Sequence record: NC_028894.1
DNA from: Escherichia phage vB_EcoM_VR20
Length of the DNA stretch: 64,000 nt
Direction: 5' to 3' (one strand)
This document shows, piece by piece, positions 1 through 64,000 of this stretch. Position numbers and translations under genes: made by a program. Positions within the stretch are counted from its first letter, which is position 1. Each line of letters begins with the position of its first letter. The notes beneath the pieces are model-generated. The model was not told the origin of the DNA. It did no database searches and saw nothing but the letters and a program-made list of their open reading frames with translations.

Positions 1-798
1 GTTAATAAATGGAATGCTCCTGTTAAATCCCGTAAATTGAAAACTGCATTAACTGTTGAGCTTGCTCAGGATATGGAAGCAAATGGCTTTAATGCTCCTG
101 CGTTCCTGGAAGACCTGCTTGCTACTATTATGGCAGATGAAATTAACAAGGATGTTCTTCAGTCTCTTATTACCGTTTCCAAGCGTTATAAAGTAACTGG
201 CGTTTCTGACAATGGCACCATCGATTTAACATATGATGCAGCTCCAGAAGGTGCACGTAAACTGTACGAACTGGTTTGCGAAATGAACTCCGAAATTCAG
301 AAAACTACATCTTATTCCGGTACCTTTGTTGTTGCCTCCAGCCGTGTTGCTGCTATGTTGGCTGGTTCTGGCTGGCTGAAGCATAAACCTGAAGACGAAC
401 AGTGGCTTCCTGAAACAGCGTACGGTTATTTGATTAATGGTCTTCCTGTATTCTGTGATGTTAACAGTCCATTGGATTATGTAACCGTTGGCGTTAAAGA
501 AAATTACGGTGGAAACGAAGTCGTAGGCTCAATCTTCTATGCTCCTTATACCGAAGGCCTGGACTTAGATGATGAAGAACACGTAGGTGCGTTTAAGGTC
601 ATTGTGGACCCAGACAGCTTGCAGCCATCTATCTCCCTGATGGTTCGATATGCGCTTTCAGCTAACCCTTACACCGTTGCTAAAGACGACAAAGAAGCTC
701 GTATTATCGATGCAACTAATATGGATTTAATGGCCGGCCAGAGCAATATGTCTTATCTGCTCGGTGTTAAACTTCCGCCAATCATTTATGAGGCGTAA
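1..798 (+). CDS. 23: Major capsid protein gp23, C-terminal part (5' end lies outside the window)
   Basis: Frame 1 is open from base 1; paralogous to the downstream gp24 ORF; recalled gp23 C-terminal similarity and position upstream of gene 24. Confidence 0.85.
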   Translation, partial: VNKWNAPVKSRKLKTALTVELAQDMEANGFNAPAFLEDLLATIMADEINKDVLQSLITVSKRYKVTGVSDNGTIDLTYDAAPEGARKLYELVCEMNSEIQKTTSYSGTFVVASSRVAAMLAGSGWLKHKPEDEQWLPETAYGYLINGLPVFCDVNSPLDYVTVGVKENYGGNEVVGSIFYAPYTEGLDLDDEEHVGAFKVIVDPDSLQPSISLMVRYALSANPYTVAKDDKEARIIDATNMDLMAGQSNMSYLLGVKLPPIIYEA

Positions 799-2082
799 AT
801 GCAAAAGATTAACGCACTAATTCACGAATCAACATTAACGGCGGCCAACCAGGTCGCCCGTCCTAATTTGCTTTCTTATACTCAGGCCACGAATAAACGA
901 ATTTTTAAAGCACTCGTGGCCGAACAGAAAACTACTCAGCCAGTTGCAGCGTTGTATGGTGTTCGTGTTCTGAACCCAGATGATAAAATGACATATCTTG
1001 GTGGAGCAACGTTTGCGGGTCAAATTGGTATGTTCGAGCGTAAGAATATTCCAGAATTTACAAACAAAGACGAAGCTTATGCAGTCGGCGATATGTTCCA
1101 GTTTGAAAGTGTTGTGTTCAAAGTTTTGGAAGCATCACCATTCGCCGGGACTCTTGAAACTGATTTGGGTGAAGTTATTTCTGAAGCCATTGCTGCTGGC
1201 CATATAAGAATGATGTCGGATGCGGCTTTCACTGATAAATTTGAACAAGGTCATCCTGAAATTGCTGAAGCCGGTTTCCGTATTGATAAATGGCAGACCG
1301 AAGTCAAATCCAGAAAGCTGAAAACTTCTTTAACGGTCGAGCTTGCACAGGACCTGGAAGCAAACGGTTTCGATGCAACAGACTTCATTGATAATATTCT
1401 CGGTATTCAGATGGCAGAGGAAATTAATAAGGATGTACTGCAATCCCTTATTACTGTCAGTTCTCGCTTCAAGGTGCAAGGTGTTTCTGAAAAAGGTGTA
1501 TTGAATCTAACTGACCCGAAATATGATAACGCTCAGGACCGTGCGCGAACCCTGTATTATTATATGTGTGAAATGAACTCCGCAGTTCAACGTCAGACTT
1601 CGTTTGCTGGTACATATGCAGTCGCTTCTTCCCGGTGTGCAGCTATTTTAGCAGCTTCTGGTTGGGTTGAGAAAAAGGAAGACCAGGATGAATTAGCCTA
1701 TGGCGTTCTGAAGAACGGTTTACCACTTTATGCAGATATGAATAGTCCATGTGATTATGTTATTGTTGGTGTAAATGCTGATATGGGTGAAGGTCAGACG
1801 GTCGCATCTTTGTATTATGCGCCTTATACGGAAGGACTTAGTGAAGTTGATGATGAGGGTGATACCTCGGTCGGGGAATTCAAGGTTATTGTTGACCCTG
1901 AAAGCTTGCAGCCTACTGTTGCGCTATTAGCTCGTTATGCATTGACAGCGAACCCTTATACGGTTGCGAAAGATGATAAAGAAGCTCGCATTATTGATGG
2001 TGCTGATATGGATAAGATGGCCAACCAAAGCCAATTGAGTTCTTATCTTGGTGTTAAACTTCCACCACTGGAAAAAGAATAA
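799..2082 (+). CDS. 24: Capsid vertex protein gp24
   Basis: 427 aa, same length as T4 gp24; ATG start; gp23-like fold paralog; followed by hairpin terminator. Confidence 0.88.
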   Translation: MQKINALIHESTLTAANQVARPNLLSYTQATNKRIFKALVAEQKTTQPVAALYGVRVLNPDDKMTYLGGATFAGQIGMFERKNIPEFTNKDEAYAVGDMFQFESVVFKVLEASPFAGTLETDLGEVISEAIAAGHIRMMSDAAFTDKFEQGHPEIAEAGFRIDKWQTEVKSRKLKTSLTVELAQDLEANGFDATDFIDNILGIQMAEEINKDVLQSLITVSSRFKVQGVSEKGVLNLTDPKYDNAQDRARTLYYYMCEMNSAVQRQTSFAGTYAVASSRCAAILAASGWVEKKEDQDELAYGVLKNGLPLYADMNSPCDYVIVGVNADMGEGQTVASLYYAPYTEGLSEVDDEGDTSVGEFKVIVDPESLQPTVALLARYALTANPYTVAKDDKEARIIDGADMDKMANQSQLSSYLGVKLPPLEKE

Positions 2083-2102
2083 GGGCCTTGCGGCCCTTTT
2101 TT
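2083..2102 (+). terminator. Hairpin gggcc-ttgc-ggccc plus T-run after gene 24
   Basis: GC stem followed by TTTTTT seen directly; between convergent genes 24 and rnlB. Confidence 0.6.
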
Positions 2103-3108
2103 ATTCACTAATTAATGCAATCCAAACATGTCTTAATGTTTCTCTTACATTTGCGATGAGTTGCTTTTTAACTTCAACAGGATTTTCCGTCAGAGTCAAT
2201 TCAAGGCCTTCGCGACCGGCTTCTTCCAGAATATCTTGGACCGTTAGCCCCATTACCTTTCCAAAATCCTTCGGTGATACTTCACCAATCTTACTGATAA
2301 CATTATTGATGCGGTTAACAGTCACATAATCAGTGAAATTCCACAGTAAATCCATATCATTTTGGCTCAGAACCACTGCAGCCTTAATAGGCTTATCAGA
2401 CTTTTTCTTTTCACTGAATTTAGAGTTCTTACATTTAATCGCTACGCGCTCGCCGTTAGGTAACCATGCAGGAACATCAGGTTTTAATACAAATCCTTCA
2501 GCAGTGAATACTTTACCTTCCACCTTTGCATCAAAATCAGTGGTATTTGCTGTAGTCAAACCCGCGTTATCCACTGTAAAATTGTAATCAGGGACAACAG
2601 AATCCAGGTCATTAGGGAGCTTAATTAATTCTTCAAAACTACCTGTAGCCAGGCGCGGCGCAACCTTAAACTTATGGATAATACAGAATGCTTCCATAAG
2701 GGTGTCAGTCAGGACAGATTCAGTCCCATCTTCTTTAGTAACGCGGATATCAAATACATAAAAATCTTTATCACCGTAATCCACATTCTTCTGGATACCT
2801 GCCCCGGCAAACTCACCATAAATCTGGTATGCCTGGTAATTAATATCCTGCAAAAGTTTCTGCACAGATTTAATAGAATCTGCATAGTTCTTTAATACAA
2901 TTTCATAACCATAGAAATCTTCTGCAGGCAGGATAGGTCCAGTGCGTTTCGCACATGTCACATTGTCTTGTTCAATGATTAATGAAAAGTTGGTACCATG
3001 AATCTTCTCGCGAGCTACCCATTCACCGCTGGTGAAGCCTTGCAGGCGAATCTTTTCAATGAACTTGTTGTTATAGTGATTTTCAAGGCTGTTGTATTTC
3101 TTAAACAT
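2101..3108 (-). CDS. rnlB: RNA ligase 2
   Basis: 335 aa; N-terminus [14 protein letters not shown] with the ligase lysine motif, matching recalled T4 Rnl2. Confidence 0.85.
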
Positions 3109-3207
3109 AATCTCTCACTTTTGATGTTATAAATATCATTATAAATTAGACCCACTATACTTTCTTTCTCTGAAAGGAATTAATAGTCACAAAGGGGTCT
3201 AGAACCA

Positions 3208-3232
3208 TTATACCACAATTTTATTTTAAGCA
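3208..3232 (-). promoter_or_regulatory. MotA-type middle promoter upstream of rnlB (TGCTTAA box, about 13 bp, TATAAT)
   Basis: Minus strand reads TGCTTAAAATAAAATTGTGGTATAAT; shares the motif ggtctagaaccattata with the uvsY promoter. Confidence 0.45.
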
Positions 3233-3238
3233 AAAAGG

Positions 3239-3502
3239 TCAGAATTTTACATACAATGTTGGTTTGCCTTCTTGCCAATCATAATTCCAGGTAAATGATG
3301 TAAATTTTTCTGCTCGCAGAAATTCAGATATCTTTGCGCGGTTTCCTTCTTCATACTCTTTTTCAGAAACTGCCATATTAACAAAATCTTTGCCATTTTG
3401 AGCAGCGGCAACTGCCACTTTACGGAATATAGCAATAAAATCATTTGCAACTTTATCTTGTGACTCTTTTGCGATTTGACGTAGTTCTTCTGCAAATGTC
3501 AT
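3239..3502 (-). CDS. Hypothetical protein (T4 24.2 position)
   Basis: 87 aa, ATG start with AAAGGTGA Shine-Dalgarno. Confidence 0.55.
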   Translation of the reverse strand: MTFAEELRQIAKESQDKVANDFIAIFRKVAVAAAQNGKDFVNMAVSEKEYEEGNRAKISEFLRAEKFTSFTWNYDWQEGKPTLYVKF

Positions 3503-3702
3503 TTCTTCACCTTTTTGTTATTCAAACGTTTACGATAAACAATCTTTTCTTTTGCTTTAAATTTAGCTTTGGCCTGTTCTACATCAACCCAGGCCTTTGC
3601 CATTTCTTTAGCAGTCCCGCCTAATACCTTGGCGATTTCAATAAATGTCATACCAGATTCATGCAGAAAATGTACTTTAACCTTATCCATAATGATTCTC
3701 AT
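3499..3702 (-). CDS. Small hypothetical protein with helix-turn-helix-like segment (T4 24.3 position)
   Basis: 67 aa; segment MTFIEIAKVLGGTAKEMAK resembles an HTH; start may be the internal ATG at 3690. Confidence 0.5.
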   Translation of the reverse strand: MRIIMDKVKVHFLHESGMTFIEIAKVLGGTAKEMAKAWVDVEQAKAKFKAKEKIVYRKRLNNKKVKK

Positions 3703-3786
3703 GTTGAGTTAGTGAAGCTATCTTAACATGGAATTTTTAACTTGTAAACAGGGTTTTTATGCCAGGCAACGTTTGTACAGTACCAT

Positions 3787-3811
3787 AAAAACAAAGGGAC
3801 CCGAAGGTCCC
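3787..3811 (-). terminator. UUCG-tetraloop hairpin terminator downstream of hoc
   Basis: gggacc-cgaa-ggtccc with flanking A and T runs. Confidence 0.55.
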
Positions 3812-3818
3812 TTTTTAA

Positions 3819-4952
3819 TTAATAAACGTAATCGTATATAATACCAGCTTCTAAAGCGGTGCGATGAATAATTCGACCATTACGAGATTCTTGTACATCA
3901 ACCTCTGGATAGTCGGTAATCATTTTTTGAAGGGTATATCGGTGCAAATAATACGGGCTATCTGGAGCATCAGTTTTCCAGTCTTGCCCAGCAAGAGTCA
4001 TTTTCTGAATTTCGTCCATAACCCACCAACCACACCAGATATAAGCTGAATTACGAACTGGCAGCGGATGAACGTAAGGTAGTTCACCCTCTGGTTCAGG
4101 TGCGACTTTAGCGGTGACTGTTACATTACCAGTTTTTGTTACCGTCACTGGGTTATAATCAGTCGCCGAAACCACAACAGAAACTTCAATAACCTGTGAA
4201 CCTTCGGCGCTTGTATCGATTACCAGAGTATCCGTGGTGCCATCTACAGGAGAACCATCTTTCTTCCAAGAATAAGCAAAAGTAGCTCCACTCGGCGCGC
4301 CGACTACATCCGCTTTAAAAGAAGCTGGAGTACCTTCAGAGACAGTAATAGAAGCAGGCGTTAAAGTAACAGAAACACCCGACATAGTTTTCTTAACAAA
4401 CGTTACCTCAGCTCCTTTAGTTGCGGTGCCATTATTATAATCGGGTGCAGAAACAGTAACTTCGCAGTTCAATGTATAATTTGCTTCTGCTGATTCGGTA
4501 ACAGTAATAGTTTCACCAGTTTGACCTGGGATTACGCTAGTGTTACGTTTCCAAACATAAGCAATTGTTGCACCAGAAGGAGCACCTGTCACGTTAGCAG
4601 TAACAACTTGAGATTGCCCTATTTCTTTAGTAACAGAGGCCGGGTCTAAAGTCAGCGTGATTGCCGGCATTGTTTTATTCTGGATAGTTAAAGTTGTTTC
4701 AGCTTCAGCAGTTTCCGGTTCCCCGTCTGCCGGAGTGGTGGTTGCAACAACTTTAATAGTCTTACTGCCTGCTGGACCAACAGCGACATAATCCATTGCA
4801 GCAGTCACAGAAGATTGAGGAACGCCATCAACGGTCCAGACAAATGATTCGGTACCTTCAGCTGCAGCGCCAGCGCCGGTTGCAGTGAAATTGGTTGTTG
4901 CTCCAATAACGGCCGTAGCCGCCAAAGGAGCAATAGTTACGGTATAAGCCAT
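3819..4952 (-). CDS. hoc: Hoc, highly immunogenic outer capsid protein
   Basis: 377 aa (T4 Hoc 376); repeated Ig-like T/V/S-rich segments; conserved C-terminal capsid-binding region. Confidence 0.8.
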   Translation of the reverse strand: MAYTVTIAPLAATAVIGATTNFTATGAGAAAEGTESFVWTVDGVPQSSVTAAMDYVAVGPAGSKTIKVVATTTPADGEPETAEAETTLTIQNKTMPAITLTLDPASVTKEIGQSQVVTANVTGAPSGATIAYVWKRNTSVIPGQTGETITVTESAEANYTLNCEVTVSAPDYNNGTATKGAEVTFVKKTMSGVSVTLTPASITVSEGTPASFKADVVGAPSGATFAYSWKKDGSPVDGTTDTLVIDTSAEGSQVIEVSVVVSATDYNPVTVTKTGNVTVTAKVAPEPEGELPYVHPLPVRNSAYIWCGWWVMDEIQKMTLAGQDWKTDAPDSPYYLHRYTLQKMITDYPEVDVQESRNGRIIHRTALEAGIIYDYVY

Positions 4953-4961
4953 AATAAACCC

Positions 4962-5627
4962 TTATTTTAAAGTGACAAAAGATGAGTTACGAGTTTCTCG
5001 TACTAGAACAGACCCATTACGATTAATGTAATAAATCAAACTGAATAGAGTTTGGTGCGCGGTGGGATGTGGGAAAGCAGTTGGACGTTCTTTCCAATCT
5101 GGAGTCTCGGCAATCCACTGATAAATCCACCATGGAACAGTACAGAATCCAGGGTTCTTACCAATAAGCATAAGATTTGGGCTAAAGTTTTTTGGCAGAG
5201 CAAATACAGGTTTTTCAGATTCGATAACCTTAGCAACAGCTGCTTCGAACTTTTCTTCGACAAACGGAACGTCCTCTTCGACCACAACAACTGGTTCTTC
5301 GATTTCAACAACTTCAACCTTTGCTTCGGTTGGAGCATCAAATAAGAGCTTAGCTTCTTCTTTAGCTGACTCATCGCCATCAAATTTAGCACCTGACAAT
5401 TCATCATCGGCATCGATAAGGTCAGTGATGCTCAAGCCTTCATTATCATCAGGCATAGGCATGTCAGCAAATGCTTTAAGTCCTGCTTCCAGGTCAGCCA
5501 ACATATTATCAAAGGTTTTTGTTTTCTTAACATCAACACCAAGTGATGCTGCATATTCGGCTAATTTTTCTTTGGCTTCTTTTTTCTCGAGGACACGAAT
5601 TTCCTCAATGTAGTTCTTGTCAATCAT
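4962..5627 (-). CDS. inh: Putative Inh, inhibitor of prohead protease
   Basis: 221 aa acidic protein between hoc and uvsW as in T4; ATG with GAGG Shine-Dalgarno. Confidence 0.55.
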   Translation of the reverse strand: MIDKNYIEEIRVLEKKEAKEKLAEYAASLGVDVKKTKTFDNMLADLEAGLKAFADMPMPDDNEGLSITDLIDADDELSGAKFDGDESAKEEAKLLFDAPTEAKVEVVEIEEPVVVVEEDVPFVEEKFEAAVAKVIESEKPVFALPKNFSPNLMLIGKNPGFCTVPWWIYQWIAETPDWKERPTAFPHPTAHQTLFSLIYYINRNGSVLVRETRNSSFVTLK

Positions 5628-5645
5628 GATGAACCTCGGTTAGTG

Positions 5646-5653
5646 TATAAATA
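5646..5653 (+). promoter_or_regulatory. T4-type late promoter TATAAATA upstream of uvsW
   Basis: Exact TATAAATA about 30 bp upstream of the uvsW ATG. Confidence 0.55.
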
Positions 5654-5681
5654 TAGATATATTTATTACCTTGGAATCATC

Positions 5682-7181
5682 ATGGATATTAAAATCAACT
5701 TTCTAAATTTTAGTCACGTGCATGTTGAATGTGAAGATGGAATCTTCTACGAACTCCGTGATTACTTCAGCTTCGAAGCTGAAAACTATCGCTTCAATCC
5801 AAAGTTCAAGCAGGGAGTTTGGGACGGACGAATCCGCCTCCTGGATTACAATCGTAAATTACCATACGGTTTGGTTAATCAAATTAAAAAGTTCGCTGAC
5901 CAGTTTGGTTATTCATTCTGGATTGACCCGCAAATCACCGAGAAAGAAGAAATCTCTCGCGAAGAATTCGACAAATGGGTCGAGTCAAAAGAAATCTATT
6001 CAGGCAATACCAAGATAACGCCCCATTGGTATCAATCTGACGCCGTATATGATGGTCTGGTCAACAGAAGAAAGATTCTGAACTTACCTACGTCTGCGGG
6101 TAAAAGCCTCATCCAGGCGCTTCTGGCGCGATATTATCTCGAGAACTATGAAGGCAAGGTTCTTATCCTTGTTCCTACAACTGCCCTTGTCGACCAGATG
6201 ATTAATGACTTTGTTGATTATCGGCTTTTCCCTCGTGCAGCTTGTCTGGGTATTCGTTCCGGGACTAAACGCGATTCTGATGCGATGATTTATGTATCGA
6301 CTTATCAGACGGCTGTAAAACAACCTAAAGAATGGTTTGAACAGTTTGGCCAGTTTATGAATGACGAATGCCACATGGCTACAGGTAAATCGATTTCGAC
6401 GGTTATCGAAGGCCTTACGAATTGCATGTTTAAATTTGGTTTGTCAGGTTCACTCCGTGATGGCAAAGCCAACCTTATGCAATATATGGGTCTGTTTGGT
6501 GATATCTTTAAACCAGTATCAACATCTAAATTAATGGAAGATGGCCAGGTTACTGACCTTAAAATAAATAGTATTTTCCTTCGTTACCCTGACGAATTCA
6601 CCGTTAAAATGAAAGGTAAAACTTATCAGGATGAAATCAAGGTAATTACAAAAGCTACACGCAGAAATAAATGGGTAACAAACCTTGCACTCAAGCTTTC
6701 TAAAAAAGATGAAAACGTCTTTTTGATGTTTAAGAATATCGAGCATGGTAAATCGATGTTTGAAATGATTAAAGAAGCTGGTCATGAGAAAGTGTATTAT
6801 GTTTCCGGGGAAGTTGATACCGAAACCCGTAATGCTCTGAAGGTCATGGCAGAGAATGGAAAGGGAATTATTGTTGTAGCTTCATATGGTGTATTCTCAA
6901 CGGGGATTTCCGTTAAAAACCTCCATCATATTATTTTCGCTCACCCGGTCAAGTCAAAGGTAATTGTACTCCAGACAATTGGCCGCGTGCTTCGAAAACA
7001 TGAATCCAAATCGACCGCAAACGTGTGGGACATTGTGGATGATATGGGGGTCAAACCCAAATCAGCAAACGCTAAAAAGAAATATGTTCATATTAACTTT
7101 GCGCTTAAACATGCACTAGAACGTATTCAGCGGTATGCAGACGAAAAATTCAATTATGTAATTAAACAGGTGGAAATATAA
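5682..7181 (+). CDS. uvsW: UvsW RNA-DNA and DNA-DNA helicase
   Basis: Starts MDIKINF..; Walker A TSAGKS; strong recalled identity to T4 UvsW. Track start at 5643 is a GTG. Confidence 0.9.
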   Translation: MDIKINFLNFSHVHVECEDGIFYELRDYFSFEAENYRFNPKFKQGVWDGRIRLLDYNRKLPYGLVNQIKKFADQFGYSFWIDPQITEKEEISREEFDKWVESKEIYSGNTKITPHWYQSDAVYDGLVNRRKILNLPTSAGKSLIQALLARYYLENYEGKVLILVPTTALVDQMINDFVDYRLFPRAACLGIRSGTKRDSDAMIYVSTYQTAVKQPKEWFEQFGQFMNDECHMATGKSISTVIEGLTNCMFKFGLSGSLRDGKANLMQYMGLFGDIFKPVSTSKLMEDGQVTDLKINSIFLRYPDEFTVKMKGKTYQDEIKVITKATRRNKWVTNLALKLSKKDENVFLMFKNIEHGKSMFEMIKEAGHEKVYYVSGEVDTETRNALKVMAENGKGIIVVASYGVFSTGISVKNLHHIIFAHPVKSKVIVLQTIGRVLRKHESKSTANVWDIVDDMGVKPKSANAKKKYVHINFALKHALERIQRYADEKFNYVIKQVEI

Positions 7182-7408
7182 TGAAATCCTTCGAAGAAAT
7201 TATGTACGAAGCATCAATTGAAGGCTTTATGGCTAAGATTGGTTCCTGTCAGACCATGGACGGTCTGAAGGAGTTGGAAGGCTATTATAAGAAACGCAGC
7301 AAAGAAGCTGAACTGAAAGATTCCGATGATATCAGTGTTCGCGATGCTCTTGCCGGTAAACGCGCCGAGCTTGAGGATATGGACGACGAAGAAGACGAAG
7401 ATTTCTAA
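7181..7408 (+). CDS. uvsW.1: UvsW.1
   Basis: 75 aa acidic protein overlapping the uvsW stop, as in T4. Confidence 0.7.
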   Translation: MKSFEEIMYEASIEGFMAKIGSCQTMDGLKELEGYYKKRSKEAELKDSDDISVRDALAGKRAELEDMDDEEDEDF

Positions 7409-7410
7409 AT

Positions 7411-7438
7411 AAAAAGGCCCCAACCAAAAGGAAGGGGC
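7411..7438 (-). terminator. Hairpin plus T-run downstream of the uvsY operon
   Basis: ggcccc..ggggc stem followed on the minus strand by TTTTTATTT. Confidence 0.45.
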
Positions 7439-7465
7439 AAAACCAAAAATGGTTAACAACACTAG

Positions 7466-7633
7466 CTAAATTAAAAGTTGGGTCTCGTTCAGTTGCTCTT
7501 CTGTATTTTCCGTAACTGGCAAACTCTGAACATAATTATAACAGGCGCCCGGATGCACCGGACCTTGGTCTGTATCCACAACCAATGCAGAATCGATTGG
7601 AGTTTTACAGACAACACAAATCTTATCTGACAT
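7466..7633 (-). CDS. Small protein with CxxC..C spacing (T4 uvsY.-2 position)
   Basis: 55 aa, MSDKICVVCKTPID..; below the track length cutoff; ATG with GAGGAGAC Shine-Dalgarno. Confidence 0.5.
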   Translation of the reverse strand: MSDKICVVCKTPIDSALVVDTDQGPVHPGACYNYVQSLPVTENTEEQLNETQLLI

Positions 7634-7661
7634 GATTGTCTCCTCAGTTAAACTTACATAT

Positions 7662-7778
7662 CTATTTAGTGCTCTTCATAATAGCAGCACGAGCTTTCAT
7701 CTCGTTAACAATTTCAGTTATTCGGTTTGCAGAGATAACCATCTCGTCGAGAATCTTACTAATATTCTGTTTCATCAT
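7662..7778 (-). CDS. Small protein (T4 uvsY.-1 position)
   Basis: 38 aa, MMKQNISKILDEMV..; ATG overlaps the uvsY stop (ATGA coupling). Confidence 0.5.
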   Translation of the reverse strand: MMKQNISKILDEMVISANRITEIVNEMKARAAIMKSTK

Positions 7779-8209
7779 TTACCTGCCTCGAATTGTCTTA
7801 TTTCTAACATATGTTTAAGTGCGAAACTTCGTGACTTAACACCATCTAATGCAGCGCTACAGAAGTCCTGGAGCAGTGCCCAATACTGAATTGAAGTATC
7901 AATCTTCAACACGCTTGAATCTGCGGCCATGACTGTTTTCAATTCTGACTTCTCGTATACATCCATGCATACTTCTTCCCCTGGGTCACCCCTTCCCGTA
8001 TAATGGTCTAGTCGTTTTTTCAGTGCAGTTTTCTTCTGAATCTCAAGACGCATTATTTCTTTCTTGCAGTTGGTATACAATCTCAACCATTTGCTATGCA
8101 ACAAAACGTTGTTTTGTGTTTCATATTGAAGTTGTGTACCATCAATTTTTAAATCTGCATCTAACTCGTCCTGAAATACTTCTAACTTATATTCAATCTC
8201 TTTTTTCAT
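7775..8209 (-). CDS. uvsY: UvsY recombination mediator
   Basis: Recalled T4 UvsY identity (QLQYE..HSKWL, C-terminal IRQFEAGK); internal ATG gives 144 aa. Confidence 0.85.
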   Translation of the reverse strand: MKKEIEYKLEVFQDELDADLKIDGTQLQYETQNNVLLHSKWLRLYTNCKKEIMRLEIQKKTALKKRLDHYTGRGDPGEEVCMDVYEKSELKTVMAADSSVLKIDTSIQYWALLQDFCSAALDGVKSRSFALKHMLEIRQFEAGK

Positions 8210-8237
8210 AATGTATCCAATGTAAGGGTCTAGAACC

Positions 8238-8262
8238 ATTATACAGCCATAAAATTAAAGCA
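8238..8262 (-). promoter_or_regulatory. MotA-type middle promoter of uvsY; candidate oriF-like origin element
   Basis: Minus strand GCTTTA box, 12 bp, TATAAT; T4 oriF coincides with the uvsY middle promoter. Confidence 0.45.
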
Positions 8263-8652
8263 TTAACCGTTTTGACTTAGCTGAATCCTGATTTGTTCGA
8301 GGGTATCAGGGTCATCAACAATGCTGAACTGAACCGTTACGATAATGGAGTTATCATCATACATAGGGACAACTGCAACCTGTAGATTGCTTATCCTTGG
8401 TTCGAAGTTCCGCACCGCGGAGACGATGTTGCGTTTAATGGTATCTGTGATTAATGGAGTGATATTCTCAAAAAGCTGATTACTTATATCACATCCAAAT
8501 TCAGGCATAAAAGGCCTTGACCCTTTTCTTGTGGTGATTATTCCCAGAAGACTGTTCTTAACAGACCTTGCACCGGTTACTTTAGCAACGTCTTTATCCC
8601 AACTCATTGACAAGTCAGGAGACACATCGCTATACATTTTGTTTATATTCAT
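8263..8652 (-). CDS. 25: Baseplate wedge subunit gp25
   Basis: 129 aa; recalled T4 gp25 identity (LLGIITTRKGSRPF.PEFGCD). Confidence 0.9.
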   Translation of the reverse strand: MNINKMYSDVSPDLSMSWDKDVAKVTGARSVKNSLLGIITTRKGSRPFMPEFGCDISNQLFENITPLITDTIKRNIVSAVRNFEPRISNLQVAVVPMYDDNSIIVTVQFSIVDDPDTLEQIRIQLSQNG

Positions 8653-9276
8653 TTACATAAACTTAAAGAATTCTTTAAGCCCCTTAATTACATGGACAGA
8701 ATGCGCTCCACACTCGCAAGAGATAGGAATAGCCATTTGGACCTGTGGCTTGAGAAGTTCTTCCGTTAGTGCATTTATATCATCGAGGGTAATTGCATTG
8801 TACAGGTCCTCGATTTCGGCTTCATTTAAGTCATCAACAACGATGCGCTCACCGCCTTCCGTGATAATATATTCGATACAACAAGCAATCATTTTTCCTT
8901 TATCGCCATCTTCAAACAGTCCCGGATAACGGAATTTAATTTTAAACGCCCCGAAATCACGAATAACCTCAGACTCATCCACGATGCTTGCACGACTTAT
9001 AGTCACAGGAATATCTTGTTCCTTTCCACACTCGCATACCCATGTATGCTCGACGTTAACAGCTCCGAGACTATTTGCCCAGAGATTAATAAGAAGCAGT
9101 TCAGCTTCCTGTTTGTTTAACCCTTTAGCATCAGTGCATTTATTAAGCAGTTCAATTATTGCGGGTTCCATACGCTTTTCTAATTTTGCCTGAAGCAAAT
9201 CTTTGTATTCGCGCAAGGTAAAAGCCCTACAATTTATAGTTTTATTTTTAATTTGGACAATAAATTCATAAGTCAT
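8653..9276 (-). CDS. 26: Baseplate hub subunit gp26
   Basis: Internal ATG with AGGAGCA Shine-Dalgarno gives 207 aa (T4 208); gene order 26-25. Confidence 0.75.
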   Translation of the reverse strand: MTYEFIVQIKNKTINCRAFTLREYKDLLQAKLEKRMEPAIIELLNKCTDAKGLNKQEAELLLINLWANSLGAVNVEHTWVCECGKEQDIPVTISRASIVDESEVIRDFGAFKIKFRYPGLFEDGDKGKMIACCIEYIITEGGERIVVDDLNEAEIEDLYNAITLDDINALTEELLKPQVQMAIPISCECGAHSVHVIKGLKEFFKFM

Positions 9277-9293
9277 AATTTGCTCCTTTACTG

Positions 9294-9305
9294 TATTTAT
9301 AAATA
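9294..9305. promoter_or_regulatory. Divergent late promoter tatttataaata serving 26 (minus) and 51 (plus)
   Basis: Palindromic sequence contains TATAAATA on both strands between divergent late genes. Confidence 0.55.
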
Positions 9306-9329
9306 TCAATAAAGATAAAAGGGGATTCT

Positions 9330-10082
9330 ATGGCCAATATCGTAAGATGTGAAATGCCAGACGGAGTTCATCGTTTCAAACCGTTTACAGTCGCTGATTA
9401 CCGTGATTTACTGCTTGTGCGGAATGACATGAACAACAAACCCGTCGAAGAACAAAAACAATTATTAGACGAACTGTTGGAAGATTATTTTGGAGAGTAT
9501 CCGAAAGCATGGAGACCTTACATATTCCTGAAGGTATTCACTTCCTCTATCGGTAAGACAAAAGTCCCGGTAGCGTTCGAATGTCAAAAATGTAAAAAAA
9601 CAAAGCAGACTTTGTTTAACATGAGTCAAGGTCCATTGATAAATCCAACGATGGAAACTGCAGGGATAAAAATACAATTTAAGTTCCCTGAAATGGAATA
9701 TAAAGATAAGTCGGAGCTTGTTCTAAACACCATCCAGACTGTCGAAGACTCAGAACAAAAGTACAATTGGGAAGACCTTCCTGAAGAAACGAAGATGCAG
9801 GTTATTGATGCCATTGATATAGAGAGTCTCGAAGAGCTCCTTAAGAAAATGCATTCAGTTTATATTCCATTTACATATGGTTGCTGCGAAAAACACAAAA
9901 CCGAATATACAGACTTGATTGATGTCTTTAAGCTTATCCTTAACCCGGATGAAGTCTTTGTATTTTATCAAATTAACCACTTGCTGGTAAAGAACCAATA
10001 TACGCTCGATAGCATCATGCACATGATTCCCATCGAACGAGGTATTGCTTTATCGTTAGTTGAGAAGGACTTGAAAAAATGA
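9330..10082 (+). CDS. 51: Baseplate hub assembly catalyst gp51
   Basis: 250 aa (T4 249); position and order. Confidence 0.75.
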
Positions 10083-11248
10083 CAGCTAAATCTATGCAGC
10101 GTGAAGGCTTTCCTAATATCAGCATACGCCTTTACGAAGATTATGATGCCTGGCTCGAACACCGTTTTGTAGAACTGGCTGCAACATTTACAACCATGAC
10201 CATGCGTGATTCTCTTTACGGAAGAAACGAAGGCCTGTTGCAATTCTACGACACAAAGAACTTGCATACAAAAATGAACGGTGAACAAATTATACAAGTC
10301 TCCGTTAAGAATGCCAACTCAGACCGAACCCAATCCAGGATATACGGAAGTAAGCACTTTGCTGTTTCCGTGGATTCAAAGGGTGATAACATAATTACAA
10401 TTCAGCTGGCACCGATTCATGAAATTGAAGACCTGAAATTTAGTCGTATGTTTTATCCGAGTGTGCAAGAAACATTGGTCGAAATGACCGGGGTAATTTA
10501 TCAGGACAGACCTTTGCTTGCTCCTCCGATAAACGGTATAAACGTTTATGCTCCTAATGTTCCATGGTGTGATTCGATGAGCCAATACATGGAATTCATT
10601 AGGGAAGTTGGGCTTGCAGTTGAATCTGATAAATTTGTATTTGTATGGCAGGATATCGACGGCATAAGTATCCAGGATTATGAATGGTTAACTACACAAG
10701 AACCAATTAATTTTGTAGTAGGGGAACCTCGATTGGTTGGTCAGTTTGTACAAAACCTCGAGACTCCATTGGCATTCGATTTCGAATGGTTAACAAAGGC
10801 AAACCAACACACAAGAAAACCATACGAAAACGCAACCGTGTACGCACATTCATTCCTTGATAAGAACGCAACCAGAATAACTTTTGGGGAAGGACAAAAC
10901 AGCATTCTGGTATCTCGTTCCGGTGGCTATTCGGATTACACATATCGAAATGGTTTCGAGGAAGCACAACGATTAATAACCATGTCACAATATGACGGTT
11001 ATGCGCATTGCAAAACATACGGGAACTTTGAATTAACTCCGGGCGATAAGATAAATTTCTATGACCCGAAGAACCAATTCAAATATGATTTTTACGTAGA
11101 CGAAGTTATTCATGAAGTGAGTAACAATACATCAATTACAAACCTCTATATGTTTACCAATGGTAAGCCTATCGAAGTTGAAGAACCACCGAAGGTTAAA
11201 AATGAACTTAAAACTGATTCTGCCGACGAAGAAAATACAGCTGGGTGA
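10079..11248 (+). CDS. 27: Baseplate hub subunit gp27
   Basis: 389 aa (T4 391); ATGA overlap with gene 51. Confidence 0.8.
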
Positions 11249-11720
11249 TAAAGAGATTCACGTTCCCAAGCTTGGACTCAAGCATCACAATCTGATTAAA
11301 AACGAACCTAATCCTTATGTTGCATTAAGAAAGATTATGCAATCGATATTCCCTAATCTTACAGCAGCCGAATCCGACTTTGTATCTTTACATCTTCTGG
11401 AATTCAATGGTAAGCTAAAAGACAAACGCGAGATTAATGGATTTACATATAAGCTGGATGATGTTTATATCTGTCAGCGCCTTGAATTCTCTTATCAAGG
11501 AAAGACATTTAAATTCCGCTCCAATAAACCGTATGAAGAATTCGGACCAGTTGACAATCTCCTGGAGACCCTTTATCTCGGGGAAGATGTTCCAGACTTT
11601 CTGGATATGCCTGCTTTTGTTGCTAAGTGGGCAGACGATATCACAAGCACATTAGCAATCCCGGGTCCGAATGGTCCTGTTAAGGGGTTACTGAAAATAA
11701 TGGAACTCCTAAATGAATAA
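11202..11720 (+). CDS. 28: Baseplate hub distal subunit gp28
   Basis: Internal ATG with GAAGG Shine-Dalgarno gives 172 aa (T4 177); overlaps the end of gene 27. Confidence 0.7.
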
Positions 11721-13458
11721 GAACTCCGAACAAACGAGCTTCAGACGCGGTGGACCTAATAAAAAGCTTATCGAAGAATTAGCACCACAAAGGAGGGCGG
11801 AAGCCCTCTCTGCTGAACAGAATGATGAATTATCGAATCTGAATACAACTCTTACAAATACTCAAGCTGCAACCGAACTTGTGTCGGAAGCTATTGAGGA
11901 TAAGGGTAATCAGATTATTGAGAATATCCAGACCAACAATGGGGTCCTCCAGGATATCAGTGCGGGGGTCGAACTGACGGCTGAAGCCACCGAGAAGACT
12001 CAACAAGGGATTAAAAACCTCACGGATATTCTCTCGGATAAGCTCGACAAACTCAGCGCAATGATAAGCGGTAAAATAGGCGTCACGTCTCCTGTGGCTG
12101 GTTCTGAAAGCCTTAAACCTGTGGAGGACGCACTACCAGAGCCTGAAGAGAATAAGCCCACAGCGAGCGTTCCAGCGCTCATACCGCCAGAAGAACAAAA
12201 GCCCGACGCTGACTTCATTCCGGAACCAGAGCAACCAAAAACCGATGCAGAAGGTAAAGAGACTAATACCTGGTCACTTGGCGATAAGCTTGACACACTT
12301 TCGAAGATAACCGAAAAAGGATTTAAGGCATCGATTTCTGTAGCTGACCGAATCTCCGGGATGCTGTTCAAATATACAATTACGGCAGCAGCCGAAGCAG
12401 CCAAGCTTATTGGTGGATTATTGTTGTTAGTATTCGGTATCGATGCGATACGAGTTTACTTCCAATATTTCATGAAGCAATTCGAAAAAGGATGGGCCGA
12501 ATTTAATGACAAGTTCAAAGAATGGGGACCGTTGCTCGAAGGACTAATGACTTGGGCTAAGAACGCGCAAGCGATGTTTAGTGAAAAGAATTGGTTGGGA
12601 TTAGCTGAAGCTATTATCCGTGGGATGGTCAACTTAACGAAGAACATGGCTCAACTTCTTATGCTTGGTATTTCGAAACTGATTTCAGCTATCTTAAGCA
12701 AAATCCCTGGGATGGGCGATTTAGCAGATAATGTGGAAGCCTCAGCTTTGATGTCTTATCAGCAAAATACAGGGGCAACTCTGGATGATGAAGACCAAAC
12801 CAAGATAGCAAAATATCATGACAAACGTTCGGCCGAAGCAATGGAAGCTGCAGAGAAGATGAATAAGAAGTATAAGGATAAACCTGAACTAATTAATCAA
12901 GCCGAAAAATATGGTAACCTTACCAAGGAGCAAGCTGACCAGCTTCGCGCGGGTGGTATTGACACAAGCTTCAGAGACCTTCCAGAAGAAGAACGTCTGG
13001 ACTATTTCAAGAAGCGTGACAAAGCACAGGCTGATATTATTCGTTTGACCCAAACTGCGGATAACTTAATGAAGCCAGACGCAACCGATAAAAAGAATGC
13101 GATGGAAATGAGAGCTAACATTGAAAAACAATTAGCTGACCCAGCTATGGCAAAAGGTGGAGCTCCGAAAGACCTGAATATGCGCGCCCTGTTGGAAAAA
13201 CTTGATAAGTCTCTTGAGAAGTTCAAAGACGAACCGAAAGTTAAACCGCCGGATGTTAAGACTTCTCCGGATGCACAACAAGCTGCGAAGGTTGACGAAG
13301 GCATGAAGGCCAAAGAAAATAAATACAAGGATGCACCAGCTCAGGCACAAATTAACACGGTCAATAATATTCAGAAGACTTCCAGGACGCAATACAATAT
13401 GCCTCCTCAAAGTTCAACCCCTGCCCCTGGCATGAGACAGGCCACGAGAATTAACTAA
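11713..13458 (+). CDS. 29: Baseplate hub and tail length determinator gp29
   Basis: 581 aa (T4 590); position between 28 and 48. Confidence 0.8.
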   Translation: MNKNSEQTSFRRGGPNKKLIEELAPQRRAEALSAEQNDELSNLNTTLTNTQAATELVSEAIEDKGNQIIENIQTNNGVLQDISAGVELTAEATEKTQQGIKNLTDILSDKLDKLSAMISGKIGVTSPVAGSESLKPVEDALPEPEENKPTASVPALIPPEEQKPDADFIPEPEQPKTDAEGKETNTWSLGDKLDTLSKITEKGFKASISVADRISGMLFKYTITAAAEAAKLIGGLLLLVFGIDAIRVYFQYFMKQFEKGWAEFNDKFKEWGPLLEGLMTWAKNAQAMFSEKNWLGLAEAIIRGMVNLTKNMAQLLMLGISKLISAILSKIPGMGDLADNVEASALMSYQQNTGATLDDEDQTKIAKYHDKRSAEAMEAAEKMNKKYKDKPELINQAEKYGNLTKEQADQLRAGGIDTSFRDLPEEERLDYFKKRDKAQADIIRLTQTADNLMKPDATDKKNAMEMRANIEKQLADPAMAKGGAPKDLNMRALLEKLDKSLEKFKDEPKVKPPDVKTSPDAQQAAKVDEGMKAKENKYKDAPAQAQINTVNNIQKTSRTQYNMPPQSSTPAPGMRQATRIN

Positions 13459-13466
13459 GGAATAAC

Positions 13467-14561
13467 ATGAAAGTAAAAGAACTCGATATTGATATTGCGG
13501 GTTTATTTAACGGAGGTTCTAAGACCTCCGCTGGGCAGTCAAAAGCTGCCCAGACTCAAGCTACTATTGTGGCGCAATATCCAGCAGAACGAGCTTCCGG
13601 TAATGATTCTTCAGATGATATGCGAGTTAATGACCTTTATAAAAATGGTCTGTTATTCACGGCATACAATTTCAGTTCAAGAACATCTCCGGAATTACGC
13701 TCAGACAGGTCAAGCCAATTGACTTCATTAAAGAAAGTTTCCAATGGTGCTTCATTTAACCCGGTTAAAAGTTTAACATCTTTTGCTAAATCGAAATTAA
13801 CCGGTGCTGGGTCAACAGGTAAAAGTTTTGATTCAAACGCTGTCGCAAATATCCTGTTGCCTCGTTCGAAGTCTGATGTAGAATCCGTGTCGCATCGATT
13901 CAACGATGTTGGTGAGTCTCTTATTACGAAAGGCGGTGGCTCAGCTACTGGTATTCTTAGTAACATCGCATCGACCGCAGTTTTTGGTGCACTCGAATCA
14001 GTTACAAACGGTGTAATGGCCGACCATGGTGAACAGATTTACACAACGGCAAGAAGCATGTATGCTGGTCCAGATAACCGGACAAAAGTTTACACATGGG
14101 AAATGACTCCACGTTCGGCCCAGGACTTAATCCAGATAGTGAAGATATACGAGATTTTTAACTATTACTCCTATGGGGAAACCGGTAAAAGTTCGTTTGC
14201 TTCCGAGCTGAAAGAAAAAATCGATACATGGTATAAATCCACCTTCAAAAAAGAAGCAATCGATAACTTTGACGGCAAGTTGCTCGGTGAAGAGATAACA
14301 AGCTTCCTAACGAACGTTCTGGTGGTCTCTAACCCTACTATCTGGTATATCCGCAACTTCGGCGATACAAGCTCGTACGATGGTCGTGGGGAGCTATTTG
14401 GGCCGTGTCAGATTCAGAGCATAAGATTCGATAAATCTCCGGATGGTCATTTCGGTGGATTAGCTATTGCTCCTAACCTGCCATCGACTTTTGTACTTGA
14501 AATCACTTTCCGTGAAATCATTACGCTTAACCGTGGCTCATTATATGCGGAAGGTTTCTAA
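13467..14561 (+). CDS. 48: Baseplate tail tube cap gp48
   Basis: 364 aa, same as T4 gp48. Confidence 0.85.
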   Translation: MKVKELDIDIAGLFNGGSKTSAGQSKAAQTQATIVAQYPAERASGNDSSDDMRVNDLYKNGLLFTAYNFSSRTSPELRSDRSSQLTSLKKVSNGASFNPVKSLTSFAKSKLTGAGSTGKSFDSNAVANILLPRSKSDVESVSHRFNDVGESLITKGGGSATGILSNIASTAVFGALESVTNGVMADHGEQIYTTARSMYAGPDNRTKVYTWEMTPRSAQDLIQIVKIYEIFNYYSYGETGKSSFASELKEKIDTWYKSTFKKEAIDNFDGKLLGEEITSFLTNVLVVSNPTIWYIRNFGDTSSYDGRGELFGPCQIQSIRFDKSPDGHFGGLAIAPNLPSTFVLEITFREIITLNRGSLYAEGF

Positions 14562-15520
14562 TGTTTACTTTACAAGAATTTCAAACACAAGCGATTAATA
14601 TCGACTTGCAGAGGAATAACCTTTTTAGTGTGGTCTTCGCGACCGCACCTTCCTCTAAATCTCAGAATCTTCTGGACCAGTTTGGTGGCGCATTATTCAG
14701 TAACCTTCCTGTTAACTCAGATTGGTTCGGATTAACACAAGGTGACTTAACTCAGGGGATAACAACTCTTGTTACTGCCGGGACACAAAAGCTTATTCGC
14801 AAATCAGGGATAAGCAAATATCTTATTGGGGCAATGAGTAACCGTGTTGTGCAATCATTATTAGGTGAATTTGAGGTTGGTACTTACCTGCTTGATTTCT
14901 TTAATATGGCTTATCCAACGGCTGGTCTATTAGTTCACTCTGTTAAGCTTCCGGATAACACATTGAACTACGAAATGGACCTTAACCATAATGCGCCAAA
15001 TATCAAGATAACAGGGAGAGAATATTCTCCGTTGGTATTGAGCTTTAGAATGGATTCAGAGGCAGGGAACTTCAGAGCATTTAACGATTGGGTTAACTCT
15101 GTACAGGACCCAGTTACCCAGCTAAGGGCTTTGCCTGAAGACGTTGAAGCTGATATTCAGGTTAACCTTCATTCGCGTAATGGGTTACCGCATACGGTTG
15201 TTATGTTAACTGGTTGTGTTCCTGTAAGTGTATCAGCGCCTGAATTGAGTTATGAAGGTGATAATCAGATAGCTACATTTGATGTGACTTTTGCTTATCG
15301 CGTTATGTCAACTGGTGCGGTGGGAAGAGCTGCAGCATTGGAATGGTTGGAAGATAAGGTTATTAAAGGTGTATCTGGTATTAGTTCAGATAACAACTTG
15401 AACGCAGAAGTTGCCAAATTGAGTCGCTTGTCTGGTGCTCAATCTGGATTAACAAGTCTATACAATACGTTTACTGGTTCTGGGAGAACAGTCTCTGGTG
15501 GAAGTCAACGTATATTATAA
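14561..15520 (+). CDS. 54: Baseplate tail tube initiator gp54
   Basis: 319 aa (T4 320); paralogous to gp48 and gp19. Confidence 0.85.
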   Translation: MFTLQEFQTQAINIDLQRNNLFSVVFATAPSSKSQNLLDQFGGALFSNLPVNSDWFGLTQGDLTQGITTLVTAGTQKLIRKSGISKYLIGAMSNRVVQSLLGEFEVGTYLLDFFNMAYPTAGLLVHSVKLPDNTLNYEMDLNHNAPNIKITGREYSPLVLSFRMDSEAGNFRAFNDWVNSVQDPVTQLRALPEDVEADIQVNLHSRNGLPHTVVMLTGCVPVSVSAPELSYEGDNQIATFDVTFAYRVMSTGAVGRAAALEWLEDKVIKGVSGISSDNNLNAEVAKLSRLSGAQSGLTSLYNTFTGSGRTVSGGSQRIL

Positions 15521-15549
15521 AAAGAAAGGGACCCGAAGGTCCCTTTTTT
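15520..15549. terminator. Bidirectional hairpin terminator between gene 54 and the alt block
   Basis: aaaagaaa-gggacccgaaggtccc-tttttt; A-run and T-run flank a perfect stem. Confidence 0.6.
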
Positions 15550-15838
15550 ATTTGCGGAATGAAATGAAACCTGCTGCAGTCATGACAGCTTCTTTCTTAA
15601 CAAATACTGTAATTGCAATTGGTGCTTCAGATTCAAGTTGTCCAGTTACTACACCATTAAAAATATTTTCTGTTTGTTCAGAATTTACAAAGTTTTCAAC
15701 AGGGCGAAGGTCAAACTTCTTATCTTCGCCAAACACGCGCCGCAGTTCATTACCCACTGCGCTGTCAAACTCTTCTGAAGCCGGGATAACATTCTCAACT
15801 ACCAGTTCCTGACCATTAAAGCGAAAAGATGATTTCAT
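15548..15838 (-). CDS. Hypothetical protein (T4 alt.-1 region)
   Basis: Internal ATG with GAGGAAAACAAA Shine-Dalgarno; early promoter GTTTACA-17-TACAAT upstream. Confidence 0.5.
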   Translation of the reverse strand: MKSSFRFNGQELVVENVIPASEEFDSAVGNELRRVFGEDKKFDLRPVENFVNSEQTENIFNGVVTGQLESEAPIAITVFVKKEAVMTAAGFISFRK

Positions 15839-15901
15839 TTTGTTTTCCTCATGTGCAATTGATATGAACATTGTATCGCACTTCCTTGTGCTTGTAAACC
15901 C

Positions 15902-17962
15902 CTACGAAAGGAATTTAGGAGGAATAGCTTCCAAATTAATACAACTAGCAAGAATACCAAGACCTTGATTGACTTTCTTCGTTACCCCAGAGGATGCAAA
16001 CGATGCAAAGTCAACAGATTCTACTGGCTCTTCTGTTTCCTCGCCCTGATAAACGACAAGCTCACCAGTTTCCATCAACACATCACCATCATAGATAACT
16101 GCATTTTCATCCAGTTGGTCCGTAGTCTGGATATCAGCTTCCAGCATTTTGACGTTCGCGTTTCCTTGATACGAAGCATCAGTAATTTTGGTAATCTTAA
16201 CTACAGTCCCACGAGGAAGAATAACTTCCTGCTCGGACGGGTTGCTTGACAATTCACCAGGAACAATTACGTTAATTAAGTCCGCCCCAGAAATTTTCCA
16301 ACCAACATGCATCATTACGTGGTCGCGGCGTGCATCCGGCATATCTGGTAAAACAATTTCGTCATCAGCCTGGAAAGATGTCCCATCACGATAGTCCTGA
16401 TGAACTGCAGCCATAGCAACGTTCGCCACCCAGCCACCAAAGATAATCGGTTTAAACGACGTTGATACATAGTTCCTGAAATAAAATAATTTAGATTTCT
16501 TAATTTTATCAAATGTAGGAACGTTTAAATATTGACCACGCCAAAGAGTTGTATTAGGCGGCAACTTATGTCCAATTTCAAAGGCCGAATCCAATTCCTT
16601 AATTGTTTCGACAACTCTGTCTAGATTTAGGAATTCAGCTTCTTCTTCATAATATTTGCCCATCAAATAATTATTAATATCGGCATAGTTTGCTCCACAA
16701 TAATCTGCAATTGCTTCTCGCTGGCCATAATGGAAACGGTTGTCAGTATACCCTGCTGTGAAATTAAGAGTATTTTCTGATGCTTCTTCGGCAAAGTCTT
16801 TAACTGCAACACGAATGGCGCTTGTGTATTCTTTTTCCCAGAGCGAGGCTGCATAAGTGGCTGCATCCAGGTTAGGAGGAGCATCATTCATTTTTCTTTC
16901 GATAAATGCGGCTTTGCGAAGGTTAAGAATCTCTGCACATGATTCGGCAAAAATCTGCATCTGCTTCATACTGCCAACAGGAGCACGTTTAAGTTCACGA
17001 TGCATACGGTTAAAAATTGGGTCAGAGTCTTCAATACGAATTTCTTCTTTCCAAACACCATTTGCTCGCATAGCCGCATCTGCTGCGCGCATACGAGCCA
17101 TAGTATTCGTTTCGGAAGGTCGAACAAAAATTTCCAGTTCTTCATAATCATCGATAAGTTCTGCCGTAGCCGGTCGACTAAACTTAGCAGCTTCTGCATC
17201 AATTTCGTCCCAGCCATCGGGCACGGAATCACTTGGAGCATACTGGGCTTGTGCAATAGCTCGGCGACTGATTTTAGTTTTCTGGGCAACAGCAGCATCG
17301 GTCTTTTTGTTTGCTGCGTCAATCAGAACTTCGGCTGCGATTTCTTGTTTGGAGACTTGTGCGCCTGTATCTTTATTAGTGAATACATCGCCAACTTTAG
17401 TTTCAACTTTTTGATATTTCTCAGGGACTGGTGGCATACCATCAACCGAAAGCAGGTCAACACCCTTTTTGTACATAATTACATAAGCGTTCTTTTTACC
17501 GAGGCCAGAAGCATTCGGAAGAACATGATAACGCCCGCTGGTTTTCATTTGAATCAGTCGATTCATAATACGAATAACAGCTTGGTCTTGCCCTTTCATT
17601 TTTTTGGATGGGAAACGGAACAAGACTACATCAGGTTTGCCTAGTTTAATGCTTTCCCAGACTGTAACAAAAATCAGGTTAATCGCATCAAGAGGTTTTT
17701 CACCTAGACCACCCTTCAGAGGAACAGCATGGCCATGTGAAGTCCCGGAGAGCAGGAATACCTCGGCAATTGCATCGCCGCGTTTATATTGTTTAACTGT
17801 TTCTTTGCCCGTGAATTGCATCAAACGGGCCATAAGAGAATTGGTCCCAGGAACACCGAATTGCCAAACCTGTGGGACCTTGTATTTCGGATTCATATTA
17901 ATGACAGGATAACCGAAGGCTTCGATATATTTGTCAAAGAGTTCATTTAATTGTTCAGACAT
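15902..17962 (-). CDS. alt: Alt, ADP-ribosyltransferase packaged in the head
   Basis: 686 aa (T4 682); position between gene 54 and gene 30. Confidence 0.75.
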   Translation of the reverse strand: MSEQLNELFDKYIEAFGYPVINMNPKYKVPQVWQFGVPGTNSLMARLMQFTGKETVKQYKRGDAIAEVFLLSGTSHGHAVPLKGGLGEKPLDAINLIFVTVWESIKLGKPDVVLFRFPSKKMKGQDQAVIRIMNRLIQMKTSGRYHVLPNASGLGKKNAYVIMYKKGVDLLSVDGMPPVPEKYQKVETKVGDVFTNKDTGAQVSKQEIAAEVLIDAANKKTDAAVAQKTKISRRAIAQAQYAPSDSVPDGWDEIDAEAAKFSRPATAELIDDYEELEIFVRPSETNTMARMRAADAAMRANGVWKEEIRIEDSDPIFNRMHRELKRAPVGSMKQMQIFAESCAEILNLRKAAFIERKMNDAPPNLDAATYAASLWEKEYTSAIRVAVKDFAEEASENTLNFTAGYTDNRFHYGQREAIADYCGANYADINNYLMGKYYEEEAEFLNLDRVVETIKELDSAFEIGHKLPPNTTLWRGQYLNVPTFDKIKKSKLFYFRNYVSTSFKPIIFGGWVANVAMAAVHQDYRDGTSFQADDEIVLPDMPDARRDHVMMHVGWKISGADLINVIVPGELSSNPSEQEVILPRGTVVKITKITDASYQGNANVKMLEADIQTTDQLDENAVIYDGDVLMETGELVVYQGEETEEPVESVDFASFASSGVTKKVNQGLGILASCINLEAIPPKFLS

Positions 17963-17987
17963 AATAGGTTCCTTATAAAATATGATG

Positions 17988-17995
17988 TATTTATA
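17988..17995 (-). promoter_or_regulatory. Late promoter TATAAATA upstream of alt
   Basis: Minus strand AGTATAAATACAT about 25 bp upstream of the alt ATG. Confidence 0.45.
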
Positions 17996-17996
17996 C

Positions 17997-18015
17997 TAAA
18001 AAAGGGCCGAAGCCC
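17997..18015 (-). terminator. UUCG hairpin terminator downstream of gene 30
   Basis: A-run, gggc-cgaa-gccc, then tttt. Confidence 0.55.
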
Positions 18016-18020
18016 TTTTG

Positions 18021-19553
18021 TTATTTTAATCCAGTCTTTGACCAGTCGCCAAATACATCTTCGAATGTGTCTGCATGGTCTTTATCGAAACGGAACCCTT
18101 TGATAATCGGCAGGAACAATGCAACCGTATTATCTTTACGAGTCTCGGAAGTCAACCAACCATTACATTCACAGTCGGCAATCATTCCAACCAATTCACC
18201 TTTACGGGCTTTAACCATCAAGGCTTCACGGTCCATTTCATGACGCTCCTCAATCGGAATAGTAACCCATTTTTTGGTTTTCTTATCTTTAACTTGAGTT
18301 GTGTCTTTAAAACCAGAACCACAGTTATTTGTAATCTTACCACAAGAAGAACGAAGCACAACACCACCAATCTTATTCGGGTCTTTATCGTGCTCGTAAT
18401 ATCCAATGATTTCCATTGCAATGTCAATTACTTCTTTGAACTTGTACAAGTTCTTTGAGCGCTTGTTTTCCCAAATCGATGCCATGTTCTTAAGGATAAT
18501 ACCTTCAAGACCTTCATCCACATATTTCTTATAGATAACCTTCGCTTCATCGAGATTGTTAACAACATGGTTTTCAATCAGAATCATGCGGTCAAAACCA
18601 TGCAGCACCACGTTATCTGCAATCATCTTTTCCAGAACAGCAAAACGCACATCGTATTTCAACGGATTGAGAATCTTAACATCAGAATAGACTTCAATCA
18701 GTGGAACATAATCCCAAACCTGGAATTTCATACAAGCAGCTTCTGTTGCCGAAATAGTTCCTTTCAATGATTTGTTTGCCAGACCATTTGAAAAGGTTCT
18801 TGATTCCGCAGTTTCTTGTGCAGGGGCAATCTCATTTGAATCGTCAAAAAGGAAGCCCAAACCGTCATTCTGGGGAGCTACTTTCTGTTCATGGTATACT
18901 AACTCACCGTCAATCAAAACGCCCTCAGGATGTCTCTCACGCGCTTCACGAGTAGCTTCAATCAATTCCTTTTTAAGGAGGTCAAGCTTGAGGTATTCGT
19001 TGCCAGCTCGGGATAACAATCGAACATCATCCAACTCATCGCCACGAACTTCTGCAAAACACCGAGCGCCGTCGGCTTTCAATTGTGCAAAGGCCGGGAA
19101 CTTAATGTTCTTGGCAATACCGGCTTCATCATAGGAAGAAGCGAGCATCTGCGGTTGTTCTGGAATTAAACCTTTCCAAACCTTATTTGCAATTGATACG
19201 GATGCCCCGCATTCCAGGTCACGCATCATCACACGGCGCAGGACTTCAACATCTGCTTTTTTACCATCGGCAATATAGCCAGATAATTCCTCGATTGCAG
19301 CATTACCTGTTAATTTACGAGAGGCCAATGTGAATTCGATAAAGTCAAGCATATCATCGATATTCAGCATACCAAAGCTTTGAGTCGTTGTTCCAGGTTT
19401 TGGCCATTTCTTGATATAGAACTGGATGCCTTTGGAATATGTCAAACGATACACACGTTTGAGGGTTTCATTGTCAGAATACGATTCCAGAATAGCTTGT
19501 TTCTCTTTAGTAGAATCGGTTGCAGCAATTTCATTTAAAATATCTAAAATCAT
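18021..19553 (-). CDS. 30: ATP-dependent DNA ligase gp30
   Basis: Adenylation motif KADGARC; strong recalled T4 ligase identity; ATG with AGAGGTGA Shine-Dalgarno. Confidence 0.9.
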   Translation of the reverse strand: MILDILNEIAATDSTKEKQAILESYSDNETLKRVYRLTYSKGIQFYIKKWPKPGTTTQSFGMLNIDDMLDFIEFTLASRKLTGNAAIEELSGYIADGKKADVEVLRRVMMRDLECGASVSIANKVWKGLIPEQPQMLASSYDEAGIAKNIKFPAFAQLKADGARCFAEVRGDELDDVRLLSRAGNEYLKLDLLKKELIEATREARERHPEGVLIDGELVYHEQKVAPQNDGLGFLFDDSNEIAPAQETAESRTFSNGLANKSLKGTISATEAACMKFQVWDYVPLIEVYSDVKILNPLKYDVRFAVLEKMIADNVVLHGFDRMILIENHVVNNLDEAKVIYKKYVDEGLEGIILKNMASIWENKRSKNLYKFKEVIDIAMEIIGYYEHDKDPNKIGGVVLRSSCGKITNNCGSGFKDTTQVKDKKTKKWVTIPIEERHEMDREALMVKARKGELVGMIADCECNGWLTSETRKDNTVALFLPIIKGFRFDKDHADTFEDVFGDWSKTGLK

Positions 19554-19562
19554 AATCACCTC

Positions 19563-19841
19563 TTAGTCGTTGGCTCTATTATATGCCACATCTTCCAAAA
19601 GCAAATCCAGACGCTTATGATAAGAGAACACAAATCTCATTCGCCCATCTGGTTTAAACTTAGACATAAAGTGAACATAGATAAACCCTTGCTCAACGCA
19701 TTCACGCCAAACCGGATGGTCTTTGGCTGGGTTAATATCAAACGAGTAATCATGATTCACATGACGAATAAACTGATTAACATGGCCATAATCCATGGTA
19801 GTAGTAGGACCGTAATCAGAAATAGTATGAACGACAAACAT
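19563..19841 (-). CDS. Hypothetical protein (T4 30.1 position)
   Basis: 92 aa; ATGA overlap with the upstream gene. Confidence 0.5.
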   Translation of the reverse strand: MFVVHTISDYGPTTTMDYGHVNQFIRHVNHDYSFDINPAKDHPVWRECVEQGFIYVHFMSKFKPDGRMRFVFSYHKRLDLLLEDVAYNRAND

Positions 19842-20665
19842 CAATTACCCCCTTGGCCACCGGTCGGTTGATTGTACCAATATTCAATGCCAGTACCTAC
19901 GCGTGGACCATATTGATATGGATATGCTGGATTATATCCAGGGGTCCATGGTTGACCTGGTTGCCAGCCTTGCTGCATTTGTTGTTGAAGACGTCGAGTT
20001 TCACGAAACAGTTCGTCCAGTTTACGGAGTTCATCAGGGGTGAATTCTGGTTTGACTGGTTCATCTTTGTGTTTCAGTTTAAGCTGCCCAGCTACATCGT
20101 CCCAATTAAAAACTTTGGAAGCTGTTTTAGGAATAGCATTACGTTCGCCACGGGCCATCCAATAAACCGGGACTTCAAGGATTTCACTCGCATGGTCGCA
20201 ATGGTGTGCAAGGTCATCAATATAACAAACGACATTATATTTGGTCTTCGCTTTCTGGAATAACTCTTCTTTAGAGGCTGTATGGCCGCACATCATCACT
20301 TCTTTAAATGCACCAGGGAACAAAGCATTCAGGTTGAATTGACGATTCAGACGGGCGTCAATGGAATCACCCAGAGCCGTAACAGCCACAAAATCATATT
20401 GCTCTTTGAGGTTATTAATAACCCTTAACGCATCTGCGTAAGGAGACAAATAACGAATAAAATCTGAACAGTTATATTTCTCAATCAACTGTGCTCCCAA
20501 CTCTTCATCACAATTGAACAGTTTACCAGGGGTCACAAATTTTTCATCCTGAATCATCTTAAGGATATGTTCCAGGGGTAAATTATATTTTTGGGCGAAA
20601 TAAGGCAAGCCTGACTGCCATGACAAACATACGCCATCAATATCTGTTAAAATAACGGGTTTCAT
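19841..20665 (-). CDS. HAD-superfamily phosphatase-like protein with Q/P/G/Y-rich tail (T4 30.2 position)
   Basis: N-terminal ILTDIDGV is an HAD motif I, with a later DD motif; low-complexity C-terminal tail. Confidence 0.6.
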   Translation of the reverse strand: MKPVILTDIDGVCLSWQSGLPYFAQKYNLPLEHILKMIQDEKFVTPGKLFNCDEELGAQLIEKYNCSDFIRYLSPYADALRVINNLKEQYDFVAVTALGDSIDARLNRQFNLNALFPGAFKEVMMCGHTASKEELFQKAKTKYNVVCYIDDLAHHCDHASEILEVPVYWMARGERNAIPKTASKVFNWDDVAGQLKLKHKDEPVKPEFTPDELRKLDELFRETRRLQQQMQQGWQPGQPWTPGYNPAYPYQYGPRVGTGIEYWYNQPTGGQGGN

Positions 20666-21120
20666 AATGCATCTCTCAATTGGTTAAGTATGTCAATAAA
20701 TTCTTGTTCAGTCAATATTGTATCATGAACAGTAAGGTGGCTCGCCATCGAATGCTTTAAAACTTTGCCCTTTGTAGCTTGTAATGCGTCGCGGAATCCT
20801 TTGTTTTGGAGCGCTGCTTCAAAATATGCATTTGTATACAACTCTTTCCATGATGTAGAGTATCTTGAAAAGGGAATTCCAAGCCAGAAAAGCGTCCCAC
20901 GGTCCGCAGCTCTAGCATAAGCTCTTCCACTTTGCTGGGCGGCCAATCCGGACATCCCAAATATACGTTTTTGTTGTTCACAATTTCTCACCTTACACCC
21001 TTGCAGGAAGCCTTCAAGACCTCCAAACTGGATGCCCTCCATAACAAAAGGCCATTTAGCAAAGTTACTTAATGCGCATGATGGCCATGGGAAATTGCTT
21101 CTGATTTCTAACTCAGACAT
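20662..21120 (-). CDS. NADAR/YbiA-like protein, tentative (T4 30.3 position)
   Basis: Motifs LSNFAKWP and EGFLQGCK resemble YbiA/NADAR as recalled; not search-verified. Confidence 0.5.
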   Translation of the reverse strand: MSELEIRSNFPWPSCALSNFAKWPFVMEGIQFGGLEGFLQGCKVRNCEQQKRIFGMSGLAAQQSGRAYARAADRGTLFWLGIPFSRYSTSWKELYTNAYFEAALQNKGFRDALQATKGKVLKHSMASHLTVHDTILTEQEFIDILNQLRDAL

Positions 21121-21325
21121 CTTTGACACTTACTACATCAACGTTTGCCCAATGACCATAACCAGGTAGACGGTCTTTAATAGATAATCCACCGTCAGAT
21201 TTCAGCATTTTAATTGTTTTAGTATATGGTTCAATATTTCGGGCCCATGGACTCACGTCAGTTACGCGATAAGTAACTTCAACCATTTCTGTGCCCAAAA
21301 TTTTCTGAATCAGTTTCTTAAACAT
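21113..21325 (-). CDS. Hypothetical protein
   Basis: 70 aa ORF with ATG start in a tightly packed minus-strand array. Confidence 0.5.
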   Translation of the reverse strand: MFKKLIQKILGTEMVEVTYRVTDVSPWARNIEPYTKTIKMLKSDGGLSIKDRLPGYGHWANVDVVSVKDV

Positions 21326-21326
21326 A

Positions 21327-21521
21327 TTATCCTCGCCTTAAACATTTGATTACAGACAGTTCACCGTCCATGCGAACGTCTTCAGTTCCATCAACCCACA
21401 GGACTACGTAGGCTTCTTTAATTTGTGTATTACCCAATTTAAAAGCAGGCAAAACCTTAGAAATCATTCCAGGAATACCTACGCCTTTTAACTGGACAGT
21501 TTGTGATAAGAATAGTTGCAT
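21327..21521 (-). CDS. Hypothetical protein
   Basis: 64 aa ORF with ATG start. Confidence 0.45.
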   Translation of the reverse strand: MQLFLSQTVQLKGVGIPGMISKVLPAFKLGNTQIKEAYVVLWVDGTEDVRMDGELSVIKCLRRG

Positions 21522-21808
21522 TAAAACCTCATCTGAAACCCGTGTGATTTAACATTGCCACCATAGATGTCAGACGTATTGACTTCACGAGCAGCACTTG
21601 GGTCGATATTGATATCATGGTTGAGCTTAGTGATTGCCAGGGTATCACGACCATTAACAGTACGAAATTCTACCGGACATACAACATCGGCATAAGCCTT
21701 AATAGATTCACGAGTAGGTTGTTTGTCGGCAGGAACGTCTTTACCTGCTTTAGAGAAAACAACTTCACAGAAATTTTTACGAGTATCAAAATAAGTGGTC
21801 ATAAACAT
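21521..21808 (-). CDS. Hypothetical protein
   Basis: Internal ATG with GAGGAAAATATT Shine-Dalgarno; hairpin ggggctttcgcccc just upstream. Confidence 0.5.
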   Translation of the reverse strand: MFMTTYFDTRKNFCEVVFSKAGKDVPADKQPTRESIKAYADVVCPVEFRTVNGRDTLAITKLNHDINIDPSAAREVNTSDIYGGNVKSHGFQMRF

Positions 21809-21844
21809 AATATTTTCCTCAAGGGGCTTTCGCCCCATTTAAGA

Positions 21845-22210
21845 TTAGATATCAAATTCATTAAGAACTACATCAAAGATTGCTTCCAGGTGTTCAGGTT
21901 TTGCTTTGTTACCCAGGATATGACGAATCCAAGTTTTAACCAACAGCTTGCGATTAACACCATTCCAGCAAGGATGAGTACCTAAATCACGCTCGCGGAA
22001 ATCATCATCTAAAGCAATTTTAAAGGTTGAACCAGTCATAGTGATTGAAAGAGTGATACCATTTTCAAATCGCATATAAACGTAGTTAGGAGTCATGTAC
22101 TGTTCAATTTCGCACACTGAACCATTTTTATGTTTCCACAGGCAAATAACTTCAGAAGAACCTGGGATGCAGTTAGAAACATATTTGCGTTCAAAGTTGA
22201 TGTAGTTCAT
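21845..22210 (-). CDS. Hypothetical protein
   Basis: 121 aa; ATG preceded by the conserved GGAGAATAAA leader and promoter/stem-loop cassette. Confidence 0.55.
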   Translation of the reverse strand: MNYINFERKYVSNCIPGSSEVICLWKHKNGSVCEIEQYMTPNYVYMRFENGITLSITMTGSTFKIALDDDFRERDLGTHPCWNGVNRKLLVKTWIRHILGNKAKPEHLEAIFDVVLNEFDI

Positions 22211-22281
22211 TTTATTCTCCAGTTGTTTTCATTTGTTGGTACAGGTCTATAATATCATAACCTGTACCAAAGTAAACTGTT
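22211..22281 (-). promoter_or_regulatory. Early promoter with stem-loop (PeSL-like cassette)
   Basis: Minus strand GTTTAC-17-TATTAT; 8-bp stem ggtacagg/cctgtacc encloses the -10. Confidence 0.45.
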
Positions 22282-22650
22282 TTATGCGACTTTAATCCAA
22301 TTATCTAAATTTAATTCACCCTTAGCTTTCATTTTTTCAATCAAATCATCAGCAGTGGTGCGACCATTTTGATACCATGTAACATCTTCAGAATAACCAG
22401 TTTCTTCATCTTCATAGGTCTTACAACGAATCTTACCAAGAATCAAAGTTTTCAGTTCGTAGGTATCACCAGTAAAAAAGTTTGTTACCATAATTTTCCA
22501 GGAGAAGTCATCAGAAGGACCTTCTGGAGTCATGCAAGAAACGAATTCAAATTGTTCTTTATACAAGTGCCATTGCATTTCTTTAGTTTCAATGGCTTTG
22601 TAGCCGTCGTGGTCTTTACCTTTGATGTATGAGTTAAGATTGATTTTCAT
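22282..22650 (-). CDS. Hypothetical protein
   Basis: 122 aa; ATG preceded by the conserved leader repeat. Confidence 0.55.
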   Translation of the reverse strand: MKINLNSYIKGKDHDGYKAIETKEMQWHLYKEQFEFVSCMTPEGPSDDFSWKIMVTNFFTGDTYELKTLILGKIRCKTYEDEETGYSEDVTWYQNGRTTADDLIEKMKAKGELNLDNWIKVA

Positions 22651-22734
22651 TTTATTCTCCAGTGTTTTATTGTGTAACTCAGTATGGAATCATTATGCAC
22701 TGGACCAACCCTGTTGTAAACCTTTTATGGAAAT
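22651..22734 (-). promoter_or_regulatory. Early promoter plus conserved leader repeat
   Basis: TTTACA-17-CATAAT, then leader TCCATACTGAGTTACAC..CACTGGAGAATAAAATG shared with 38309, 57450 and 61474. Confidence 0.5.
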
Positions 22735-22758
22735 AAAAAAGGGACTCCGAAGAGTCCC
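22735..22758 (-). terminator. UUCG hairpin terminator
   Basis: A-run then gggactc-cgaa-gagtccc directly after the stop of the 53-aa ORF. Confidence 0.55.
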
Positions 22759-22763
22759 TGAAC

Positions 22764-22925
22764 TTATGCTTTCGGCTTACCAAAGCAAGCTGCATCGGCA
22801 CGCAATACCGCACGAGCACGAGCCTGAAGTTTATCAGTTACCTGATTGATTCGCTTGTTGGACGCACGCTTGTAACCAGCGCGTTTGGAGGAGCCATCAA
22901 CAACTTTAACTTCTTTCTTAGCCAT
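22764..22925 (-). CDS. Small basic protein, 53 aa
   Basis: MAKKEVKVVDGSSKRAGYKRASNKR..; AAGAG Shine-Dalgarno; terminator right after the stop; not in the ORF track. Confidence 0.45.
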   Translation of the reverse strand: MAKKEVKVVDGSSKRAGYKRASNKRINQVTDKLQARARAVLRADAACFGKPKA

Positions 22926-23222
22926 ATTAAATTCTCTTTAAAATAGAATGCAGGACTTATTGACATTGCCTGCGCAAGCCCTCGAAGGGAACATTAGGTT
23001 TCGGATATTTAACGACAGGATAACCATAAACCTCGTCATCATACCAACCACGACTTAGACAGATAACCTTTTTCTGACGCGTGATAGTACAAAATACATT
23101 CAAGAGGTACACCGTAAAACTGCTGGGGTCTTAAAACTATAATGATTCACAAATCATTAATCAGGCAGTTCGACAGCTCCTCGATTTTCTAGCCGCACTT
23201 AAGGTAGCGAATCACCTAAAAC

Positions 23223-23477
23223 TTACTTCAGAGTAACGACAAAATGTCGAACAGCTTTGCGAGCAGCAGATGCCAGCGGCTTAGCAAATTTCAGTTCATC
23301 TTTTGCTTCGAGCACAGCGCGAAGGTCGGTTTGTACCGGGTTAAGATGTTTGAAATACTGCAGAATTTCCAGTGCTTCGGCTTCAACATCAATAGATGCG
23401 CCGTAGTTTTCGTGACCGTTATTCCATGCAGTGCGTTGCAGTTCAAGAGCGTGTTGTAATTGTTTGTTTAAAGACAT
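23223..23477 (-). CDS. rIII: rIII lysis inhibition accessory protein
   Basis: Start MSLNKQLQHALELQR.. with GAGG Shine-Dalgarno; about 84 aa, close to T4 rIII. Confidence 0.75.
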   Translation of the reverse strand: MSLNKQLQHALELQRTAWNNGHENYGASIDVEAEALEILQYFKHLNPVQTDLRAVLEAKDELKFAKPLASAARKAVRHFVVTLK

Positions 23478-23617
23478 TTTAGAAGCCTCAATATGAGGTG
23501 AATATTTGGTGGACACGTTCTTCTGAATTTCACTTCCTTTCGACAAGTCTCTCAGTTGTAGTCCACCGTTTAGGATTCTCCGGGTAACTAACTGGTCCGG
23601 CAGCCAATCCATATTAT

Positions 23618-23625
23618 TATTTATA
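23618..23625 (-). promoter_or_regulatory. Late promoter TATAAATA upstream of rIII
   Basis: Minus strand GTTATAAATAATAAT about 140 nt upstream of the rIII ATG. Confidence 0.4.
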
Positions 23626-23634
23626 ACGCTAATT

Positions 23635-23982
23635 TTACTTATAAAGACAAGGAACAGCTTTATAATGACAGGTCACAAATTTCTGCTTAACTTCTTTAGC
23701 CTGCTTAAGTCCCAGAGCAACCAGAGGATGTGGAACGTTTGCAATCTTGCCAACCGGAAGAGGAGTCAAATCGCCTACTTCACAGAAGCCTTCAGGAACA
23801 TCTGAACCAATCGAAAATACTTCACACATCTCGGGAATTTCACCCTGATGAAGTTTTCCGATAACGATACCTGATGCCGTAGTTTCTTCATCACCAGCTT
23901 GCTTTGGCTCAGAAACCAAAATAATATATTCACCTACTGCTTTAATTGGTAATTCCATATTTAATCCATGTTGTTTGGTCAT
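23635..23982 (-). CDS. 31: Co-chaperonin gp31 (GroES-like)
   Basis: C-terminus ..[41 protein letters not shown] matches recalled T4 gp31. Confidence 0.88.
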
Positions 23983-24013
23983 GTATTAATAATAACACGC
24001 GTTGTTTGAAGCA

Positions 24014-24313
24014 TTAAAGGACGAGCAGAGTCTCGGTCTGCAAACCATTCACAGAAATCAATTTATTGAAACAGAATGAACGCCATTCATTAAGCTTGGT
24101 ATCAAATACCCGGATATAGCTAACTGGTTCTTTATGAGCTTCTGGACCAGGGGCCTGGATTTCTTTATACGGCAGCAGGTCCAGGTCGCGAGTGCAAGTC
24201 ATACGACGGATGCTACCATCTGCTTTTTCAAACAGAACTTCGTGAAAACCAACAGACAAAATAGTCTTGACTTTTTCACGGAGACGAATTGTTTCTTGTT
24301 CAGTTAAAATCAT
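24014..24313 (-). CDS. Hypothetical protein (T4 31.1 position)
   Basis: 99 aa, ATG start. Confidence 0.5.
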   Translation of the reverse strand: MILTEQETIRLREKVKTILSVGFHEVLFEKADGSIRRMTCTRDLDLLPYKEIQAPGPEAHKEPVSYIRVFDTKLNEWRSFCFNKLISVNGLQTETLLVL

Positions 24314-24315
24314 AA

Positions 24316-24549
24316 TTATTCCAAAACAGTTTTAATGGTTGTTGCATTACGCTCTTTTAGAGCTCTTAATAGGCTATGGCAATTTTCAAGAATAGGCACC
24401 GTTTTATAGTTCATTTCGGCGCGAGCCCACTCGGATTTATAGTACGATTTCCAACGAGAGAAAAAGTACTTTTTATATTCTACTGAATAGGCTACCAGGT
24501 TTTCACCTTTTGAGTTCAGACCTGAAAACTTAACTAGACGAAATTTCAT
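24316..24549 (-). CDS. Hypothetical protein (T4 31.2 position)
   Basis: 77 aa, ATG start. Confidence 0.5.
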   Translation of the reverse strand: MKFRLVKFSGLNSKGENLVAYSVEYKKYFFSRWKSYYKSEWARAEMNYKTVPILENCHSLLRALKERNATTIKTVLE

Positions 24550-25130
24550 TATTCACCACAAAATTCGTTAATGTTTTCCCAGTTCAATTTGTCTAAACTA
24601 CGCTTAGGCACATTGAACACCTCAATTCCTGCATTCTTCAGGATATCATCCCAACCAGGAATATTCTTATCATACGTTTCACAGTAAACCAATTTCTTGA
24701 TTCCTGATTGAGAAATTGCCTTTGCACAATCAGGACAAGGAGAAAGCGTCACATACATAGTAGCGCCTTCAATTGACGAACCCATTCTGGCTGCGAACAG
24801 AATCGCATTAAGCTCGGCATGAATTTCGTTGTTCTTTGACCATGCAGAATGTTCTTCGCGATGGGCTTTCGCCAATACAAAACGGTCAACCTTACTGAAT
24901 CTCACACATTCTGGCTTATGACCAGGGACGAGAACGGGTTTAGGTTTATTCAGTAACCAACCTTGCTCTTCCGCATGCTCGCAACAGTTGACCCCACCTG
25001 CAGGGGAACCATTATACCCTGTAGAAATAATGCGACCATTCTTTTCAATAACAGCTCCCACTTTCCAGGAGCAACATTTTGATTCTTGAGATACAAGGTA
25101 TGCGATTTGCAGAACAGTAGTTGGTTTCAT
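24549..25130 (-). CDS. cd: dCMP deaminase
   Basis: 193 aa, same as T4 Cd; zinc motifs HAE and PCxxC. Confidence 0.9.
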   Translation of the reverse strand: MKPTTVLQIAYLVSQESKCCSWKVGAVIEKNGRIISTGYNGSPAGGVNCCEHAEEQGWLLNKPKPVLVPGHKPECVRFSKVDRFVLAKAHREEHSAWSKNNEIHAELNAILFAARMGSSIEGATMYVTLSPCPDCAKAISQSGIKKLVYCETYDKNIPGWDDILKNAGIEVFNVPKRSLDKLNWENINEFCGE

Positions 25131-25466
25131 TTACATCACCACGAGATAATTGGTTTTAATAGTTTCAACACGATATAATTCATGTCGCAATTTAGTAATG
25201 CTCTTAACATGTGTTGTAATTATACTATCACCATCGCTGAAGCGTTTTTTCTTATCGTCAAAAATCACCCCAAACATTCGCTCACCAATTTCTACAGGAG
25301 CTTCTGTGATAACAACCGCATCATAATTACTTGGGTGAATACTTTTAAACAGAGCATCATTCGCAAGCGTTACTTTGATAAATGCAGTTGTTTCTGGGTC
25401 CAACTTACGATGGTCACCTAAATCATTTTTAAGTGATTCTTTGAAAATATCCATTAAATTCATCAT
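25131..25466 (-). CDS. Hypothetical protein (cd.1 region)
   Basis: 111 aa, ATG start directly upstream of cd. Confidence 0.5.
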   Translation of the reverse strand: MMNLMDIFKESLKNDLGDHRKLDPETTAFIKVTLANDALFKSIHPSNYDAVVITEAPVEIGERMFGVIFDDKKKRFSDGDSIITTHVKSITKLRHELYRVETIKTNYLVVM

Positions 25467-25708
25467 TGAATATACACTCGCTGCGCTTCAACCAGACCAT
25501 CAGAACCCAATTTCAGTTGGGTCAACTGGTCACCACCTTTTAGAGTAATTTTCGGATTAATGACAATCATAAAACTGCGTGCAGATTCCTGAATAACTTG
25601 CAAAGTCGCAGCAGGGAATCGCTGCGATACGCGGTTAATCATCTCTTGAGCAAATGCCTTCACTTTTTCGTGAAACTCTTCAACAGTAATTGGGGTTTCG
25701 CTAAGCAT
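25463..25708 (-). CDS. Hypothetical protein
   Basis: 81 aa; ATGA overlaps. Confidence 0.5.
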   Translation of the reverse strand: MLSETPITVEEFHEKVKAFAQEMINRVSQRFPAATLQVIQESARSFMIVINPKITLKGGDQLTQLKLGSDGLVEAQRVYIQ

Positions 25709-26250
25709 CAGATTGTCTCCTGTTTTACTTGTTTAACGATAGAAGCTTTTGTGATATCGCCCTTGATAATATAACAATCTTCTGCAGTACCACGGTTTAA
25801 CAGACGCTCTGCCTCGCCTTCCGCATATTCTTTTGACACATGACGAGAGTTAATCTCAATCTTGCCATTTTTAACCACAAGCAATTTCCAAACTGATGCA
25901 AGTTTTACTGGCACAGGTTCAACTTCTGGCTTAACGCCAACTTCCGCTTGGATGAAATAATCAAATTCATCAGACAATGGACCAGCAGAAACAAACATTG
26001 CCCCATGATGCCTGTTTTCTGCACCAGAAATTTTTGCCAAATCCACAAAATTCTTTTCATCAATCAAACGAATCTCACAAACTTTTCTTCCACCGCTAGC
26101 AGTATCAGGGACAATCTTAACTTCAAACGGAGTCATACCGATGTATTTGGCAATTTGGTAATTAGCTGCCCAGCCTCCGGCAATAAACTGTTTTTTGGCA
26201 TTTTCAGATGCGAACTTGTAAAACTTGCCTTCTTCAAAGAAATTACTCAT
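25708..26250 (-). CDS. Hypothetical protein, member of the GKFY..AKKQFIAG paralog family
   Basis: 180 aa; N-terminal motif shared with the ORFs at 38642 and 39359; early promoter upstream. Confidence 0.55.
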   Translation of the reverse strand: MSNFFEEGKFYKFASENAKKQFIAGGWAANYQIAKYIGMTPFEVKIVPDTASGGRKVCEIRLIDEKNFVDLAKISGAENRHHGAMFVSAGPLSDEFDYFIQAEVGVKPEVEPVPVKLASVWKLLVVKNGKIEINSRHVSKEYAEGEAERLLNRGTAEDCYIIKGDITKASIVKQVKQETI

Positions 26251-26279
26251 TTTGTTTTCCTCATGTGTTGATGAAATTC

Positions 26280-26309
26280 ATTATACACCATCCGTGGTGA
26301 AAGTAAACA
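26280..26309 (-). promoter_or_regulatory. T4-type early promoter GTTTAC-17-TATAAT
   Basis: Minus strand GTTTACTTTCACCACGGATGGTGTATAAT, then GAGGAAAACAAA Shine-Dalgarno. Confidence 0.55.
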
Positions 26310-26310
26310 C

Positions 26311-26622
26311 TTAAATTGCTTCGACAACTACCGTTTGTTTCTGGAAGTCCATTTTGCATGAAATGGCCAAAATGTGGTTATCAATTTTAAACGGAACAAT
26401 TGCAAATGCTGCACCAGGCGTGAGTTGAACAGTGATTGCATCAACTGCATCCGGGAACATGATTTCCAGAATAGCAGACAAACGACCATGCACCTTTAGT
26501 TCAGTCGACACGTCGACGCTTTCGTATAGATAATCAGATACAATCTGACTAAAAACTACTTTAACAATTTCAGAATACGTAGGAAACATTTTCTTTTCTC
26601 GCTTAGTTATTGGGGTATCCAA
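26311..26622 (-). CDS. Hypothetical protein
   Basis: 103 aa, ATG start. Confidence 0.5.
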   Translation of the reverse strand: MDTPITKREKKMFPTYSEIVKVVFSQIVSDYLYESVDVSTELKVHGRLSAILEIMFPDAVDAITVQLTPGAAFAIVPFKIDNHILAISCKMDFQKQTVVVEAI

Positions 26623-26636
26623 AGGACCTAGACCCC

Positions 26637-26660
26637 ATTATAACATAAAATTTTTAAAGC
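26637..26660 (-). promoter_or_regulatory. MotA-type middle promoter (GCTTTA box, 12 bp, TATAAT)
   Basis: GCTTTAAAAATTTTATG is nearly identical to the element upstream of rnh. Confidence 0.45.
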
Positions 26661-26661
26661 G

Positions 26662-26877
26662 TTAATGAACGGTATGCACCTTGACATTAACGATAAATCG
26701 GTCAATGACTTCAGTCAGCGGAACAAACTCAACATAGTACTCGCCTTTGTAACGTTCATTGAGGTCATTACGAAGGGCCGCTAGCGAGTTAATGAGGGCA
26801 GGAGACATATTCTGCCCTACCAGTTTCTGAAGCTCTTTATAAGCTTCTTCTTCAACTTCATGGTGTTTGTTATACAT
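26662..26877 (-). CDS. Hypothetical protein
   Basis: Internal ATG gives 71 aa; the track ORF with an alternative start overlaps its neighbour. Confidence 0.4.
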   Translation of the reverse strand: MYNKHHEVEEEAYKELQKLVGQNMSPALINSLAALRNDLNERYKGEYYVEFVPLTEVIDRFIVNVKVHTVH

Positions 26878-27066
26878 AATGTTCTTCCAAGAAGGCCAAG
26901 AGTTCTGGAGCGGATTTAAAAATACCACCATCGACCTTGTCTTCATCTTTATAGTCCATCACATCCAGGCCAATACGTCCATCAGTTAAAGGCCATACGC
27001 CGAAGAAAAAGCATTTACGTTTTTCAATTTCTTCGATTGTACGAAAAATCTTTTCGATATTATTCA

Positions 27067-27067
<1 letters not shown>
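26870..27067 (-). CDS. Hypothetical protein
   Basis: 65 aa from the internal ATG, which overlaps the pseT stop. Confidence 0.4.
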
Positions 27068-28285
<1,218 letters not shown>

Positions 28286-28289
<4 letters not shown>

Positions 28290-28768
28290 ACACCAAGCTC
28301 CTTATAAAGTTCTTCGCGACAGGTTTTAAGGATTTTACCAGTTTCATAAGCTGCACTTTCAGAAACATCACCAAGTGCAGCGGCAGATTGCATTTGTCCA
28401 TGGCGTTTAGCTGCATATTCAAAACTTTTTACTAGCTCACGAATACGTTCTTTTTCATTGTATTCTTCAATGAATTCAGGGTATTCCCAAACTGGGCGCA
28501 TCATACGATACCAATGCTGAATAGTAATATAATTACTTCCATCCAGATTAATAATTTGCGAAGGCTTAATAGCGCCCGGAGCATAAAAAGTTACCTGTCT
28601 TACTACATCAATACCGTCCACAATAGCCCAAGCAAAATCGAAAGTTGCCTTCTTTTCAATTGGTGTACTTGCACAGGACCCTAATTTTAAGAGCTTTTGT
28701 AATGCAGGGGATTTAACACCTGAAATGTATTCAGGATTAGCCACAAAACTGTTATCGCGTAATGACAT
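28286..28768 (-). CDS. Hypothetical protein
   Basis: Internal ATG with GAGGAAAATATT Shine-Dalgarno gives 160 aa; promoter/stem-loop cassette directly upstream. Confidence 0.5.
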
Positions 28769-28775
28769 AATATTT

Positions 28776-28840
28776 TCCTCAAATATTTTATAATCCGTGG
28801 GAGCATTATACTCTGCTCCCATGAGTTTGTACACTACTTT
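28776..28840 (-). promoter_or_regulatory. Early promoter with stem-loop (PeSL-like)
   Basis: TGTACA-17-TATAAT; stem gggagca/tgctccc encloses the -10. Confidence 0.45.
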
Positions 28841-28937
28841 CCAAAAAGACCCTGAACACATAAAGTGGCCGCAATTCCAAAACAAAAACAGAATGCACCA
28901 AATCTAACAATATCCCAACCAAGGCTACAGGTCTCTA

Positions 28938-29228
28938 TCATTTGCAACGTTCCTCTTTTAGTTCAGAACGATAATAACATAACATACCTTTTTGGTCACG
29001 TACATATCTTTTTACATCATTCATCCAAATCCTGAATTCTTGCGATGCTTCAAAAGGCATACCAACCCAGGCTTGACCCTCAATTACCTTCACTTCCCAT
29101 TGCTGCTTATAATCAGCCAATGCAACAGGCCAATTAGGATGAACTTGGATTGTGGGCTCCACAACGGGCTTCTGGGCGCATGAAACGAGTCCAATAGCCA
29201 AACATACTGCCATGATAGATTTCATCAT
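28938..29228 (-). CDS. Outer-membrane spanin lipoprotein (T4 pseT.2-like)
   Basis: 96 aa; signal peptide with lipobox LVSC-A; start overlaps the end of the upstream membrane/coiled-coil ORF. Confidence 0.6.
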   Translation of the reverse strand: MMKSIMAVCLAIGLVSCAQKPVVEPTIQVHPNWPVALADYKQQWEVKVIEGQAWVGMPFEASQEFRIWMNDVKRYVRDQKGMLCYYRSELKEERCK

Positions 29229-29578
29229 TTGGTGAGCTCCTGGAAGTCCTGGGCGAACTTATCAAAAGACTGATTAATCTGTTTTTCAACTAATTTAGGC
29301 TTCGCTGCCACAACCTTAGTACGTTTTGCATCTGCGCGAAGTTTATCATTTTCCTTCTGCAGGTGTTCAACATATTCCTGGCGCTGTTGGTCAAGGAGAT
29401 TAATTTGATTAACCTGGTCTTTTATTGATTGCAGATTTTTCGCATTATCTTCTGCGACTTTGGTGACTTCCGCCACCGCTGTCTTGAGATTATCCACTTT
29501 TGCTTTTAGATAGAAACCACTACCAGCAGTTACTACCAGGGCGAGCATAAGCCCTGCGGTGAGATTACTTATTTGCAT
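29225..29578 (-). CDS. Inner-membrane spanin (T4 pseT.3-like)
   Basis: 117 aa; N-terminal transmembrane helix then coiled-coil periplasmic domain. Confidence 0.6.
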   Translation of the reverse strand: MQISNLTAGLMLALVVTAGSGFYLKAKVDNLKTAVAEVTKVAEDNAKNLQSIKDQVNQINLLDQQRQEYVEHLQKENDKLRADAKRTKVVAAKPKLVEKQINQSFDKFAQDFQELTK

Positions 29579-30072
29579 AACTTGATGATTACCTCAACAA
29601 TATCATCCTGGGATAAACCATTCAGGAGGATGTGATTTGTACTGTCAGATGCTGAAATGCGGAACTGATTACCAACTTCATCCGCCATATCATCCTGGGT
29701 TAATACTGGGTGTTTAATTCCCAGGCGGTGCTGAAGTGTCAGGGGTTCAACCACAACATAACAAACACATCCATTGATATGCACATTAGGTTGGGTCTGA
29801 TTGATGAACACTTCTGCATCATATTTAACCAAATGGTTCTTTAAGAAGTCAACCATTTCAGGAACAGATTCATGCAGCGCTTCTTTCCGCTCTTCTGATT
29901 TTTTATCACGATATTCTTTTTGTTTCGCCTTCAACTTTTTATTGGAGGCGAGTTTTTTCCGCAAGTCAGTCATGAGACCAATTTTCTTGGTCCCTTTATA
30001 GACATAAATTCCGTCATGACGGTCACCATATTCATTGACAATCATTTCATTTGAAATCAGTTGCATATCCAT
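29569..30072 (-). CDS. alc: Putative Alc, host transcription shutoff factor
   Basis: 167 aa from the internal ATG with GAGGAAAATATT Shine-Dalgarno, same length as T4 Alc; position between the spanins and rnlA. Confidence 0.55.
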   Translation of the reverse strand: MDMQLISNEMIVNEYGDRHDGIYVYKGTKKIGLMTDLRKKLASNKKLKAKQKEYRDKKSEERKEALHESVPEMVDFLKNHLVKYDAEVFINQTQPNVHINGCVCYVVVEPLTLQHRLGIKHPVLTQDDMADEVGNQFRISASDSTNHILLNGLSQDDIVEVIIKLCK

Positions 30073-30085
30073 AATATTTTCCTCA

Positions 30086-30319
30086 TTAGTAGCGGTTGTA
30101 ACCCCGGGGGCCAAAAGAGTTGGCACCCAGACGTTCATCTTTCTTTTTGGCTCTTGCTCTAAACCCAGAATCACCTGTTTGAGCTTTCAGTTCTTTTAAC
30201 AATTTGGCCTTCAGGTCAGTAATGAAACCAATCCGGCGGTCTCCCTTGTAGACATAGATTCCATCATTTCTGTCGCCATATGCCTTTGTAACTCTGTCAT
30301 TTGAAATTAAGTTTAACAT
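30086..30319 (-). CDS. Small protein paralogous to the Alc N-terminal domain
   Basis: 77 aa; ..LISNDRVTKAYGDRNDGIYVYKGDRRIGFITDLKAKL aligns with Alc residues 1 to 45; basic tail. Confidence 0.5.
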   Translation of the reverse strand: MLNLISNDRVTKAYGDRNDGIYVYKGDRRIGFITDLKAKLLKELKAQTGDSGFRARAKKKDERLGANSFGPRGYNRY

Positions 30320-30390
30320 GTTTTGGTCCTCATCAGTAGTTGATGGAACCATTATGTATAGAAAGAAGGGGCTTGTACACCCCTTTTTTA
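30320..30390 (-). promoter_or_regulatory. Terminator/promoter cassette downstream of rnlA
   Basis: Hairpin gggg-tgtacaag-cccc overlaps the -35; TGTACA-17-CATAAT; leader CATCAACTACTGATGAGGACC. Confidence 0.45.
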
Positions 30391-31527
30391 TTATTCAGGC
30401 AGGATTACATCCGCTTGGTAGTCCACCGGGATGTAAAGTTTATGATTTTTAAGGAAAACATTATTGATTTGAGCGATGGTTTGCTCTGTTTCCTGGGGAC
30501 GTTGATAGGTGTTCATTAATACGGAGAACAAACCCGGATATGGTTTACACAACTCTTGACCTTTAATCGCAAACTCGCGTCGGTCTTTTCCCGCCAACTG
30601 TTTCTGGGCATCAAGCAACAGTCCCAGGGTATTGGACAGATAATCCAGATGTGCAATGGTAAAGGCATTAACTTTTTCACGAGCATAATCATCGCCAGTA
30701 AACATGGCAATAACATCATCTGCACCGCCTGCAACAACAACTTCAAACAGACGCTGGTTATTGTTAACAGAATCCTTTGTATGGTGTAAAGCACAATACC
30801 ATTCTGTCTTAACTTTAAATTTGCGACCATCGACCAGCTCATAGACAAAGCCTTCAATCTCTTTCATATCACGGACGTTTTCAATTGTAGTCGGGTCATA
30901 TGCTTCAACCAGGAATGGACGAAGCGCGGCATCTTTAAACAAATCCTGATAAGGGATATATTCGCCAGTTTCATTATGGCGAACGTTCAGTAAAATCAGG
31001 TCACGTTCCTGGTAAGGCAAAACAATGCGGTTGGTTGGTGCAACATATTCCATATTGCATGTATAACCAGCTTCAGTAATTTCAGTTACACGCTCACGGA
31101 AAGCTATACGGTGTTCTTGTTTGAATACCTGCAGTGCTTCTGCTGCCTGGGAGCTTTTGATTGACCCTTTGGATTTAAAAGCAATATTGGTCTGGTCCAT
31201 ATAAGTGGAGACAAGAGAGCCATCAGCCTTGGTCATGACCAGCGCAACTTCATCCATATTGATATCCATGGTCAACGGATTTTCACCCAGATTAAAGAAT
31301 TTTTCCATAGGACGAGCAGCAATGCGAACTGGACCATCGTCATCCATTTCAAACATAATACCACGGCACTCCAGTGCGTCATCAAGAAGCCAATCACTAT
31401 AGGAAGCATAGTTATAGCTAAAGATGCGGAACTTAGTTTCAAATGGAGAAACAAAATCCGTATAGAAAAACTTACCTTTATCGGATTCGGCGCAAAGCTT
31501 CATTAAGTTATCATATAATTCAATCAT
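30391..31527 (-). CDS. rnlA: RNA ligase 1
   Basis: 378 aa (T4 374); RIFSYNYASYSDWLL, ECRGIMFE and KADGSLVSTY match recalled T4 Rnl1. Confidence 0.88.
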   Translation of the reverse strand: MIELYDNLMKLCAESDKGKFFYTDFVSPFETKFRIFSYNYASYSDWLLDDALECRGIMFEMDDDGPVRIAARPMEKFFNLGENPLTMDINMDEVALVMTKADGSLVSTYMDQTNIAFKSKGSIKSSQAAEALQVFKQEHRIAFRERVTEITEAGYTCNMEYVAPTNRIVLPYQERDLILLNVRHNETGEYIPYQDLFKDAALRPFLVEAYDPTTIENVRDMKEIEGFVYELVDGRKFKVKTEWYCALHHTKDSVNNNQRLFEVVVAGGADDVIAMFTGDDYAREKVNAFTIAHLDYLSNTLGLLLDAQKQLAGKDRREFAIKGQELCKPYPGLFSVLMNTYQRPQETEQTIAQINNVFLKNHKLYIPVDYQADVILPE

Positions 31528-31934
31528 TTCTTCACCTTATGTTGGTAATTCCACGGGGGATTAAAAAGCTTGATGAACATCGGCTCTTCCAGAGACATCG
31601 TTTCGACTGACATTGTGCCAAGTTCATTGGTCATTGACAGATTGAAACATTGTCGTGCATAGAATACCACCTTTTTGCCTTCTTGTAAAGCTTCATGTAT
31701 CATCCGGGATTTGTTTGAATCACTCGTCTGGTCGATTCTGTTAATCGCAGTCCGGTAATAGTTGATACGCTTCTTAAGGTTGTTCGTCTTACCAATATAC
31801 ACTAGTTCATCATCAACTGAAATAGCATAGATAACATTTTTCTTGTTTGCGAGAGTAAGGATAGGGATTTTACCATCGACTAACTCTAACTCCGCGTATT
31901 TTATAAAACTGTATTCATCAGCGATTTGTTTCAT
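31524..31934 (-). CDS. denA: Endonuclease II, GIY-YIG family
   Basis: 136 aa from the internal ATG, same as T4 EndoII; GIY-YIG motif VIYAISVDDELVYIGKT. Confidence 0.7.
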   Translation of the reverse strand: MKQIADEYSFIKYAELELVDGKIPILTLANKKNVIYAISVDDELVYIGKTNNLKKRINYYRTAINRIDQTSDSNKSRMIHEALQEGKKVVFYARQCFNLSMTNELGTMSVETMSLEEPMFIKLFNPPWNYQHKVKK

Positions 31935-31936
31935 GG

Positions 31937-31955
31937 GCAAAAAGGGCCGAAGCCC
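31937..31955 (-). terminator. UUCG hairpin between nrdB and denA
   Basis: A-run then gggc-cgaa-gccc. Confidence 0.5.
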
Positions 31956-31960
31956 TTTCC

Positions 31961-33139
31961 TTATAGATATTTACGGAAACCAGCAAGAACGTTCTCATCG
32001 ACGTCATTGTCAATCTGGGCTACCAGGTAAGCGGACAACTCAACTTCTTGTGGTGCTGATTGCACATTATCAGAGTTAAGATATTCGCGAATCCATGGAA
32101 TCGGGTGCTTAGTAGATTCTAACACGATTTCACACGGGAGTCCACATTGCTTCATACGAGAAACCGTCAGGTAATCGATGAACCGGTTAAGAATCTCGAC
32201 GCTCAGCCCAGGGAGTCCACCATCTTTAAACAGATGCACGGCCCATTCTTTTTCCTGACGATTAACTTCCATGAAAATGGCTGCGGCTTCTGCTTCGCAT
32301 TCGTGAGCGATTTTAACCCATTCGTCACCGTCAACACCAGTCTGCAGTTGACGAAGAATATATTGGGTCCCCTTAAGGTGGAGCTGTTCATCACGGGCGA
32401 TGAACTTCATTATCTTCGCATTGCCTTCCATGATTTCCATGTTCTTATGGAAGTTGAAAGTACAAGCAAAAGATACATAAAAACGAATGGCTTCCAGGGC
32501 GTTAATAACATGCAGGCAGAGATAAAGAGACTTCATTAATGCTCGTTTGGCGATAGCTTCTTGTTTGATAGCACGTTCCAAACGTTCGTCCGCTTCGGGA
32601 GTTTCTTTGGCCAGTTCAACAAAAGCAATCTGGTTTTGCCATTGACGAGTTTTATTCAGAACATCATCATAGTAATGACCGATGGATTCAGCTCGCTTCA
32701 TGATTGCATCATCCAACAGGATTTCGTCGAATACCTTCGCCGGGTCCGTGTAGAGATTTCGCATGATGTGCGTATAAGAACGAGAGTGAATTGTCTCACT
32801 GAATGTCCAGGTCTGAATCCATGTATCAAGACTCGGGTCAGAAACTAATGCGGCTAATGCTGCAGCTGGAGCACGACCCTGGATACTATCCAGAAGTGAT
32901 TGGTATTTCAGGTTGTTGGTAAAAATATTTTGTTGATGTTCAGGAAGCTTATTAAATTGGGCTCCATCCATCATCAGGTTGACTTCCTCGGGTCGCCAGA
33001 AAAAACTCAACTGCTTTTCTGTTAATTCTTCGAAAACTTTATGACGCTGGATATCATAACGGGCGATGCCCAATCCTGAACCGAAGAACATTGGCTCGGC
33101 TAAAACATCCACCGGAGTGGTATTAAAAACTGTACTCAT
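31961..33139 (-). CDS. nrdB: Ribonucleotide reductase beta subunit
   Basis: 392 aa uninterrupted ORF with recalled NrdB identity; no intron. Confidence 0.9.
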   Translation of the reverse strand: MSTVFNTTPVDVLAEPMFFGSGLGIARYDIQRHKVFEELTEKQLSFFWRPEEVNLMMDGAQFNKLPEHQQNIFTNNLKYQSLLDSIQGRAPAAALAALVSDPSLDTWIQTWTFSETIHSRSYTHIMRNLYTDPAKVFDEILLDDAIMKRAESIGHYYDDVLNKTRQWQNQIAFVELAKETPEADERLERAIKQEAIAKRALMKSLYLCLHVINALEAIRFYVSFACTFNFHKNMEIMEGNAKIMKFIARDEQLHLKGTQYILRQLQTGVDGDEWVKIAHECEAEAAAIFMEVNRQEKEWAVHLFKDGGLPGLSVEILNRFIDYLTVSRMKQCGLPCEIVLESTKHPIPWIREYLNSDNVQSAPQEVELSAYLVAQIDNDVDENVLAGFRKYL

Positions 33140-33177
33140 TTTATTTCCTCAATAGCTCATCCATGAGCATAATTATA

Positions 33178-35433
33178 TCAAAGTTTACAGGCGGAGCAGT
33201 CTTCTGCTTTAGGAGCTTCGATTTCGTAATCGTCTGTACCGGAACCATCTCTAGTGTTATGATAATAAAGGTTTTTTCCACCAAAATACCAGAAGTACAT
33301 CAAGTCGTCAAGCATAACTGACATCGGAACTTTTCCTTTCGGATAATTCTGCGGGTCATAATACGTATTCGCCGATGCTGACTGACAAATCCATTTCAAC
33401 ATAATCGCGACTTGGGTCAGATAAGGTTTGTTACCCTGCTTAGCTAACACCCATGCGTAATCGTACAATCCTTTATTGTGCTCAATATTGGGCACGACTT
33501 GATTAAAGGAACCCTCTTTTGACTCTTTAATAGAGACTGGTCCACGCGGAGGTTCGATACCGTTTGTACTGTTAGAAACTTGGGAAGATGACTCACAAGG
33601 CATAAGTGCTGATAATGTGCTATTACGGATGCCATGTTCAACCAGGTCTTCCCGCAACTGCGCCCAGTCACAAACGTAGTTTGGAGCTGCGATTTGGTCA
33701 ATCTTTTTATTGTACCAGTCGATAGGTAATTCGCCTCGAGCCCAACGAGTGTCTGAATAATATTCGCAAGGTCCTTTTTCTTTGGCGAGCTTGATTGATG
33801 CTCGGATAAGGCCATATTGTAATCTCTCGAACAGTTCATGCGTTAAATCGTTTGCATCAGCGTAGGAAGCGAAATTGCTTGCCAGCCATGCAGCATAGTT
33901 AGTAACCCCAACACCCAGGTTGCGGCGTTTTTTGGCTTTCAGAGCTTCTTTAACCGGATAACCCTGATAGTCCAACAGGTTGTCAAGAGCACGAACTTGA
34001 ACTTCGGCTAGCTCGTTAATCTTATCTTGGTCCTGCCAGTCAAAACTATCCAGAACAAATGCAGACAATGTGCACAATCCGATTTCAGCATCTTCGCTGT
34101 TTACATCAGTGGTCGGGATTGCAATTTCGCAGCAAAGGTTCGATTGACGAATCGGAGCCTTGTCACGGATGAACGGAGTGTAGTCATTCACGTTGTCAAC
34201 GAACTGTGGATAAACCCTGGCTGTCCCGGAACGTTCGGTCATGAATAATTCAAATACATCTTTTGCTTTGATACGTTTCTTACGAACTGTCGGGTCTTTT
34301 TCTAAGGCTTCATATAACTCACGGAATTTATCCGGGTTATCAAAATATGAATAATACAATTCACCGCCAGCTTCGTGTGGACTAAACAGAGTGATGTAAT
34401 CATTCTTGGCCAGTCGTTCCATCATCAGGTTATTCAACTGGACACCATAGTCCATATGCCTGATACGGTTTTCTTCAACGCCTTTGTTGTTCTTCAGAAC
34501 GAGTAAATTTTCAACTTCCAAATGCCAAATAGGATAATAAGCAGTAGCAGCGCCGCCACGGATTCCACCTTGTGAACATGATTTAACAGCCGTTTGGAAA
34601 TGTTTCCAGAACGGAATAACACCAGTATGCTTGACTTCACCCATACCGATTTTCGAACCTTCAGCACGAATCATGCCAACGTTGATACCGATACCTGCAC
34701 GCTTACTGATATATTCGATGATTGAATTAGCAGTCTTATTGATTGACTTCAGGGAGTCAGCCGCTTCGATAACCACGCAGGAACTGAACTGTCTTGTAGG
34801 TGTTCTGGCGCCCGCCATGATAGGTGTGGGCAACGAAACCTGTCGTGTAGATACTGCATCATAAAAACGGCAAACGTGCTTCAGACGGTCCGTTGGTTCA
34901 TCCTGGTGCAGTGCCATGCCGATAGCCATGATAGCGAATTGCGGAGTCTCGTAAATTTTACCGGTGGTTTTATCTTTAACCAGGTATTTCTCTTTCAACT
35001 GCATCGCGCCTGCATAAGTCAGGTCAAAATCACGTTCGTGCTTGATACGAGATTCCAGATAAGTAATCTCTTCGGCAGAATAACTTGACAACAGTTCCGG
35101 GTCGTATTTGCCTTCATTGACACAATAAGAAATCTGGTCAATAAAAGAACGCGGTTCGAACTGGCCATAAACATCTTTACGCAGAGCAAACATCGTAGCC
35201 TTCGCTGCAACGTATTGGTAATCTGGTTCTTCAACCGAGATAAGCCCAGCAGACACTTTGATGATAACCGTCTGAATATCGCGAGTAGTCATACCATCGC
35301 GCAGATGTGGTTTGATTGTTTCGTATAATTCATACGGGTCGATATTGGTTCCTTCACATGACCAGGAAAGAACTTTAATAATTTTCTGGCCATCAAAATC
35401 TTGAGATACGCCACTACTTTTTTGTACTTGCAT
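33178..35433 (-). CDS. nrdA: Ribonucleotide reductase alpha subunit
   Basis: 751 aa (T4 754); ATP-cone N-terminus; uninterrupted; GAGGAAAACATG Shine-Dalgarno. Confidence 0.9.
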   Translation of the reverse strand: MQVQKSSGVSQDFDGQKIIKVLSWSCEGTNIDPYELYETIKPHLRDGMTTRDIQTVIIKVSAGLISVEEPDYQYVAAKATMFALRKDVYGQFEPRSFIDQISYCVNEGKYDPELLSSYSAEEITYLESRIKHERDFDLTYAGAMQLKEKYLVKDKTTGKIYETPQFAIMAIGMALHQDEPTDRLKHVCRFYDAVSTRQVSLPTPIMAGARTPTRQFSSCVVIEAADSLKSINKTANSIIEYISKRAGIGINVGMIRAEGSKIGMGEVKHTGVIPFWKHFQTAVKSCSQGGIRGGAATAYYPIWHLEVENLLVLKNNKGVEENRIRHMDYGVQLNNLMMERLAKNDYITLFSPHEAGGELYYSYFDNPDKFRELYEALEKDPTVRKKRIKAKDVFELFMTERSGTARVYPQFVDNVNDYTPFIRDKAPIRQSNLCCEIAIPTTDVNSEDAEIGLCTLSAFVLDSFDWQDQDKINELAEVQVRALDNLLDYQGYPVKEALKAKKRRNLGVGVTNYAAWLASNFASYADANDLTHELFERLQYGLIRASIKLAKEKGPCEYYSDTRWARGELPIDWYNKKIDQIAAPNYVCDWAQLREDLVEHGIRNSTLSALMPCESSSQVSNSTNGIEPPRGPVSIKESKEGSFNQVVPNIEHNKGLYDYAWVLAKQGNKPYLTQVAIMLKWICQSASANTYYDPQNYPKGKVPMSVMLDDLMYFWYFGGKNLYYHNTRDGSGTDDYEIEAPKAEDCSACKL

Positions 35434-35499
35434 GTTTTCCTCTGTTATAAAATGGGGTCATGCTTATACTAACACATGACCCCTGGAGCGGAATCGTAT

Positions 35500-35799
35500 T
35501 TATGCGCCCAAATCCTCGAGCGAAAAGGTGTCTTTGAAAAGTTTGTTAACAACCAGAGCGATGATATCCCCATGACATGACTTTGGTTTGCATGTACAAG
35601 CTAATCGCATTCCGCGAAGGGTTTCAAGGTGTTCTCTTTTGATTTCACCCGATTTAATCTTTGATATGAAATATTCTTTAAAGTTCTTTATGTTTTCTTC
35701 TCGGGTACCATCTTTATATGGGTTTCCCCACATGGTACCCCGTTGAATATTCACATCAAAGTCGGATTGATATTTGTTAACAACCCGACAGGCTTTCAT
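35500..35799 (-). CDS. Conserved hypothetical protein, DUF4326-like (nrdA.1 region)
   Basis: 99 aa; MWGNPYK and CxCxxxxCHGD resemble the DUF4326 pattern as recalled. Confidence 0.45.
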   Translation of the reverse strand: MKACRVVNKYQSDFDVNIQRGTMWGNPYKDGTREENIKNFKEYFISKIKSGEIKREHLETLRGMRLACTCKPKSCHGDIIALVVNKLFKDTFSLEDLGA

Positions 35800-35860
35800 A
35801 GTAGGAAGTTAAGCCCGACCATTATGGCCAGAAATAAAATACCGGCAATTTGAATTTTCA

Positions 35861-36057
35861 TTATACCTCGACAATAAACCAGATAGACCGATTGAAATCA
35901 TCATATTCATACGATTTAATCACACGCATAACATAAAGTTCTTTACCCTGGACAAAAATCGTTGTTTTCTCTTTAGGCAGTTCATCGAGACTTATATTCA
36001 TTTTTTCAAACAGCACCTCATTGGTGCCGTATCTATTGTTTACTATACGAATATTCA

Positions 36058-36058
<1 letters not shown>
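35861..36058 (-). CDS. Hypothetical protein
   Basis: 65 aa; overlaps the td start. Confidence 0.4.
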
Positions 36059-37716
<1,658 letters not shown>

Positions 37717-37720
<4 letters not shown>

Positions 37721-38058
37721 TTTAATTCCTTAACTGCCTTTTTGATGGCAGTAAAATCTTTGCGAATATCAAGAACCAATTTGTAAAGATGTTTAATTGT
37801 ATCTGTATCAAAATATGATACCACACAACGAGAATTGCGAATATCTTCTAATGAATACTTGCTTTCACTTGTGCCATATCCAATGATACCACTAATGCAC
37901 TTGTCATTAAGCGTATATTTCTGTGGACCATCAATAATATTTTTAGGATAGATGTAAAGACTCCAATCAAATTTTTGTTCAAGCGTATTAACCTTAACTT
38001 CAAGAATCAGTTCAGGATGTGCATCATCTTTAGCAAAACAAGTGTATTCAGTAAGCAT
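37717..38058 (-). CDS. Hypothetical protein
   Basis: Internal ATG with GAGGAAAATATA Shine-Dalgarno gives 113 aa; the longer track ORF overlaps its neighbour. Confidence 0.45.
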
Positions 38059-38068
38059 TATATTTTCC

Positions 38069-38308
38069 TCACGCTTTCTTAGCGACTTTCCAGTCAGCTT
38101 TAAATTGGTCAACGTCAGAGTGATGAATCCAGAAACCAGATGAGCTACCATCTTCATAAAGAGGACAACCATCACACTCATCTTTCCAACCCATTGCACA
38201 CAAAGTTTCTTCAGCTTTTTCTAGAGCTTCTGGATTGTTACCCTGGATTGTGAAATACCATTTGCCTTTAACTTCTGAATCTTTGATGCTCTCACGTTGT
38301 AATTTCAT
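38069..38308 (-). CDS. Hypothetical protein
   Basis: 79 aa, acidic with cysteine pairs; preceded by the conserved leader repeat. Confidence 0.5.
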   Translation of the reverse strand: MKLQRESIKDSEVKGKWYFTIQGNNPEALEKAEETLCAMGWKDECDGCPLYEDGSSSGFWIHHSDVDQFKADWKVAKKA

Positions 38309-38400
38309 TTTATTCTCCAGTGTTTTAGTTGTTAACTCAGTATGGGACCATTATGTCATAGCCCCATTTGGTTGTACACTACTTTTTAAATTTTATCAAG
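38309..38400 (-). promoter_or_regulatory. Early promoter plus conserved leader repeat
   Basis: TTGTACACTACTTTTT upstream element, -10 CATAAT, leader ..CCCATACTGAGTTAACAACTAAAACACTGGAGAATAAAATG. Confidence 0.5.
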
Positions 38401-38640
38401 CCATTTTCCAAGTTTAGTCATTTCCTTGGTGGCCTTTTCCATACTTCTGAACTTAACTAATAAAGGATGAACATCCATACCCATCACCAGATTGGTTGCA
38501 AGACTATGTTCACCAACAAGCCATAATGAGTATGTTTGAACATCCAAACCATAATTTCTGTCTTTATGCAAACGCACACCCATCACTTCAAATTGCTCAC
38601 TCGCCTTTTCTACTGCATCCAGGAAATCATCTTTAGTCAT
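38386..38640 (-). CDS. Hypothetical protein
   Basis: 84 aa from the internal ATG; overlaps the upstream promoter cassette region. Confidence 0.4.
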   Translation of the reverse strand: MTKDDFLDAVEKASEQFEVMGVRLHKDRNYGLDVQTYSLWLVGEHSLATNLVMGMDVHPLLVKFRSMEKATKEMTKLGKWLDKI

Positions 38641-38641
38641 A

Positions 38642-39010
38642 TTAGACCTCAAAAGTTGCTTTAATCAGTGCAATGACTTCTGCGGCATTTTTGTGATTGA
38701 CTTGCACATGAATGGTTTGGGTATCAACATCAGGAGCATCACTATCAACTTCCAGGAAGTGACAGAATTCCCATTCAGCGAGTTCAAAGTACTCATCAGC
38801 GTCACACATACTATTCAGGATGGTACCATCTTTCATTTCAACTTTTTCAACAAAATAATCACCTTCAATATAACACATATCCAGGATTTTGAAGGAATTG
38901 CCGTGTTGTTCCATCAACTTGACCATGCACGAATTATCATCAGGACTACCAGCGATGAATTGTTTTTTAGCAGCAGGGTCTAATACGTAAAATTTACCAG
39001 TTTCCATCAT
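38642..39010 (-). CDS. Hypothetical protein, GKFY..AKKQFIAG paralog family
   Basis: Start MMETGKFY.. with GAGGAAATTAAA Shine-Dalgarno; 8-bp hairpin gggaacat/atgttccc upstream. Confidence 0.5.
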   Translation of the reverse strand: MMETGKFYVLDPAAKKQFIAGSPDDNSCMVKLMEQHGNSFKILDMCYIEGDYFVEKVEMKDGTILNSMCDADEYFELAEWEFCHFLEVDSDAPDVDTQTIHVQVNHKNAAEVIALIKATFEV

Positions 39011-39068
39011 TTTAATTTCCTCATTTTTGTTGAGGGAACATATTATCATGTTCCCGTTGGTTTGTATA

Positions 39069-39296
39069 CTAAGCTTGAATCAAGCCCATATAAAATTCAG
39101 CGTCTTCCGGGTGCATCCCTTCGCAATATTCATTTTGCATAAAGCGAGTAAGGTCTTCAAGAGGACCTTGAACTTCAATTTGAATACTAAAGAATTGGGT
39201 ATCTTTAATGTAAGTCATACACAAAGAAGGATACCGATTACGAATAACTTCGTAAGTGTATTCAAAATCAACGATATCAATATTAACCTTAGCCAT
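39069..39296 (-). CDS. Hypothetical protein
   Basis: 75 aa acidic; GAGGAAAATAAA Shine-Dalgarno; hairpin ggtctat..atagacc upstream. Confidence 0.5.
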
Positions 39297-39358
39297 TTTA
39301 TTTTCCTCATGTAGTTGATAGGTCTATAATAACATAATCATAGACCCGTTGTAAACTG

Positions 39359-39722
39359 CTATTTGAAGGCTTTTTGTAGAAGTTCAATGATTTGGTCGAC
39401 GTTATTAGCATCTACAACACAATTAATAGAAACCGCCCCTGAAGGTGTTTTTGTATAACTGGAGTATTCACGGAAGCAATAAAACTCTTCTTCACTAAGT
39501 TCAAAATAATCATCACCCATACCATCATCATTATAGATTGCACCATTAGCACAAATTATTTCGGTTACATAATCATAGCCGTCTGCACTTGATATTGATT
39601 TAACTTCAAAACCAATCACCATTTTCTTGGATGATGTCGACCATACTAGCATTCGATGAACTAATATCAATGAAAGATTTAATACGATGTGGATTGAACT
39701 CATATTTTTTGCCAATTTCCAT
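39359..39722 (-). pseudogene. Frameshifted paralog of the 38642 gene: 38-codon frame A (39606..39722) plus 80-codon frame B (39359..39605)
   Basis: Both halves align in register with the paralog; the frames break at UGG-UUU-UGA over the A4 run at 39608..39611. Confidence 0.45.
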
Positions 39723-39803
39723 TTTTATTTCCTCAGTGGTTATCAGTAGTTGATGGAATCATTATGCACCGGGTCAAGGGACTTGTACACTACTTTTTGA
39801 AAA
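39723..39803 (-). promoter_or_regulatory. Promoter cassette, near-duplicate of the one at 57450
   Basis: TGTACA-17-CATAAT; leader CATCAACTACTGATAACCACTGAGGAAATAAAAATG. Confidence 0.5.
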
Positions 39804-39826
39804 TAAAAAAGGGACCCGAAGGTCCC
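39804..39826 (-). terminator. UUCG hairpin terminator downstream of gene 32
   Basis: A-run then gggacc-cgaa-ggtccc. Confidence 0.6.
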
Positions 39827-39832
39827 CTTATA

Positions 39833-40744
39833 TTAAAGGCCAGCCAGAAGGTCGTCAAGACCATCATCAGAAGGCTCTGGAGTGCTTGGAGCAGTCGCAG
39901 TGCGTTCAGACTTAGCAGGTTTGCTGGAAGTGAAGTCTTCCATATCTTTATCAAAATCGTCCAGGTCAGCGCCCAGTTTATCGGCTTGCGCAGCAGCTTT
40001 AGAAGCAGCACCACCGAGAGCAGCTGTACCCATTACTTTAGCGAATTTCTTCTGATTCTCTTCAAGAGATTTAAATACCAGCAATTCATTCAGGTCAGAC
40101 ATTTCGTCCCAAAGTTTTTTCTGGAATGCTTCATCATTGATGCCAGCGATTTCAGACTGGTTCATGAATTTGGAATCATCGTAGTTTTTATAGCCGGAAA
40201 CCATTTTAGATTTCAGTACGAAGTTCGCACCTTCAAAAGGACAGGTTACATCAATAGCTGTTTCGCCCATGTCAACATCGACTTCAACCATCTGGTTGAT
40301 TTTGTCCATGATTTTCTTACCAAAGCGATATTTGAATACTTGGCCTTCGTTAGACGGAACAGCAGGGTCTTTAATGACCAGGATGTTAGCCCAGTAAGAA
40401 GTATTACGCTTCAGTTTACGATATTCGGATTCGTTTGTATTGTACAGGTCATTCTTATTCATGTACGCACACACAGGGCAGTTTTCATAATCGCCGTGAG
40501 TAGAAGTACAGTTTTCAATATACCATTGACCAGCATTTTTAAAGCCGTGGTTAACGAGCTTGATGAATGGAGATGGATTTTCTTCATTCTTAGAAGGCAG
40601 GAAACGAATAACCGCAGAGCCGACGCCATCAGTATCTTTCAGTTTCCATTCTTTTTTATCGTCAGAAGAGAAACCAGCACCACCTTTCAGTGCATTAAGG
40701 GAAGCAGCCAGGTCAGCAGGGTTTTTACGTTTAAACATAGACAT
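39833..40744 (-). CDS. 32: Single-stranded DNA-binding protein gp32
   Basis: 303 aa (T4 301); strong recalled identity; zinc ligand residues and acidic C-terminus. Confidence 0.92.
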
Positions 40745-40804
40745 ATGATTTTCCTTAGATTATTTGATTTTTAGCAGTTGTTTTGATTACGTATTAATTA
40801 TACT
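40745..40804 (-). promoter_or_regulatory. Candidate gene 32 translational operator
   Basis: Hairpin cttcaa-tcact-ttgaag followed by an A/U-rich stretch before the Shine-Dalgarno, as in T4 gp32 autoregulation. Confidence 0.35.
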
Positions 40805-41473
40805 TCAAAGTGATTGAAGCGTTATTTGACAGTTTTTAACGGTCTCGATGAACAATTTACGAGCTTCAAGAGAATCTATATTTAAGATTTTCTTATAGGC
40901 ATTTAGTTTGGTCGAATACTTTTCCCAAACCAAGTCGTTAGTCTGTTCATCATGTTTATTTATAATACCTAAAAATGAATCAAGCAAACAAAACGTTTCA
41001 AATGAGATAACATTCGATTGGAGAAGTTTGAAAATATAACTTGTATTCACTTTAGTATTATACTCGAAAATCTCTTGGAGCGATTTGACTTCGACTTTCT
41101 TACTGAAGTAATAGATGTTCTTTATATCATCTTCGTATACTTGTCTAATTCTTTTAAGTCTGCCAATGTATTCTCTATAAAATATCAGAGCATCGGCATC
41201 ACTTATATCGCCTATCCATGCATCCTGGTTTGCAACCAGGTTTGACATGAATATTAACGTTAATTCTTTGAGAGTGTACTTATCGCTAAGCTTTTCGAAA
41301 AAATACTTATCGCGACGTTTTTGATAAGCACTATCGGAGATTCGCATGGTCCAGTTATATTTGATAATATCATAACGACCCGAAAAATGCTGTTTGATGG
41401 ATAAGTACAGTTGGTATACTGATTTACCATTTATATATCGGTTGTTATTTGGAGGCATGCGAATCGTAATCAT
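40805..41473 (-). CDS. 59: Helicase loader gp59
   Basis: 222 aa (T4 217); strong recalled identity (KYDIIKYNW.MR.SD.AYQKRRDKYFF). Confidence 0.88.
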   Translation of the reverse strand: MITIRMPPNNNRYINGKSVYQLYLSIKQHFSGRYDIIKYNWTMRISDSAYQKRRDKYFFEKLSDKYTLKELTLIFMSNLVANQDAWIGDISDADALIFYREYIGRLKRIRQVYEDDIKNIYYFSKKVEVKSLQEIFEYNTKVNTSYIFKLLQSNVISFETFCLLDSFLGIINKHDEQTNDLVWEKYSTKLNAYKKILNIDSLEARKLFIETVKNCQITLQSL

Positions 41474-41763
41474 AACAAAAAGTCCAGCGTATTAGTTTTC
41501 TGTGTACGAGACATACTCGGACGAAGCAGGTTATCATCATATGCTTCATTCATAATCTTATCGATGATTCCCGCAGGGATATATCGAGCAAAATTGCCTT
41601 CAGGGATTCCACGTTCTTCCAACCAGGCAGTCGCAGCTTCCAGATAAGACATTTCAGTTGACTCAACCATGGCTTCAATATCAAGCCCGTTTTGCTGCTT
41701 ACTAATCGCCCCGGAAGGCGATTCAGTTTTCTGTGTATCGAAATTAACTAAAGAGGACATCAT
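41470..41763 (-). CDS. 33: Late transcription co-activator gp33
   Basis: C-terminus ..LLRPS...KTNTLDFLL as recalled for T4 gp33; start at MMSSLVNFD with GGAG Shine-Dalgarno; start uncertain. Confidence 0.65.
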   Translation of the reverse strand: MMSSLVNFDTQKTESPSGAISKQQNGLDIEAMVESTEMSYLEAATAWLEERGIPEGNFARYIPAGIIDKIMNEAYDDNLLRPSMSRTQKTNTLDFLL

Positions 41764-42013
41764 AGAGCTCCACAGCTTCGGTTTTTTCATCTTCAAAACG
41801 TTCACGAGTGCCTTTATGATACAAGCCGAGCTGTGTATTGAACATCTTACCGTCAACGCCTAATTCAGTTTTTGCCTTATCTTTAAGGTCTTTAATTTCG
41901 TCTGCATATGCTTCCATTTTTAATTTGGTATCGGAAGCAGCTTTAATCAGCTTGGCCAGTTCAGCGCCATGAGTATCAGGGCAAAATTCAACTTTCACTT
42001 TTTTCTCTTTCAT
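41744..42013 (-). CDS. dsbA: DsbA double-stranded DNA-binding protein
   Basis: 89 aa, same as T4 DsbA; AAGG Shine-Dalgarno. Confidence 0.75.
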   Translation of the reverse strand: MKEKKVKVEFCPDTHGAELAKLIKAASDTKLKMEAYADEIKDLKDKAKTELGVDGKMFNTQLGLYHKGTRERFEDEKTEAVELYDVLFS

Positions 42014-42021
42014 AATATACC

Positions 42022-42966
42022 TTAATAAAATTCAGCAATATTTGCAGTTAGTTTAGACAGACCAGACTTAACAAAGTAAGGATAAACTTTACTTTTGGCT
42101 GGGATAACGTAGTTATTATATCGTTCTAAGATTGAAGCGGATATTTCCGTTGGGATAAAGTCCATATCAATCAACAATTGGTTTTCACAGAATCTATTAT
42201 ATTGCTCTTCTGTTAAAAGCGTTTTCAAAACGTCATGGTCGTAATAGTTGAGTGCAATTTGTTCAAGCTCAGCTGCGCGGGTTGGCGGAGTACGTTCACC
42301 TTCTTCATGAGTGTAATAAAAATCACCACGAACCTTGATGCTCGACACGTTATCTTTTTTGTCGCCTTTAACAACCTTTGTCACGCAATCCATAAGGGCA
42401 TCGCCTGATTTAGTTTTGACATATTTTTTCTGCATCGGGGACCATTGTTTCACCCCAGGGAATTTATGCAACTGCGTAAAGTCACCATCCGAAGAAACAA
42501 TCATAACCGGATGTCCGAGACCAGTGAGCAACTTCGTTAATACTGCAATATGGTCATCAGCCTCAACTTTATCCATATTCATCACGATGTAAGGCATATG
42601 TTTTTCCATTTCATCGATAATGATGTGCATAGCAGCATGTAGACCTTCCCAATCGAATTGAGACTCTTCACGAGCTTTCGCTCGGTTTTTCTTATAATAA
42701 TAAGATTTCGTCCGGCGCCAATAACCATTCTTCGAGTTATCAACACAAATAATTGGAATCGTATAACCGAGCTTCTTGAACTGCACAATATTTTTTCTGA
42801 TGGAGTTCAGAACCAGGTGACGGGTCATTGCGGTTGTTACCTTTGGATAACCAGCGTCTTTGCCGAATTCCTGGAAGGCTGCAGCCATGATGAGCTGACT
42901 AAAATCGAGTAACTGAAAACCATCTTTTTGACGGTCTTCTTCAGGGAGTAAAAAATCTAAATTCAT
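42022..42966 (-). CDS. rnh: RNase H, 5'-3' exonuclease
   Basis: 314 aa (T4 305); FEN-like acidic motifs; between dsbA and gene 34. Confidence 0.85.
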   Translation of the reverse strand: MNLDFLLPEEDRQKDGFQLLDFSQLIMAAAFQEFGKDAGYPKVTTAMTRHLVLNSIRKNIVQFKKLGYTIPIICVDNSKNGYWRRTKSYYYKKNRAKAREESQFDWEGLHAAMHIIIDEMEKHMPYIVMNMDKVEADDHIAVLTKLLTGLGHPVMIVSSDGDFTQLHKFPGVKQWSPMQKKYVKTKSGDALMDCVTKVVKGDKKDNVSSIKVRGDFYYTHEEGERTPPTRAAELEQIALNYYDHDVLKTLLTEEQYNRFCENQLLIDMDFIPTEISASILERYNNYVIPAKSKVYPYFVKSGLSKLTANIAEFY

Positions 42967-42997
42967 ATGAACCTCTGTTCAATTAGTTGACTCGATT

Positions 42998-43021
42998 ATA
43001 TTAGCATAAAATTTTTAAAGC
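42998..43021 (-). promoter_or_regulatory. MotA-type middle promoter upstream of rnh
   Basis: Minus strand TTGCTTTAAAAATTTTATGCTAATAT, same module as at 26637. Confidence 0.4.
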
Positions 43022-43023
43022 AA

Positions 43024-43031
43024 TATAAATA
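43024..43031 (+). promoter_or_regulatory. Late promoter TATAAATA of gene 34
   Basis: Exact TATAAATA about 30 bp upstream of the gene 34 ATG. Confidence 0.6.
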
Positions 43032-43061
43032 CACGTATACCAATCAATAAGGATAAAGCAC

Positions 43062-46000
43062 ATGGCCGATATTTTAAAACCAGCATTCAGAGCAACATCC
43101 GGTCTCGATGCTGCTGGTGAGAAAGTCATTAATGTCGCGAAAGCTGATTACTCAGTTTTGTCAGACGGCGTTAACGTAGATTTCTTTATAGAAGAAAACA
43201 CAGTTCAACAATATGATGCAACGCGCGGATACAAAAAGAACTTCGCAGTTATTAATGATAACCGTATTTGGGTTGCTCAGCGTGATATTGATGCTCCAGC
43301 AGGAGCATTTACCCCTCAGTATTGGTTAGCAACCCGTACTGACCCTAAATGGGAAACTGTTGCATCTCCAACTCGTCAGCTTAATTCAGGTGAATTTATC
43401 GCAGTCGACTCAGCTGCAAGCTTTACCACATTTACATTGCCTCCGAACCCGACTGATGGTGATACCATCGTTATTAAAGATATCGGCGGCAATACTGGTT
43501 ATAATGAAATCAAAGTTCAATCGAGCAACGTGCCTGGTCAAGGTAACCAAAAAATTGTTCGTTTTGGTAATCAGTATTCAGAAGTTTTAATTACCAAACC
43601 GTTCTCTTATAATATGCTTATTTTCTCCAACCGCCTTTGGCAGTTCTGGGAAGCAGGTAACGAAGAACGCGGAATAAGAATTGAACCAAGCTCTGGTAAA
43701 TATCGAACTCAAGCATCAGATTTTATTATGCGTCATTATACGACTGCAGAAAAAATTACATTTGTTCTTCCTAAGTATGCTAACCAAGGTGATATTGTCA
43801 AATCGGTAGACATAGATGGATTAGGGCCATTATATCACCTGGATGTTGAAACGTTTGACGAGTCAAGCTCTCTGGGTAAACAGGGCCAACACAGTATGGA
43901 ATTCCGTACAACTGGTGATGGCTTCTTCGTGTATAACGCAGTTGAAAAACTGTGGGTAACCTGGGACGGTGATAACAAAACTCGTTTGCGTGTAATTCGT
44001 GACAATGTAAAATTGTTACCAAACGAAAGTATCATCGTGTTCGGTAATGATAACAACACCTCGCAGACAATTAACATTGACCTTCCAACAGGTGTTCGTC
44101 AGGGTGATGTTGTTAAGATTGCTCTGAACTATCTCCGCAAGGCACAGACGGTTAATATTAGAGCTTCGGCTACTGATAAAATTGCATCTTCTGTTCAGTT
44201 GCTTCAGTTCCCGAAACGTTCGGAATATCCGCCGGACACTGAATGGGTATTTGTTGACTCTTTGACTTTCAATGGTAATATAAGTTATACTCCGGTTATT
44301 GAATTAAGTTACATGGAAGATACGGTTAATAACATTAACTACTGGGTTGTTGCTCAGAACGTTCCGACTATTGAGCGTGTTGACTCGAAGGATGATTTGA
44401 CCCGTGCTCGTCTGGGTGTTATTGCATTAGCTAACCAGGCTCAGGCTAACGTTGACCATGAAAATAACCCTGAAAAAGAATTAGCAATTACCCCGCAGAC
44501 TTTGGCTAACCGTGTGGCTACTGAATCACGTCGTGGTATTGCACGAATTGCTAACACTGCCCAGGTGAACCAGGATACGACTTTTGCTTTCCAGGACGAC
44601 ATCATCATCTCTCCGAAAAAGTTAAACGAACGTACAGCTACAGAAACACGTCGTGGTGTCGCAGAAATCGCCACACAACAAGAAACTGATGCAGGCACTG
44701 ATGATACTACCATCATCACTCCACGCAAGCTACAAGCTCGTCAGGGCTCAGAAAGCCTATCTGGTATCGTTAAGTATGTTCCTACTACCGGGACTACTCC
44801 AGCGACTTCTAGAGCAACTATAGGTACTAACGTTTATAATAAAAATACAACTACTCTGGTAATTTCTCCGAAAGCTTTGGACCAATATAAAGCTGACCAG
44901 AACAACCAAGGTGCTGTATATCTGGCTACTCAGTCAGAAGTTAACGCGGGGGCAACAAATACAGGATTCAGTAACTCGGCAGTGACTCCTGAAACATTAG
45001 GTGCCCGCAGAGCAACAGATTCAAACCATGGTTTAATCGAGATTGCAACTCAAGCAGAAGTTAATACAGGAACCGATTATACCAGAGCTGTGACTCCTAA
45101 AACGTTGAATGACCGTAAAGCAACAGAATCATTATCCGGCATAGCCGAGATTGCTACGCAATCAGAATTTGATAGTGGTACTGATGATACTCGTATTGCA
45201 ACGCCATTAAAAATTAAAACTAGACTGAATGATACTGCTCGTACTTCTGTTATTGCAGCAAGTGGTTTAGTAGAAACAGGGACGCTCTGGGACCATTATA
45301 CGCTGAATATTCTTGAAGCAAATGAGACTCAACGTGGCACCGCAAGACTGGCTACTCAACTTGAAGTTAATACTGGTACTGACGATAAAACAATCGTTAC
45401 TCCGCTTAAGTTGATGTCGAAAAAAGCCACAGAAGGCACCGAAGGTATTGTTCGCATCGCTACTCGTGCAGAAACTATCGCAGGAACAAGTTCAATCCTG
45501 GCTGTTTCTCCGGTTAGTCTGAAATGGATTGCACAGTCCGAACCAACATGGGCAGCAACCACGACGACCCGCGGCTTTGCTAAGATGTCTGAAGGCGCAA
45601 TTACTTTTGTCGGTAATGCAACTGCAGGTTCGACCCAGGCTCTTGACCTGTACGAGAAAAATAGCTATGCTATCTCTCCGTATGAGTTAAACAAAACCCT
45701 TGGTAACTTCCTGCCGCGTTTGGCTAAAGCAGCAGACTCGGATAAACTGGATAACCTGGATAGCACGCAGTTCATTCGTCGTGATATTGACCAAATCGTT
45801 GAAGGTACATTAACCCTTAGAAAGAACATAAGAGTTGATGGTCAGCTGGCGACTGGTGGTACCGGTGAATTTGGCGGCTCGTTGGCGGCTAACTCCACAT
45901 TTACTATACGCAACACAGGAACTCCGACCCGTATCGTTTTCGAAAAAGGTCCTGCCTCCGGTGCAAACCCGGTTCAGTCAATGAGCATCCGTGTATGGGG

Positions 46001-46961
46001 TAACCAGTATGGTGGCGGTTCGGATACGACTCGTTCTACCGTGTTTGAAGTCGGTGATGAAACATCTAACCACTTTTATTCGCAACGGAATAATCTTGGT
46101 AATATTACTTTCAGCATAAACGGTACAGTTCAACCGATTAACGTTAATGCATCCGGAACATTGAATGCTAATGGCGCGGCAACATTTGGACGTTCGGTGA
46201 CAGCACAAGGTGAATTTATAACCTATAGTGCAAACGCATTTAGAGCTATTAATGGTAATTACGGATTCTTTATTCGTAACGATAATGCTAATATCTATTT
46301 TATGCTAACTAATTCAGGTGACCAGACCGGTGGTTTTAATGGATTACGTCCTTTAGCTATTAATAATGCATCTGGCCAGGTTACAATTGGCGAAGGATTA
46401 ATTATTGCTAAAGGAGCTACTATAAATTCAGGTGGTTTAACTGTTAACTCAAGAATTCGTTCTCAAGGTGCTAAACCCGCTGACCTTTATTCTAGAAAAC
46501 CTGATGCAGATAATACAGGCTTCTGGTCTGTTGAAGTTAATGACTCTGCGACATATAATCAGTTCCCGGGTTATTTCAAAATGGTTGAAAAGACCAATGA
46601 AGTAACTGGCCTGCCTTATTTGGAGCGTGGTGAAGAAGTTAAATCACCGGGTACATTAACTCAGTTTGGTAATACGCTGAATTCACTCTATCAAGACTGG
46701 ATTACTTATCCGAATACGGCTAATGCCAGCACGACCCGCTGGACTCGTACATGGCAGCAGAACAAAAACGCATGGTCTGGTTTTGTTCAGGTCTTTGATG
46801 GTGGTAACCCGCCGCAGCCGTCGGATATTGGTGCATTGCCTGCTGATAACGCTTCGATGAGTAACCTGACCATCAGGGATTGGTTAAGAATCGGTAACGT
46901 ACGTATTGTTCCGGACCCAGTAACTAAATCCGTTAAATTCGAATGGATTGATACACCATAA
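43062..46961 (+). CDS. 34: Long tail fibre proximal subunit gp34
   Basis: 1299 aa (T4 1289); internal repeats of the ..ETRRG.AEIATQ.E.. type. Confidence 0.9.
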   Translation: MADILKPAFRATSGLDAAGEKVINVAKADYSVLSDGVNVDFFIEENTVQQYDATRGYKKNFAVINDNRIWVAQRDIDAPAGAFTPQYWLATRTDPKWETVASPTRQLNSGEFIAVDSAASFTTFTLPPNPTDGDTIVIKDIGGNTGYNEIKVQSSNVPGQGNQKIVRFGNQYSEVLITKPFSYNMLIFSNRLWQFWEAGNEERGIRIEPSSGKYRTQASDFIMRHYTTAEKITFVLPKYANQGDIVKSVDIDGLGPLYHLDVETFDESSSLGKQGQHSMEFRTTGDGFFVYNAVEKLWVTWDGDNKTRLRVIRDNVKLLPNESIIVFGNDNNTSQTINIDLPTGVRQGDVVKIALNYLRKAQTVNIRASATDKIASSVQLLQFPKRSEYPPDTEWVFVDSLTFNGNISYTPVIELSYMEDTVNNINYWVVAQNVPTIERVDSKDDLTRARLGVIALANQAQANVDHENNPEKELAITPQTLANRVATESRRGIARIANTAQVNQDTTFAFQDDIIISPKKLNERTATETRRGVAEIATQQETDAGTDDTTIITPRKLQARQGSESLSGIVKYVPTTGTTPATSRATIGTNVYNKNTTTLVISPKALDQYKADQNNQGAVYLATQSEVNAGATNTGFSNSAVTPETLGARRATDSNHGLIEIATQAEVNTGTDYTRAVTPKTLNDRKATESLSGIAEIATQSEFDSGTDDTRIATPLKIKTRLNDTARTSVIAASGLVETGTLWDHYTLNILEANETQRGTARLATQLEVNTGTDDKTIVTPLKLMSKKATEGTEGIVRIATRAETIAGTSSILAVSPVSLKWIAQSEPTWAATTTTRGFAKMSEGAITFVGNATAGSTQALDLYEKNSYAISPYELNKTLGNFLPRLAKAADSDKLDNLDSTQFIRRDIDQIVEGTLTLRKNIRVDGQLATGGTGEFGGSLAANSTFTIRNTGTPTRIVFEKGPASGANPVQSMSIRVWGNQYGGGSDTTRSTVFEVGDETSNHFYSQRNNLGNITFSINGTVQPINVNASGTLNANGAATFGRSVTAQGEFITYSANAFRAINGNYGFFIRNDNANIYFMLTNSGDQTGGFNGLRPLAINNASGQVTIGEGLIIAKGATINSGGLTVNSRIRSQGAKPADLYSRKPDADNTGFWSVEVNDSATYNQFPGYFKMVEKTNEVTGLPYLERGEEVKSPGTLTQFGNTLNSLYQDWITYPNTANASTTRWTRTWQQNKNAWSGFVQVFDGGNPPQPSDIGALPADNASMSNLTIRDWLRIGNVRIVPDPVTKSVKFEWIDTP

Positions 46962-46969
46962 GAGGTATT

Positions 46970-48106
46970 ATGGAAAGATTTATGGCTGAATTTGGACAGG
47001 GATATGTCCATGTTCCCGTGCTTTCTGAAAATAACGCAGTAAGATATAAATTGTCGATTGCTGGGACTTGTACCAAATCGCCAAACTATCCCTACGTTAA
47101 GTTTCAAGATGAGGCCTTCGGGCCTCAGACATTCCAGAATGGATTAAACCTTATTGAGATTGACCCAGTAACAAATACAATCACTGCAACCAAAAACTAT
47201 GGTTTCACAAAAGACTATGATGTCATTTCACAGGCCTTTGTGACTTATATTAATTCCATCCCAGCGGGTAGGATTGTTTGTTTGATATCGCAGGGAAAAT
47301 TGAATGCTTCCCAAACTTTAATTGATTGGTTCAGAACACATGGCTCGACTGCATTTCCGGATAAGTGGTTGATTGACCAAGTTGATACTTCGTATTCGGC
47401 TTTTTATATCTCTGGTCGAAATGCAATCGTTAAAGAGCATGTGCTATATAATGACGGGGTAACTGTTGAGGATGTATTGACTCCATTGGAAATGGTGTAC
47501 GACGACTTCGCTGATGTGGGTGGCACAGGATTCCCTCTGCGCATCGTGGAAGACGGAAACACATATTATAGTAATAGTACACAAGAAATAAAACGCTTCC
47601 CCACAGACTCCCCCATCACTCCTGCGGCCGATTATAATATGGCCCCTGGTGATACTTTTTATCTGAAGTTTCAGCTGACATATGACCAGGCACTTAAAGA
47701 CCTTGGAACAACTCAGATGTCTGTTCGATTCTTTAGTGGTCAGACGATGATTCAGTCAAACGATTATGATATCCCATCTACAGGTCAAGCAAGTCCACCG
47801 GCTGGCGCATGGATGACGTTTGAACGTTATGTAGTTGTTCCACCGAATGCTGATGGATTTACATTGTATGCAAGGAAGACCGTTGCTGCTGGACAAGGTG
47901 GAGTAAGGAATATTTTCTTTACAGAAATCGCGCGACAAGAAACACAAGCTAAATCTGCAGAAATCGGTGTCAACGGCATAAGAATGGTTGTAGCTGGAGA
48001 ACCGGGAAATCTTGGTAATGTCATTGCACAATTGAATGATAAAAATGCAACTAAAGCAAGTCAATCTGGATTTGTATTTGCTGCAGAATTCCGTGAAAAA
48101 GAATAA
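46970..48106 (+). CDS. 35: Long tail fibre hinge gp35
   Basis: 378 aa (T4 372); position. Confidence 0.85.
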   Translation: MERFMAEFGQGYVHVPVLSENNAVRYKLSIAGTCTKSPNYPYVKFQDEAFGPQTFQNGLNLIEIDPVTNTITATKNYGFTKDYDVISQAFVTYINSIPAGRIVCLISQGKLNASQTLIDWFRTHGSTAFPDKWLIDQVDTSYSAFYISGRNAIVKEHVLYNDGVTVEDVLTPLEMVYDDFADVGGTGFPLRIVEDGNTYYSNSTQEIKRFPTDSPITPAADYNMAPGDTFYLKFQLTYDQALKDLGTTQMSVRFFSGQTMIQSNDYDIPSTGQASPPAGAWMTFERYVVVPPNADGFTLYARKTVAAGQGGVRNIFFTEIARQETQAKSAEIGVNGIRMVVAGEPGNLGNVIAQLNDKNATKASQSGFVFAAEFREKE

Positions 48107-48126
48107 GGACCTTCGGGTCCTTTTTT
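48107..48126 (+). terminator. UUCG hairpin terminator after gene 35
   Basis: ggacc-ttcg-ggtcc followed by TTTTTT. Confidence 0.6.
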
Positions 48127-48129
48127 CAT

Positions 48130-48137
48130 TATAAATA
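48130..48137 (+). promoter_or_regulatory. Late promoter TATAAATA of gene 36
   Basis: Exact motif about 25 bp upstream of the gene 36 ATG. Confidence 0.6.
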
Positions 48138-48162
48138 CTCTTATCTAATAAAGGGGAATATT

Positions 48163-48822
48163 ATGGCCGATTTAAGAGTAGGCTCAACGACTGGGGGCTC
48201 AGTTATCTGGCACCAGGGCAACTTTCCGTTGACGCCAGTAAGCAATGATTTATTTTACAAAACATATAAAGTATATACAGAATTCAATAAACCGCAAGCA
48301 GCAGATAACGACTTTGTTTCTAAAGCTAATGGTGGGAATTATTTAAGTACAGTAAACTTTGATAAAGACTTACAATTTAAAGATTCCGATGGGTATTGGG
48401 TTAAATTGGGTAGAAAAACCAATACATCCCCAATGTCTGCTACATATTCTTTCTCATTTAGAATGAGCAAAGGTATGGGTCTTGAGACATCGGATGGTAC
48501 ACCGTTTGTAATTTTCGACCCGACTACTGTTATAGGTGCAAACCGTCTTACTGTAATGGGTGATATCCTTGGTCGTCAAATTAAAGACGAATCAGGTCGA
48601 GTGTTTTCTCCAGGGAATACTCCGTCAAAAGCACAAGTTGGATTAAGTGATGTGGATAACGCAAAACAGGTCCAAATAAATAATAGTAACATACAATCTA
48701 TGGCTGGCGTTCTTTCAGCCCCGAATTTCATATCTAGGAACCCAGGTACATTGAACGAACACGTTCCTCGTATTGACCAGGTTGTTCTTAGAGGCACATC
48801 TGAAGATTTTGGATATTATTAA
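48163..48822 (+). CDS. 36: Long tail fibre distal connector gp36
   Basis: 219 aa (T4 221). Confidence 0.85.
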   Translation: MADLRVGSTTGGSVIWHQGNFPLTPVSNDLFYKTYKVYTEFNKPQAADNDFVSKANGGNYLSTVNFDKDLQFKDSDGYWVKLGRKTNTSPMSATYSFSFRMSKGMGLETSDGTPFVIFDPTTVIGANRLTVMGDILGRQIKDESGRVFSPGNTPSKAQVGLSDVDNAKQVQINNSNIQSMAGVLSAPNFISRNPGTLNEHVPRIDQVVLRGTSEDFGYY

Positions 48823-48830
48823 GAGGCATT

Positions 48831-51800
48831 ATGGCTACTTTAAAATCAATACAATTTAAAAGAAGTAAAATAGCAGGAGCCAAGCCTACTGCAGCTCAGT
48901 TAGATGAAGGTGAACTGGCTATTAACTTACGCGACCGCACGATTTATACCAAAACCGACCAGAACCAGATTATTGACCTGGGTTTTGCTAAAGGTGGACA
49001 GGTTGATGGTGATATTCTCCAGAACGGCACATTTAACCTCAATGGTAATATGTTCGTTTACGCTGGTAAGTATATTGAATTTTTACCTAAAACTGCCGGT
49101 AATGGTGCCTGGGCTAACCAGCACTTGAATAAAGCTCCTATCTTTGCAGATTTAAGTTCAACTACCTCAGTATCAGAATATCATCCTCTGATTAAGCAAC
49201 GTTATAAAGACGGTACTTTTTCTGCTGGTACATTAGTAAACGAAGGTAGTTTTAAATTCCATTATATTGATGAAACCGGTGATTCGAAATATTGGACTTT
49301 TAATCGAAATGGTAATTTCATCGTAGATTCCGGTAGTATTGAAGTTCGTACCGGTAATATTTCTGCTTCAGGCAATATAAACTCTGCTAATGGTATTATC
49401 ACCGGTCCTGAAATTGTTACTAAAAATATTAATTTTAGTACAAAAACATTTGTAGCTAATGCTAACATTGGATATGATTGGGTTTCTTTACCTACTTGGG
49501 TTTATAACCCACCGGCTGATGGTTCTGATAATACTACTAACGGTTTAAACTATTTGCGTAAATTACGTGCATCAAGTGCATCAAGTATTTTCCATGAAAT
49601 TGCCGATTGCCGAAAAGGCAAGCCACAAGAAATTTCTTGGTGGACCGGTGTAGGTCCGGCATCTTTCCAATGGGCGTTTGATACTAGTGGGCGTATTACT
49701 GCAGGTAAATCTATTTCTGTTGGTCTTCCTGATAGTGGTACAAACGGCCGTTATCCTTTAGATTCTGCGATTTCTATAGGTATTGCCATCGGTGATAACG
49801 ATACAGGTATTAAATGGGTCCGTGACGGCGTTATCGATTTAATGGCCAATGGTATTTCATCTGCAACTATTCTTAATAACGGTATTAATAGTACTAAAAA
49901 ATTGATGGTTGGATATAGTCGAGATTCTGGTTCTACTTGGGATTTCCCAAATAACAACCAAGCAATGTTTACTGCTCGTACTGATATTGATGGCAATAAT
50001 AACGGTGATGGTCAGACTCATATCGGTTATAACAGCAATTCTAAAATGTATCACTATTTCCGTGGCACGGGTCGTATGGCTGTTGGTATGGCCGAAGGGC
50101 TTATTGTTGAACCAGGAATTTTAGATATTAAAACCGGTTCTAATAGCGTTGCTATTAGAGCGGACGGAACAATTAACTCCACCCAGCGTATTTCTATGCG
50201 TACGGGCTTGTTTTTAAATGGTGATGATAATACTAATGCTTTATCGTTTAAAGCGCCTTCTGGTGTTGATGGTACTAAAACTATCAATTGGGACGCAGGT
50301 ATTCGTAACGGTCAAAACAAAAACACTGTAACACTTAAAGCTTGGGGTAACTCCTTTAACGCAGGCGGCGGTAACAGAGAAACTGTATTTGAAGTATCAG
50401 ATTCACAAGGTTATTATTTTTATGCCCAGCGTACAAATCCGGCCGTTGCCGGAGGTATAGGACCTGTCAACTTTAAGTTTAACGGAACTGTTGAAACAGG
50501 CCATATCATAGGCCTTGGTGATATTACTGCTTCCGGTACAGGTTCTTTTGGTGGCAATGTTACCATGACTAATGGCCTGTTTGTCCAAGGTGGTTCTTCT
50601 ATTACTGGCCAAGTTAAAATTGGTGGAACGGCAGATGCATTAAGAATTTGGAATGCTGAATACGGTGCTATTTTCCGTCGTTCAGAAACAGCATTACATA
50701 TTATCCCGACTAATAAAGATGCCGGTGAAAGCGGTGGAATAAGTAATCTTCGCCCATTAAGTATTGGTCTTGATAATGGTATGGTACAAATGCGCCATTC
50801 TGTCACGATAGGCGATAATGGTACTGGCGGTAATATGATTACTGTGGACAACGATAGCAAACTTGTTGTTGTTACTAGTAATAGTCGCATTTCTCCTAAT
50901 TTCCGTATGCAGATAGGACAAGCATCGTATATTGATGCTGAATGTACTGACACAGTTCGCCCTGCGGGAGCTGGTTCTTTTGCTTCACAGAATAATGAAA
51001 ACGTCCGTGCTCCGTTCTATATGAATATTGATAGAGCTGATACTGGTACATATGTTCCGATTTTGAAACAACGTTATGTTCAAGGCAACGGCTGCTATTC
51101 ATTAGGGACTTTAATTAATAATGGTAACTTTAGAGTTCATTATCATGAAGGCGGAGATAACGGTTCTTCAGGTCCACAGACTGCTGATTTTGGATGGGAA
51201 TTTATTAAAAACGGTGATTTTATTTCACCTCGCGATTTAATAGCAGGCAAAGTCAGATTTGATAGAAATGGTAACATCACGGGTGGTTCTGGTAATTTTG
51301 CTAACTTGAACACAACTTTAGACCGCAAAGTTACCACGGGCTGGATTAATTATGTTGATAGTGGTTGGTATAAATTAGCAACAGTAACTATGCCTCAGGG
51401 TGTGGCTACGGCCCAATTTAAAATTACCGGTGGTTCTGGATTTAACGTTGGTATTTTCAGACAAGCAACAATTAATGAAATTGTATTACGCTCGGGTAAT
51501 AATACACCTAAAGGAATTAATGGCGTTTTATGGCAGCGTGAAACGGATGCTATTAAAGACATAGCATATATTAATATCTCTGGCGATGAATATGATGTTT
51601 ATATTAATTGTGGCACCTATTTAAATAGACTTACAATCGAATATAGCACGTCAGAAAATGCTTCAGTAGTAGTTCATGGATTATACGGGCCTACCCAATC
51701 ACCAATAGCAGAACTTCCTGTAGACAGTGTTAAAGGACGCGTTTTTAAACTTCTTAACAATAGCTCAGGTGTTTTTGATGCAGGTAGTTCTAATATTTCT

Positions 51801-52799
51801 ACAAACGCTACATTTGTTGCTAATACAACCATTGGATTCCGTCACAAATCTAATGGTGACGAAAGCGGTTCCGCTGCTACTTTGTTTTATAATGATGGTA
51901 CTACGTTCCACATATTATTAACAGATAAAAATACCGATGCTGATAAAACTAAAGCCTCAGGTTCTTATAATAGCTTGAGACCTTTTTCTATTAATATTGC
52001 TTCCGGTAAAGTAACTATTTCAAACTCTATGAGCGTTTCTGGGTTATCAGAGTTTTATAATGGCCTTAACATCAAAAATAATGGAAGCATTAACTTTGAT
52101 AAATCAGGTACTAACCCGAGAAACATGCGTATATTCCATGCTGGCGATGCTTCTCGTGGAAACCGTATTGAAATAGCTGATGACAGTAGTTACTTGGTTT
52201 ATTTTCAACGTTATGCAGCCGGCGGCATTGTTTGTTCATTTAACAACTCTGATATGACCGGGGTGCAAACTCTTAACGTCGAGACCAAAATTAATACCCC
52301 ACAAATTGGCTCATTTGGCGTTAATACGACCAACGCACTTGGTGGTAACTCGATTGCAATCGGTGATACTGACACTGGTATTAAACAGAGTGGTGATGGT
52401 ATTTTTGATATTATTACTAATGCCGCCCGCCGCATGAGATTCCAGTCAGGTGATACTTATTCGGATATGAATATTAACGCCCCGAACGTTTATATTCGTT
52501 CTGATATTCGTTTGAAATCTAACTTCAAACCTATTGAAAATGCTCTTGACAAGGTTGAACAACTAGACGGTTTAATCTACGATAAAGCAGACTACATTGG
52601 CGGTGAAGTTGTTCATACCGAAGCAGGTGTTATTGCACAGAGTTTAGAAAAAGTATTACCTGAAGCTATTCGTGAAGTTGACGACATTAAAGGTAACAAA
52701 GTTCTTACCGTTTCAACCCAGGCACAAGTTGCTCTGTTAATTGAAGCAGTTAAAACTCTGTCGGCTAAAGTTAAAGAACTTGAAGCAAAACTTAATTAA
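48831..52799 (+). CDS. 37: Long tail fibre distal subunit gp37, T2-type with C-terminal chaperone-like domain
   Basis: 1322 aa; N-terminal half matches recalled T4 gp37; last ~110 aa resemble an intramolecular chaperone domain with coiled-coil end. Confidence 0.85.
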   Translation: MATLKSIQFKRSKIAGAKPTAAQLDEGELAINLRDRTIYTKTDQNQIIDLGFAKGGQVDGDILQNGTFNLNGNMFVYAGKYIEFLPKTAGNGAWANQHLNKAPIFADLSSTTSVSEYHPLIKQRYKDGTFSAGTLVNEGSFKFHYIDETGDSKYWTFNRNGNFIVDSGSIEVRTGNISASGNINSANGIITGPEIVTKNINFSTKTFVANANIGYDWVSLPTWVYNPPADGSDNTTNGLNYLRKLRASSASSIFHEIADCRKGKPQEISWWTGVGPASFQWAFDTSGRITAGKSISVGLPDSGTNGRYPLDSAISIGIAIGDNDTGIKWVRDGVIDLMANGISSATILNNGINSTKKLMVGYSRDSGSTWDFPNNNQAMFTARTDIDGNNNGDGQTHIGYNSNSKMYHYFRGTGRMAVGMAEGLIVEPGILDIKTGSNSVAIRADGTINSTQRISMRTGLFLNGDDNTNALSFKAPSGVDGTKTINWDAGIRNGQNKNTVTLKAWGNSFNAGGGNRETVFEVSDSQGYYFYAQRTNPAVAGGIGPVNFKFNGTVETGHIIGLGDITASGTGSFGGNVTMTNGLFVQGGSSITGQVKIGGTADALRIWNAEYGAIFRRSETALHIIPTNKDAGESGGISNLRPLSIGLDNGMVQMRHSVTIGDNGTGGNMITVDNDSKLVVVTSNSRISPNFRMQIGQASYIDAECTDTVRPAGAGSFASQNNENVRAPFYMNIDRADTGTYVPILKQRYVQGNGCYSLGTLINNGNFRVHYHEGGDNGSSGPQTADFGWEFIKNGDFISPRDLIAGKVRFDRNGNITGGSGNFANLNTTLDRKVTTGWINYVDSGWYKLATVTMPQGVATAQFKITGGSGFNVGIFRQATINEIVLRSGNNTPKGINGVLWQRETDAIKDIAYINISGDEYDVYINCGTYLNRLTIEYSTSENASVVVHGLYGPTQSPIAELPVDSVKGRVFKLLNNSSGVFDAGSSNISTNATFVANTTIGFRHKSNGDESGSAATLFYNDGTTFHILLTDKNTDADKTKASGSYNSLRPFSINIASGKVTISNSMSVSGLSEFYNGLNIKNNGSINFDKSGTNPRNMRIFHAGDASRGNRIEIADDSSYLVYFQRYAAGGIVCSFNNSDMTGVQTLNVETKINTPQIGSFGVNTTNALGGNSIAIGDTDTGIKQSGDGIFDIITNAARRMRFQSGDTYSDMNINAPNVYIRSDIRLKSNFKPIENALDKVEQLDGLIYDKADYIGGEVVHTEAGVIAQSLEKVLPEAIREVDDIKGNKVLTVSTQAQVALLIEAVKTLSAKVKELEAKLN

Positions 52800-52802
52800 C
52801 AA

Positions 52803-52818
52803 GAGGGCTTCGGCCCTC
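52803..52818 (+). other. UUCG stem-loop between genes 37 and 38
   Basis: gagggc-ttcg-gccctc without a strong T-run. Confidence 0.4.
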
Positions 52819-52830
52819 TAAGGATTTTTA

Positions 52831-53619
52831 ATGGCAATTGTAGGTGTTCCTGGTTGGATTGGACAATCTGCCGTAGATGAAACGGGACAACGTTGGATGG
52901 ATGCCGCTATGCGCGATGTGCGAGTTGCAGTACCCGGTTGGATGGGGTCGATGGCAGGACAATCAAAAGAAATTTATCTATCTATAGGGGCTAATAACTC
53001 TTATGATAGAAACTCCCTTATTAACTGGATGAGGGCTCAAGGTGGTGCGCCTGTAGTTATTACAATCACCGGTAACTTAGTATCCAATAGCACCGGTAAC
53101 GCTTGTTTGGAATTTCCTAGCAATCTTCCTAACGCGTATATTCAACTTATCATTAATAGCGGTGTGACTGTTTATGGCCGAGGAGGTAATGGTTCTACTA
53201 ATGGTTCGGCAGGTGGAAACGGTGGTACAGCTATCCATAACGCAGCCGGAACTAAACTCCGTATTCGTAATAACGGCGCTATTGCCGGTGGTGGCGGTGG
53301 CGGTGGCGCAGTATCATTGCAAAATAGCTACCCGACTAATGGTACATGCGGTGGTGGTGGTGGTAGACCATTTGGCGTAGGTGGCAAAATAGGCTCTGAC
53401 GCTATATTGTCCGGTTCGAATGCGTCTTTAACAGCTGCCGGTACAGGTGGTGCTACAGTCCAATATGGTGGAGGTAATGGCGGTAACGTTGGAGCTGGCG
53501 GTGGACGAGGATGGGGCAAAAATGTTTATACCTCTGCAGGTGGCTCAGCTGGTGCTGCTGTCACTGGCAATGCTCCTAACTGGCAAAACGTAGGAACTAT
53601 TTACGGCTCAAGAGTCTAG
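52831..53619 (+). CDS. 38: gp38 receptor-recognising adhesin, T2/T6 type
   Basis: 262 aa; conserved N-terminus MAIVGVPGWIGQSAV.ETGQRWM, poly-glycine blocks, C-terminal GTIYGSRV. Confidence 0.75.
   Translation: MAIVGVPGWIGQSAVDETGQRWMDAAMRDVRVAVPGWMGSMAGQSKEIYLSIGANNSYDRNSLINWMRAQGGAPVVITITGNLVSNSTGNACLEFPSNLPNAYIQLIINSGVTVYGRGGNGSTNGSAGGNGGTAIHNAAGTKLRIRNNGAIAGGGGGGGAVSLQNSYPTNGTCGGGGGRPFGVGGKIGSDAILSGSNASLTAAGTGGATVQYGGGNGGNVGAGGGRGWGKNVYTSAGGSAGAAVTGNAPNWQNVGTIYGSRV
53287..53307 (+). repeat. GGY codon microsatellite encoding poly-Gly inside gene 38
   Basis: ggtggtggcggtggcggtggc seen directly. Confidence 0.6.
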
Positions 53620-53630
53620 TGCAAAAGCAT

Positions 53631-53638
53631 TATAAATA
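53631..53638 (+). promoter_or_regulatory. Late promoter TATAAATA of holin gene t
   Basis: Exact motif about 20 bp upstream of the t ATG, with AAAGGAGAAAAG Shine-Dalgarno. Confidence 0.6.
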
Positions 53639-53656
53639 TCTTTAAAGGAGAAAAGT

Positions 53657-54310
53657 ATGGAACCAAAAGTAGGAATCTCAATACCCGACCTACTTTTTGG
53701 ACTTCTTGATAGAATTTTTAAAGATAATGCAACCGGGAAAGTTGTCTTTTCCCGGGTACTAGTTATTGTTCTATTATTTTTAATGGCGGTAATCTGGTAT
53801 AAAGGTGATGCAATTTTAGATGCGTATAGGGATGCTTCATATGCCTCGTACACAGAAATGATAAGGCAAGACCAGGATAACAGATTTAAAATTGCAGCTA
53901 TCGAGCAAATCCAGATAGTTCACTCATCAAGCGGAGCAGACTTTACAGCGATATATTCCTTTAGACCAACTAACCTTAACTACTTCGTGGATATGGTGGG
54001 GTACGAGGGGATATTACCTGAATCAGTTGACGAAAAAAATTTGGGTGGGTTTCCAATAGATAAGACTTCAGCGGAATATTTGGCGGGGGTTAATGGTAAT
54101 TATTTTGAATCCGGCACGGAATCTGTATTCTTACCAACAAAGAAAAAAAGCAGCTTCGAATATATGTTCAGCTGCCCATTCTTTAATTTGGAAAACGTTT
54201 ACGCAGGCACAGTCTCGTTGTACTGGTATAAGCAAAAACCCGACCTTAGTTTTGATAGGCTTTCTGCTATGTGTGGGCAAGCAGGTCGTACGCTCGGGCG
54301 TACACGTTAG
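53657..54310 (+). CDS. t: Holin T
   Basis: 217 aa (T4 218); single N-terminal transmembrane helix; LFG.LDR.FKDNATGKV matches recalled T4 T. Confidence 0.88.
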   Translation: MEPKVGISIPDLLFGLLDRIFKDNATGKVVFSRVLVIVLLFLMAVIWYKGDAILDAYRDASYASYTEMIRQDQDNRFKIAAIEQIQIVHSSSGADFTAIYSFRPTNLNYFVDMVGYEGILPESVDEKNLGGFPIDKTSAEYLAGVNGNYFESGTESVFLPTKKKSSFEYMFSCPFFNLENVYAGTVSLYWYKQKPDLSFDRLSAMCGQAGRTLGRTR

Positions 54311-54582
54311 AATCCGGAGGTATACATCATCAGATATCGGTGTATATCTTCGAATCCTTCGTTAAATTGTTCAATGATTTGTTCAATTTCATCTTCAGAT
54401 AAACTTTTAAACAACTTGTTAAACGATACATTGTTTAACTCATTACCATTCTCATTCCTTAATCCCAACTCATTCAAAAACGCGATAAACACATCACGCT
54501 TCATCGTAATATCTTCCCGGTCGGTTTTAATCAAAATAGATGTAACGGTAACAATTTCAGAAACGATTTCAAATTTAGTCAT
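54307..54582 (-). CDS. asiA: Anti-sigma-70 protein AsiA
   Basis: 91 aa (T4 90); ..VTSILIK..REDI....FIAFLNE.G and FNEGFE..HRYL.MYT match recalled T4 AsiA. Confidence 0.82.
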   Translation of the reverse strand: MTKFEIVSEIVTVTSILIKTDREDITMKRDVFIAFLNELGLRNENGNELNNVSFNKLFKSLSEDEIEQIIEQFNEGFEDIHRYLMMYTSGF

Positions 54583-54622
54583 TTTAATTTACTCAAGTAT
54601 TCAATAAGACATTCAATTATTC

Positions 54623-54805
54623 AGTAAGGATATTGTACTATTATTCCTCTGGGTTGTACACATGATTTTCCATCTGTACAACATATGTCTGATACATATC
54701 TTCAATTGGTTCCTGGAACTTAAAATCAGCTCCAAGGAATTCCTCAAAGCAAGCTTGCTCGCGTGTACGCTGACCAGTAACGGTGTTCTCTAAGTTATGA
54801 CTCAT
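54623..54805 (-). CDS. Small hypothetical protein, 60 aa
   Basis: ATG overlaps the arn stop (ATGA); open frame found by hand, not in the ORF track. Confidence 0.3.
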
Positions 54806-55098
54806 ATGTTATTCCCCATTTCAATATAATCTTCTAGACCAAAATCATCGATTTCTTCTTGGATTTCTCTTAAAATTTGTTCTTCATCTAAGCCAGCGCC
54901 AAAGGTCACTTTAACATAACCGGGACGTTCACTAGAGAACCGAATTGTGTATTCCGGTTGGATATAGCCAAAACTACTATCCAAATCACAAAGAATTTCT
55001 GCATAGATTTCGTCGCCGACATCAGCATGAATTTTAAAAAGTTCATCAATGAGAATAACTAGTTCAGTTGCTTTGTACGTATGGAGTTTAGTAATCAT
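54802..55098 (-). CDS. arn: Putative Arn, anti-restriction nuclease
   Basis: 98 aa, strongly acidic, next to asiA as in T4; not sequence-verified. Confidence 0.45.
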   Translation of the reverse strand: MITKLHTYKATELVILIDELFKIHADVGDEIYAEILCDLDSSFGYIQPEYTIRFSSERPGYVKVTFGAGLDEEQILREIQEEIDDFGLEDYIEMGNNI

Positions 55099-55207
55099 AG
55101 CCTTTACCCTTGTGTTTCTGCTTGCGATTGGATTCTTTAAAGTTTTTCTTCTTGTCCTTATGGACAGACGCCTTATTGAAATCGTGCTTAGCTACCAAAT
55201 TGTTCAT
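55088..55207 (-). CDS. Lysine-rich micro-ORF, 39 aa
   Basis: MNNLVAKHDFNKASVHKDKKKNFKESNRKQKHKGKGYDY; TTGAGGAAATTAC Shine-Dalgarno; overlaps flanking genes in other frames. Confidence 0.3.
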   Translation of the reverse strand: MNNLVAKHDFNKASVHKDKKKNFKESNRKQKHKGKGYDY

Positions 55208-55469
55208 GTAATTTCCTCAATTGATATTCCAAAGAGCTAATAATTTCTTTATTAGTAGCAATATACATATCACGTAAAAATGGTTTTAAGCCGTTCATAA
55301 TTTTGTGAATATTATCAGGAGAAATATGGTTTATATATTCGTGGTCTAAAGCATCCCAGGCGGGTTGGTTAACATAAGTTCCCCAGTTATCTTCCATCAT
55401 AGCATTCAGACGTTTGATATGATTAATATGACCTTCGATTGCATCAATCTGGAGTTGTTTAAGGTTCAT
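55188..55469 (-). CDS. Hypothetical protein (arn to motA island)
   Basis: 93 aa, ATG start. Confidence 0.5.
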   Translation of the reverse strand: MNLKQLQIDAIEGHINHIKRLNAMMEDNWGTYVNQPAWDALDHEYINHISPDNIHKIMNGLKPFLRDMYIATNKEIISSLEYQLRKLHEQFGS

Positions 55470-55951
55470 TAGTAAAGGTCCTCTGAATAAAGTTCGTCTT
55501 CGCGTCCACCACGTTCAATACGTACCTGGCCTGCATAAGTAGCAATAATCATGGCTTCTTTACGAGTCCAATAATTGCTGTATTGGTCGATAAATCCTTG
55601 GTCGTCACCACATACCTGACATGAAACCACTTTGTCTTCAACTGCATCCAATACTGCAGCCATGTCTTTAGAATAATGACGAGCACCCGGAATAACGAGT
55701 GTTCCACCTTCCTTTAATTTAAAACGGTTCGCTGCTGAAACAATACGTCGTTGGAATTTCTGGTCATTACACCAGTACCCGAGTTCCCAACAGATTTCTG
55801 GGACTTCATCCAGGACATCTTGTTCTGTATATTCACCACCATAAGAAGCTAATTTAGCAGCCAGACTTTCAGGAGTCTCGCGTGACAGAGCCTTATCTAA
55901 CAGAGCTAAACGTTCTTCAAAGGATAATTCTTTACCTTTTAATGGATTCAT
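55469..55951 (-). CDS. Hypothetical protein
   Basis: 160 aa; ATGA overlaps on both sides. Confidence 0.5.
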
Positions 55952-56295
55952 TTGATATTCACCTTATAACCATTATATTTCACGAATTCATGAATTTTAT
56001 CACCAATACCAATCAGCTCGCCTTTATCAGGAGAAGCTAATTTGATATCAACTGTTTGACATACACCAAACGAAGTTATGGATACTTTTTCTATAGTAAT
56101 AATCTCAAGAAAACGTGATAACTGCATACCAAATTCAAGAGTAACATTATCAATTTGGAGATGAAGGTTATAAATTACCTTAATACCATTCACCAGGGCA
56201 CAGCGCTCATCCCAAGCGTTACGTTGCTCTTCAATCAATTTAAGGGAATGGCCTTCGCCATCCCAATTTAGTTCCATAGGAATCATTTGAACCAA
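55948..56295 (-). CDS. Hypothetical protein
   Basis: 115 aa. Confidence 0.5.
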
Positions 56296-56615
56296 CCTTT
56301 AACACGTTGCCACAGACTTTTCTGTTGAGCTTTATTAACACCAATTGAGCGAATAACTGGTTGTGATTCCTGGTATTCTTTGTAGTCAGCTTTATATACT
56401 TCATATGCTGCTGGAACAAAGGCACCAATCGCTGCCATGAAGTTCTTGCGTGCACCAAATGGAGCTACTGCATCATCTTGGCGGTGGATAAGATACTGAC
56501 CAGCTTTAACCTTGACAATAGTTCCAAGGTAAGCGCCATGATACCAAACATCCCAACCCTCTTGAGTAGGTTCTACACAAGCGCGCAATTCATTAACAAT
56601 ATTCAGCTTATTCAT
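56283..56615 (-). CDS. Hypothetical protein
   Basis: 110 aa. Confidence 0.5.
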   Translation of the reverse strand: MNKLNIVNELRACVEPTQEGWDVWYHGAYLGTIVKVKAGQYLIHRQDDAVAPFGARKNFMAAIGAFVPAAYEVYKADYKEYQESQPVIRSIGVNKAQQKSLWQRVKGWFK

Positions 56616-56622
56616 AATTTCC

Positions 56623-57231
56623 TCACTTTAAGATGTTAATAACATGTTGAATGTTTTCAGTTGACATAACGTTGTCAATGTAGGTATTCAATCCACCCAC
56701 TTTAACGCTAAATCCCACGTCTGTAAACTGTTTTACTATCTTTTGTTCAGTATTATACGCATGCACGCGAATCTGACCATCACGACGAACATCAATCTGT
56801 TTTAATGTCTTGACACGCTTGAACTTCACAATCAGATTGCTGCGGTCTTCTGAAATGCTCTTAAAGTCAATACCAATAGACAACAATTGCTCTTTGATAT
56901 ATTCTGCAGTCGCTTCCATTTCATCAGTCACACCGCGTTTTGTTCTTGTCTTCTTCACTTCCAGAAGGTCGGGATTATTTTCATTCGCCCAAAGTTCAGC
57001 TGCATCCAGAATAAGGTCAACACCTTTTTCTGTAACCATCAAACCATCACCAGAAGCTTCAACATAGTTGTTATTCAACAATGTCTGTACGCTATCAATT
57101 GATGTGTTCTGCTGGTCTAAAACAACCTCTGGACTCACAAAGTTGTTTTTGTATACAAACACCAGAGCATTGACATCAGTCTCATGCAGCGCGTTCTGGG
57201 AGCATTTAACGATATAATTTAACTTGTTCAC
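56623..57231 (-). CDS. motA: Middle transcription activator MotA
   Basis: 202 aa (T4 211); matches recalled T4 MotA (..ASGDGL..TEKG.DLI..AAELWA.EN.P.LL). Confidence 0.85.
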   Translation of the reverse strand: MNKLNYIVKCSQNALHETDVNALVFVYKNNFVSPEVVLDQQNTSIDSVQTLLNNNYVEASGDGLMVTEKGVDLILDAAELWANENNPDLLEVKKTRTKRGVTDEMEATAEYIKEQLLSIGIDFKSISEDRSNLIVKFKRVKTLKQIDVRRDGQIRVHAYNTEQKIVKQFTDVGFSVKVGGLNTYIDNVMSTENIQHVINILK

Positions 57232-57233
57232 AA

Positions 57234-57449
57234 TTATCCCTTAATAGATTTCATGTAATTTGATGCATATGATTGTACCACAGTACGTTTCATATGGGAA
57301 GTAGAAACAATCACATCAATCGCTTGTTTACGTTCTTCTTTAGAATTCGCCAGTTTGAACATGTCAAAGTAATAATAGCAAGCTTCTTTGTTAGATTTGA
57401 ATTTGATGTTGATGTATTCTTGACCTTCATTCTGTTGTGCAGTAAACAT
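57234..57449 (-). CDS. Hypothetical protein (motA.1 position)
   Basis: 71 aa from the internal ATG with GGAGAATAAA Shine-Dalgarno. Confidence 0.5.
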   Translation of the reverse strand: MFTAQQNEGQEYINIKFKSNKEACYYYFDMFKLANSKEERKQAIDVIVSTSHMKRTVVQSYASNYMKSIKG

Positions 57450-57540
57450 TTTATTCTCCAAAGTTTTTGTGATTCAGTGTGTAACTCAGTATGGAATCAT
57501 TATGCATCAGGTCAAGGGAATTGTACACTACTTTTTAAAA
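57450..57540 (-). promoter_or_regulatory. Promoter cassette, near-duplicate of the one at 39723
   Basis: AAAAAGTAGTGTACAATTCCCTTGACCTGATGCATAATGATTCCATACTGAGTTACAC. Confidence 0.5.
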
Positions 57541-57541
57541 T

Positions 57542-57563
57542 AAAAAAGGACCCCGAAGGGTCC
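57542..57563 (-). terminator. UUCG hairpin terminator
   Basis: A-run then ggaccc-cgaa-gggtcc. Confidence 0.55.
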
Positions 57564-57661
57564 TAGTCTTTATCTATCTTATTGCCAATAAACATACCAA
57601 CAATCACACCCGCGATTGCCGCGAAAACACAAAGTAATGCAAACTCCACTCCAAAACTCAT
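57563..57661 (-). CDS. Hydrophobic micro-ORF, 32 aa
   Basis: MSFGVEFALLCVFAAIAGVIVGMFIGNKIDKD; ATG overlaps the gene 52 stop; below the track cutoff. Confidence 0.35.
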   Translation of the reverse strand: MSFGVEFALLCVFAAIAGVIVGMFIGNKIDKD

Positions 57662-59037
57662 AGAGCCTCCAAGTCATTAAGGTATTCAGTTTTAACATCA
57701 GTTGCCTTCCAGTACTCATGCTCAGCTTTCTTAGCCTTTGCTTCGTCTGCAAGCTTCTTGGCTTCGTCAGAGGTCATATGGTAGATGTTCATCGCCACTA
57801 ACTTCTCTGCATAATCGCCATATATTTCGCTTGCCTGGAGCTCCTCAATCAACTTCTTACGAGGTTTCCCCTGGATAACAACCTTACCGTCAATCACTTC
57901 TTTAATAAAGAAGACTTTCGCCCGGGCCAGTTTAAATGCTGCTTCAGTTTCTTTAATCTTACTGTCAATTCGCACTTGGACATAAGTCTTACGGACATCA
58001 ACGAAATCGCGAATCAAGTCAAGCGTGTTGGTGTATTCAGCCAGCTTGCCTTTGTGATTAAGCACTGTTAAGTTCTGGGAGAGTTTCTCAATCAGACCAA
58101 AGTCTTTCATGATTTTCTCATGATTCTCTTCTTCAGTGCCGTCCAGCTTGTATTCTTTACGGAATTTAATCTTAAACCCAAAACCATGCTCGCCGCAATT
58201 ATCTTTCCAGGTTATAAAACCTTTCTCTTCCAGCGGGTCCAGGATTTTACTTGTATACTTTTCCAGGTTCCATTGAACTGGAATTTCAGTAATTTCCATT
58301 TGAGTTCTGGAGGTCATTTTGTATGTGCCATGGAGCTCATACTTACCAGGCTCTTCCAGCTCAACAACTTCACCACGGAATTCTGGATATTTTACTTTCG
58401 GAGCAACCGGCTCACGACCTTCCACGATAGCTTTAACAGCTTCCTTGACGTCCTGGAACGAATGAGGAAGAATATCAGTAGCGAAGCCAACAGCAATCCC
58501 AGAAGTGGCGTTAAGTAATACAGTAGGAATAACAGGAAGATAAAAAGCAGGAGGCTTATGTTCTTCATCAGGATGGACCGGAGCATATTCTGTATCCTTA
58601 AACAAGTTGTAAAAGTTCTTTGAAACCCTTGCGAATACATAACGAGCTGATGATGCTTCTGGAACCATTCTGGAACCAAAGTTGCCCTGTCCATCAAACA
58701 TGGGGTATTCATTTTTATATGTTGCGACCAAACCGGATGTTGCTTCTTCAGCTGATGCTTCACCATGGTGATAACCATAATCAGCTACGCCACCTGCGAT
58801 GGATGCAACCTTATGGAATTTATTCTTATCGCCACGAGCCAGGTCTAATGCTCTCGCCATAACAAATCTGTGAACTGGTTTAAAACCATCAATCATGTTT
58901 GGGATGGCGCGACCTTCCACAGTGTAGATAGCATATGACAATGCTTCCACATCAATAATGTCTTTTAGACTACGTGGGTTAAGGGACCCCATGGAATCAC
59001 TGAACTGTTTGGACATCATACTTAAAACGTCAGACAT
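57658..59037 (-). CDS. 52: DNA topoisomerase II medium subunit gp52
   Basis: 459 aa (T4 442); GyrA-like; TAAGGTGA Shine-Dalgarno. Confidence 0.9.
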   Translation of the reverse strand: MSDVLSMMSKQFSDSMGSLNPRSLKDIIDVEALSYAIYTVEGRAIPNMIDGFKPVHRFVMARALDLARGDKNKFHKVASIAGGVADYGYHHGEASAEEATSGLVATYKNEYPMFDGQGNFGSRMVPEASSARYVFARVSKNFYNLFKDTEYAPVHPDEEHKPPAFYLPVIPTVLLNATSGIAVGFATDILPHSFQDVKEAVKAIVEGREPVAPKVKYPEFRGEVVELEEPGKYELHGTYKMTSRTQMEITEIPVQWNLEKYTSKILDPLEEKGFITWKDNCGEHGFGFKIKFRKEYKLDGTEEENHEKIMKDFGLIEKLSQNLTVLNHKGKLAEYTNTLDLIRDFVDVRKTYVQVRIDSKIKETEAAFKLARAKVFFIKEVIDGKVVIQGKPRKKLIEELQASEIYGDYAEKLVAMNIYHMTSDEAKKLADEAKAKKAEHEYWKATDVKTEYLNDLEAL

Positions 59038-59045
59038 ATATCACC

Positions 59046-59186
59046 TTACCAGATTAACGAATGTACTGCCATTATAGCATCAGAAATAAAAAGCACAACC
59101 TGCACTAATGCAAACATAACTCCATAATACAGCGCTACCAATAAGGTAGCAAGGGCTAATGAATAGCCCAAGATTTTCTTAATCAT
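59046..59186 (-). CDS. Small membrane protein, 46 aa
   Basis: MIKKILGYSLALATLLVALYYGVMFALVQVVLFISDAIMAVHSLIW; ATGA overlap with the upstream ORF. Confidence 0.4.
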   Translation of the reverse strand: MIKKILGYSLALATLLVALYYGVMFALVQVVLFISDAIMAVHSLIW

Positions 59187-59347
59187 TTATTAACCGCTGA
59201 TTCCAGAAATTTGACTAAGGCATCCAGTACAAACCATGTGCAAATAAATCCTGCAAAAAGAGTACTTGGGACCCATACACCTGTAGCAAAAAGAGTCACA
59301 GCAACGATAACAGCTACGAGCCAGATAAAAGTAAAAACTGTTTGCAT
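59183..59347 (-). CDS. Small membrane protein, 54 aa (possibly ac-like)
   Basis: Internal ATG with GAGGAAAATATG Shine-Dalgarno; two predicted transmembrane helices. Confidence 0.4.
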   Translation of the reverse strand: MQTVFTFIWLVAVIVAVTLFATGVWVPSTLFAGFICTWFVLDALVKFLESAVNK

Positions 59348-59436
59348 ATTTTCCTCAAGGGCGTCCAAAGACGCCAGTTAATTTCAGATTATGACGATGC
59401 CATTGCATCACATGTTCGTTATGGAAATTACTCATA

Positions 59437-59886
59437 TTAATAGCTCTGCAGAATGAATTTAAAGTTATCAGCAAGCATGCGATTCATTTCTGAAAGGGTC
59501 TGGCAATCAGAACTATGCGAGCGAGTGAACGCCATCGCAATTTGACCTTTACCATAACCAGTTGTCAGAGGTTTCATTTTAGAAACCGGGACAAACAGGA
59601 CTTCATAGATAACCCCATTGTTCGCCATTGTGCGAGACAGTTGTGAACGCTGTTTGCGGATGTGACTTAATACAGTGTCAAACCCTTGTTGTGAACGTTG
59701 GTTACCAACATAAAAACGTGCAGCAACAATACGTGATTCGCCTTCACCTTTGACCACGAAATAAAAACCTGGTTGGGTAATAGCTTCTTTAGTTGGACGA
59801 CCCGCCACATAATTACCATTATGGATGTAAGCAATAGTGGTAGCGCCAGCATTCAGTACGTCACGACGAGTCATGTAAGTAGTCAT
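59437..59886 (-). CDS. ndd: Nucleoid disruption protein Ndd
   Basis: 149 aa (T4 151); [21 protein letters not shown] and [13 protein letters not shown] match recalled T4 Ndd. Confidence 0.85.
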
Positions 59887-59960
59887 ATTAATTTCCTCAG
59901 TAAGTTAAAGTTTTGTGCTCCAGTGGGGTCATTATACTCTGACCCCAAGAGTTTGTACAC
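59887..59960 (-). promoter_or_regulatory. Early promoter with stem-loop upstream of ndd
   Basis: TTGTACA-17-TATAAT; stem ggggtca/tgacccc encloses the -10. Confidence 0.45.
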
Positions 59961-60304
59961 TATTTTTGAAGCTGTTCTAAAATAAATCCGCTGGTGTAAA
60001 GGCTTGCATTATACAGGCGGTCAAGAGACAATGAATCCAATCCATAAGCTTCACGAATTGCATTGATAGCACTTTCGTAACTTGTATAATAAACATCGCG
60101 ATAATCACGGTCCATAGTCATGCGGAACTTAATAAATTTATAGAAACCAGTTTCAGGGTCCTGATAGAATGCAAATTCTGCAGACATCAAATTTTTAAGG
60201 TGAACAACTTTTGTGCCACCCGAATAACTTAAATCAAAGGCTTCTGATACGCTAATTTGTTTAAAGAACATAATGTTGCGATTACCAAAAAAGACTTTAG
60301 ACAT
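59960..60304 (-). CDS. Hypothetical protein (ndd.x region)
   Basis: 114 aa; GAGGAAATCATT Shine-Dalgarno. Confidence 0.5.
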   Translation of the reverse strand: MSKVFFGNRNIMFFKQISVSEAFDLSYSGGTKVVHLKNLMSAEFAFYQDPETGFYKFIKFRMTMDRDYRDVYYTSYESAINAIREAYGLDSLSLDRLYNASLYTSGFILEQLQK

Positions 60305-60320
60305 AATGATTTCCTCAATT

Positions 60321-60566
60321 TTATTCAGGGTCTACCGAGCCATCCCACAAGTCAACTTCTTCTGATGATTCCATCAGTTCATCGACCGTGAAGCACTCAG
60401 TATTATTTTCAATTGCAAAGCGCTTGCGATACCAGGGGTAATCCAAACAGTTTTCAGTGCGCACTGGATGTTCATTTGAATCCATCAATGGACTAATGCG
60501 AATCAGTTGTTGTCCATTACTCAGGACAAATTTTTCACCAACTACAATGTCTTTAAAAAGTTTCAT
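60321..60566 (-). CDS. Hypothetical protein
   Basis: 81 aa; GGAGCTAAGCA Shine-Dalgarno. Confidence 0.5.
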   Translation of the reverse strand: MKLFKDIVVGEKFVLSNGQQLIRISPLMDSNEHPVRTENCLDYPWYRKRFAIENNTECFTVDELMESSEEVDLWDGSVDPE

Positions 60567-60769
60567 TGCTTAGCTCCATTCCAAATTACGTCAACAACAG
60601 ACTTCAGACCATTATCCTGGATTTGCGTGAACACTTCAGCAGCAATCCAGACCTGGAAACCAATCATTGCAATGGCACCAATGAAAATCAGGATAATCAT
60701 CGCCACAATAAACTTGAACATAAAGTCAAAGCGACGATTGGATTTCTGAAAGTTTGAACTATACCGCAT
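60563..60769 (-). CDS. Small membrane protein
   Basis: 68 aa with one strong transmembrane helix; TGAGGAAAATATT Shine-Dalgarno. Confidence 0.5.
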   Translation of the reverse strand: MRYSSNFQKSNRRFDFMFKFIVAMIILIFIGAIAMIGFQVWIAAEVFTQIQDNGLKSVVDVIWNGAKQ

Positions 60770-60787
60770 AATATTTTCCTCAGTAAA

Positions 60788-60934
60788 TTAAAGAACTTCT
60801 TCAATTTGGATGTATTTGCTATAACCTTCCTCGATGAGGATATCACGAGCGCAGTCAGCACTAATATAAGCATTAAAGCTAAGAGTTTTAATCACTTTAC
60901 CGTGCAGCTTTACTTTATAAATTCGGTTACCCAT
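60788..60934 (-). CDS. Hypothetical protein
   Basis: 48 aa from the internal ATG with GAGGAT Shine-Dalgarno. Confidence 0.4.
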   Translation of the reverse strand: MGNRIYKVKLHGKVIKTLSFNAYISADCARDILIEEGYSKYIQIEEVL

Positions 60935-60944
60935 AATATTATCC

Positions 60945-61061
60945 TCAAAAGAAATAGTTAAAGTAAACACGCACATGGTCAATCATAAAAACAATTGGGA
61001 AAATGCTCAGGACAACAAACAGTACAAACATGTTCCAAATGGCTTTAAGTAACTTTTTCAT
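60945..61061 (-). CDS. Hydrophobic micro-ORF, 38 aa
   Basis: MKKLLKAIWNMFVLFVVLSIFPIVFMIDHVRVYFNYFF; GGAGATGATT Shine-Dalgarno; promoter upstream. Confidence 0.35.
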   Translation of the reverse strand: MKKLLKAIWNMFVLFVVLSIFPIVFMIDHVRVYFNYFF

Positions 61062-61206
61062 AATCATCTCCAGTAGTTGATAGGTTCATTATACTACAAC
61101 CACCGGAGATGTACACTCTTTTATGTAAGTTTCATTAATAATAAACTAAAACAAACACAAATTACTGGGATACACAACATCCAGATAAGACACCACATTT
61201 TGCTGC

Positions 61207-61473
61207 TCAAAATATCACCTCCTTTATCTCAATCAATCCCCTGTACAATGCAGTGCGGAGGTCATAAAGAATATCTATGCCATCAACATTATCCAGCTTG
61301 CCATCAATAAGCTTTTCCAAATCTTCCTTTGATGCAACCAATGGGCGAAGAAATTTACAATCAGAAAGAGATAACTCTGTAGTAACATCATCACCATCAC
61401 CTGACGCATCATACATAACGGCAACAACCATACCTGTAACTTTGTGTTTGGCGTAGTATAATTTAATATCCAT
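61207..61473 (-). CDS. Hypothetical protein
   Basis: 88 aa from the internal ATG; preceded by a promoter/stem-loop cassette and GGAGAAAAA Shine-Dalgarno. Confidence 0.5.
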   Translation of the reverse strand: MDIKLYYAKHKVTGMVVAVMYDASGDGDDVTTELSLSDCKFLRPLVASKEDLEKLIDGKLDNVDGIDILYDLRTALYRGLIEIKEVIF

Positions 61474-61550
61474 TTTTTCTCCAGTTGTTTGGTAACTCAG
61501 TATGGAATCATTATACATAGACTCCATACTGATGTACACTATTTTTTAAT
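61474..61550 (-). promoter_or_regulatory. Early promoter with stem-loop plus conserved leader
   Basis: TGTACA-17-TATAAT; 9-bp stem cagtatgga/tccatactg encloses the -10. Confidence 0.5.
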
Positions 61551-61825
61551 TAATTGTGCATTTGTTCTTTAACTTCTTTGTATGCGCCAACTGCATTCAC
61601 GACCCCAGTAAAATCTGCAGTCCCACGATAGAGATAGAAAGCGATTTCAGTCAAGTGGTAAACTTCAAATTCTGAAAGATAAACGATAACGTCATAATAG
61701 GCAACTTGACCCTGGACTTCATTGAATACTACATCAAAAATTTCATGGGTTGGAAAATTGATGTTGTTGTTTTTGAGTGCTTGAATGAGAATTTGTTTGA
61801 TGTGATGAGTAGTAACGTGTTCCAT
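61550..61825 (-). CDS. Hypothetical protein
   Basis: 91 aa from the internal ATG; its Shine-Dalgarno lies inside an 8-bp hairpin. Confidence 0.45.
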   Translation of the reverse strand: MEHVTTHHIKQILIQALKNNNINFPTHEIFDVVFNEVQGQVAYYDVIVYLSEFEVYHLTEIAFYLYRGTADFTGVVNAVGAYKEVKEQMHN

Positions 61826-61872
61826 GATAATGTCCTCATTTGTTGGTGTGAGGACATTATTACACAGTTGGT

Positions 61873-62466
61873 TCAGCTTGTAAACCGGTGATAGGGAAAT
61901 TTTTCTTCTGAACAAGAACGGAGGTACCAACCATCCCCTTGTGACTTCTGCACAAGACCAGACTCAGGAACGAAAGCACCAGGCCCAGCAAGGAATTTTG
62001 GTTTAAATCTATAACCTTTGATAGTCTCTTTAACATTGAACATAATCATAAGGTCAGCAAGCTTGTGTTGCATAAAAGGACCAAGATTAACCCCATAACC
62101 ATGTGGATAATCGCCCTGGTGGCCAGTATGCACTGATATCCATTTGGAACCAGACTGATGGGTCTTGACTTCGATTCTCACACCTTCCTTCGAAACTACA
62201 TCAAATGCAAAGGAATACGGATTATCGTAATCTTCATCACCACCGCATAAAAAGCCGGAGGTCCATTTGGCAATAGCTTGTTCAGCCATTGTAGCTACCA
62301 TACATCTTTGCATGACTTGCTCACGGTCCTGACCTGGGTCTTTACGCAATGAATACCTGGCAGTGTCTACAATCTTTTGCAGGGATTCAGGGGTTAAGTC
62401 TTCTTTTGTATAAAGAAAGGAGGGCATCTTTTTCAGATGCTCCCATGTTTTACTCTTCTGAATCAT
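61873..62466 (-). CDS. Hypothetical protein (in the region where T4 has denB)
   Basis: 197 aa from the internal ATG with AAAGGATGA Shine-Dalgarno; identity to endonuclease IV not verifiable. Confidence 0.4.
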   Translation of the reverse strand: MIQKSKTWEHLKKMPSFLYTKEDLTPESLQKIVDTARYSLRKDPGQDREQVMQRCMVATMAEQAIAKWTSGFLCGGDEDYDNPYSFAFDVVSKEGVRIEVKTHQSGSKWISVHTGHQGDYPHGYGVNLGPFMQHKLADLMIMFNVKETIKGYRFKPKFLAGPGAFVPESGLVQKSQGDGWYLRSCSEEKFPYHRFTS

Positions 62467-62470
62467 CAGC

Positions 62471-62791
62471 TCATCCTTTAAAATACATATCGGATTTTTC
62501 GACAATATCCAAAGAATTTTGCTCAGCTTGCTCTTGATAATCACTGCCAATATAAACTTTGTCTACATGAACGACGCCATAATAAATTCTGGCACTTTCG
62601 GCCAGAGTAGAATGGTCCAGACTACGAAGTTCTTCTTTCGTTGCAAGAATGATGTTCCCTGCATATAACCGACCAGTTGACTTTGTAGAAGCATAATGAC
62701 AATCCACACAATAAACAATATCCGCAACATGATTCCCATGCAACCGGATTTCGTTAATAGATTCATCGCCAACGTTCATATAGTTAATCAT
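62471..62791 (-). CDS. Hypothetical protein
   Basis: 106 aa, ATG start. Confidence 0.45.
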   Translation of the reverse strand: MINYMNVGDESINEIRLHGNHVADIVYCVDCHYASTKSTGRLYAGNIILATKEELRSLDHSTLAESARIYYGVVHVDKVYIGSDYQEQAEQNSLDIVEKSDMYFKG

Positions 62792-62794
62792 AAT

Positions 62795-62992
62795 TTATTC
62801 ACCAAAATAAGAGATACGAATTGCCAGAACATGAGCATAAGCACTCATTGCATCTAACTGGGCATTCAAAAGACCTTGTTGACGAGCATCGAGAGTTTCA
62901 AAAACTCCACCCTTAATAAACTCTTCAAGAGCATTAATTTTCAAAACCAGCTGGTCATATTCTTCAACTACACGTGCTTGGAAACCTAACAT
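62795..62992 (-). CDS. Hypothetical protein
   Basis: 65 aa, coiled-coil-like. Confidence 0.4.
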   Translation of the reverse strand: MLGFQARVVEEYDQLVLKINALEEFIKGGVFETLDARQQGLLNAQLDAMSAYAHVLAIRISYFGE

Positions 62993-63004
62993 AAAGCCTC
63001 ATTA

Positions 63005-63018
63005 GGGGCCGAAGCCCC
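63005..63018 (-). other. UUCG stem-loop downstream of rIIB
   Basis: ggggc-cgaa-gcccc without a T-run. Confidence 0.4.
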
Positions 63019-63025
63019 GATTAAT

Positions 63026-64000
63026 TTAGAATTGTTCAGTTACATCATCAAGGACCAGATAACCACAGACCCTCATTTTGGAATCATTATAATCCACCGG
63101 GATGCTTACAACATCACGCGGGTGAACTTTACAGGATACGATGCGCCCATCACCATGGCCAAAACCACTTCCGATATAGCCTTTAGAGCAAACATGCAGC
63201 CCGGTTGAACAGGTTTGCTCGTCATTATCGTTCACACGAGAGCGCGGCATTTTAACATATTGACCAGGGCTGTTGTCGAATGTATTTGAGTGACAATCTT
63301 TGTAAGTTGCACGAACCATTTTCCATGCGATGAAATGACCGTCTTCGGTGATTTCGATATCGTTCGCAACCAGGAAGTCAAACAAACGCTGTACGGCTTT
63401 CTCACTCGGGTTCTCAAGGAGATTCTCAAGGAACGGCAGATAGAATTCAAAGTCTTCGCCATTTTGCATTGAATCAATGATACGAGTAACCAGACCAGAG
63501 CGCAGTTCAATTCCCTGATAGAACAGACTACCGCCTTCAATACGCACATCGCCTTTCACATATTTTTGTACTGCAGCTTTGATTGAGATAAACTCGATAG
63601 CATCATCAAAACGAGATTCAATCAATGCCTGAATAATATCATTAAAGTGTTTATGGTCTTTTGTTGCGTTCCAGACCGTACGACCTTCGGTGATGGAAAC
63701 GAATTTGCTTGATGCATTCCATACGATTTCCGGGCGGCTTCCGCCGATTGTATCTTCAACAACCGGGACTTCAACCGTTACTGTCACCGGAGCATTAATC
63801 GCCACACCAACAGCTGCTTTCAGTGATGCAGAAATGGTTTTAGATAATTTTGATTCTTTATCATTTTTCAAAACACGGCGAATGGTGTCAACCGATACAC
63901 CGAAATTATCTGCTAGTTCCTGTTGGGTATAATTACCAGTTTTATAAAGAGAAACTACCTGGTTTTGGTCAAATTTGGATAAAGCTTTAATATTAAACAT
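63026..64000 (-). CDS. rIIB: rIIB
   Basis: 324 aa; strong recalled T4 rIIB identity (GNYTQQELAD..GVSVDTIRRVLKN, YFPFLENLLENPS); its ATG is the last three bases of the window. Confidence 0.88.
   Translation of the reverse strand: MFNIKALSKFDQNQVVSLYKTGNYTQQELADNFGVSVDTIRRVLKNDKESKLSKTISASLKAAVGVAINAPVTVTVEVPVVEDTIGGSRPEIVWNASSKFVSITEGRTVWNATKDHKHFNDIIQALIESRFDDAIEFISIKAAVQKYVKGDVRIEGGSLFYQGIELRSGLVTRIIDSMQNGEDFEFYLPFLENLLENPSEKAVQRLFDFLVANDIEITEDGHFIAWKMVRATYKDCHSNTFDNSPGQYVKMPRSRVNDNDEQTCSTGLHVCSKGYIGSGFGHGDGRIVSCKVHPRDVVSIPVDYNDSKMRVCGYLVLDDVTEQF

What the first reader, a model, noticed from the sequence alone, without database searches (positions are those of the whole stretch)
19841..20030. 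Q/P/G/Y-rich low-complexity tail on the HAD-like protein
The C-terminal ~50 residues (QQQMQQGWQPGQPWTPGYNPAYPYQYGPRVGTGIEYWYNQPTGGQGGN) look like a disordered, aromatic-rich tail, unusual for a small phage enzyme. It could mediate binding to a host partner or phase behaviour.
Basis: seen in the sequence. Interest (0 to 1): 0.35.

Follow-up and report, generated by a model that had tools for sequence, protein, structure and literature searches.

The report
Disordered tail carrying portable phage peptide
The odd Q/P/G/Y-rich end of this T4-type phage enzyme (gp30.2) is a real, selected, predicted-disordered tail. Its conserved part is a short peptide (G-I-E-Y-L/W-x-x-Q-P-T) that also sits near the ends of unrelated small phage proteins, so it looks like a docking tag for a partner that is still unknown.

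Summary
The ORF at 19841-20665 (-) encodes a 274-aa homologue of T4 gp30.2, and its last 48 residues are the most Q/P/G/Y/W/N-rich stretch in the 64-kb window (39 of 48).

It is not a frameshift artefact. The tail is kept in frame across relatives, only in-frame indels are seen, and dN/dS within the genus is 0.00-0.06, as low as in the enzyme core.

The core (residues 1-199) is a HAD-fold phosphatase. All four catalytic motifs are invariant and the closest solved fold is 5'(3')-deoxyribonucleotidase. A helix (210-232) follows, then residues 233-274 with AlphaFold pLDDT below 50 in the second run (below about 65 in the first).

The extreme composition is specific to this lineage. What is conserved are two anchors, W-x-P-G and G-x-G-I-E-Y-(L/W)-x-x-Q-P-T, separated by a spacer of variable length.

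The second anchor recurs, with different codons, in unrelated phage proteins: Salmonella phage 7-11 gp042, a 92-aa protein of Klebsiella phage KP13-16, and many 70-150-aa metagenomic phage proteins. No Pfam family or paper describes it.

Best reading (confidence about 0.5): a flexible tether ending in a portable docking peptide that binds a partner in trans. The partner is unidentified, and the phase-separation idea is not supported by conservation.

The parts
19841..20665 (-). Complete CDS of the T4 gp30.2 homologue (274 aa plus TGA stop)
   Evidence: ORF listing. phrog_420 at E=2e-78. 96-99% identical to the annotated gp30.2 of phages VR7 and TH44. Gene order 30.3-30.2-30.1-30 (ligase), as in T4.
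20069..20665 (-). HAD-fold phosphatase core, residues 1-199 (motif I D8-x-D10, motif II T96, motif III K132, motif IV D150-D151)
   Evidence: AlphaFold pLDDT 92-98. Foldseek top hits are 5'(3')-deoxyribonucleotidases and other HAD hydrolases, E=2e-8. Invariant residues in 106 homologues. Weak sequence hit to 2jao, E=0.22.
20039..20068 (-). Variable linker, residues 200-209 (KDEPVKPEFT)
   Evidence: pLDDT dips to about 70 in the first run and about 52 in the second. Not alignable among tail classes.
19970..20038 (-). Predicted amphipathic helix, residues 210-232 (PDELRKLDELFRETRRLQQQMQQ)
   Evidence: DSSP helix 210-232 in both AlphaFold runs, pLDDT about 90 with the deep alignment. A helix-prone stretch sits at the same place in most tailed homologues.
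19844..19969 (-). Predicted disordered Q/P/G/Y/W-rich tail proper, residues 233-274
   Evidence: pLDDT 40-65 in the first run and 33-45 in the second. Most composition-biased segment in the window. dN/dS 0.00-0.06 within the genus.
19937..19948 (-). Anchor 1: W240-T-P-G243 (family pattern W-[KRTV]-x(0,1)-P-[GD])
   Evidence: Aligned column block in 21 tailed homologues; P242 is nearly invariant. The same W-(K/R)-x-P-G lies just before anchor 2 in phage 7-11 gp042 (PWRNPG) and in the KP13-16 protein (EWKPG).
19898..19936 (-). Variable Y/P-rich spacer, residues 244-256 (YNPAYPYQYGPRV). This is the part that makes the tail look low-complexity.
   Evidence: In-frame 8-aa duplication NPAYPYQY in phage P479 and a 2-aa deletion in VR7. 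Spacer length is 12-27 residues among homologues. P249 is invariant.
19862..19897 (-). Anchor 2: G257-T-G-I-E-Y-W-Y-N-Q-P-T268, the portable motif G-x-G-[IV]-E-Y-[LW]-x-x-[QR]-P-[TK]
   Evidence: G, E and Y are invariant and I, Q, P, T are at least 90% conserved across carriers. Present in 18 of 116 gp30.2 cluster representatives. Also present in unrelated proteins. A profile built from gp30.2 tails alone scores those proteins at E=5e-7 to 1e-2 for a 1.84e9-protein library. Codons differ at synonymous sites between carriers. Occurs once in the window.
19844..19861 (-). Terminal GGQGGN (residues 269-274). Its codons contain the Shine-Dalgarno sequence AAGGGGG (19848-19854) of the downstream gene 30.1.
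   Evidence: Sequence read directly. The last residues vary among relatives: GGQGGN, CGRG, GGRG.
19563..19841 (-). Downstream gene 30.1 (DUF3045). Its ATG (19839-19841) overlaps the 30.2 stop as TGATG.
   Evidence: PF11243 at E=6e-17. Sequence. VR7 annotation gives a 279-nt gene 30.1.

Best explanation
The tail is a functional, intrinsically disordered C-terminal extension of the gp30.2 HAD phosphatase, which is probably a nucleotide phosphatase.

It has three parts: a helix (210-232), then a flexible tether (233-256), then a short docking peptide (257-268, GTGIEYWYNQPT). A second small anchor, W-T-P-G (240-243), sits upstream within the tether.

The anchors are what selection keeps.

The same peptide occurs near the C-termini of unrelated phage proteins that have no HAD domain. 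It therefore most likely acts in trans, as a portable short linear motif that recruits whatever it is attached to onto one common partner. That partner is inferred to be a conserved host macromolecule, since the carrier phages share little else.

Shown here: real coding sequence, purifying selection, predicted disorder, motif conservation, and recurrence of the motif in unrelated proteins.

Inferred only: binding in trans, the host origin of the partner, and the nucleotidase activity of the core.
For: 1. Real and selected. The tail is in frame in relatives; 864 phage records cover at least 80% of the protein. Only in-frame indels are seen. Tail dN/dS is 0.00-0.06 at dS 0.15-0.7, equal to the core.

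2. Disorder. pLDDT is 40-65 for 233-274 with the 106-sequence alignment and below 50 for 234-274 with an alignment of 21 tailed homologues, 19 of which carry the motif. No docking onto the core is predicted.

3. Conserved islands in a variable tail. Alignments A2-A5 show G, E and Y invariant and I, Q, P, T at least 90% conserved, while spacer length varies from 12 to 27 residues.

4. Portability.
- The motif occurs in Salmonella phage 7-11 gp042 (GGIEYWYNQPT, 10 of 10 residues identical to the window).
- It occurs in the 92-aa protein of Klebsiella phage KP13-16 (GGIEYWLNQPK).
- It occurs in more than 25 metagenomic proteins of 70-150 aa. Among the seven compared, the N-terminal parts are mutually unrelated by BLASTP apart from one pair.
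- An exhaustive HMMER scan of 1.84e9 representatives gave 15 hits at E<=1e-3. Fourteen are such small proteins and one is a spurious repeat protein.
- A profile made from gp30.2 tails alone scores the non-gp30.2 carriers (collected in the searches above) at E=5e-7 to 1e-2.

5. Protein-level conservation, not a DNA element. Six of the 10 motif codons differ at the third position between the window and phage 7-11 while the peptide is identical.

6. All carriers lie in phage contexts: terminase, portal, tape measure, CI-like repressor, clusters of small genes.

7. No host chromosomal protein with the motif was found in 185,579 species genomes. The strict pattern gave 0 hits. The W-variant gave 3 hits against about 3 expected by chance, and the one real hit is a relative of phage 7-11 gp042.
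Against: No partner has been identified, and nothing here tests binding.

The motif is dispensable in evolution. About half of gp30.2 homologues have no tail, others carry different tails (…LRAYY, …ALRASF, …LLNKVxANDS), and T2 has a decayed version, GDAGYFNRLT.

Some matches are individually weak: 7-11 gp042 scores E=1 and KP13-16 scores E=16 at Z=1.84e9.

The small metagenomic proteins may be one fast-diverging family rather than independent acquisitions.

Low pLDDT does not prove disorder.
Confidence: 0.5

Rival explanations
1. Portable degron. The peptide is recognised by a host protease or adaptor (Lon, ClpXP, FtsH), so that early phage proteins carrying it are short-lived.
For: The motif sits in a disordered context near the C-termini of unrelated proteins encoded in accessory or early-type gene clusters. 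It is aromatic and hydrophobic (I, Y, L/W), which resembles exposed Lon-type degrons (own knowledge).
Against: It is not at the extreme C-terminus; 2 to 55 residues follow it. Conserved polar positions (E, Q, T) and invariant glycines suggest a specific pocket rather than general hydrophobic recognition. There are no stability data.
Confidence: 0.12
2. Self-association or condensate-forming low-complexity domain. Aromatic 'stickers' (6 Y, 3 W) spaced by G/P/Q drive phase separation or partitioning into host condensates.
For: The composition is extreme, 39 of 48 Q/P/G/Y/W/N, and the region is predicted disordered. It resembles the G/Q/P-rich linker of E. coli SSB, but that comparison is from memory and was not tested.
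Against: The composition is not conserved; orthologous tails score 17-26 of 48. The region is only about 42 residues long. Selection acts on two short sequence-specific anchors, which is unlike composition-driven domains.
Confidence: 0.1
3. Cis-acting nascent-peptide signal. The conserved 12-35 residues act inside the ribosome exit tunnel (arrest or pausing) and tune translation of the tightly coupled downstream gene.
For: Conservation is confined to roughly the last 30-35 residues of otherwise unrelated ORFs. The motif ends in Q-P-T; arrest peptides often involve Pro (own knowledge). The 30.2 stop overlaps the 30.1 start, and the Shine-Dalgarno sequence lies in the last codons.
Against: The distance from motif to stop codon varies from 2 to 55 residues. 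A second anchor with a variable spacer is not expected for a tunnel signal. Overlapping starts are ordinary in phages. No RNA structure or terminator stands out locally.
Confidence: 0.08
4. Intramolecular regulator. The tail folds back on the HAD core as a cap or autoinhibitory element, or mediates homo-oligomerisation.
For: C-terminal extensions regulate some HAD enzymes (own knowledge). Helix 210-232 is predicted with high confidence and may pack on the core.
Against: AlphaFold does not dock residues 233-274, even with an alignment restricted to tailed homologues, almost all motif-bearing. The same motif occurs on proteins without any HAD domain. Many homologues work without a tail.
Confidence: 0.08
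5. Non-functional junk or annotation artefact (frameshift read-through, or sequence constrained only by the overlapping 30.1 ribosome-binding site).
For: Only the last 2-3 codons overlap the Shine-Dalgarno sequence of 30.1. Tails are absent in many homologues.
Against: dN/dS is 0.00-0.06 with many synonymous changes. Indels are in frame. The motif is conserved across genera and across unrelated proteins.
Confidence: 0.02

Closest known systems
T4 gp30.2 (phrog_420), an uncharacterised protein in the gene 30 to rIII region of T-even phages
   Same: Orthologue: 66% identity over 99% of the length to the T4-type protein (P0002), with the same gene order 30.3-30.2-30.1-30. T4's tail carries the same two anchors (WRTPG … GGVEYLYNRPT).
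   Different: The spacer here is much richer in Q/G/P/Y (39 of 48 against 26 of 48) and the motif has W in place of L. No function is published for either; no paper contains 'gp30.2'.
5'(3')-deoxyribonucleotidases cdN/mdN (HAD superfamily, NT5C type), and the phage dTMP phosphatase Dtm of dU-DNA phages (PMC12697855)
   Same: Best structural match of the core (2jao E=2e-8; 2i7d, 1q92, 4yih also listed) and a DxDxV nucleophile motif. There is precedent for a phage enzyme modelled as mdN-like that dephosphorylates a dNMP.
   Different: Only 15-16% identity, and no Pfam or NCBIfam hit. The substrate is unknown. No disordered C-terminal tail is apparent on those enzymes: the matched chains are about 190-200 residues and align with the core.
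'Disordered linker plus conserved terminal peptide' designs of bacterial hub proteins: SSB (G/Q/P-rich linker plus acidic tip DDDIPF) and FtsZ (C-terminal linker plus the DIPAFLRKQ peptide)
   Same: The architecture is the same: folded domain, composition-biased linker of variable length, then a short conserved peptide near the C-terminus. By analogy the peptide binds partners. This comparison is from own knowledge and was not tested here.
   Different: The peptide sequence is unrelated (no acidic tip, no IPxFLR register). Here the peptide is spread over unrelated phage proteins rather than being the hallmark of one family. No partner is known.
Viral short linear motifs (SLiMs) that dock onto host proteins, well documented for eukaryotic viruses (e.g. 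reviews PMC10694346 and PMC7730420, found)
   Same: A short conserved island in a disordered region, recurring in unrelated viral proteins, evolutionarily labile, and flanked by variable sequence.
   Different: These are bacteriophage proteins. No cellular protein carrying the same motif was found, so there is no evidence of mimicry of a host motif.
Salmonella phage 7-11 gp042 (phrog_38244) and the 92-aa protein of Klebsiella phage KP13-16 (UYL04520.1)
   Same: Both share the peptide W-(K/R)-x-P-G … G-G-I-E-Y-W-(Y/L)-N-Q-P-(T/K) within a G/P-rich segment.
   Different: The remainder is entirely different: a helical N-terminus plus a CPxCG…HFC zinc knuckle in one, an acidic small protein in the other. 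Neither has a HAD domain. In 7-11 gp042 the motif is followed by 31 more residues. Both are of unknown function.

Membership tests
T4 gp30.2 family (phrog_420) | Full-length profile match and conserved synteny (30.3-30.2-30.1-ligase) | tested here: met
   phrog_420 at E=2e-78, covering residues 1-268. Neighbours are PF08010, PF11243 and an ATP-dependent DNA ligase. VR7 and SP18 annotate the gene as gp30.2.
HAD superfamily phosphatase | Rossmannoid fold | tested here: met
   AlphaFold core pLDDT above 90. 104 PDB matches at E<=1e-3; the 50 listed are all HAD hydrolases.
HAD superfamily phosphatase | Four catalytic motifs: DxDx(T/V), S/T, K, DD | tested here: met
   D8, D10, K132, D150 and D151 are invariant and T96 is at least 90% conserved in 106 homologues.
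HAD superfamily phosphatase | Mg2+-dependent phosphoryl transfer activity | not testable with these tools
   Needs an enzyme assay.
5'(3')-deoxyribonucleotidase (NT5C, cdN/mdN type) | Sequence-profile membership | tested here: not met
   No Pfam or NCBIfam family at E<=0.01 and E<=1 respectively. The PDB profile search gives 2jao only at E=0.22.
5'(3')-deoxyribonucleotidase (NT5C, cdN/mdN type) | Closest fold and cap type | tested here: inconclusive
   2jao is rank 1 (E=2e-8, TM 0.49/0.65), but other HAD subfamilies score nearly the same.
Short linear motif in an intrinsically disordered region | Located in a region predicted disordered | tested here: met
   pLDDT is about 40-65 for 233-274 in the first AlphaFold run and below 50 for 234-274 in the second. 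Only a 4-residue helical turn is predicted, at 261-264.
Short linear motif in an intrinsically disordered region | Short conserved island flanked by fast-evolving sequence of variable length | tested here: met
   Alignments A2-A5; spacer of 12-27 residues; between-genus dN/dS in the tail is 0.45-0.69 against 0.03 in the core, while the anchors persist.
Short linear motif in an intrinsically disordered region | Recurrence in otherwise unrelated proteins | tested here: met
   Found in 7-11 gp042, the KP13-16 protein and several small-protein groups with dissimilar N-termini. Non-circular profile E-values are 5e-7 to 1e-2.
Short linear motif in an intrinsically disordered region | Defined binding partner or domain | not testable with these tools
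   Complex prediction with host proteins could not be submitted. Needs a pull-down or AlphaFold-Multimer screen.
Prion-like or phase-separating low-complexity domain | Compositional bias conserved among orthologues and sufficient length | tested here: not met
   39 of 48 biased residues here against 17-26 of 48 in orthologous tails. The biased segment is about 42 residues.
SSB-type tail (disordered linker plus acidic tip) | Acidic C-terminal tip (D-D-D-I-P-F-like) and an OB-fold core | tested here: not met
   The tail ends in GGQGGN and the core is a HAD fold.
Ribosome arrest peptide | Demonstrated elongation or termination arrest that controls a downstream gene | not testable with these tools
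   Only indirect observations: the motif-to-stop distance varies from 2 to 55 residues.

The most novel reading that the evidence does not exclude
G-x-G-I-E-Y-(L/W)-x-x-Q-P-T, often preceded by W-x-P-G, is a previously undescribed portable docking peptide of tailed phages. Under this reading, unrelated early or accessory proteins have each acquired it to reach one conserved host hub. The carriers are a HAD phosphatase in T4-like phages, a zinc-knuckle protein in phiEco32-like phages, and dozens of small proteins in sipho- and myophages. The motif could then serve as a handle to find that hub and to assign a cellular address to many 'hypothetical' phage proteins.
Probability: 0.35. Interest if true: 0.75.

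Novelty: new variant of a known kind. Interest (0 to 1): 0.5.

Why it matters
gp30.2 is conserved in over a thousand sequenced T4-like phages, including T4 itself, and has no assigned function.

This analysis makes three points that can be tested directly:
- The tail is selected.
- Its conserved part is a 12-residue peptide.
- The same peptide is present on unrelated phage proteins.

A biotinylated peptide or a GFP-tail fusion could reveal the partner in one experiment. If the partner is a host hub, the motif would be one of few short-linear-motif systems described for bacteriophages. It would also annotate a whole set of small phage proteins of unknown function by where they go.

If no partner exists, the finding reduces to an ordinary disordered extension on an accessory enzyme.

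Tried and rejected
- **Family libraries.** Pfam, NCBIfam and PADLOC gave nothing for the protein. Pfam gave nothing for ten motif carriers and PADLOC nothing for the four tested. PHROGs gave only 'unknown function' families.
- **Literature.** No paper contains 'gp30.2'. Searches for the peptide strings returned one irrelevant paper, and '30.2 + phage T4 + HAD' returned only numeric coincidences.
- **DNA-level explanations.** There is no tandem repeat. No promoter- or terminator-like site exceeds the shuffle expectation. A conserved DNA element is rejected because the codons differ at synonymous sites.
- **Frameshift artefact.** Rejected.
- **Intramolecular docking.** A second AlphaFold run with tailed, almost all motif-bearing homologues still left 234-274 below pLDDT 50.
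- **Host mimicry.** The strict DNA pattern found 0 hits in GTDB species genomes. The W-variant found 3 hits, at chance level, and none is a host chromosomal protein with the motif in context.
- **Second copy in the phage.** None in the window, and one place per genome in relatives.
- **Link to DNA ligase.** The motif gene is adjacent to an ATP-dependent ligase in T4-likes and in phage 7-11, but not in the flanks examined for KP13-16 or for the other phage contigs. I treat this as unproven.
- **Resemblances recalled from memory.** The FtsZ C-terminal peptide, the GroES mobile loop, SurA Ar-x-Ar peptides and clamp-binding motifs do not fit the register of the conserved residues. They were not pursued.
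- **First tail-profile search.** The search with A2 oddly did not list full-length gp30.2 proteins, only fragments and small proteins, so that tool's candidate step is not exhaustive. The exhaustive HMMER scan was used instead.
Full report
**What is there**

The finding lies at the 3' end of the ORF at 19841..20665 on the minus strand (274 aa). They are residues 227-274, coordinates 19844-19987, with the stop codon TGA at 19841-19843.

The window is from a T4-like phage of the VR7/SP18 group (genus Gaprivervirus). The 3.2 kb around the gene is 94-97% identical at the nucleotide level to about 30 such genomes.

The gene order on the minus strand is:
- gp30.3 (PF08010), 20662-21129
- this gene
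- gp30.1 (DUF3045), 19563-19841
- ATP-dependent DNA ligase gp30, 18021-19559

The protein is the orthologue of T4 gp30.2. phrog_420 matches at E=2e-78, it is annotated as gp30.2 in VR7 and SP18, and it is 66% identical to the T4-type protein.

**Is the bias more than chance?**

39 of the 48 residues are Q, P, G, Y, W or N. That is the most extreme value among all 139 ORFs of at least 80 aa in the window. The runner-up, at 30 of 48, is a glycine-rich ORF at 52831-53619.

Given the 22% frequency of these residues in homologue cores, the binomial probability is 8e-18. No DNA tandem repeat underlies it.

**Is it an artefact?**

No, for three reasons.
- tblastn finds the protein in 1,438 phage records, and 864 of them cover at least 80% of it, tail included.
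- Among five Gaprivervirus genes the differences in the tail are in frame. P479 has an 8-aa duplication NPAYPYQY, VR7 has a 2-aa deletion, and the last few residues vary.
- Nei-Gojobori counts for residues 233-274 give dN/dS of 0.00-0.06 at dS 0.15-0.7. That is the same as for the enzyme core, 0.01-0.06.

So the tail is translated in this frame and is under purifying selection within the genus. Between genera (against T2) the tail evolves fast, with dN/dS of 0.45-0.69, while the core stays at about 0.03.

**Anatomy**

AlphaFold2 with 106 homologues gives a confident core, residues 1-199 at pLDDT 92-98. A dip follows at 200-209. A helix at 210-232 has pLDDT of about 90. After that, pLDDT falls to 65, 55, 43, 48 and 40 per ten-residue block.

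A second run used only 21 tailed homologues, 19 of them motif-bearing. It again left 234-274 below 50, with only a four-residue helical turn at 261-264.

The core is a HAD fold.
- Foldseek's best PDB hit is mouse cytosolic 5'(3')-deoxyribonucleotidase (2jao, E=2e-8). Other HAD hydrolases follow closely.
- A profile search of PDB sequences finds the same protein weakly, at E=0.22.
- The HAD catalytic residues D8, D10, K132, D150 and D151 are invariant and T96 is nearly so.
- Pfam and NCBIfam have no model for the protein.

**Tail diversity in the family**

Among 116 cluster representatives, the extension beyond the core has these lengths:

| Extension length (aa) | Number of representatives |
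|---|---|
| 15 or fewer | 51 |
| 16-40 | 9 |
| 41-100 | 48 |
| more than 100 | 8 |

Several tail classes exist. The class to which this protein and T4 belong has 18 representatives. It covers phages of Escherichia, Klebsiella, Enterobacter, Citrobacter and Cronobacter.

This class shows a conserved layout: helix, then W-[KRTV]-x-P-[GD], then a spacer of 12-27 residues with one invariant proline, then G-x-G-[IV]-E-Y-[LW]-x-x-[QR]-P-T, then 6-10 variable residues.

The extreme Q/G/P/Y content is peculiar to the Gaprivervirus spacer. The corresponding 48 residues of T4 score 26 and those of other genera score 17-23. So the 'low complexity' that drew attention is the plastic spacer, and the selected features are the two anchors.

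In window coordinates:
- anchor 1 (W240-G243) is 19937-19948
- the spacer is 19898-19936
- anchor 2 (G257-T268) is 19862-19897

The final codons (GGQGGN) contain the Shine-Dalgarno sequence AAGGGGG (19848-19854) of gene 30.1. The ATG of 30.1 overlaps the 30.2 stop as TGATG.

**The unexpected result: the motif is portable**

A profile of the tails alone retrieved small proteins with unrelated N-terminal parts that end in …GTGIEYL(K/R/S)(R/H)QPTSK.

A strict back-translated DNA pattern has about 0.001 chance hits expected in IMG/VR. It found only gp30.2 genes in viral contigs, nothing in 185,579 species genomes, and four metagenomic contigs encoding such small proteins.

An exhaustive HMMER scan of 1.84 billion representatives with the 35-position motif profile gave 15 hits at E<=1e-3. 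Fourteen are proteins of 71-152 aa with diverse N-termini. The fifteenth is a spurious repeat protein. A last word-indexed search added more carriers.

In cultured phages the motif occurs in two further contexts:
- Salmonella phage 7-11 gp042, in the family Grimontviridae. It has 123 aa, a helical N-terminus and a CPxCG…HFC knuckle, followed by …PWRNPGAGGIEYWYNQPTAIGGQ…. The ten residues GIEYWYNQPT are identical to the window.
- A 92-aa protein of Klebsiella phage KP13-16, in the subfamily Stephanstirmvirinae, ending …EWKPGSFGGIEYWLNQPKSQVIGFD.

Both also carry the W-(K/R)-x-P-G anchor.

The N-terminal parts of seven of the small proteins, compared all against all by BLASTP, show no similarity to each other apart from one pair.

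To avoid circularity I built an HMM from the 14 gp30.2 tails only. I scored the non-gp30.2 proteins with the library size as Z:

| Protein(s) | E-value at Z=1.84e9 |
|---|---|
| P0126 | 5e-7 |
| P0120 | 7e-5 |
| P0119 | 2e-4 |
| P0121 | 8e-4 |
| seven more | 0.005-0.075 |
| 7-11 gp042 | 1 |
| KP13-16 protein | 16 |

The last two are weak at this Z. They would be about 3e-3 and 0.04 for a library the size of the cultured-phage proteome (my estimate).

The codons of the shared peptide differ at synonymous positions. Six of ten differ between the window and phage 7-11. So the conservation is at the protein level, not a DNA element or a recent DNA transfer.

Every carrier sits in a phage context: terminase, portal, tape measure, CI-like repressor, clusters of small genes. 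GC content ranges from 39% to 56%.

No host chromosomal protein with the motif turned up. Each Gaprivervirus genome has one copy only.

**Interpretation**

A short, strongly conserved island lies in a region predicted disordered. It is flanked by sequence that is free to change in length and composition, and it recurs in unrelated proteins. That is the signature of a short linear motif.

Because the motif also occurs on proteins with no HAD domain, an intramolecular role specific to the phosphatase is unlikely. AlphaFold does not dock it onto the core either.

I therefore read the tail as a flexible tether that presents a docking peptide to a partner in trans. The carrier phages are otherwise unrelated, so a conserved host component is the most economical candidate. 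That step, and binding itself, are inferences.

The core's resemblance to cdN/mdN suggests that what is being tethered is a nucleotide phosphatase. A recent report describes a phage dTMP phosphatase modelled as mdN-like (PMC12697855). The substrate of gp30.2 is not established.

**Rivals**

- A portable degron fits the location and context. It fits less well with the conserved polar and glycine positions, and the motif is not at the very end.
- A condensate-forming low-complexity domain fits the composition here. It fails the conservation test.
- A nascent-chain (ribosome-tunnel) signal would explain conservation of only the last 30-35 residues of unrelated ORFs. But the motif-to-stop distance ranges from 2 to 55 residues, and the second anchor with a variable spacer is not expected.
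- Junk or a frameshift is excluded.

The motif is also evolutionarily dispensable. Many gp30.2 homologues lack it, others carry different C-terminal peptides, and T2 has a decayed version (GDAGYFNRLT). This argues for an accessory, host- or condition-specific role.

**Novelty and verdict**

The protein itself is an ordinary member of the uncharacterised gp30.2 family. Disordered tether-plus-peptide tails are a known design, as in SSB and FtsZ (own knowledge).

What appears new is the peptide: no Pfam family, PHROG annotation or paper describes it. It is also spread over unrelated phage proteins. I rate this a new variant of a known kind, of moderate interest (0.5), with a clear experimental path to finding the partner.

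Noticed in passing
P0149 (metagenomic, 70 aa): A chimeric protein. The N-terminal part matches T4 gp30.7 (PF06919) and is fused in frame to the last 20 residues of a T4-type gp30.2 tail (…ENGIEYLYNRPTGGDNIFQGAF). It looks like a natural deletion from 30.7 to 30.2 that keeps exactly the motif.
   Followed up: no
P0022 (302 aa): A gp30.2 core fused to a DUF3045 (gp30.1) domain in place of the tail, on a 1.4-kb contig. It is either a Rosetta-stone hint that 30.2 and 30.1 work together, or a frameshift or assembly error.
   Followed up: no
L002 1501-2333 (T4 clone T4_7t1, OL964745.1): In this laboratory 'mutant T4' record, gene 30.2 is annotated as three overlapping fragments, and the tblastn match came in three pieces. 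This suggests frameshifts, and hence that the gene is dispensable in the laboratory, or else sequencing errors.
   Followed up: no
L023 1908-3360 (Salmonella phage 7-11): The motif-bearing gp042 overlaps the end of an ATP-dependent DNA ligase gene. In T4-like phages the motif-bearing gp30.2 is also two genes from the ligase. No ligase lies in the flanks examined for the other carriers, so the link is unproven.
   Followed up: partly
L005 (phage P479) and L001 (VR7), tail region; Close relatives differ by an in-frame 24-nt duplication (NPAYPYQY repeated) and by a 2-codon deletion in the spacer. This is slippage-type length variation confined to the region between the two anchors.
   Followed up: yes
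L003 (phage T2 record PV958097.1), tail; T2 has GDAGYFNRLT where T4 has GGVEYLYNRPT. The invariant E and P are lost while the rest of the tail is T4-like, so the motif seems to have decayed in this T2 stock.
   Followed up: no
window 20757-20981 (-), inside gp30.3 (20662-21129): A 74-aa GTG-initiated ORF in another frame lies nested in gene 30.3. The corresponding ORF is annotated as 30.3' in VR7.
   Followed up: no
window 52831-53619 (+): A 262-aa ORF has a glycine-rich run (GGATVQYGGGNGGNVGAGGGRGWGK…). It is the second most composition-biased segment in the window, and it resembles the glycine-rich motifs of T-even gp38 adhesins (from memory, not tested).
   Followed up: no
L027 (NZ_JANLCJ010000647.1, 'Herbiconiux daphne' scaffold647, 568 bp): A 46%-GC scaffold, assigned to an actinobacterial genus that I recall as high-GC, encodes a relative of phage 7-11 gp042 (…CPACGCPDGVPHFC…STGIEYWMNQPTS…). 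It probably reflects phage DNA contaminating the assembly.
   Followed up: no
P0063, P0066 (Yersinia phage phiR1-RT type): These gp30.2 homologues carry a quite different 116-132-aa C-terminal extension (…IIKHPKGFGWVY…), which looks like a folded domain rather than a disordered tail. Other tail classes end in …LRAYY, …ALRASF or …LLNKVxANDS and may be alternative terminal peptides.
   Followed up: no
P0119-P0121, P0124, P0127-P0146: The small metagenomic carriers share a longer constant C-terminal module, (E)QGLHLTGGILPxSEPLSxPKPGTGIEYLSHQPTSK, joined to highly diverse N-terminal halves. The reason for this variable-head, constant-tail pattern is unexplained.
   Followed up: partly

What the first reader, a model, noticed from the sequence alone, without database searches (positions are those of the whole stretch)
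21113..22925. Accessory island downstream of the ligase block, ending in a 53-aa basic protein
Five small ORFs are driven by stem-loop promoter cassettes. The last is a 53-aa highly basic protein (MAKKEVKVVDGSSKRAGYKRASNKR..) with its own UUCG terminator, missed by the ORF track.
Basis: seen in the sequence. Interest (0 to 1): 0.4.

Follow-up and report, generated by a model that had tools for sequence, protein, structure and literature searches.

The report
Known T4-type early genes 30.4–30.9
The flagged stretch is the already-annotated block of small early genes (30.4 to 30.9) of a T4-like coliphage, so it is ordinary, but just upstream of the 53-aa gene lies an unannotated, strongly conserved RNA pseudoknot that may deserve a separate look.

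Summary
The ORFs are real, but they are not a new island. Window 21113-22925 holds six minus-strand genes, not five. They are the orthologues of T4 genes 30.4, 30.5, 30.6, 30.7, 30.8 and 30.9, in a VR7-like (Gaprivervirus) phage. They are transcribed towards the ligase gene, so they lie upstream of it.

The 53-aa basic protein is 100% identical to the annotated gp30.9 of phage VR7 and has homologues in about 1000 phage records. It was "missed" only because it is shorter than a 60-aa ORF cut-off. All six frames are under purifying selection. In T4, 30.4-30.8 are early at RNA and protein level; 30.9 has an early transcript.

Two junctions (30.9/30.8 and 30.8/30.7) carry stem-loop plus early-promoter cassettes, which match the published PeSLs. 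The UUCG terminator is real and conserved. 30.6-30.3 are translationally coupled and have no cassettes of their own.

Functions are unknown, except that T4 30.5 binds host Ppk and triggers the bNACHT11 sensor.

Outside the finding, the rIII-30.9 gap holds a 52-nt H-type pseudoknot (23043-22992, minus strand). It has covariation in both helices, is present in 42 of 48 loci that carry 30.9, matches nothing in Rfam and is unannotated.

The parts
21113..21325 (-). Gene 30.4 orthologue (70 aa)
   Evidence: ORF. Annotated as 30.4 in VR7. PHROG 2042, E = 6e-33. dN/dS 0.10-0.30. Overlaps the 30.3 start by 8 nt.
21327..21521 (-). Gene 30.5 orthologue (64 aa)
   Evidence: PHROG 1690, E = 7e-29. dN/dS 0.14-0.21. 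T4 30.5 binds host Ppk and activates bNACHT11 (bioRxiv 10.1101/2024.12.17.629029). Its start overlaps the 30.6 stop (TAATG).
21521..21808 (-). Gene 30.6 orthologue (95 aa; the true start is the ATG at 21808, not the 105-aa start given by the ORF lister)
   Evidence: VR7, T4 and PhAPEC2 all annotate 288 nt. PHROG 2153, E = 1.5e-48. dN/dS 0.04-0.10.
21823..21836 (-). GGGGC-GAAA-GCCCC hairpin between the 30.7 stop and the 30.6 ribosome-binding site; no U-run follows
   Evidence: Fold (-13.5 kcal/mol, z = -2.7). Sequence. Function not tested.
21845..22210 (-). Gene 30.7 orthologue (121 aa)
   Evidence: Pfam PF06919 Phage_T4_Gp30_7, E = 4.7e-52. PHROG 1582. dN/dS 0.03-0.11.
22238..22277 (-). Early-promoter cassette in front of 30.7. 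GTTTAC (22277-22272) and TATTAT (22254-22249) lie inside the inverted repeat GGTACAGG (22268-22261) / CCTGTACC (22245-22238).
   Evidence: pattern match. (fold, z = -4.4, 0 of 200 shuffles). (nearly invariant in T4, PhAPEC2 and VR7).
22282..22650 (-). Gene 30.8 orthologue (122 aa)
   Evidence: Pfam PF06019 Phage_30_8, E = 7e-44. PHROG 1507. dN/dS 0.04-0.35.
22692..22721 (-). Early promoter in front of 30.8: GTTTAC(A) -35, 17-nt spacer, CATAAT -10. It is the promoter half of a PeSL-type cassette.
   Evidence: GTTTAC is invariant in 7 phages of several genera, and the GGAGAATAAAATGAA start region is also invariant. The published T4-type PeSL promoter consensus is TTTACW-N17-TAYWAT (PMC4122927).
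22734..22759 (-). Intrinsic terminator after 30.9: AGGGACUC-UUCG-GAGUCCCU followed by UUUUUU
   Evidence: Conserved with compensatory stem changes in T4, PhAPEC2, KP17, Proteus phage and 92A1. Annotated as a terminator in PhAPEC2.
22764..22925 (-). Gene 30.9 orthologue: 53-aa basic protein with a Lys/Ala-rich tail, the invariant motif SKRAGYKRxSNxR and a C-terminal helix
   Evidence: 100% identical to VR7 gp30.9; 997 phage records hit. PHROG 1427, E = 2.9e-26. Alignments. dN/dS 0.08-0.3 in most pairs. AlphaFold2: helix 24-48, pLDDT 71. T4 transcript is early.
22950..22989 (-). Two small hairpins in the 30.9 leader: CCCU-UCG-AGGG (22989-22979) and GCAGG-CAAUGUCAAUAAGU-CCUGC (22973-22950)
   Evidence: Sequence. 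Both recur in relatives. The second has CUGG/CCAG stems in Proteus-type phages. Assessed by eye only.
22992..23043 (-). Conserved H-type pseudoknot in the rIII-30.9 gap (outside the finding). S1 pairs 23037-23031 (G23034 bulged) with 23019-23014. S2 pairs loop GGUU 23025-23022 with AACC 23000-22997. The conserved linker is GUUAAAUAUCCGA.
   Evidence: Alignments. Pair counts. RNAalifold. Covariance model R1: unique in the window (71.9 bits against 14.5 for the next hit), one copy in 42 of 48 loci that carry 30.9, and 0 hits in 511 kb of unrelated contigs. No Rfam family matches.
23223..23477 (-). rIII (84 aa). Context only: the gene upstream of 30.9 and probably co-transcribed with it.
   Evidence: ORF; VR7 annotation, 255 nt. 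The order rIII then 30.9 holds in all genera examined.

Best explanation
The interval is the 30.4-30.9 segment of the early-gene region between rIII and the ligase gene, in a VR7-like (Gaprivervirus, Tevenvirinae) coliphage.

Shown:
- Six conserved minus-strand genes are orthologous to T4 30.4-30.9.
- A conserved intrinsic terminator lies after 30.9.
- A T4-type early promoter lies directly behind that terminator (a PeSL cassette) and serves 30.8.
- A second early promoter, embedded in an inverted repeat, serves 30.7.
- 30.6, 30.5, 30.4 and 30.3 are packed tightly or overlap.

Inferred transcription scheme:
- Host sigma-70 RNA polymerase transcribes three units early in infection.
- Unit (i) is rIII plus 30.9. 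It starts at promoters upstream of rIII and ends at the UUCG terminator.
- Unit (ii) is 30.8.
- Unit (iii) is 30.7 through 30.3 and onward to the ligase gene, with translational coupling.
- The GGAG in the identical 30.8 and 30.7 Shine-Dalgarno regions is the motif that RegB cuts to shut off early mRNAs.

Inferred function:
- The products are small, dispensable host-takeover proteins that act by binding host factors. T4 30.5 binding Ppk is the one documented example. Bacterial sensors can in turn detect them.
- gp30.9 is most likely a small nucleic-acid-binding protein, given its basic disordered tail and Arg-rich helix (about 0.4).
- The conserved pseudoknot in its leader is a cis-acting RNA element of the rIII-30.9 transcript. 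It could be an operator for gp30.9 (about 0.2) or a stability or processing element (about 0.3).
For: Identity and synteny:
- Megablast gives 94-95% identity over 3.1 kb to VR7, VR25, P896 and others, with gene-by-gene annotation 30.3...30.9, rIII, 31.
- T4, RB3 and PhAPEC2 have the same gene order.

Families: PF06919, PF06019 and PF08010, plus PHROGs for all six genes.

Coding: dN/dS is well below 1 for all six genes, across pairs whose dS ranges from 0.1 to saturation.

Expression of the T4 orthologues:
- 30.4-30.8 are early at protein and transcript level, and 30.9 is early at transcript level (PMC9697503 Table S2).

Cassettes:
- Terminator and promoters.
- PeSL definition and T4-type consensus: PMC4122927.
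- Distant 30.9 homologues sit directly behind TTGACA/TATAAT-type promoters. In L167 the promoter follows a terminator hairpin, which is a textbook PeSL.

Co-transcription of rIII and 30.9:
- No promoter-like site was found in the gap.
- T4 has no middle promoter between P31 and P30.2 (PMC2988021).
- In several genera the pseudoknot starts 0-10 nt after the rIII stop, which leaves no room for a promoter.

Other points:
- RegB cuts GGAG in early Shine-Dalgarno sequences (PMC9409239).
- 30.5 binds Ppk and activates bNACHT11.
- gp30.9 features.
- Pseudoknot.
Against: - No function has been shown for 30.4, 30.6, 30.7, 30.8 or 30.9. Pfam, PHROGs, NCBIfam and PADLOC give no functional name.
- gp30.9 protein was not detected in the T4 proteome study.
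- The PDB profile search for gp30.9 gave only insignificant hits (E >= 0.39).
- The gp30.9 model is essentially one helix, so no fold comparison is meaningful.
- Promoter assignments come from consensus and conservation, not from mapped transcription starts in this phage. The -10 of the 30.8 promoter (CATAAT) departs from TAYWAT at its first base.
- An operator role for the pseudoknot is weakened by three things. Its distance to the 30.9 start varies from 60 to about 330 nt. It is absent from distant 30.9 homologues. It is kept in phi92-like phages that have no 30.9.
Confidence: 0.88

Rival explanations
1. A previously unrecognised accessory island lies downstream of the ligase block. It is made of five independently promoted mini-genes and ends in a novel, unannotated basic protein.
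For: - The small ORFs, two stem-loop/promoter cassettes and the UUCG terminator are real.
- Gene content downstream of 30.9 does vary between genera, as expected for a plastic region.
Against: - Every ORF is annotated in VR7, T4, RB3 and PhAPEC2.
- The basic protein is gp30.9, 100% identical to ADR32599 of VR7.
- The genes are on the minus strand and upstream of the ligase gene.
- There are six ORFs, and only two have their own cassette.
Confidence: 0.03
2. The 53-aa frame is not translated. The conservation reflects an RNA or other non-coding element at the end of the rIII transcript.
For: - gp30.9 was not detected by mass spectrometry in T4.
- The surrounding gap is rich in conserved RNA structures.
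- The Shine-Dalgarno sequence (AAAGAGAA) is weak in the window.
Against: - Amino-acid conservation with synonymous turnover: dS 0.4-1.3 against dN 0.06-0.33, and dN/dS down to 0.08.
- An invariant peptide motif is kept in relatives only about 50% identical, and these have different leaders and their own promoters and ribosome-binding sites.
- The frame is open and of similar length in all genera.
- A very basic 6-kDa protein gives few detectable tryptic peptides (inference).
Confidence: 0.04
3. The conserved 52-nt block at 23043-22992 is a DNA-level signal, such as a promoter or a protein-binding site, and not an RNA pseudoknot.
For: - The unpaired positions (AUGAUG, GUU, AUC, CGUUAAAU, CAAAA) are more conserved than the stems.
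- In T4-type sequences TTGAAT-17-TATGGT can be read across it. This is my own reading of the sequence.
Against: - Both helices keep pairing through double changes. S1 is GAC/GUC, GGC/GCC, GUG/CAC, GUC/GAC or GUU/AAC. S2 is GGUU/AACC, CAAGGUU/AACCUUG, GGUAG/CUAC, GUGAG/CUCAC or GAUGG/CCAUC.
- 83-85% of cells are paired, against 33-52% when the partners are slid, and 0 of 500 shuffles reach the observed covariation score.
- The putative hexamers are not conserved across genera.
- The promoter scan finds nothing there.
Confidence: 0.12
4. The pseudoknot serves rIII rather than 30.9. It would be a 3'-UTR structure that stabilises or terminates processing of the rIII message, or a site for ribosomal protein S1, which RIII binds.
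For: - It always lies downstream of rIII, and in Proteus-, 92A1-, L136-, L147- and L155-type phages it starts 0-10 nt after the rIII stop codon.
- phi92-like phages captured it together with the 3' end of rIII and without 30.9.
- RIII interacts with S1 (PMC9409239).
- That S1 selects pseudoknot ligands in SELEX is my recollection and was not checked here.
Against: - In the window and in T4 it lies 120-180 nt from the rIII stop and only 60 nt from the 30.9 start.
- There are no data on RNA ends.
- The phi92 copy is about 98% identical to T4, so it is a recent capture and says little about selection.
Confidence: 0.3

Closest known systems
Bacteriophage T4 genes 30.4-30.9 (AF158101 128758-130540) and their annotated orthologues in VR7 (VR7_gp219-224)
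   Same: - Same order, strand, sizes and neighbours (rIII upstream, 30.3-30 downstream).
- 30.9 is 100% identical to VR7 at the protein level.
- The other five genes have dN 0.003-0.10 against VR7.
- The T4/RB3 orthologues are clearly homologous.
   Different: - The window's 30.9 is the 53-aa short-tail allele (MAKKEVKVV...) of Gaprivervirus, against 58 aa (MAKQAKAKKAVEKKV...) in T4.
- The 30.8 allele is the 122-aa type, against 110 aa in T4.
- The window's 30.6 allele differs from VR7 at saturated synonymous distance (dS about 2.5) although the flanking genes are close. This indicates mosaic exchange.
PeSL (promoter-early stem-loop) cassettes of T4-type phages (Arbiol et al. 2010, PMC2839356; Comeau et al. 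2014, PMC4122927)
   Same: - A stem-loop or terminator is followed directly by a T4-type early promoter (TTTACW-N17-TAYWAT), between small variable ORFs of a plastic region.
- The 30.9/30.8 junction fits, and the distant homologue locus L167 shows the same arrangement in front of 30.9.
   Different: - At the 30.8/30.7 junction the inverted repeat spans the promoter spacer and the start region instead of preceding the promoter, and no U-run follows it.
- A role in recombinational shuffling was not tested here.
T4 gene 32 autoregulatory leader pseudoknot and ribosomal-protein leader operators (named from general knowledge)
   Same: A small structured RNA, including an H-type pseudoknot, lies in the leader of a gene for a nucleic-acid-binding protein. 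This is the working analogy for a gp30.9 operator.
   Different: - There is no sequence or covariance-model similarity to any Rfam family.
- The distance to the start codon is variable.
- No binding data exist.
- This is an analogy of mechanism only.
Pistol self-cleaving ribozyme (Rfam Pistol); the resemblance was recalled from memory
   Same: Both have a hairpin whose loop pairs with a downstream segment, joined by an A-rich linker that begins GUUAAAU.
   Different: - The Rfam scan found no pistol match, even at E <= 10 on a 351-nt stretch.
- I could not find the P2/P3 helices or a cleavage-site arrangement.
- The neighbouring hairpins change order between lineages.
- It is not a member.

Membership tests
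T4 gp30.9 family (PHROG 1427) | Significant profile match over the full length | tested here: met
   PHROG 1427, E = 2.9e-26, residues 1-53. 100% identical to VR7 gp30.9.
T4 gp30.9 family (PHROG 1427) | Position between rIII and 30.8, on the same strand | tested here: met
   The order rIII then 30.9 holds in Tequatro-, Mosig-, Gapriver-, Jiaoda-, Kagamiyama- and Gelderlandvirus and in an unclassified relative.
T4 gp30.9 family (PHROG 1427) | Conserved core motif SKRAGYKRxSNxR(I/V) followed by an Arg-rich helix | tested here: met
   Invariant columns in alignments A1 and A2. The motif is kept in distant members P0027-P0037.
Pfam PF06919 (Gp30.7), PF06019 (GP30.8); PHROGs 2042, 1690, 2153 (30.4, 30.5, 30.6) | Score above the curated cut-off, or a strong E-value over the full length | tested here: met
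   175.2 bits against a cut-off of 27, and 149.1 bits against 25. PHROG E-values are 6e-33, 7e-29 and 1.5e-48.
PeSL cassette | Stem-loop immediately followed by an early promoter close to TTTACW-N17-TAYWAT | tested here: met
   At 22759-22692 there is a hairpin and U-run, then TTTACA-17-CATAAT, with one mismatch in the -10.
PeSL cassette | Located between small variable ORFs of a hyperplastic region | tested here: met
   Gene content after 30.9 or 30.8 differs between genera. For example, 30.5 is absent in PhAPEC2, and KP17, EcS1 and the Proteus phage carry extra ORFs of about 500 nt.
PeSL cassette | Mediates recombinational shuffling or mini-circle formation | not testable with these tools
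   Indirect hints only: the mosaic 30.6 allele and the permuted capture of the neighbouring gap by phi92.
Rho-independent terminator | G+C-rich hairpin followed by a U-run, conserved through compensatory changes | tested here: met
   8-bp stem with 5 G-C pairs, a UUCG loop and U6. Stems are GGGACUC, GGGAGAC, GGGAUUCC or GAGGACUCC, each paired with its complement. Activity in vivo was not tested.
bNACHT11 activator / Ppk binder (T4 30.5) | Homology to T4 30.5 | tested here: met
   PHROG 1690. About two-thirds identical to the RB3 (T4-type) orthologue, counted by eye on the sequences.
bNACHT11 activator / Ppk binder (T4 30.5) | Binds Ppk and triggers bNACHT11 | not testable with these tools
   Shown only for T4 30.5 in bioRxiv 10.1101/2024.12.17.629029.
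H-type RNA pseudoknot (structural class) | Two helices, with the loop of the first pairing downstream, each supported by covariation | tested here: met
   S1 is 87% paired with 4 covarying pairs. S2 is 79-82% paired with 4 covarying pairs. Slid controls give 33-52%. Caveat: the structure was derived by eye from the same sequences.
H-type RNA pseudoknot (structural class) | The RNA exists and folds this way in infected cells | not testable with these tools
   No transcript-end or probing data were available.
Any Rfam 15 family (including Pistol, PreQ1, Fluoride) | Covariance-model match at or near the gathering score | tested here: not met
   Nothing in the rIII-30.9 gap at E <= 1 in the window or in five relatives. 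At E <= 10 there were only chance hits, on the opposite strand.

The most novel reading that the evidence does not exclude
The 52-nt pseudoknot at 23043-22992 is a functional structured RNA of T-even-type phages that has not been described before, and the other shuffled hairpin modules of the rIII-30.9 gap belong with it. Its most interesting possible role is as the operator through which the small basic protein gp30.9 (or RIII/S1) controls the rIII-30.9 transcript. I put the narrower operator-for-gp30.9 version at about 0.15-0.2.
Probability: 0.4. Interest if true: 0.5.

Novelty: already known. Interest (0 to 1): 0.2.

Why it matters
The finding itself adds nothing new. It rediscovers T4 genes 30.4-30.9 and PeSL cassettes in a VR7-like phage. 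Its practical value is as a calibration case: sequence reading alone correctly found small real genes, a terminator and promoter cassettes, but got the strand logic, the gene count and the novelty wrong.

Two things could matter to phage biologists:
- These early "ORFans" are now being linked to host targets and to bacterial immune sensing (30.5, Ppk and bNACHT11). The still-uncharacterised neighbours, including the very conserved basic gp30.9, are therefore reasonable next candidates.
- The rIII-30.9 gap carries a covariation-supported pseudoknot. It is present in about 775 phage records, almost never annotated, and absent from Rfam. If functional, it would be a new cis-acting RNA in one of the best-studied phages.

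Tried and rejected
- Function of gp30.9 by sequence: Pfam, NCBIfam and PADLOC gave nothing. PHROGs gave only "unknown function". The PDB profile search gave only SlmA at E >= 0.39, which I treat as noise. The exhaustive profile search found only 15 cluster representatives, all small basic proteins of the same family.
- Function of gp30.9 by structure: AlphaFold2 gives a disordered tail plus one helix at pLDDT 71. I did not run a fold search because a single helix would only give meaningless matches.
- A small ORF across the pseudoknot (ATGATG...): rejected. There are 1-nt indels between the window and T4. EcS1 has a stop at codon 4 and L160 at codon 2. L146, L159 and L161 have no ATG.
- Pistol or riboswitch identity of the pseudoknot: rejected by the Rfam scans.
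- A tRNA-like or stable RNA gene, suggested by the phi92 copy inside a tRNA cluster: rejected as evidence. That copy is a 98-99% identical, circularly permuted capture of T4's rIII 3' end plus the gap. ARAGORN finds no tRNA or tmRNA in the window.
- A promoter for 30.9 inside the gap: none found by the scan. My candidate hexamers are not conserved.
- My first viral-contig pattern scan mostly hit unrelated coding sequences. I turned those contigs into a negative control for the covariance model.
- Literature searches for a pseudoknot or RNA motif at rIII/30.9 returned nothing relevant. The T4 genome review PMC150520 is not held.

Full report
WHAT IS THERE

Reading 20400-23600 and listing ORFs of 30 aa or more shows a tight series of minus-strand ORFs. 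The surrounding ORFs identify the context:
- a 512-aa ATP-dependent ligase-like ORF at 18021-19559 (minus);
- an rIII-like ORF ending at 23223;
- a GroES-like gp31 ORF at 23635-23982;
- a dCMP deaminase at 24549-25130.

Megablast of 20600-23700 against 50,697 phage records hits 902 records. The best hits are 94-95% identical over the full 3.1 kb: Escherichia phages P896, CJ20, VR25, VR7 and Shigella phage SP18. VR7 (Gaprivervirus, Tevenvirinae) annotates this stretch gene by gene as 30.3, 30.3', 30.4, 30.5, 30.6, 30.7, 30.8, 30.9, rIII, 31. RB3, T4 and PhAPEC2 show the same order.

In window coordinates, all on the minus strand:

| Gene | Coordinates | Length |
|---|---|---|
| 30.4 | 21113-21325 | 70 aa |
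| 30.5 | 21327-21521 | 64 aa |
| 30.6 | 21521-21808 | 95 aa |
| 30.7 | 21845-22210 | 121 aa |
| 30.8 | 22282-22650 | 122 aa |
| 30.9 | 22764-22925 | 53 aa |

For 30.6, the 105-aa start of the ORF lister lies inside a hairpin and is not the annotated start.

So there are six genes, not five. They are read towards the ligase gene, so the block is upstream of it and 30.9 is the first gene of the series.

THE 53-aa PROTEIN

- tblastn finds it in 997 phage records. It is 100% identical to VR7 gp30.9 (ADR32599) and 60-80% identical to most other records, including T4-type phages.
- It matches PHROG 1427 at E = 2.9e-26. Pfam, NCBIfam and PADLOC give nothing.
- The family alignment shows a Lys/Ala-rich N-terminal tail of variable length, then the invariant core G-x-S-K-R-A-G-Y-K-R-x-S-N-x-R, then R-A-R-A-V-L-R.
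- An exhaustive profile search of 1.84 billion representatives finds only 15 clusters. All are small basic proteins that keep SKRAGYKRxSNKR(I/V) followed by a helix.
- AlphaFold2 gives a disordered tail and a single helix at residues 24-48, with pLDDT 71. The PDB profile search is negative.
- It was "missed by the ORF track" because 53 aa is below a 60-aa cut-off.

ARE THE FRAMES REAL?

Codon-aligned Nei-Gojobori estimates against VR7, RB3, PhAPEC2 and, for 30.9, four further genera give dN/dS of:
- 0.08-0.3 for most 30.9 pairs (up to 0.69 for pairs that involve the divergent Proteus-phage allele);
- 0.04-0.35 for 30.8;
- 0.03-0.11 for 30.7;
- 0.02-0.10 for 30.6;
- 0.14-0.21 for 30.5;
- 0.10-0.30 for 30.4.

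In the T4 time-resolved omics study, 30.4-30.8 are classed early at both protein and transcript level. 30.9 has an early transcript but its protein was not detected (PMC9697503, Table S2).

REGULATORY ANATOMY

(a) After 30.9 comes AGGGACUC-UUCG-GAGUCCCU plus U6 at 22759-22734. In seven phages the hairpin keeps its UUCG loop while the stem changes on both sides. It is followed by a T-run, an invariant GTTTAC, a -10 hexamer, and an invariant GGAGAATAAAATGAA start region for 30.8. PhAPEC2 annotates the hairpin as a terminator. This is the composite terminator/early-promoter element published as PeSL, whose T4-type promoter consensus is TTTACW-N17-TAYWAT (PMC4122927).

(b) Before 30.7, GTTTAC...TATTAT (22277-22249) is embedded in the inverted repeat GGTACAGG/CCTGTACC. 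The RNA fold is -18.8 kcal/mol with z = -4.4. The cassette is almost invariant in T4, PhAPEC2 and VR7. No U-run follows it.

(c) Between 30.7 and 30.6 there is only a GGGGC-GAAA-GCCCC hairpin and a GAGG Shine-Dalgarno sequence. 30.6/30.5 overlap (TAATG), 30.5/30.4 are 1 nt apart, and 30.4/30.3 overlap by 8 nt.

(d) The generic promoter scan is not enriched in the region (9 against 8.2 +/- 3.0). The T4-type pattern is mildly enriched in the window (6 against 1.8 +/- 1.4). Conservation, not counts, carries the promoter argument.

(e) No promoter-like site lies in the 297-nt gap between rIII and 30.9. T4 has no mapped middle promoter between P31 and P30.2 (PMC2988021). rIII is reported to be served by early, middle and late promoters (PMC9409239).

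I therefore infer three early units: rIII-30.9, then 30.8, then 30.7 onward. The GGAG in the 30.8 and 30.7 Shine-Dalgarno sequences is the motif cut by RegB in early mRNAs (PMC9409239). Cleavage at these sites was not tested.

FUNCTION

Only one gene of the block has experimental data. T4 30.5 co-purifies with host polyphosphate kinase. It is one of three T4 proteins that activate the bacterial NLR-related sensor bNACHT11, and deleting it helps T4 escape that defence (bioRxiv 10.1101/2024.12.17.629029). The window's 30.5 is an orthologue (PHROG 1690), about two-thirds identical to the RB3 protein.

For the other genes I commit to the class-level explanation: small, dispensable early proteins that bind host factors. 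For gp30.9, its composition and predicted shape make nucleic-acid binding the most likely activity (about 0.4). This is inference, not a shown result.

BEYOND THE FINDING: A CONSERVED PSEUDOKNOT

Aligning the rIII-30.9 gap from eight phages of seven lineages revealed a block conserved in all of them. It carries 1-nt indels, which exclude coding.

I collected loci through the 30.9 protein to avoid pattern bias, and extracted the block with an HMM. The structure is as follows:
- S1 is a hairpin that pairs 23037-23031 with 23019-23014; G23034 is bulged.
- Its loop carries the conserved GUU...GGUUAUC.
- A conserved A-rich linker, GUUAAAUAUCCGA, follows the hairpin.
- S2 pairs the loop GGUU (23025-23022) with AACC (23000-22997).

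Both helices covary:
- S1: GAC/GUC, GGC/GCC, GUG/CAC, GUC/GAC, GUU/AAC.
- S2: GGUU/AACC, GUUGGUU/AACCAAC, CAAGGUU/AACCUUG, GGUAG/CUAC, GUGAG/CUCAC, GAUGG/CCAUC.

On 24 distinct sequences, 84.7% of cells pair, against 33-50% when the partners are slid. The covariation score is 0.417 against 0.119 or less, and 0 of 500 shuffles reach it. A model-based alignment of 30 distinct sequences gives 82.8% paired and a score of 0.376. RNAalifold, which cannot see pseudoknots, independently predicts the base of S1.

A covariance model gives these results:
- exactly one copy in the 64-kb window (71.9 bits, against 14.5 for the next hit);
- one copy, upstream of 30.9 and on the same strand, in 42 of 48 loci that carry 30.9;
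- none in 511 kb of unrelated viral contigs that all contain my 17-base seed pattern.

Rfam 15 has no match, even at E <= 10. blastn finds the block in 775 phage records, nearly always with no feature annotated under it.

Caveats:
- I derived the structure by eye from these same sequences.
- Relatedness inflates the shuffle statistics.
- There is no direct evidence that the RNA folds this way.

WHAT THE PSEUDOKNOT MIGHT DO

- It always lies between rIII and 30.9.
- It lies 60 nt from the 30.9 start in the window and in T4, but up to about 330 nt away in KP17. In several genera it starts 0-10 nt after the rIII stop.
- More distant 30.9 homologues (L163, L164, L166, L167) lack it and sit directly behind strong sigma-70-type promoters.
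- Other small hairpins with conserved loops share the gap and change order between lineages.
- phi92-like phages, which are not T4-like, carry the block inside their tRNA cluster. BLAST shows that this copy is a 98-99% identical, circularly permuted capture of T4's last 85 nt of rIII plus the whole gap, and it has no 30.9. It is therefore a recent transfer and not independent evidence.

My ranking is: a stability or processing element of the rIII-30.9 transcript (about 0.3), an operator for gp30.9 (about 0.2), a DNA-level signal (about 0.1), and the rest unknown.

VERDICT

The object is already known (T4 genes 30.4-30.9 with PeSL cassettes), so interest in the finding as given is low. The pseudoknot is the only part with some novelty potential, and I report it separately.

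Noticed in passing
window 22992-23043 (minus strand): A 52-nt H-type pseudoknot lies in the rIII-30.9 gap. It is conserved across Tevenvirinae genera, with compensatory changes in both helices. It is unique in the window, absent from Rfam, and unannotated in about 775 phage records.
   Followed up: yes
window 22926-23222 (minus strand); L003, L004, L005, L007 gaps: The rIII-30.9 gap is built from small hairpin modules with conserved loops. Module B has the loop UACCUUAAGU and stems CGC/GCG, UCAC/GUGA, UGC/GCA or AGC/GCU. There is also a CCCUUCGAGGG hairpin, a GCAGG-CAAUGUCAAUAAGU-CCUGC hairpin and an AAUGAUU palindrome. Their order relative to the pseudoknot differs between lineages. KP17 and EcS1 also carry an insert of about 150 nt (GGCAAGTGCATGCTACC...GTGTGCAACAGATAAGAG), after the pseudoknot in KP17 and before it in EcS1.
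   Followed up: partly
L168 (phage phi92) 1671-2018; L169 (phage arall), same position: Justusliebigvirus phages are not T4-like, but they carry a 98-99% identical, circularly permuted copy of T4 DNA inside their tRNA cluster, between tRNA-Gly and tRNA-Gln. The order is [rIII stop through the gap to the first bases of 30.9] followed by [the last 85 nt of rIII plus 13 nt]. phi92 annotates the fused 42-aa frame as 'putative rIII'. The layout is what opening a circular intermediate would give.
   Followed up: partly
window 21521-21808 compared with L001 2422-2709: Mosaicism: the window's 30.6 allele differs from VR7 at saturated synonymous distance (dS about 2.5, dN 0.10). The neighbouring genes 30.7, 30.8 and 30.9 have dS of 0.18, 0.09 and 0. 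This suggests a recombinational allele swap within the block.
   Followed up: partly
window 26280-26308 and 15870-15899 (minus strand): Two further GTTTAC-N-TAnnnT matches also have an inverted repeat inside the promoter spacer (CACCA...TGGTG and GCAC...GTGC), like the 30.7 cassette. Promoters with an embedded hairpin may be a recurring design in this genome.
   Followed up: no
window 22651-22665 and 22211-22225 (minus strand): 30.8 and 30.7 have identical translation-initiation regions (ACTGGAGAATAAAATGAA). The GGAGAATAAAATGAA core in front of 30.8 is invariant across seven phages. It contains the GGAG motif that RegB targets.
   Followed up: partly
one search hit table (for example OL870316, PQ030847): Several phage records annotate the 30.9 orthologue as '1,4-alpha-glucan (glycogen) branching enzyme'. 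That is implausible for a protein of about 58 aa and looks like propagated mis-annotation.
   Followed up: no
window 20757-20981 (minus strand): A 74-aa ORF lies in another frame inside 30.3. It corresponds to the annotated T4/VR7 gene 30.3' (internal translation). In the T4 omics table, 30.3' has an early protein class but no transcript class.
   Followed up: no

What the first reader, a model, noticed from the sequence alone, without database searches (positions are those of the whole stretch)
25131..27067. Six-gene accessory island between cd and pseT
Small ORFs of 65 to 180 aa with their own early and middle promoters sit between dCMP deaminase and polynucleotide kinase. One is a member of the paralog family above. 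PseT counters tRNA-cleaving defence, so neighbours may have related roles.
Basis: inference. Interest (0 to 1): 0.4.

Follow-up and report, generated by a model that had tools for sequence, protein, structure and literature searches.

The report
T4-type cd–pseT accessory gene block
This is the well-known variable stretch of small, early-expressed genes of unknown function that T4-like phages carry between their dCMP deaminase and polynucleotide kinase genes; it is real but ordinary, and one of its six genes belongs to the recently described GoF/Frd.2 family.

Summary
Six tightly packed minus-strand genes (65, 71, 92, 180, 81 and 111 aa) fill 25131-27067 between cd and pseT. All are under purifying selection (dN/dS 0.04-0.38). 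The window is a Gaprivervirus (VR7/VR26/SP18-like T4-type coliphage, 96.9% identical to VR26), and the same gene calls are already in GenBank.

Four genes are orthologues of T4 cd.4, cd.3, cd.2 and cd.1. One is the RB69 ORF227c type, absent from T4. The 180-aa gene (VR7 gp232 type) occurs only in Gaprivervirus, Dhakavirus and one metagenomic lineage. Its N-terminal domain belongs to the GoF/Frd.2/MotB.1 "LSm-like" family described in 2025, which confirms the paralog claim.

The only two intergenic gaps hold the two best promoter matches:
- an early-type element orthologous to T4 Pe133295;
- a MotA-box-type element specific to Gaprivervirus.

Gene content differs between genera exactly at these cassettes. 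That is the known behaviour of T4 hyperplastic regions.

Nothing links any of the six genes to PseT, tRNA repair or anti-defence. A DinI lead for Cd.2 was tested by structure prediction and rejected. The biochemical function of all six stays unknown. Verdict: real, already annotated, low interest.

The parts
27067..27972 (-). pseT, polynucleotide 5'-kinase/3'-phosphatase (upstream flank, context)
   Evidence: 301-aa ORF. It is 100% identical to VR26 PseT and 76% to T4 PseT.
26870..27067 (-). Gene A = cd.4 orthologue, 65 aa, pI 4.7. Its ATG overlaps the pseT stop (TAATG).
   Evidence: phrog_2360 E 4e-37. 54% identical to T4 Cd.4. Found in 684 phage records. dN/dS 0.13-0.20. The orthologue in L013 carries PF26883 Phage_T4_Y13G.
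26662..26877 (-). Gene B, 71 aa, VR7 gp234 / RB69 ORF227c type. It is absent from T4 and unrelated to T4 cd.5.
   Evidence: phrog_3609 E 3e-41. Found in 336 records, none listed as Tequatrovirus. No similarity to T4 Cd.5. dN/dS 0.04-0.11.
26637..26665 (-). Middle-type (MotA-box-like) or sigma-70 promoter-like element in the 72-nt gap between B and cd.3. Sequence: CGCTTTA, 12 nt, TGn, TATAAT.
   Evidence: 10 of 12 sigma-70 match with TG. The MotA-box pattern has 12-nt spacing; VR7 has a perfect TGCTTTA; the gap is absent from JS98, Mosigvirus and T4. Consensus taken from PMC2988021. Function not shown.
26612..26636 (-). Hairpin GGGGU...ACCCC just downstream of the -10 box, in the putative 5' leader of cd.3.
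   Evidence: strand folding gives MFE -16.4 kcal/mol, z -1.6. Not significant on its own. Conserved in VR26 and VR7.
26311..26589 (-). Gene C = cd.3 orthologue, 92 aa (PF24051 DUF7355)
   Evidence: Pfam E 3.6e-31. phrog_1695. 43% identical to T4 Cd.3. Found in 753 records.
26280..26308 (-). Early-type promoter, GTTTACT-N17-TATAAT, followed by GAGGAAAACAAAATG (Shine-Dalgarno plus the start codon of D). Positional orthologue of T4 early promoter Pe133295.
   Evidence: 10 of 12 match. Conserved in VR26, VR7, JS98, Mosigvirus and T4. The T4 record annotates Pe133295 at this place. It fits the PeSL promoter consensus TTTACW-N17-TAYWAT (PMC4122927).
25708..26250 (-). Gene D, 180 aa, VR7 gp232 / JS98 orf212 type. 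Residues 1 to about 103 form a GoF/Frd.2-family SH3-like ('LSm-like') N-terminal domain. Residues 104-119 form a disordered linker. Residues 120-180 form a small basic alpha/beta C-terminal domain.
25463..25708 (-). Gene E = cd.2 orthologue, 81 aa (PF24005 DUF7320). Predicted fold: one long helix packed on a four-stranded antiparallel sheet.
25131..25466 (-). Gene F = cd.1 orthologue, 111 aa
   Evidence: phrog_2063 E 2e-43. 60% identical to T4 Cd.1. Found in 635 records. Absent from JS98, PM2 and Mosigvirus.
24549..25130 (-). cd, dCMP deaminase (downstream flank, context)
   Evidence: 193-aa ORF. 100% identical at protein level to VR7 and VR26, 86% to T4.
38642..39010 (-). Frd.2-like paralogue of D's N-terminal domain elsewhere in the window, 122 aa
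   Evidence: Shares GKFY...AKKQFIAG with D: 47% identity over 32 aa, E 3e-4. 32% identical to T4 Frd.2.
39359..39722 (-). Second, T4-type frd.2 copy, split by a 1-nt frameshift
   Evidence: 72% identical to T4 Frd.2 residues 38-127. The N-terminal part is in another frame.

Best explanation
What it is. The region is the cd-pseT segment of a T4-type hyperplastic region. It is a run of small, soluble, non-virion accessory proteins that are made before DNA replication. They are read from the long early leftward transcript coming through pseT and from two internal promoters.

Gene identities. Four genes are the orthologues of T4 cd.4, cd.3, cd.2 and cd.1. One (B) is a family that T4 lacks. One (D) is an extra member of the GoF/Frd.2/MotB.1 family: an SH3-like or 'LSm-like' beta-barrel N-terminal domain, a flexible linker and a lineage-specific C-terminal domain.

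How the block changes. Genes are gained and lost at the promoter/Shine-Dalgarno cassettes. The same early promoter, SD and ATG drive cd.2 in T4 and Mosigvirus, but drive D in this phage and in JS98. This is the modular shuffling already described for PeSL cassettes.

Likely mode of action (inferred, not shown). Each product is a stand-alone binder that tunes a host or phage macromolecule during takeover, and is dispensable on laboratory hosts. For D, the most likely target class is RNA or an RNA-handling protein, by analogy with the GoF(D25Y) mutant's effect on mRNA stability.
For: Identity and synteny:
- 96.9% nucleotide identity to VR26 with the same gene calls.
- T4 order is pseT-cd.5-cd.4-cd.3-Pe-cd.2-cd.1-cd.
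- Ten genus-level representatives show a shared order with variable occupancy.

Real genes:
- dN/dS 0.04-0.38.
- T4 cd.1-cd.5 are classed as early RNA and are detected as proteins (PMC9697503 supplements 4 and 6).

Promoters:
- The two best matches sit in the only two gaps.
- The early one is conserved from T4 to this phage and fits the PeSL consensus.
- The T4 and JS98 versions carry a strong stem-loop, z -3.3 and -2.9.

D as a GoF-family member. The family is described in PMC12152347.

Shuffling:
- A D homologue sits in the same slot in a third lineage (L013).
- A remote homologue sits between 30.8 and 30.7 in another lineage (L014).
- Identity is a gene-by-gene mosaic. For example, cd.1 is 98% identical to VR26 but 56% to VR7, and B is 96% to JS98 but 66% to VR7.

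General statement: early T4 genes from non-essential regions presumably help under particular conditions or in particular hosts (PMC2988021).
Against: - No biochemical function is known for any of the six, so 'host-takeover binder' is a class, not a mechanism.
- Wild-type GoF and MotB.1 had no strong effect on RNA in the only functional study; only the D25Y mutant did. D has Gly at the position of GoF D25 (my reading of the pairwise alignment). RNA binding by D is therefore speculative.
- In this window the early-promoter cassette has lost the stem-loop seen in T4 and JS98 (z +0.6).
- Promoter activity was not measured.
Confidence: 0.8

Rival explanations
1. The six genes work with PseT, or like it. 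They would help to repair or protect tRNA, or counter other host defences, and so form a functional anti-defence module next to pseT.
For: Adjacency to pseT. cd.4 is translationally coupled to pseT (TAATG overlap) here and also follows pseT directly in JS98, Mosigvirus, EcS1 and WSPA. The genes are small, early, variable and lineage-restricted, which is typical of anti-defence genes. D belongs to a family with a suspected RNA connection.
Against: - No similarity to any RNA-repair, nuclease-inhibitor or defence-related family in Pfam, NCBIfam, PADLOC or PDB sequences.
- pseT is in 1972 phage records, including actinophages, while the six genes are in 82-915 records.
- In T4 and Karamvirus cd.5 separates cd.4 from pseT, and in PM2 and phiR1-RT it is B that follows pseT.
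- The same gene run contains spanins, Alc, dCMP deaminase and gp31, so neighbourhood does not predict function here.
- RNA ligase 1, PseT's true partner, lies five genes upstream of pseT in VR26, not among these six.
Confidence: 0.1
2. The block is horizontally acquired cargo of a mobile element, such as a homing endonuclease, rather than an ancestral part of the phage genome.
For: VR7, SP18 and VR25 carry a MobE-like homing endonuclease between pseT and cd.4. Identity to relatives is strongly mosaic, gene by gene.
Against: The window and VR26 have no endonuclease gene here. GC content (0.35-0.42) and skew match the flanks. The order is shared with T4 and eight other genera. Only D and B, not the block as a whole, show the patchy distribution expected of cargo.
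Confidence: 0.05
3. Cd.2 (gene E) is a DinI-like regulator of RecA.
For: Sub-threshold Pfam DinI match (E 0.0075, 17 bits). It is seen in 10 of 18 aligned Cd.2 sequences, which are closely related to each other.
Confidence: 0.03

Closest known systems
Phage T4 genes cd.1-cd.5 (UniProt Y13D-Y13H), between cd and pseT
   Same: Same position, strand and order. F, E, C and A are 60%, 53%, 43% and 54% identical to T4 Cd.1, Cd.2, Cd.3 and Cd.4. The early promoter downstream of cd.3 is conserved. Function is unknown in both phages.
   Different: The window lacks cd.5. It has two extra genes (B and D) and a 72-nt promoter-bearing gap upstream of cd.3.
GoF / Frd.2 / MotB.1 'LSm-like fold' family of Tevenvirinae early proteins (Kim et al. 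2025, PMC12152347)
   Same: D has the family's N-terminal domain (hhalign probability 94%; PHROG goF matches). It has the same architecture of N-terminal domain, flexible linker and variable C-terminal domain. It sits directly behind an early promoter. The structural neighbours of the N-terminal domain are FeoA- and IdeR-type SH3-like domains, as the paper reports.
   Different: D is at a different locus (cd.3|cd.2 rather than near gene 39, frd or motB). Its C-terminal domain is different: beta-beta-alpha-beta, basic, weakly ClpS-like. It is confined to Gaprivervirus, Dhakavirus and one metagenomic lineage. It lacks GoF's D25 and G84 (my reading of the alignment).
PeSL / PmSL promoter-stem-loop cassettes and hyperplastic regions of T4-like phages (Arbiol et al. 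2010, PMC2839356; Comeau et al. 2014, PMC4122927)
   Same: The promoter fits TTTACW-N17-TAYWAT with a Shine-Dalgarno and start codon at its 3' end. It lies at the boundary of a gene present in some genomes and absent from others. A MotA-box version sits in a lineage-specific gap.
   Different: In this window the early cassette has no significant stem-loop, unlike its T4 and JS98 orthologues. Recombination at the cassette is inferred from comparison, not observed.

Membership tests
T4 Cd.1-Cd.4 orthologous groups | Full-length sequence match to the family model | tested here: met
   PF24051 (cd.3) 107 bits and PF24005 (cd.2) 107 bits, both against a cut-off of 27. phrog_2360, 1695, 1504 and 2063 match end to end at E 1e-33 to 1e-43. 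BLASTP to the T4 proteins gives E 1e-26 to 1e-50.
T4 Cd.1-Cd.4 orthologous groups | Same strand and same relative order between pseT and cd | tested here: met
   The window order is cd.4 > (B) > cd.3 > (D) > cd.2 > cd.1. The T4 order is cd.5 > cd.4 > cd.3 > cd.2 > cd.1.
GoF/Frd.2/MotB.1 LSm-like family (for gene D) | N-terminal domain homologous to the GoF or Frd.2 N-terminal domain | tested here: met
   hhalign probability 94.1%, E 1.3e-7 over 93 columns. phrog_2980 'goF' E 1.1e-8. BLASTP to T4 GoF 31% over 78 aa. Foldseek match to VR7 GoF E 1.1e-3.
GoF/Frd.2/MotB.1 LSm-like family (for gene D) | Bent five-stranded antiparallel beta-sheet (SH3-like or LSm-like barrel) | tested here: inconclusive
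GoF/Frd.2/MotB.1 LSm-like family (for gene D) | N-terminal domain joined by a flexible linker to a variable C-terminal domain | tested here: met
   pLDDT is below 50 at residues 110-116. There is a separate C-terminal domain with strands 121-127 and 130-137, helix 140-153 and strand 159-163. An indel-rich linker is visible in alignment A2.
GoF/Frd.2/MotB.1 LSm-like family (for gene D) | Early expression | not testable with these tools
   Only a consensus early promoter directly upstream. There are no expression data for this phage.
GoF/Frd.2/MotB.1 LSm-like family (for gene D) | Effect on RNA stability, or RNA binding | not testable with these tools
   Even within the family this is shown only for the GoF(D25Y) mutant.
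PeSL / PmSL regulatory cassettes | Early promoter TTTACW-N17-TAYWAT (or a Mot box plus -10) with a Shine-Dalgarno and ATG at the 3' end | tested here: met
   GTTTACT-N17-TATAAT ... GAGGAAAACAAAATG upstream of D. CGCTTTA-N12-TATAAT upstream of cd.3.
PeSL / PmSL regulatory cassettes | Associated stem-loop | tested here: not met
   The window's early cassette gives z +0.63. The cd.3 cassette hairpin gives z -1.6, which is weak. The orthologous T4 and JS98 cassettes give z -3.3 and -2.9.
PeSL / PmSL regulatory cassettes | Sits at an insertion/deletion boundary between related genomes | tested here: met
   D is present or absent immediately downstream of the conserved cassette. The 72-nt gap is present only in Gaprivervirus.
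DinI-like family (for Cd.2) | Pfam PF06183 score above the gathering threshold | tested here: not met
   17.0 bits against a cut-off of 24.2.
DinI-like family (for Cd.2) | DinI fold | tested here: not met
PseT-linked RNA-repair or anti-defence module | Homology of any member to known RNA-repair, nuclease-inhibitor or defence-related proteins | tested here: not met
   Pfam, NCBIfam, PADLOC and PDB sequence searches are empty or sub-threshold.
PseT-linked RNA-repair or anti-defence module | Co-distribution with pseT | tested here: not met
   pseT is in 1972 records. The six genes are in 82, 336, 635, 684, 753 and 915 records.
PseT-linked RNA-repair or anti-defence module | Phenotype on hosts carrying an anticodon nuclease or another defence system | not testable with these tools
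   Needs genetics.

The most novel reading that the evidence does not exclude
D would be a lineage-specific, early-expressed GoF-type protein with a basic ClpS-like C-terminal domain. It, possibly together with the pseT-coupled Cd.4, would act on host or phage RNA. Examples are protecting transcripts or tRNA from a host nuclease, or steering PseT/Rnl1 repair. On this reading, part of the block would be a genuine RNA-centred counter-defence module whose content is swapped between genera at promoter cassettes.
Probability: 0.08. Interest if true: 0.5.

Novelty: already known. Interest (0 to 1): 0.12.

Why it matters
It matters little as a discovery. The locus, its gene calls and its variability are already in GenBank and in the T4 literature.

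It has modest practical value in three ways:
- It places the VR7 gp232 / JS98 orf212 protein in the GoF/Frd.2/MotB.1 family and shows that members of this family occupy several different hyperplastic loci.
- It gives a clean example of a gene inserted exactly between a conserved early promoter/SD/ATG cassette and the next gene.
- It lists six small, expressed, purifying-selected proteins without a function. These are reasonable targets for knock-down and defence-library screens in T4-like therapeutic phages.

Tried and rejected

2. Paralogy among the six genes, i.e. tandem duplication. BLASTP of each against all window ORFs, plus hhalign of cd.1 against D, cd.3 against cd.2 and B against cd.2, found nothing; probabilities were below 1%. 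B is not T4 cd.5.

3. Solved structures. Searches by single sequence (E, F, C) and by profile (E, F, A, B) found nothing at or below E 0.1.

4. A structured RNA in the region. Rfam at E up to 1 gave no match.

5. NCBIfam and PADLOC gave nothing meaningful.

6. Diversifying selection on D. It is only 45-49% identical between Gaprivervirus and Dhakavirus, while its neighbour cd.3 is 97% identical. Within Gaprivervirus, however, dN/dS is 0.12-0.16, so selection is purifying. The contrast is mosaicism, not an arms-race signature.

7. Literature searches using the gene names 'cd.1' to 'cd.5' were swamped by medical papers on Crohn's and coeliac disease. No paper on a function of any Cd.x protein was found.

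A second homologue search supplied permitted, more diverse sequences instead.
Full report
**What is there.** On the minus strand, pseT (27972..27067) is followed without a break by six ORFs:
- A, 27067..26870, 65 aa
- B, 26877..26662, 71 aa
- C, 26589..26311, 92 aa
- D, 26250..25708, 180 aa
- E, 25708..25463, 81 aa
- F, 25466..25131, 111 aa

cd (25130..24549) follows F. Four junctions are overlaps or abutments (TAATG, ATGTATAA, TGATG, ATGATG). Only two gaps exist, 72 nt between B and C and 60 nt between C and D, so 93% of the interval is coding.

**Which phage.** The cd-to-pseT stretch (24549-27972) is 96.9% identical to Escherichia phage vB_EcoM_VR26. It is 94-96% identical to SP18, UPEC01, P896 and others, and 85% to VR7. 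These are Gaprivervirus, T4-type coliphages with about 40% GC. In those GenBank records the same six genes are already called. They are labelled Cd.4, 'similar to VR7 gp234 / RB69 ORF227c', Cd.3, 'similar to VR7 gp232 / JS98 ORF212c', Cd.2 and Cd.1.

**Are they real genes?**
- Each ORF matches one PHROG family end to end, at E 1e-33 to 1e-70.
- C and E match Pfam DUF7355 and DUF7320 far above the cut-off.
- tblastn finds A in 684 phage records, B in 336, C in 753, D in 82, E in 915 and F in 635.
- Nei-Gojobori dN/dS against VR7, VR26, JS98 and T4 is 0.04-0.38 for every gene.
- For T4, a time-resolved omics study classes cd.1-cd.5 as early RNAs and detects all five as proteins (PMC9697503 supplementary files 4 and 6).
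- All six products are soluble (no hydrophobic segment) and mostly acidic to neutral.

**Promoters.**
- Count. The generic scan finds no more promoter-like sites than shuffled sequence does: 9 found against 9.8 +/- 3.2 expected. The two best matches (10 of 12) are nevertheless exactly in the two gaps, on the coding strand.
- Element downstream of cd.3. It reads GTTTACT-N17-TATAAT, then GAGGAAAACAAAATG. It is conserved in VR26, VR7, JS98, a Mosigvirus and T4. The T4 record annotates early promoter Pe133295 at this place. It fits the PeSL promoter consensus TTTACW-N17-TAYWAT published for the T4/PST group (PMC4122927).
- Stem-loop. In T4 and JS98 this cassette contains a strong stem-loop (z -3.3 and -2.9). 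In the window it does not (z +0.6).
- Element upstream of cd.3. It reads CGCTTTA, 12 nt, TGn-TATAAT. That is the spacing and form of a MotA-dependent middle promoter (consensus from PMC2988021). VR7 has the perfect TGCTTTA. The whole 72-nt gap is missing from JS98, Mosigvirus and T4, where cd.3 follows the previous gene within a few bases.
- Conclusion. 'Early and middle promoters' is a fair reading of the sequence, but there are two promoters for six genes and neither has been tested.

**Comparative synteny.** I compared ten genus-level representatives:

| Phage (genus) | Order from pseT to cd |
|---|---|
| T4 | cd.5 - cd.4 - cd.3 - cd.2 - cd.1 |
| Window and VR26 | cd.4 - B - cd.3 - D - cd.2 - cd.1 |
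| VR7 | as the window, plus a MobE-like homing endonuclease after pseT |
| JS98 | cd.4 - B - cd.3 - D - cd.2 |
| Mosigvirus | cd.4 - B - cd.3 - cd.2 - fragment - aroF |
| PM2 | B - cd.3 - cd.2 |
| Karamvirus | cd.5 - B - (cd.3-like?) - cd.2 - cd.1 |
| phiR1-RT | B - cd.3 - cd.2 - cd.1 |
| WSPA | cd.4 - ? - cd.2 - ? - B |
| EcS1 | cd.4 - cd.3 - cd.2 - aroF - cd.1 |

- A metagenomic contig (L013) has all seven: cd.5 - cd.4 - B - cd.3 - D - cd.2 - cd.1.
- cd.2 is present in all ten. D is present in two genera plus L013.
- pseT itself occurs in 1972 phage records, many of them not T4-like.
- Identity to relatives is a mosaic, gene by gene. pseT to cd.3 are 99-100% identical to VR26 at the protein level. 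cd.1 is 98% identical to VR26 but 56% to VR7. B is 96% identical to JS98 but 66% to VR7.
- This is the published picture of a T4 hyperplastic region whose content is shuffled at promoter cassettes (PMC4122927; PMC2839356).
- A neat detail: the same promoter, SD and ATG lead into cd.2 in T4 and Mosigvirus but into D here and in JS98. D's 3' end supplies a new SD (AGGAG) for cd.2.

**Gene D.**
- Sequence evidence. Its first ~55 residues hit PHROG families named 'goF mRNA metabolism modulator' (E 1e-8). It is 31% identical to T4 GoF over 78 residues. It shares GKFY...AKKQFIAG with the window's Frd.2-like gene at 38642..39010. A profile of D and its relatives aligns with a GoF/Frd.2 profile over 93 columns at 94% probability, E 1.3e-7.
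- Family background. [quoted passage not shown] They have an SH3-like ('LSm-like') N-terminal barrel, a flexible linker and variable C-terminal domains. Their closest solved neighbours are FeoA- and IdeR-type domains (PMC12152347).
- My model. The AF2 model of D (pLDDT 76) shows a confident N-terminal domain, a disordered linker at 110-116 and a small beta-beta-alpha-beta C-terminal domain.
- Distribution. At the sequence level the D type is very narrow: eight clusters among 1.84 billion representative proteins, one of them spurious. One remote relative sits in a different hyperplastic locus, between 30.8 and 30.7.
- Conclusion. In the only functional study, wild-type GoF and MotB.1 had no clear effect; only the GoF(D25Y) mutant stabilised a reporter RNA.

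**The other five genes.**
- Cd.2 gave a sub-threshold DinI hit. I tested it with a more diverse alignment.
- The AF2 model is confident (pLDDT 87, pTM 0.77). It is one long helix followed by a four-stranded antiparallel sheet.
- Cd.1, Cd.3, Cd.4 and B have no solved relatives by sequence or profile.
- They are not detectably related to each other or to D.
- None matches NCBIfam or PADLOC. There is no Rfam match in the region.

**The PseT idea.** Nothing supports a functional tie to PseT.
- The six genes do not share pseT's distribution.
- The gene that follows pseT differs between genera.
- None resembles an RNA-repair or defence-related protein.
- The same leftward early gene run holds spanins (pseT.2/pseT.3), Alc, dCMP deaminase, gp31 and rIII, so adjacency carries little functional information in this genome type.
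- The one point in its favour is the tight translational coupling of cd.4 to pseT in several genera. That is weak evidence.

**Most likely working.** This part is inferred. The six products are independent small binders made in the first minutes of infection. Each adjusts one host or phage component. They are dispensable on laboratory hosts but kept by selection because they help on some hosts or under some conditions. This is the general view of T4 early genes from non-essential regions (PMC2988021; PMC12152347). For D, I would bet on an RNA or an RNA-handling protein as partner, with low confidence.

**Verdict.** The block is an ancestral, already annotated, hyperplastic segment of T4-type genomes, not an island. 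No link to tRNA-cleaving defence was found. Novelty: already known; the only small addition is filing the gp232-type protein under the GoF/Frd.2 family. Interest is low.

Noticed in passing
window 39359..39722 (-): A second, T4-type frd.2 gene ('frd.2a' in SP18) is split by one extra T in a TTTT run near 39610. The N-terminal 38 codons (MEIGKKYEF...) end at a stop at 39606, and the rest continues in another frame to 39359. SP18 matches at the same length, while most relatives are 1 nt shorter. This could be a pseudogene or a homopolymer sequencing error.
   Followed up: partly
L001 4076-4801 (VR7); also SP18 and VR25: A MobE-like homing endonuclease gene lies on the opposite strand between pseT and cd.4 and overlaps the 3' end of pseT. 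It is absent from the window and from VR26.
   Followed up: partly
L005 4098-5090 (Mosigvirus O157tp3); L012 3231-4241 (EcS1); L014 1-738: A DAHP synthase gene (aroF, an auxiliary metabolic gene) is inserted in the same variable block: between cd.2 and cd in Mosigvirus and between cd.2 and cd.1 in EcS1. In Mosigvirus a 50-aa fragment resembling the C-terminus of a distant cd.2 allele lies next to it (L005 3937-4089).
   Followed up: no
L003 about 4230-4275 (T4 reference, cd.2 5' end): In the T4 reference an upstream ATG reads MLLSEKPITVK, as in other Tequatrovirus Cd.2 proteins, but the frame breaks at AAAGGAATTC. The annotated GTG start lies in the other frame. A 1-nt difference next to an EcoRI site suggests an old sequence error or a strain-specific frameshift.
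   Followed up: partly
window 23600-28300 compared with L001, L002 and L004: Protein identity to relatives is a mosaic, gene by gene. cd.1 is 98% identical to VR26 but 56% to VR7. Gene 31.2 is 66% identical to both VR7 and VR26 but 91% to JS98. B is 96% identical to JS98 but 66% to VR7. cd is 100% identical to VR7 and VR26.
   Followed up: partly
window 25247..25219 (-) inside cd.1, and 27377..27350 (-) inside pseT: Two further matches to the MotA-box plus -10 pattern: CGCTTCA-N13-TATAAT, about 90 nt upstream of the cd start, and TGCTTCA-N12-TAGTAT. They could be internal middle promoters or chance matches.
   Followed up: no
L014 4001-4525: A remote D/GoF-family homologue (P0038, 174 aa) lies between genes 30.8 and 30.7 in another T4-like lineage. 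Members of this family therefore occupy several different hyperplastic loci.
   Followed up: partly
window 23635..23982 (-): The mechanical ORF for gp31 (115 aa) starts 8 codons upstream of MELPIK.... Orthologues in VR7 and VR26 are annotated at 107 aa, so the true start is probably the internal ATG.
   Followed up: no
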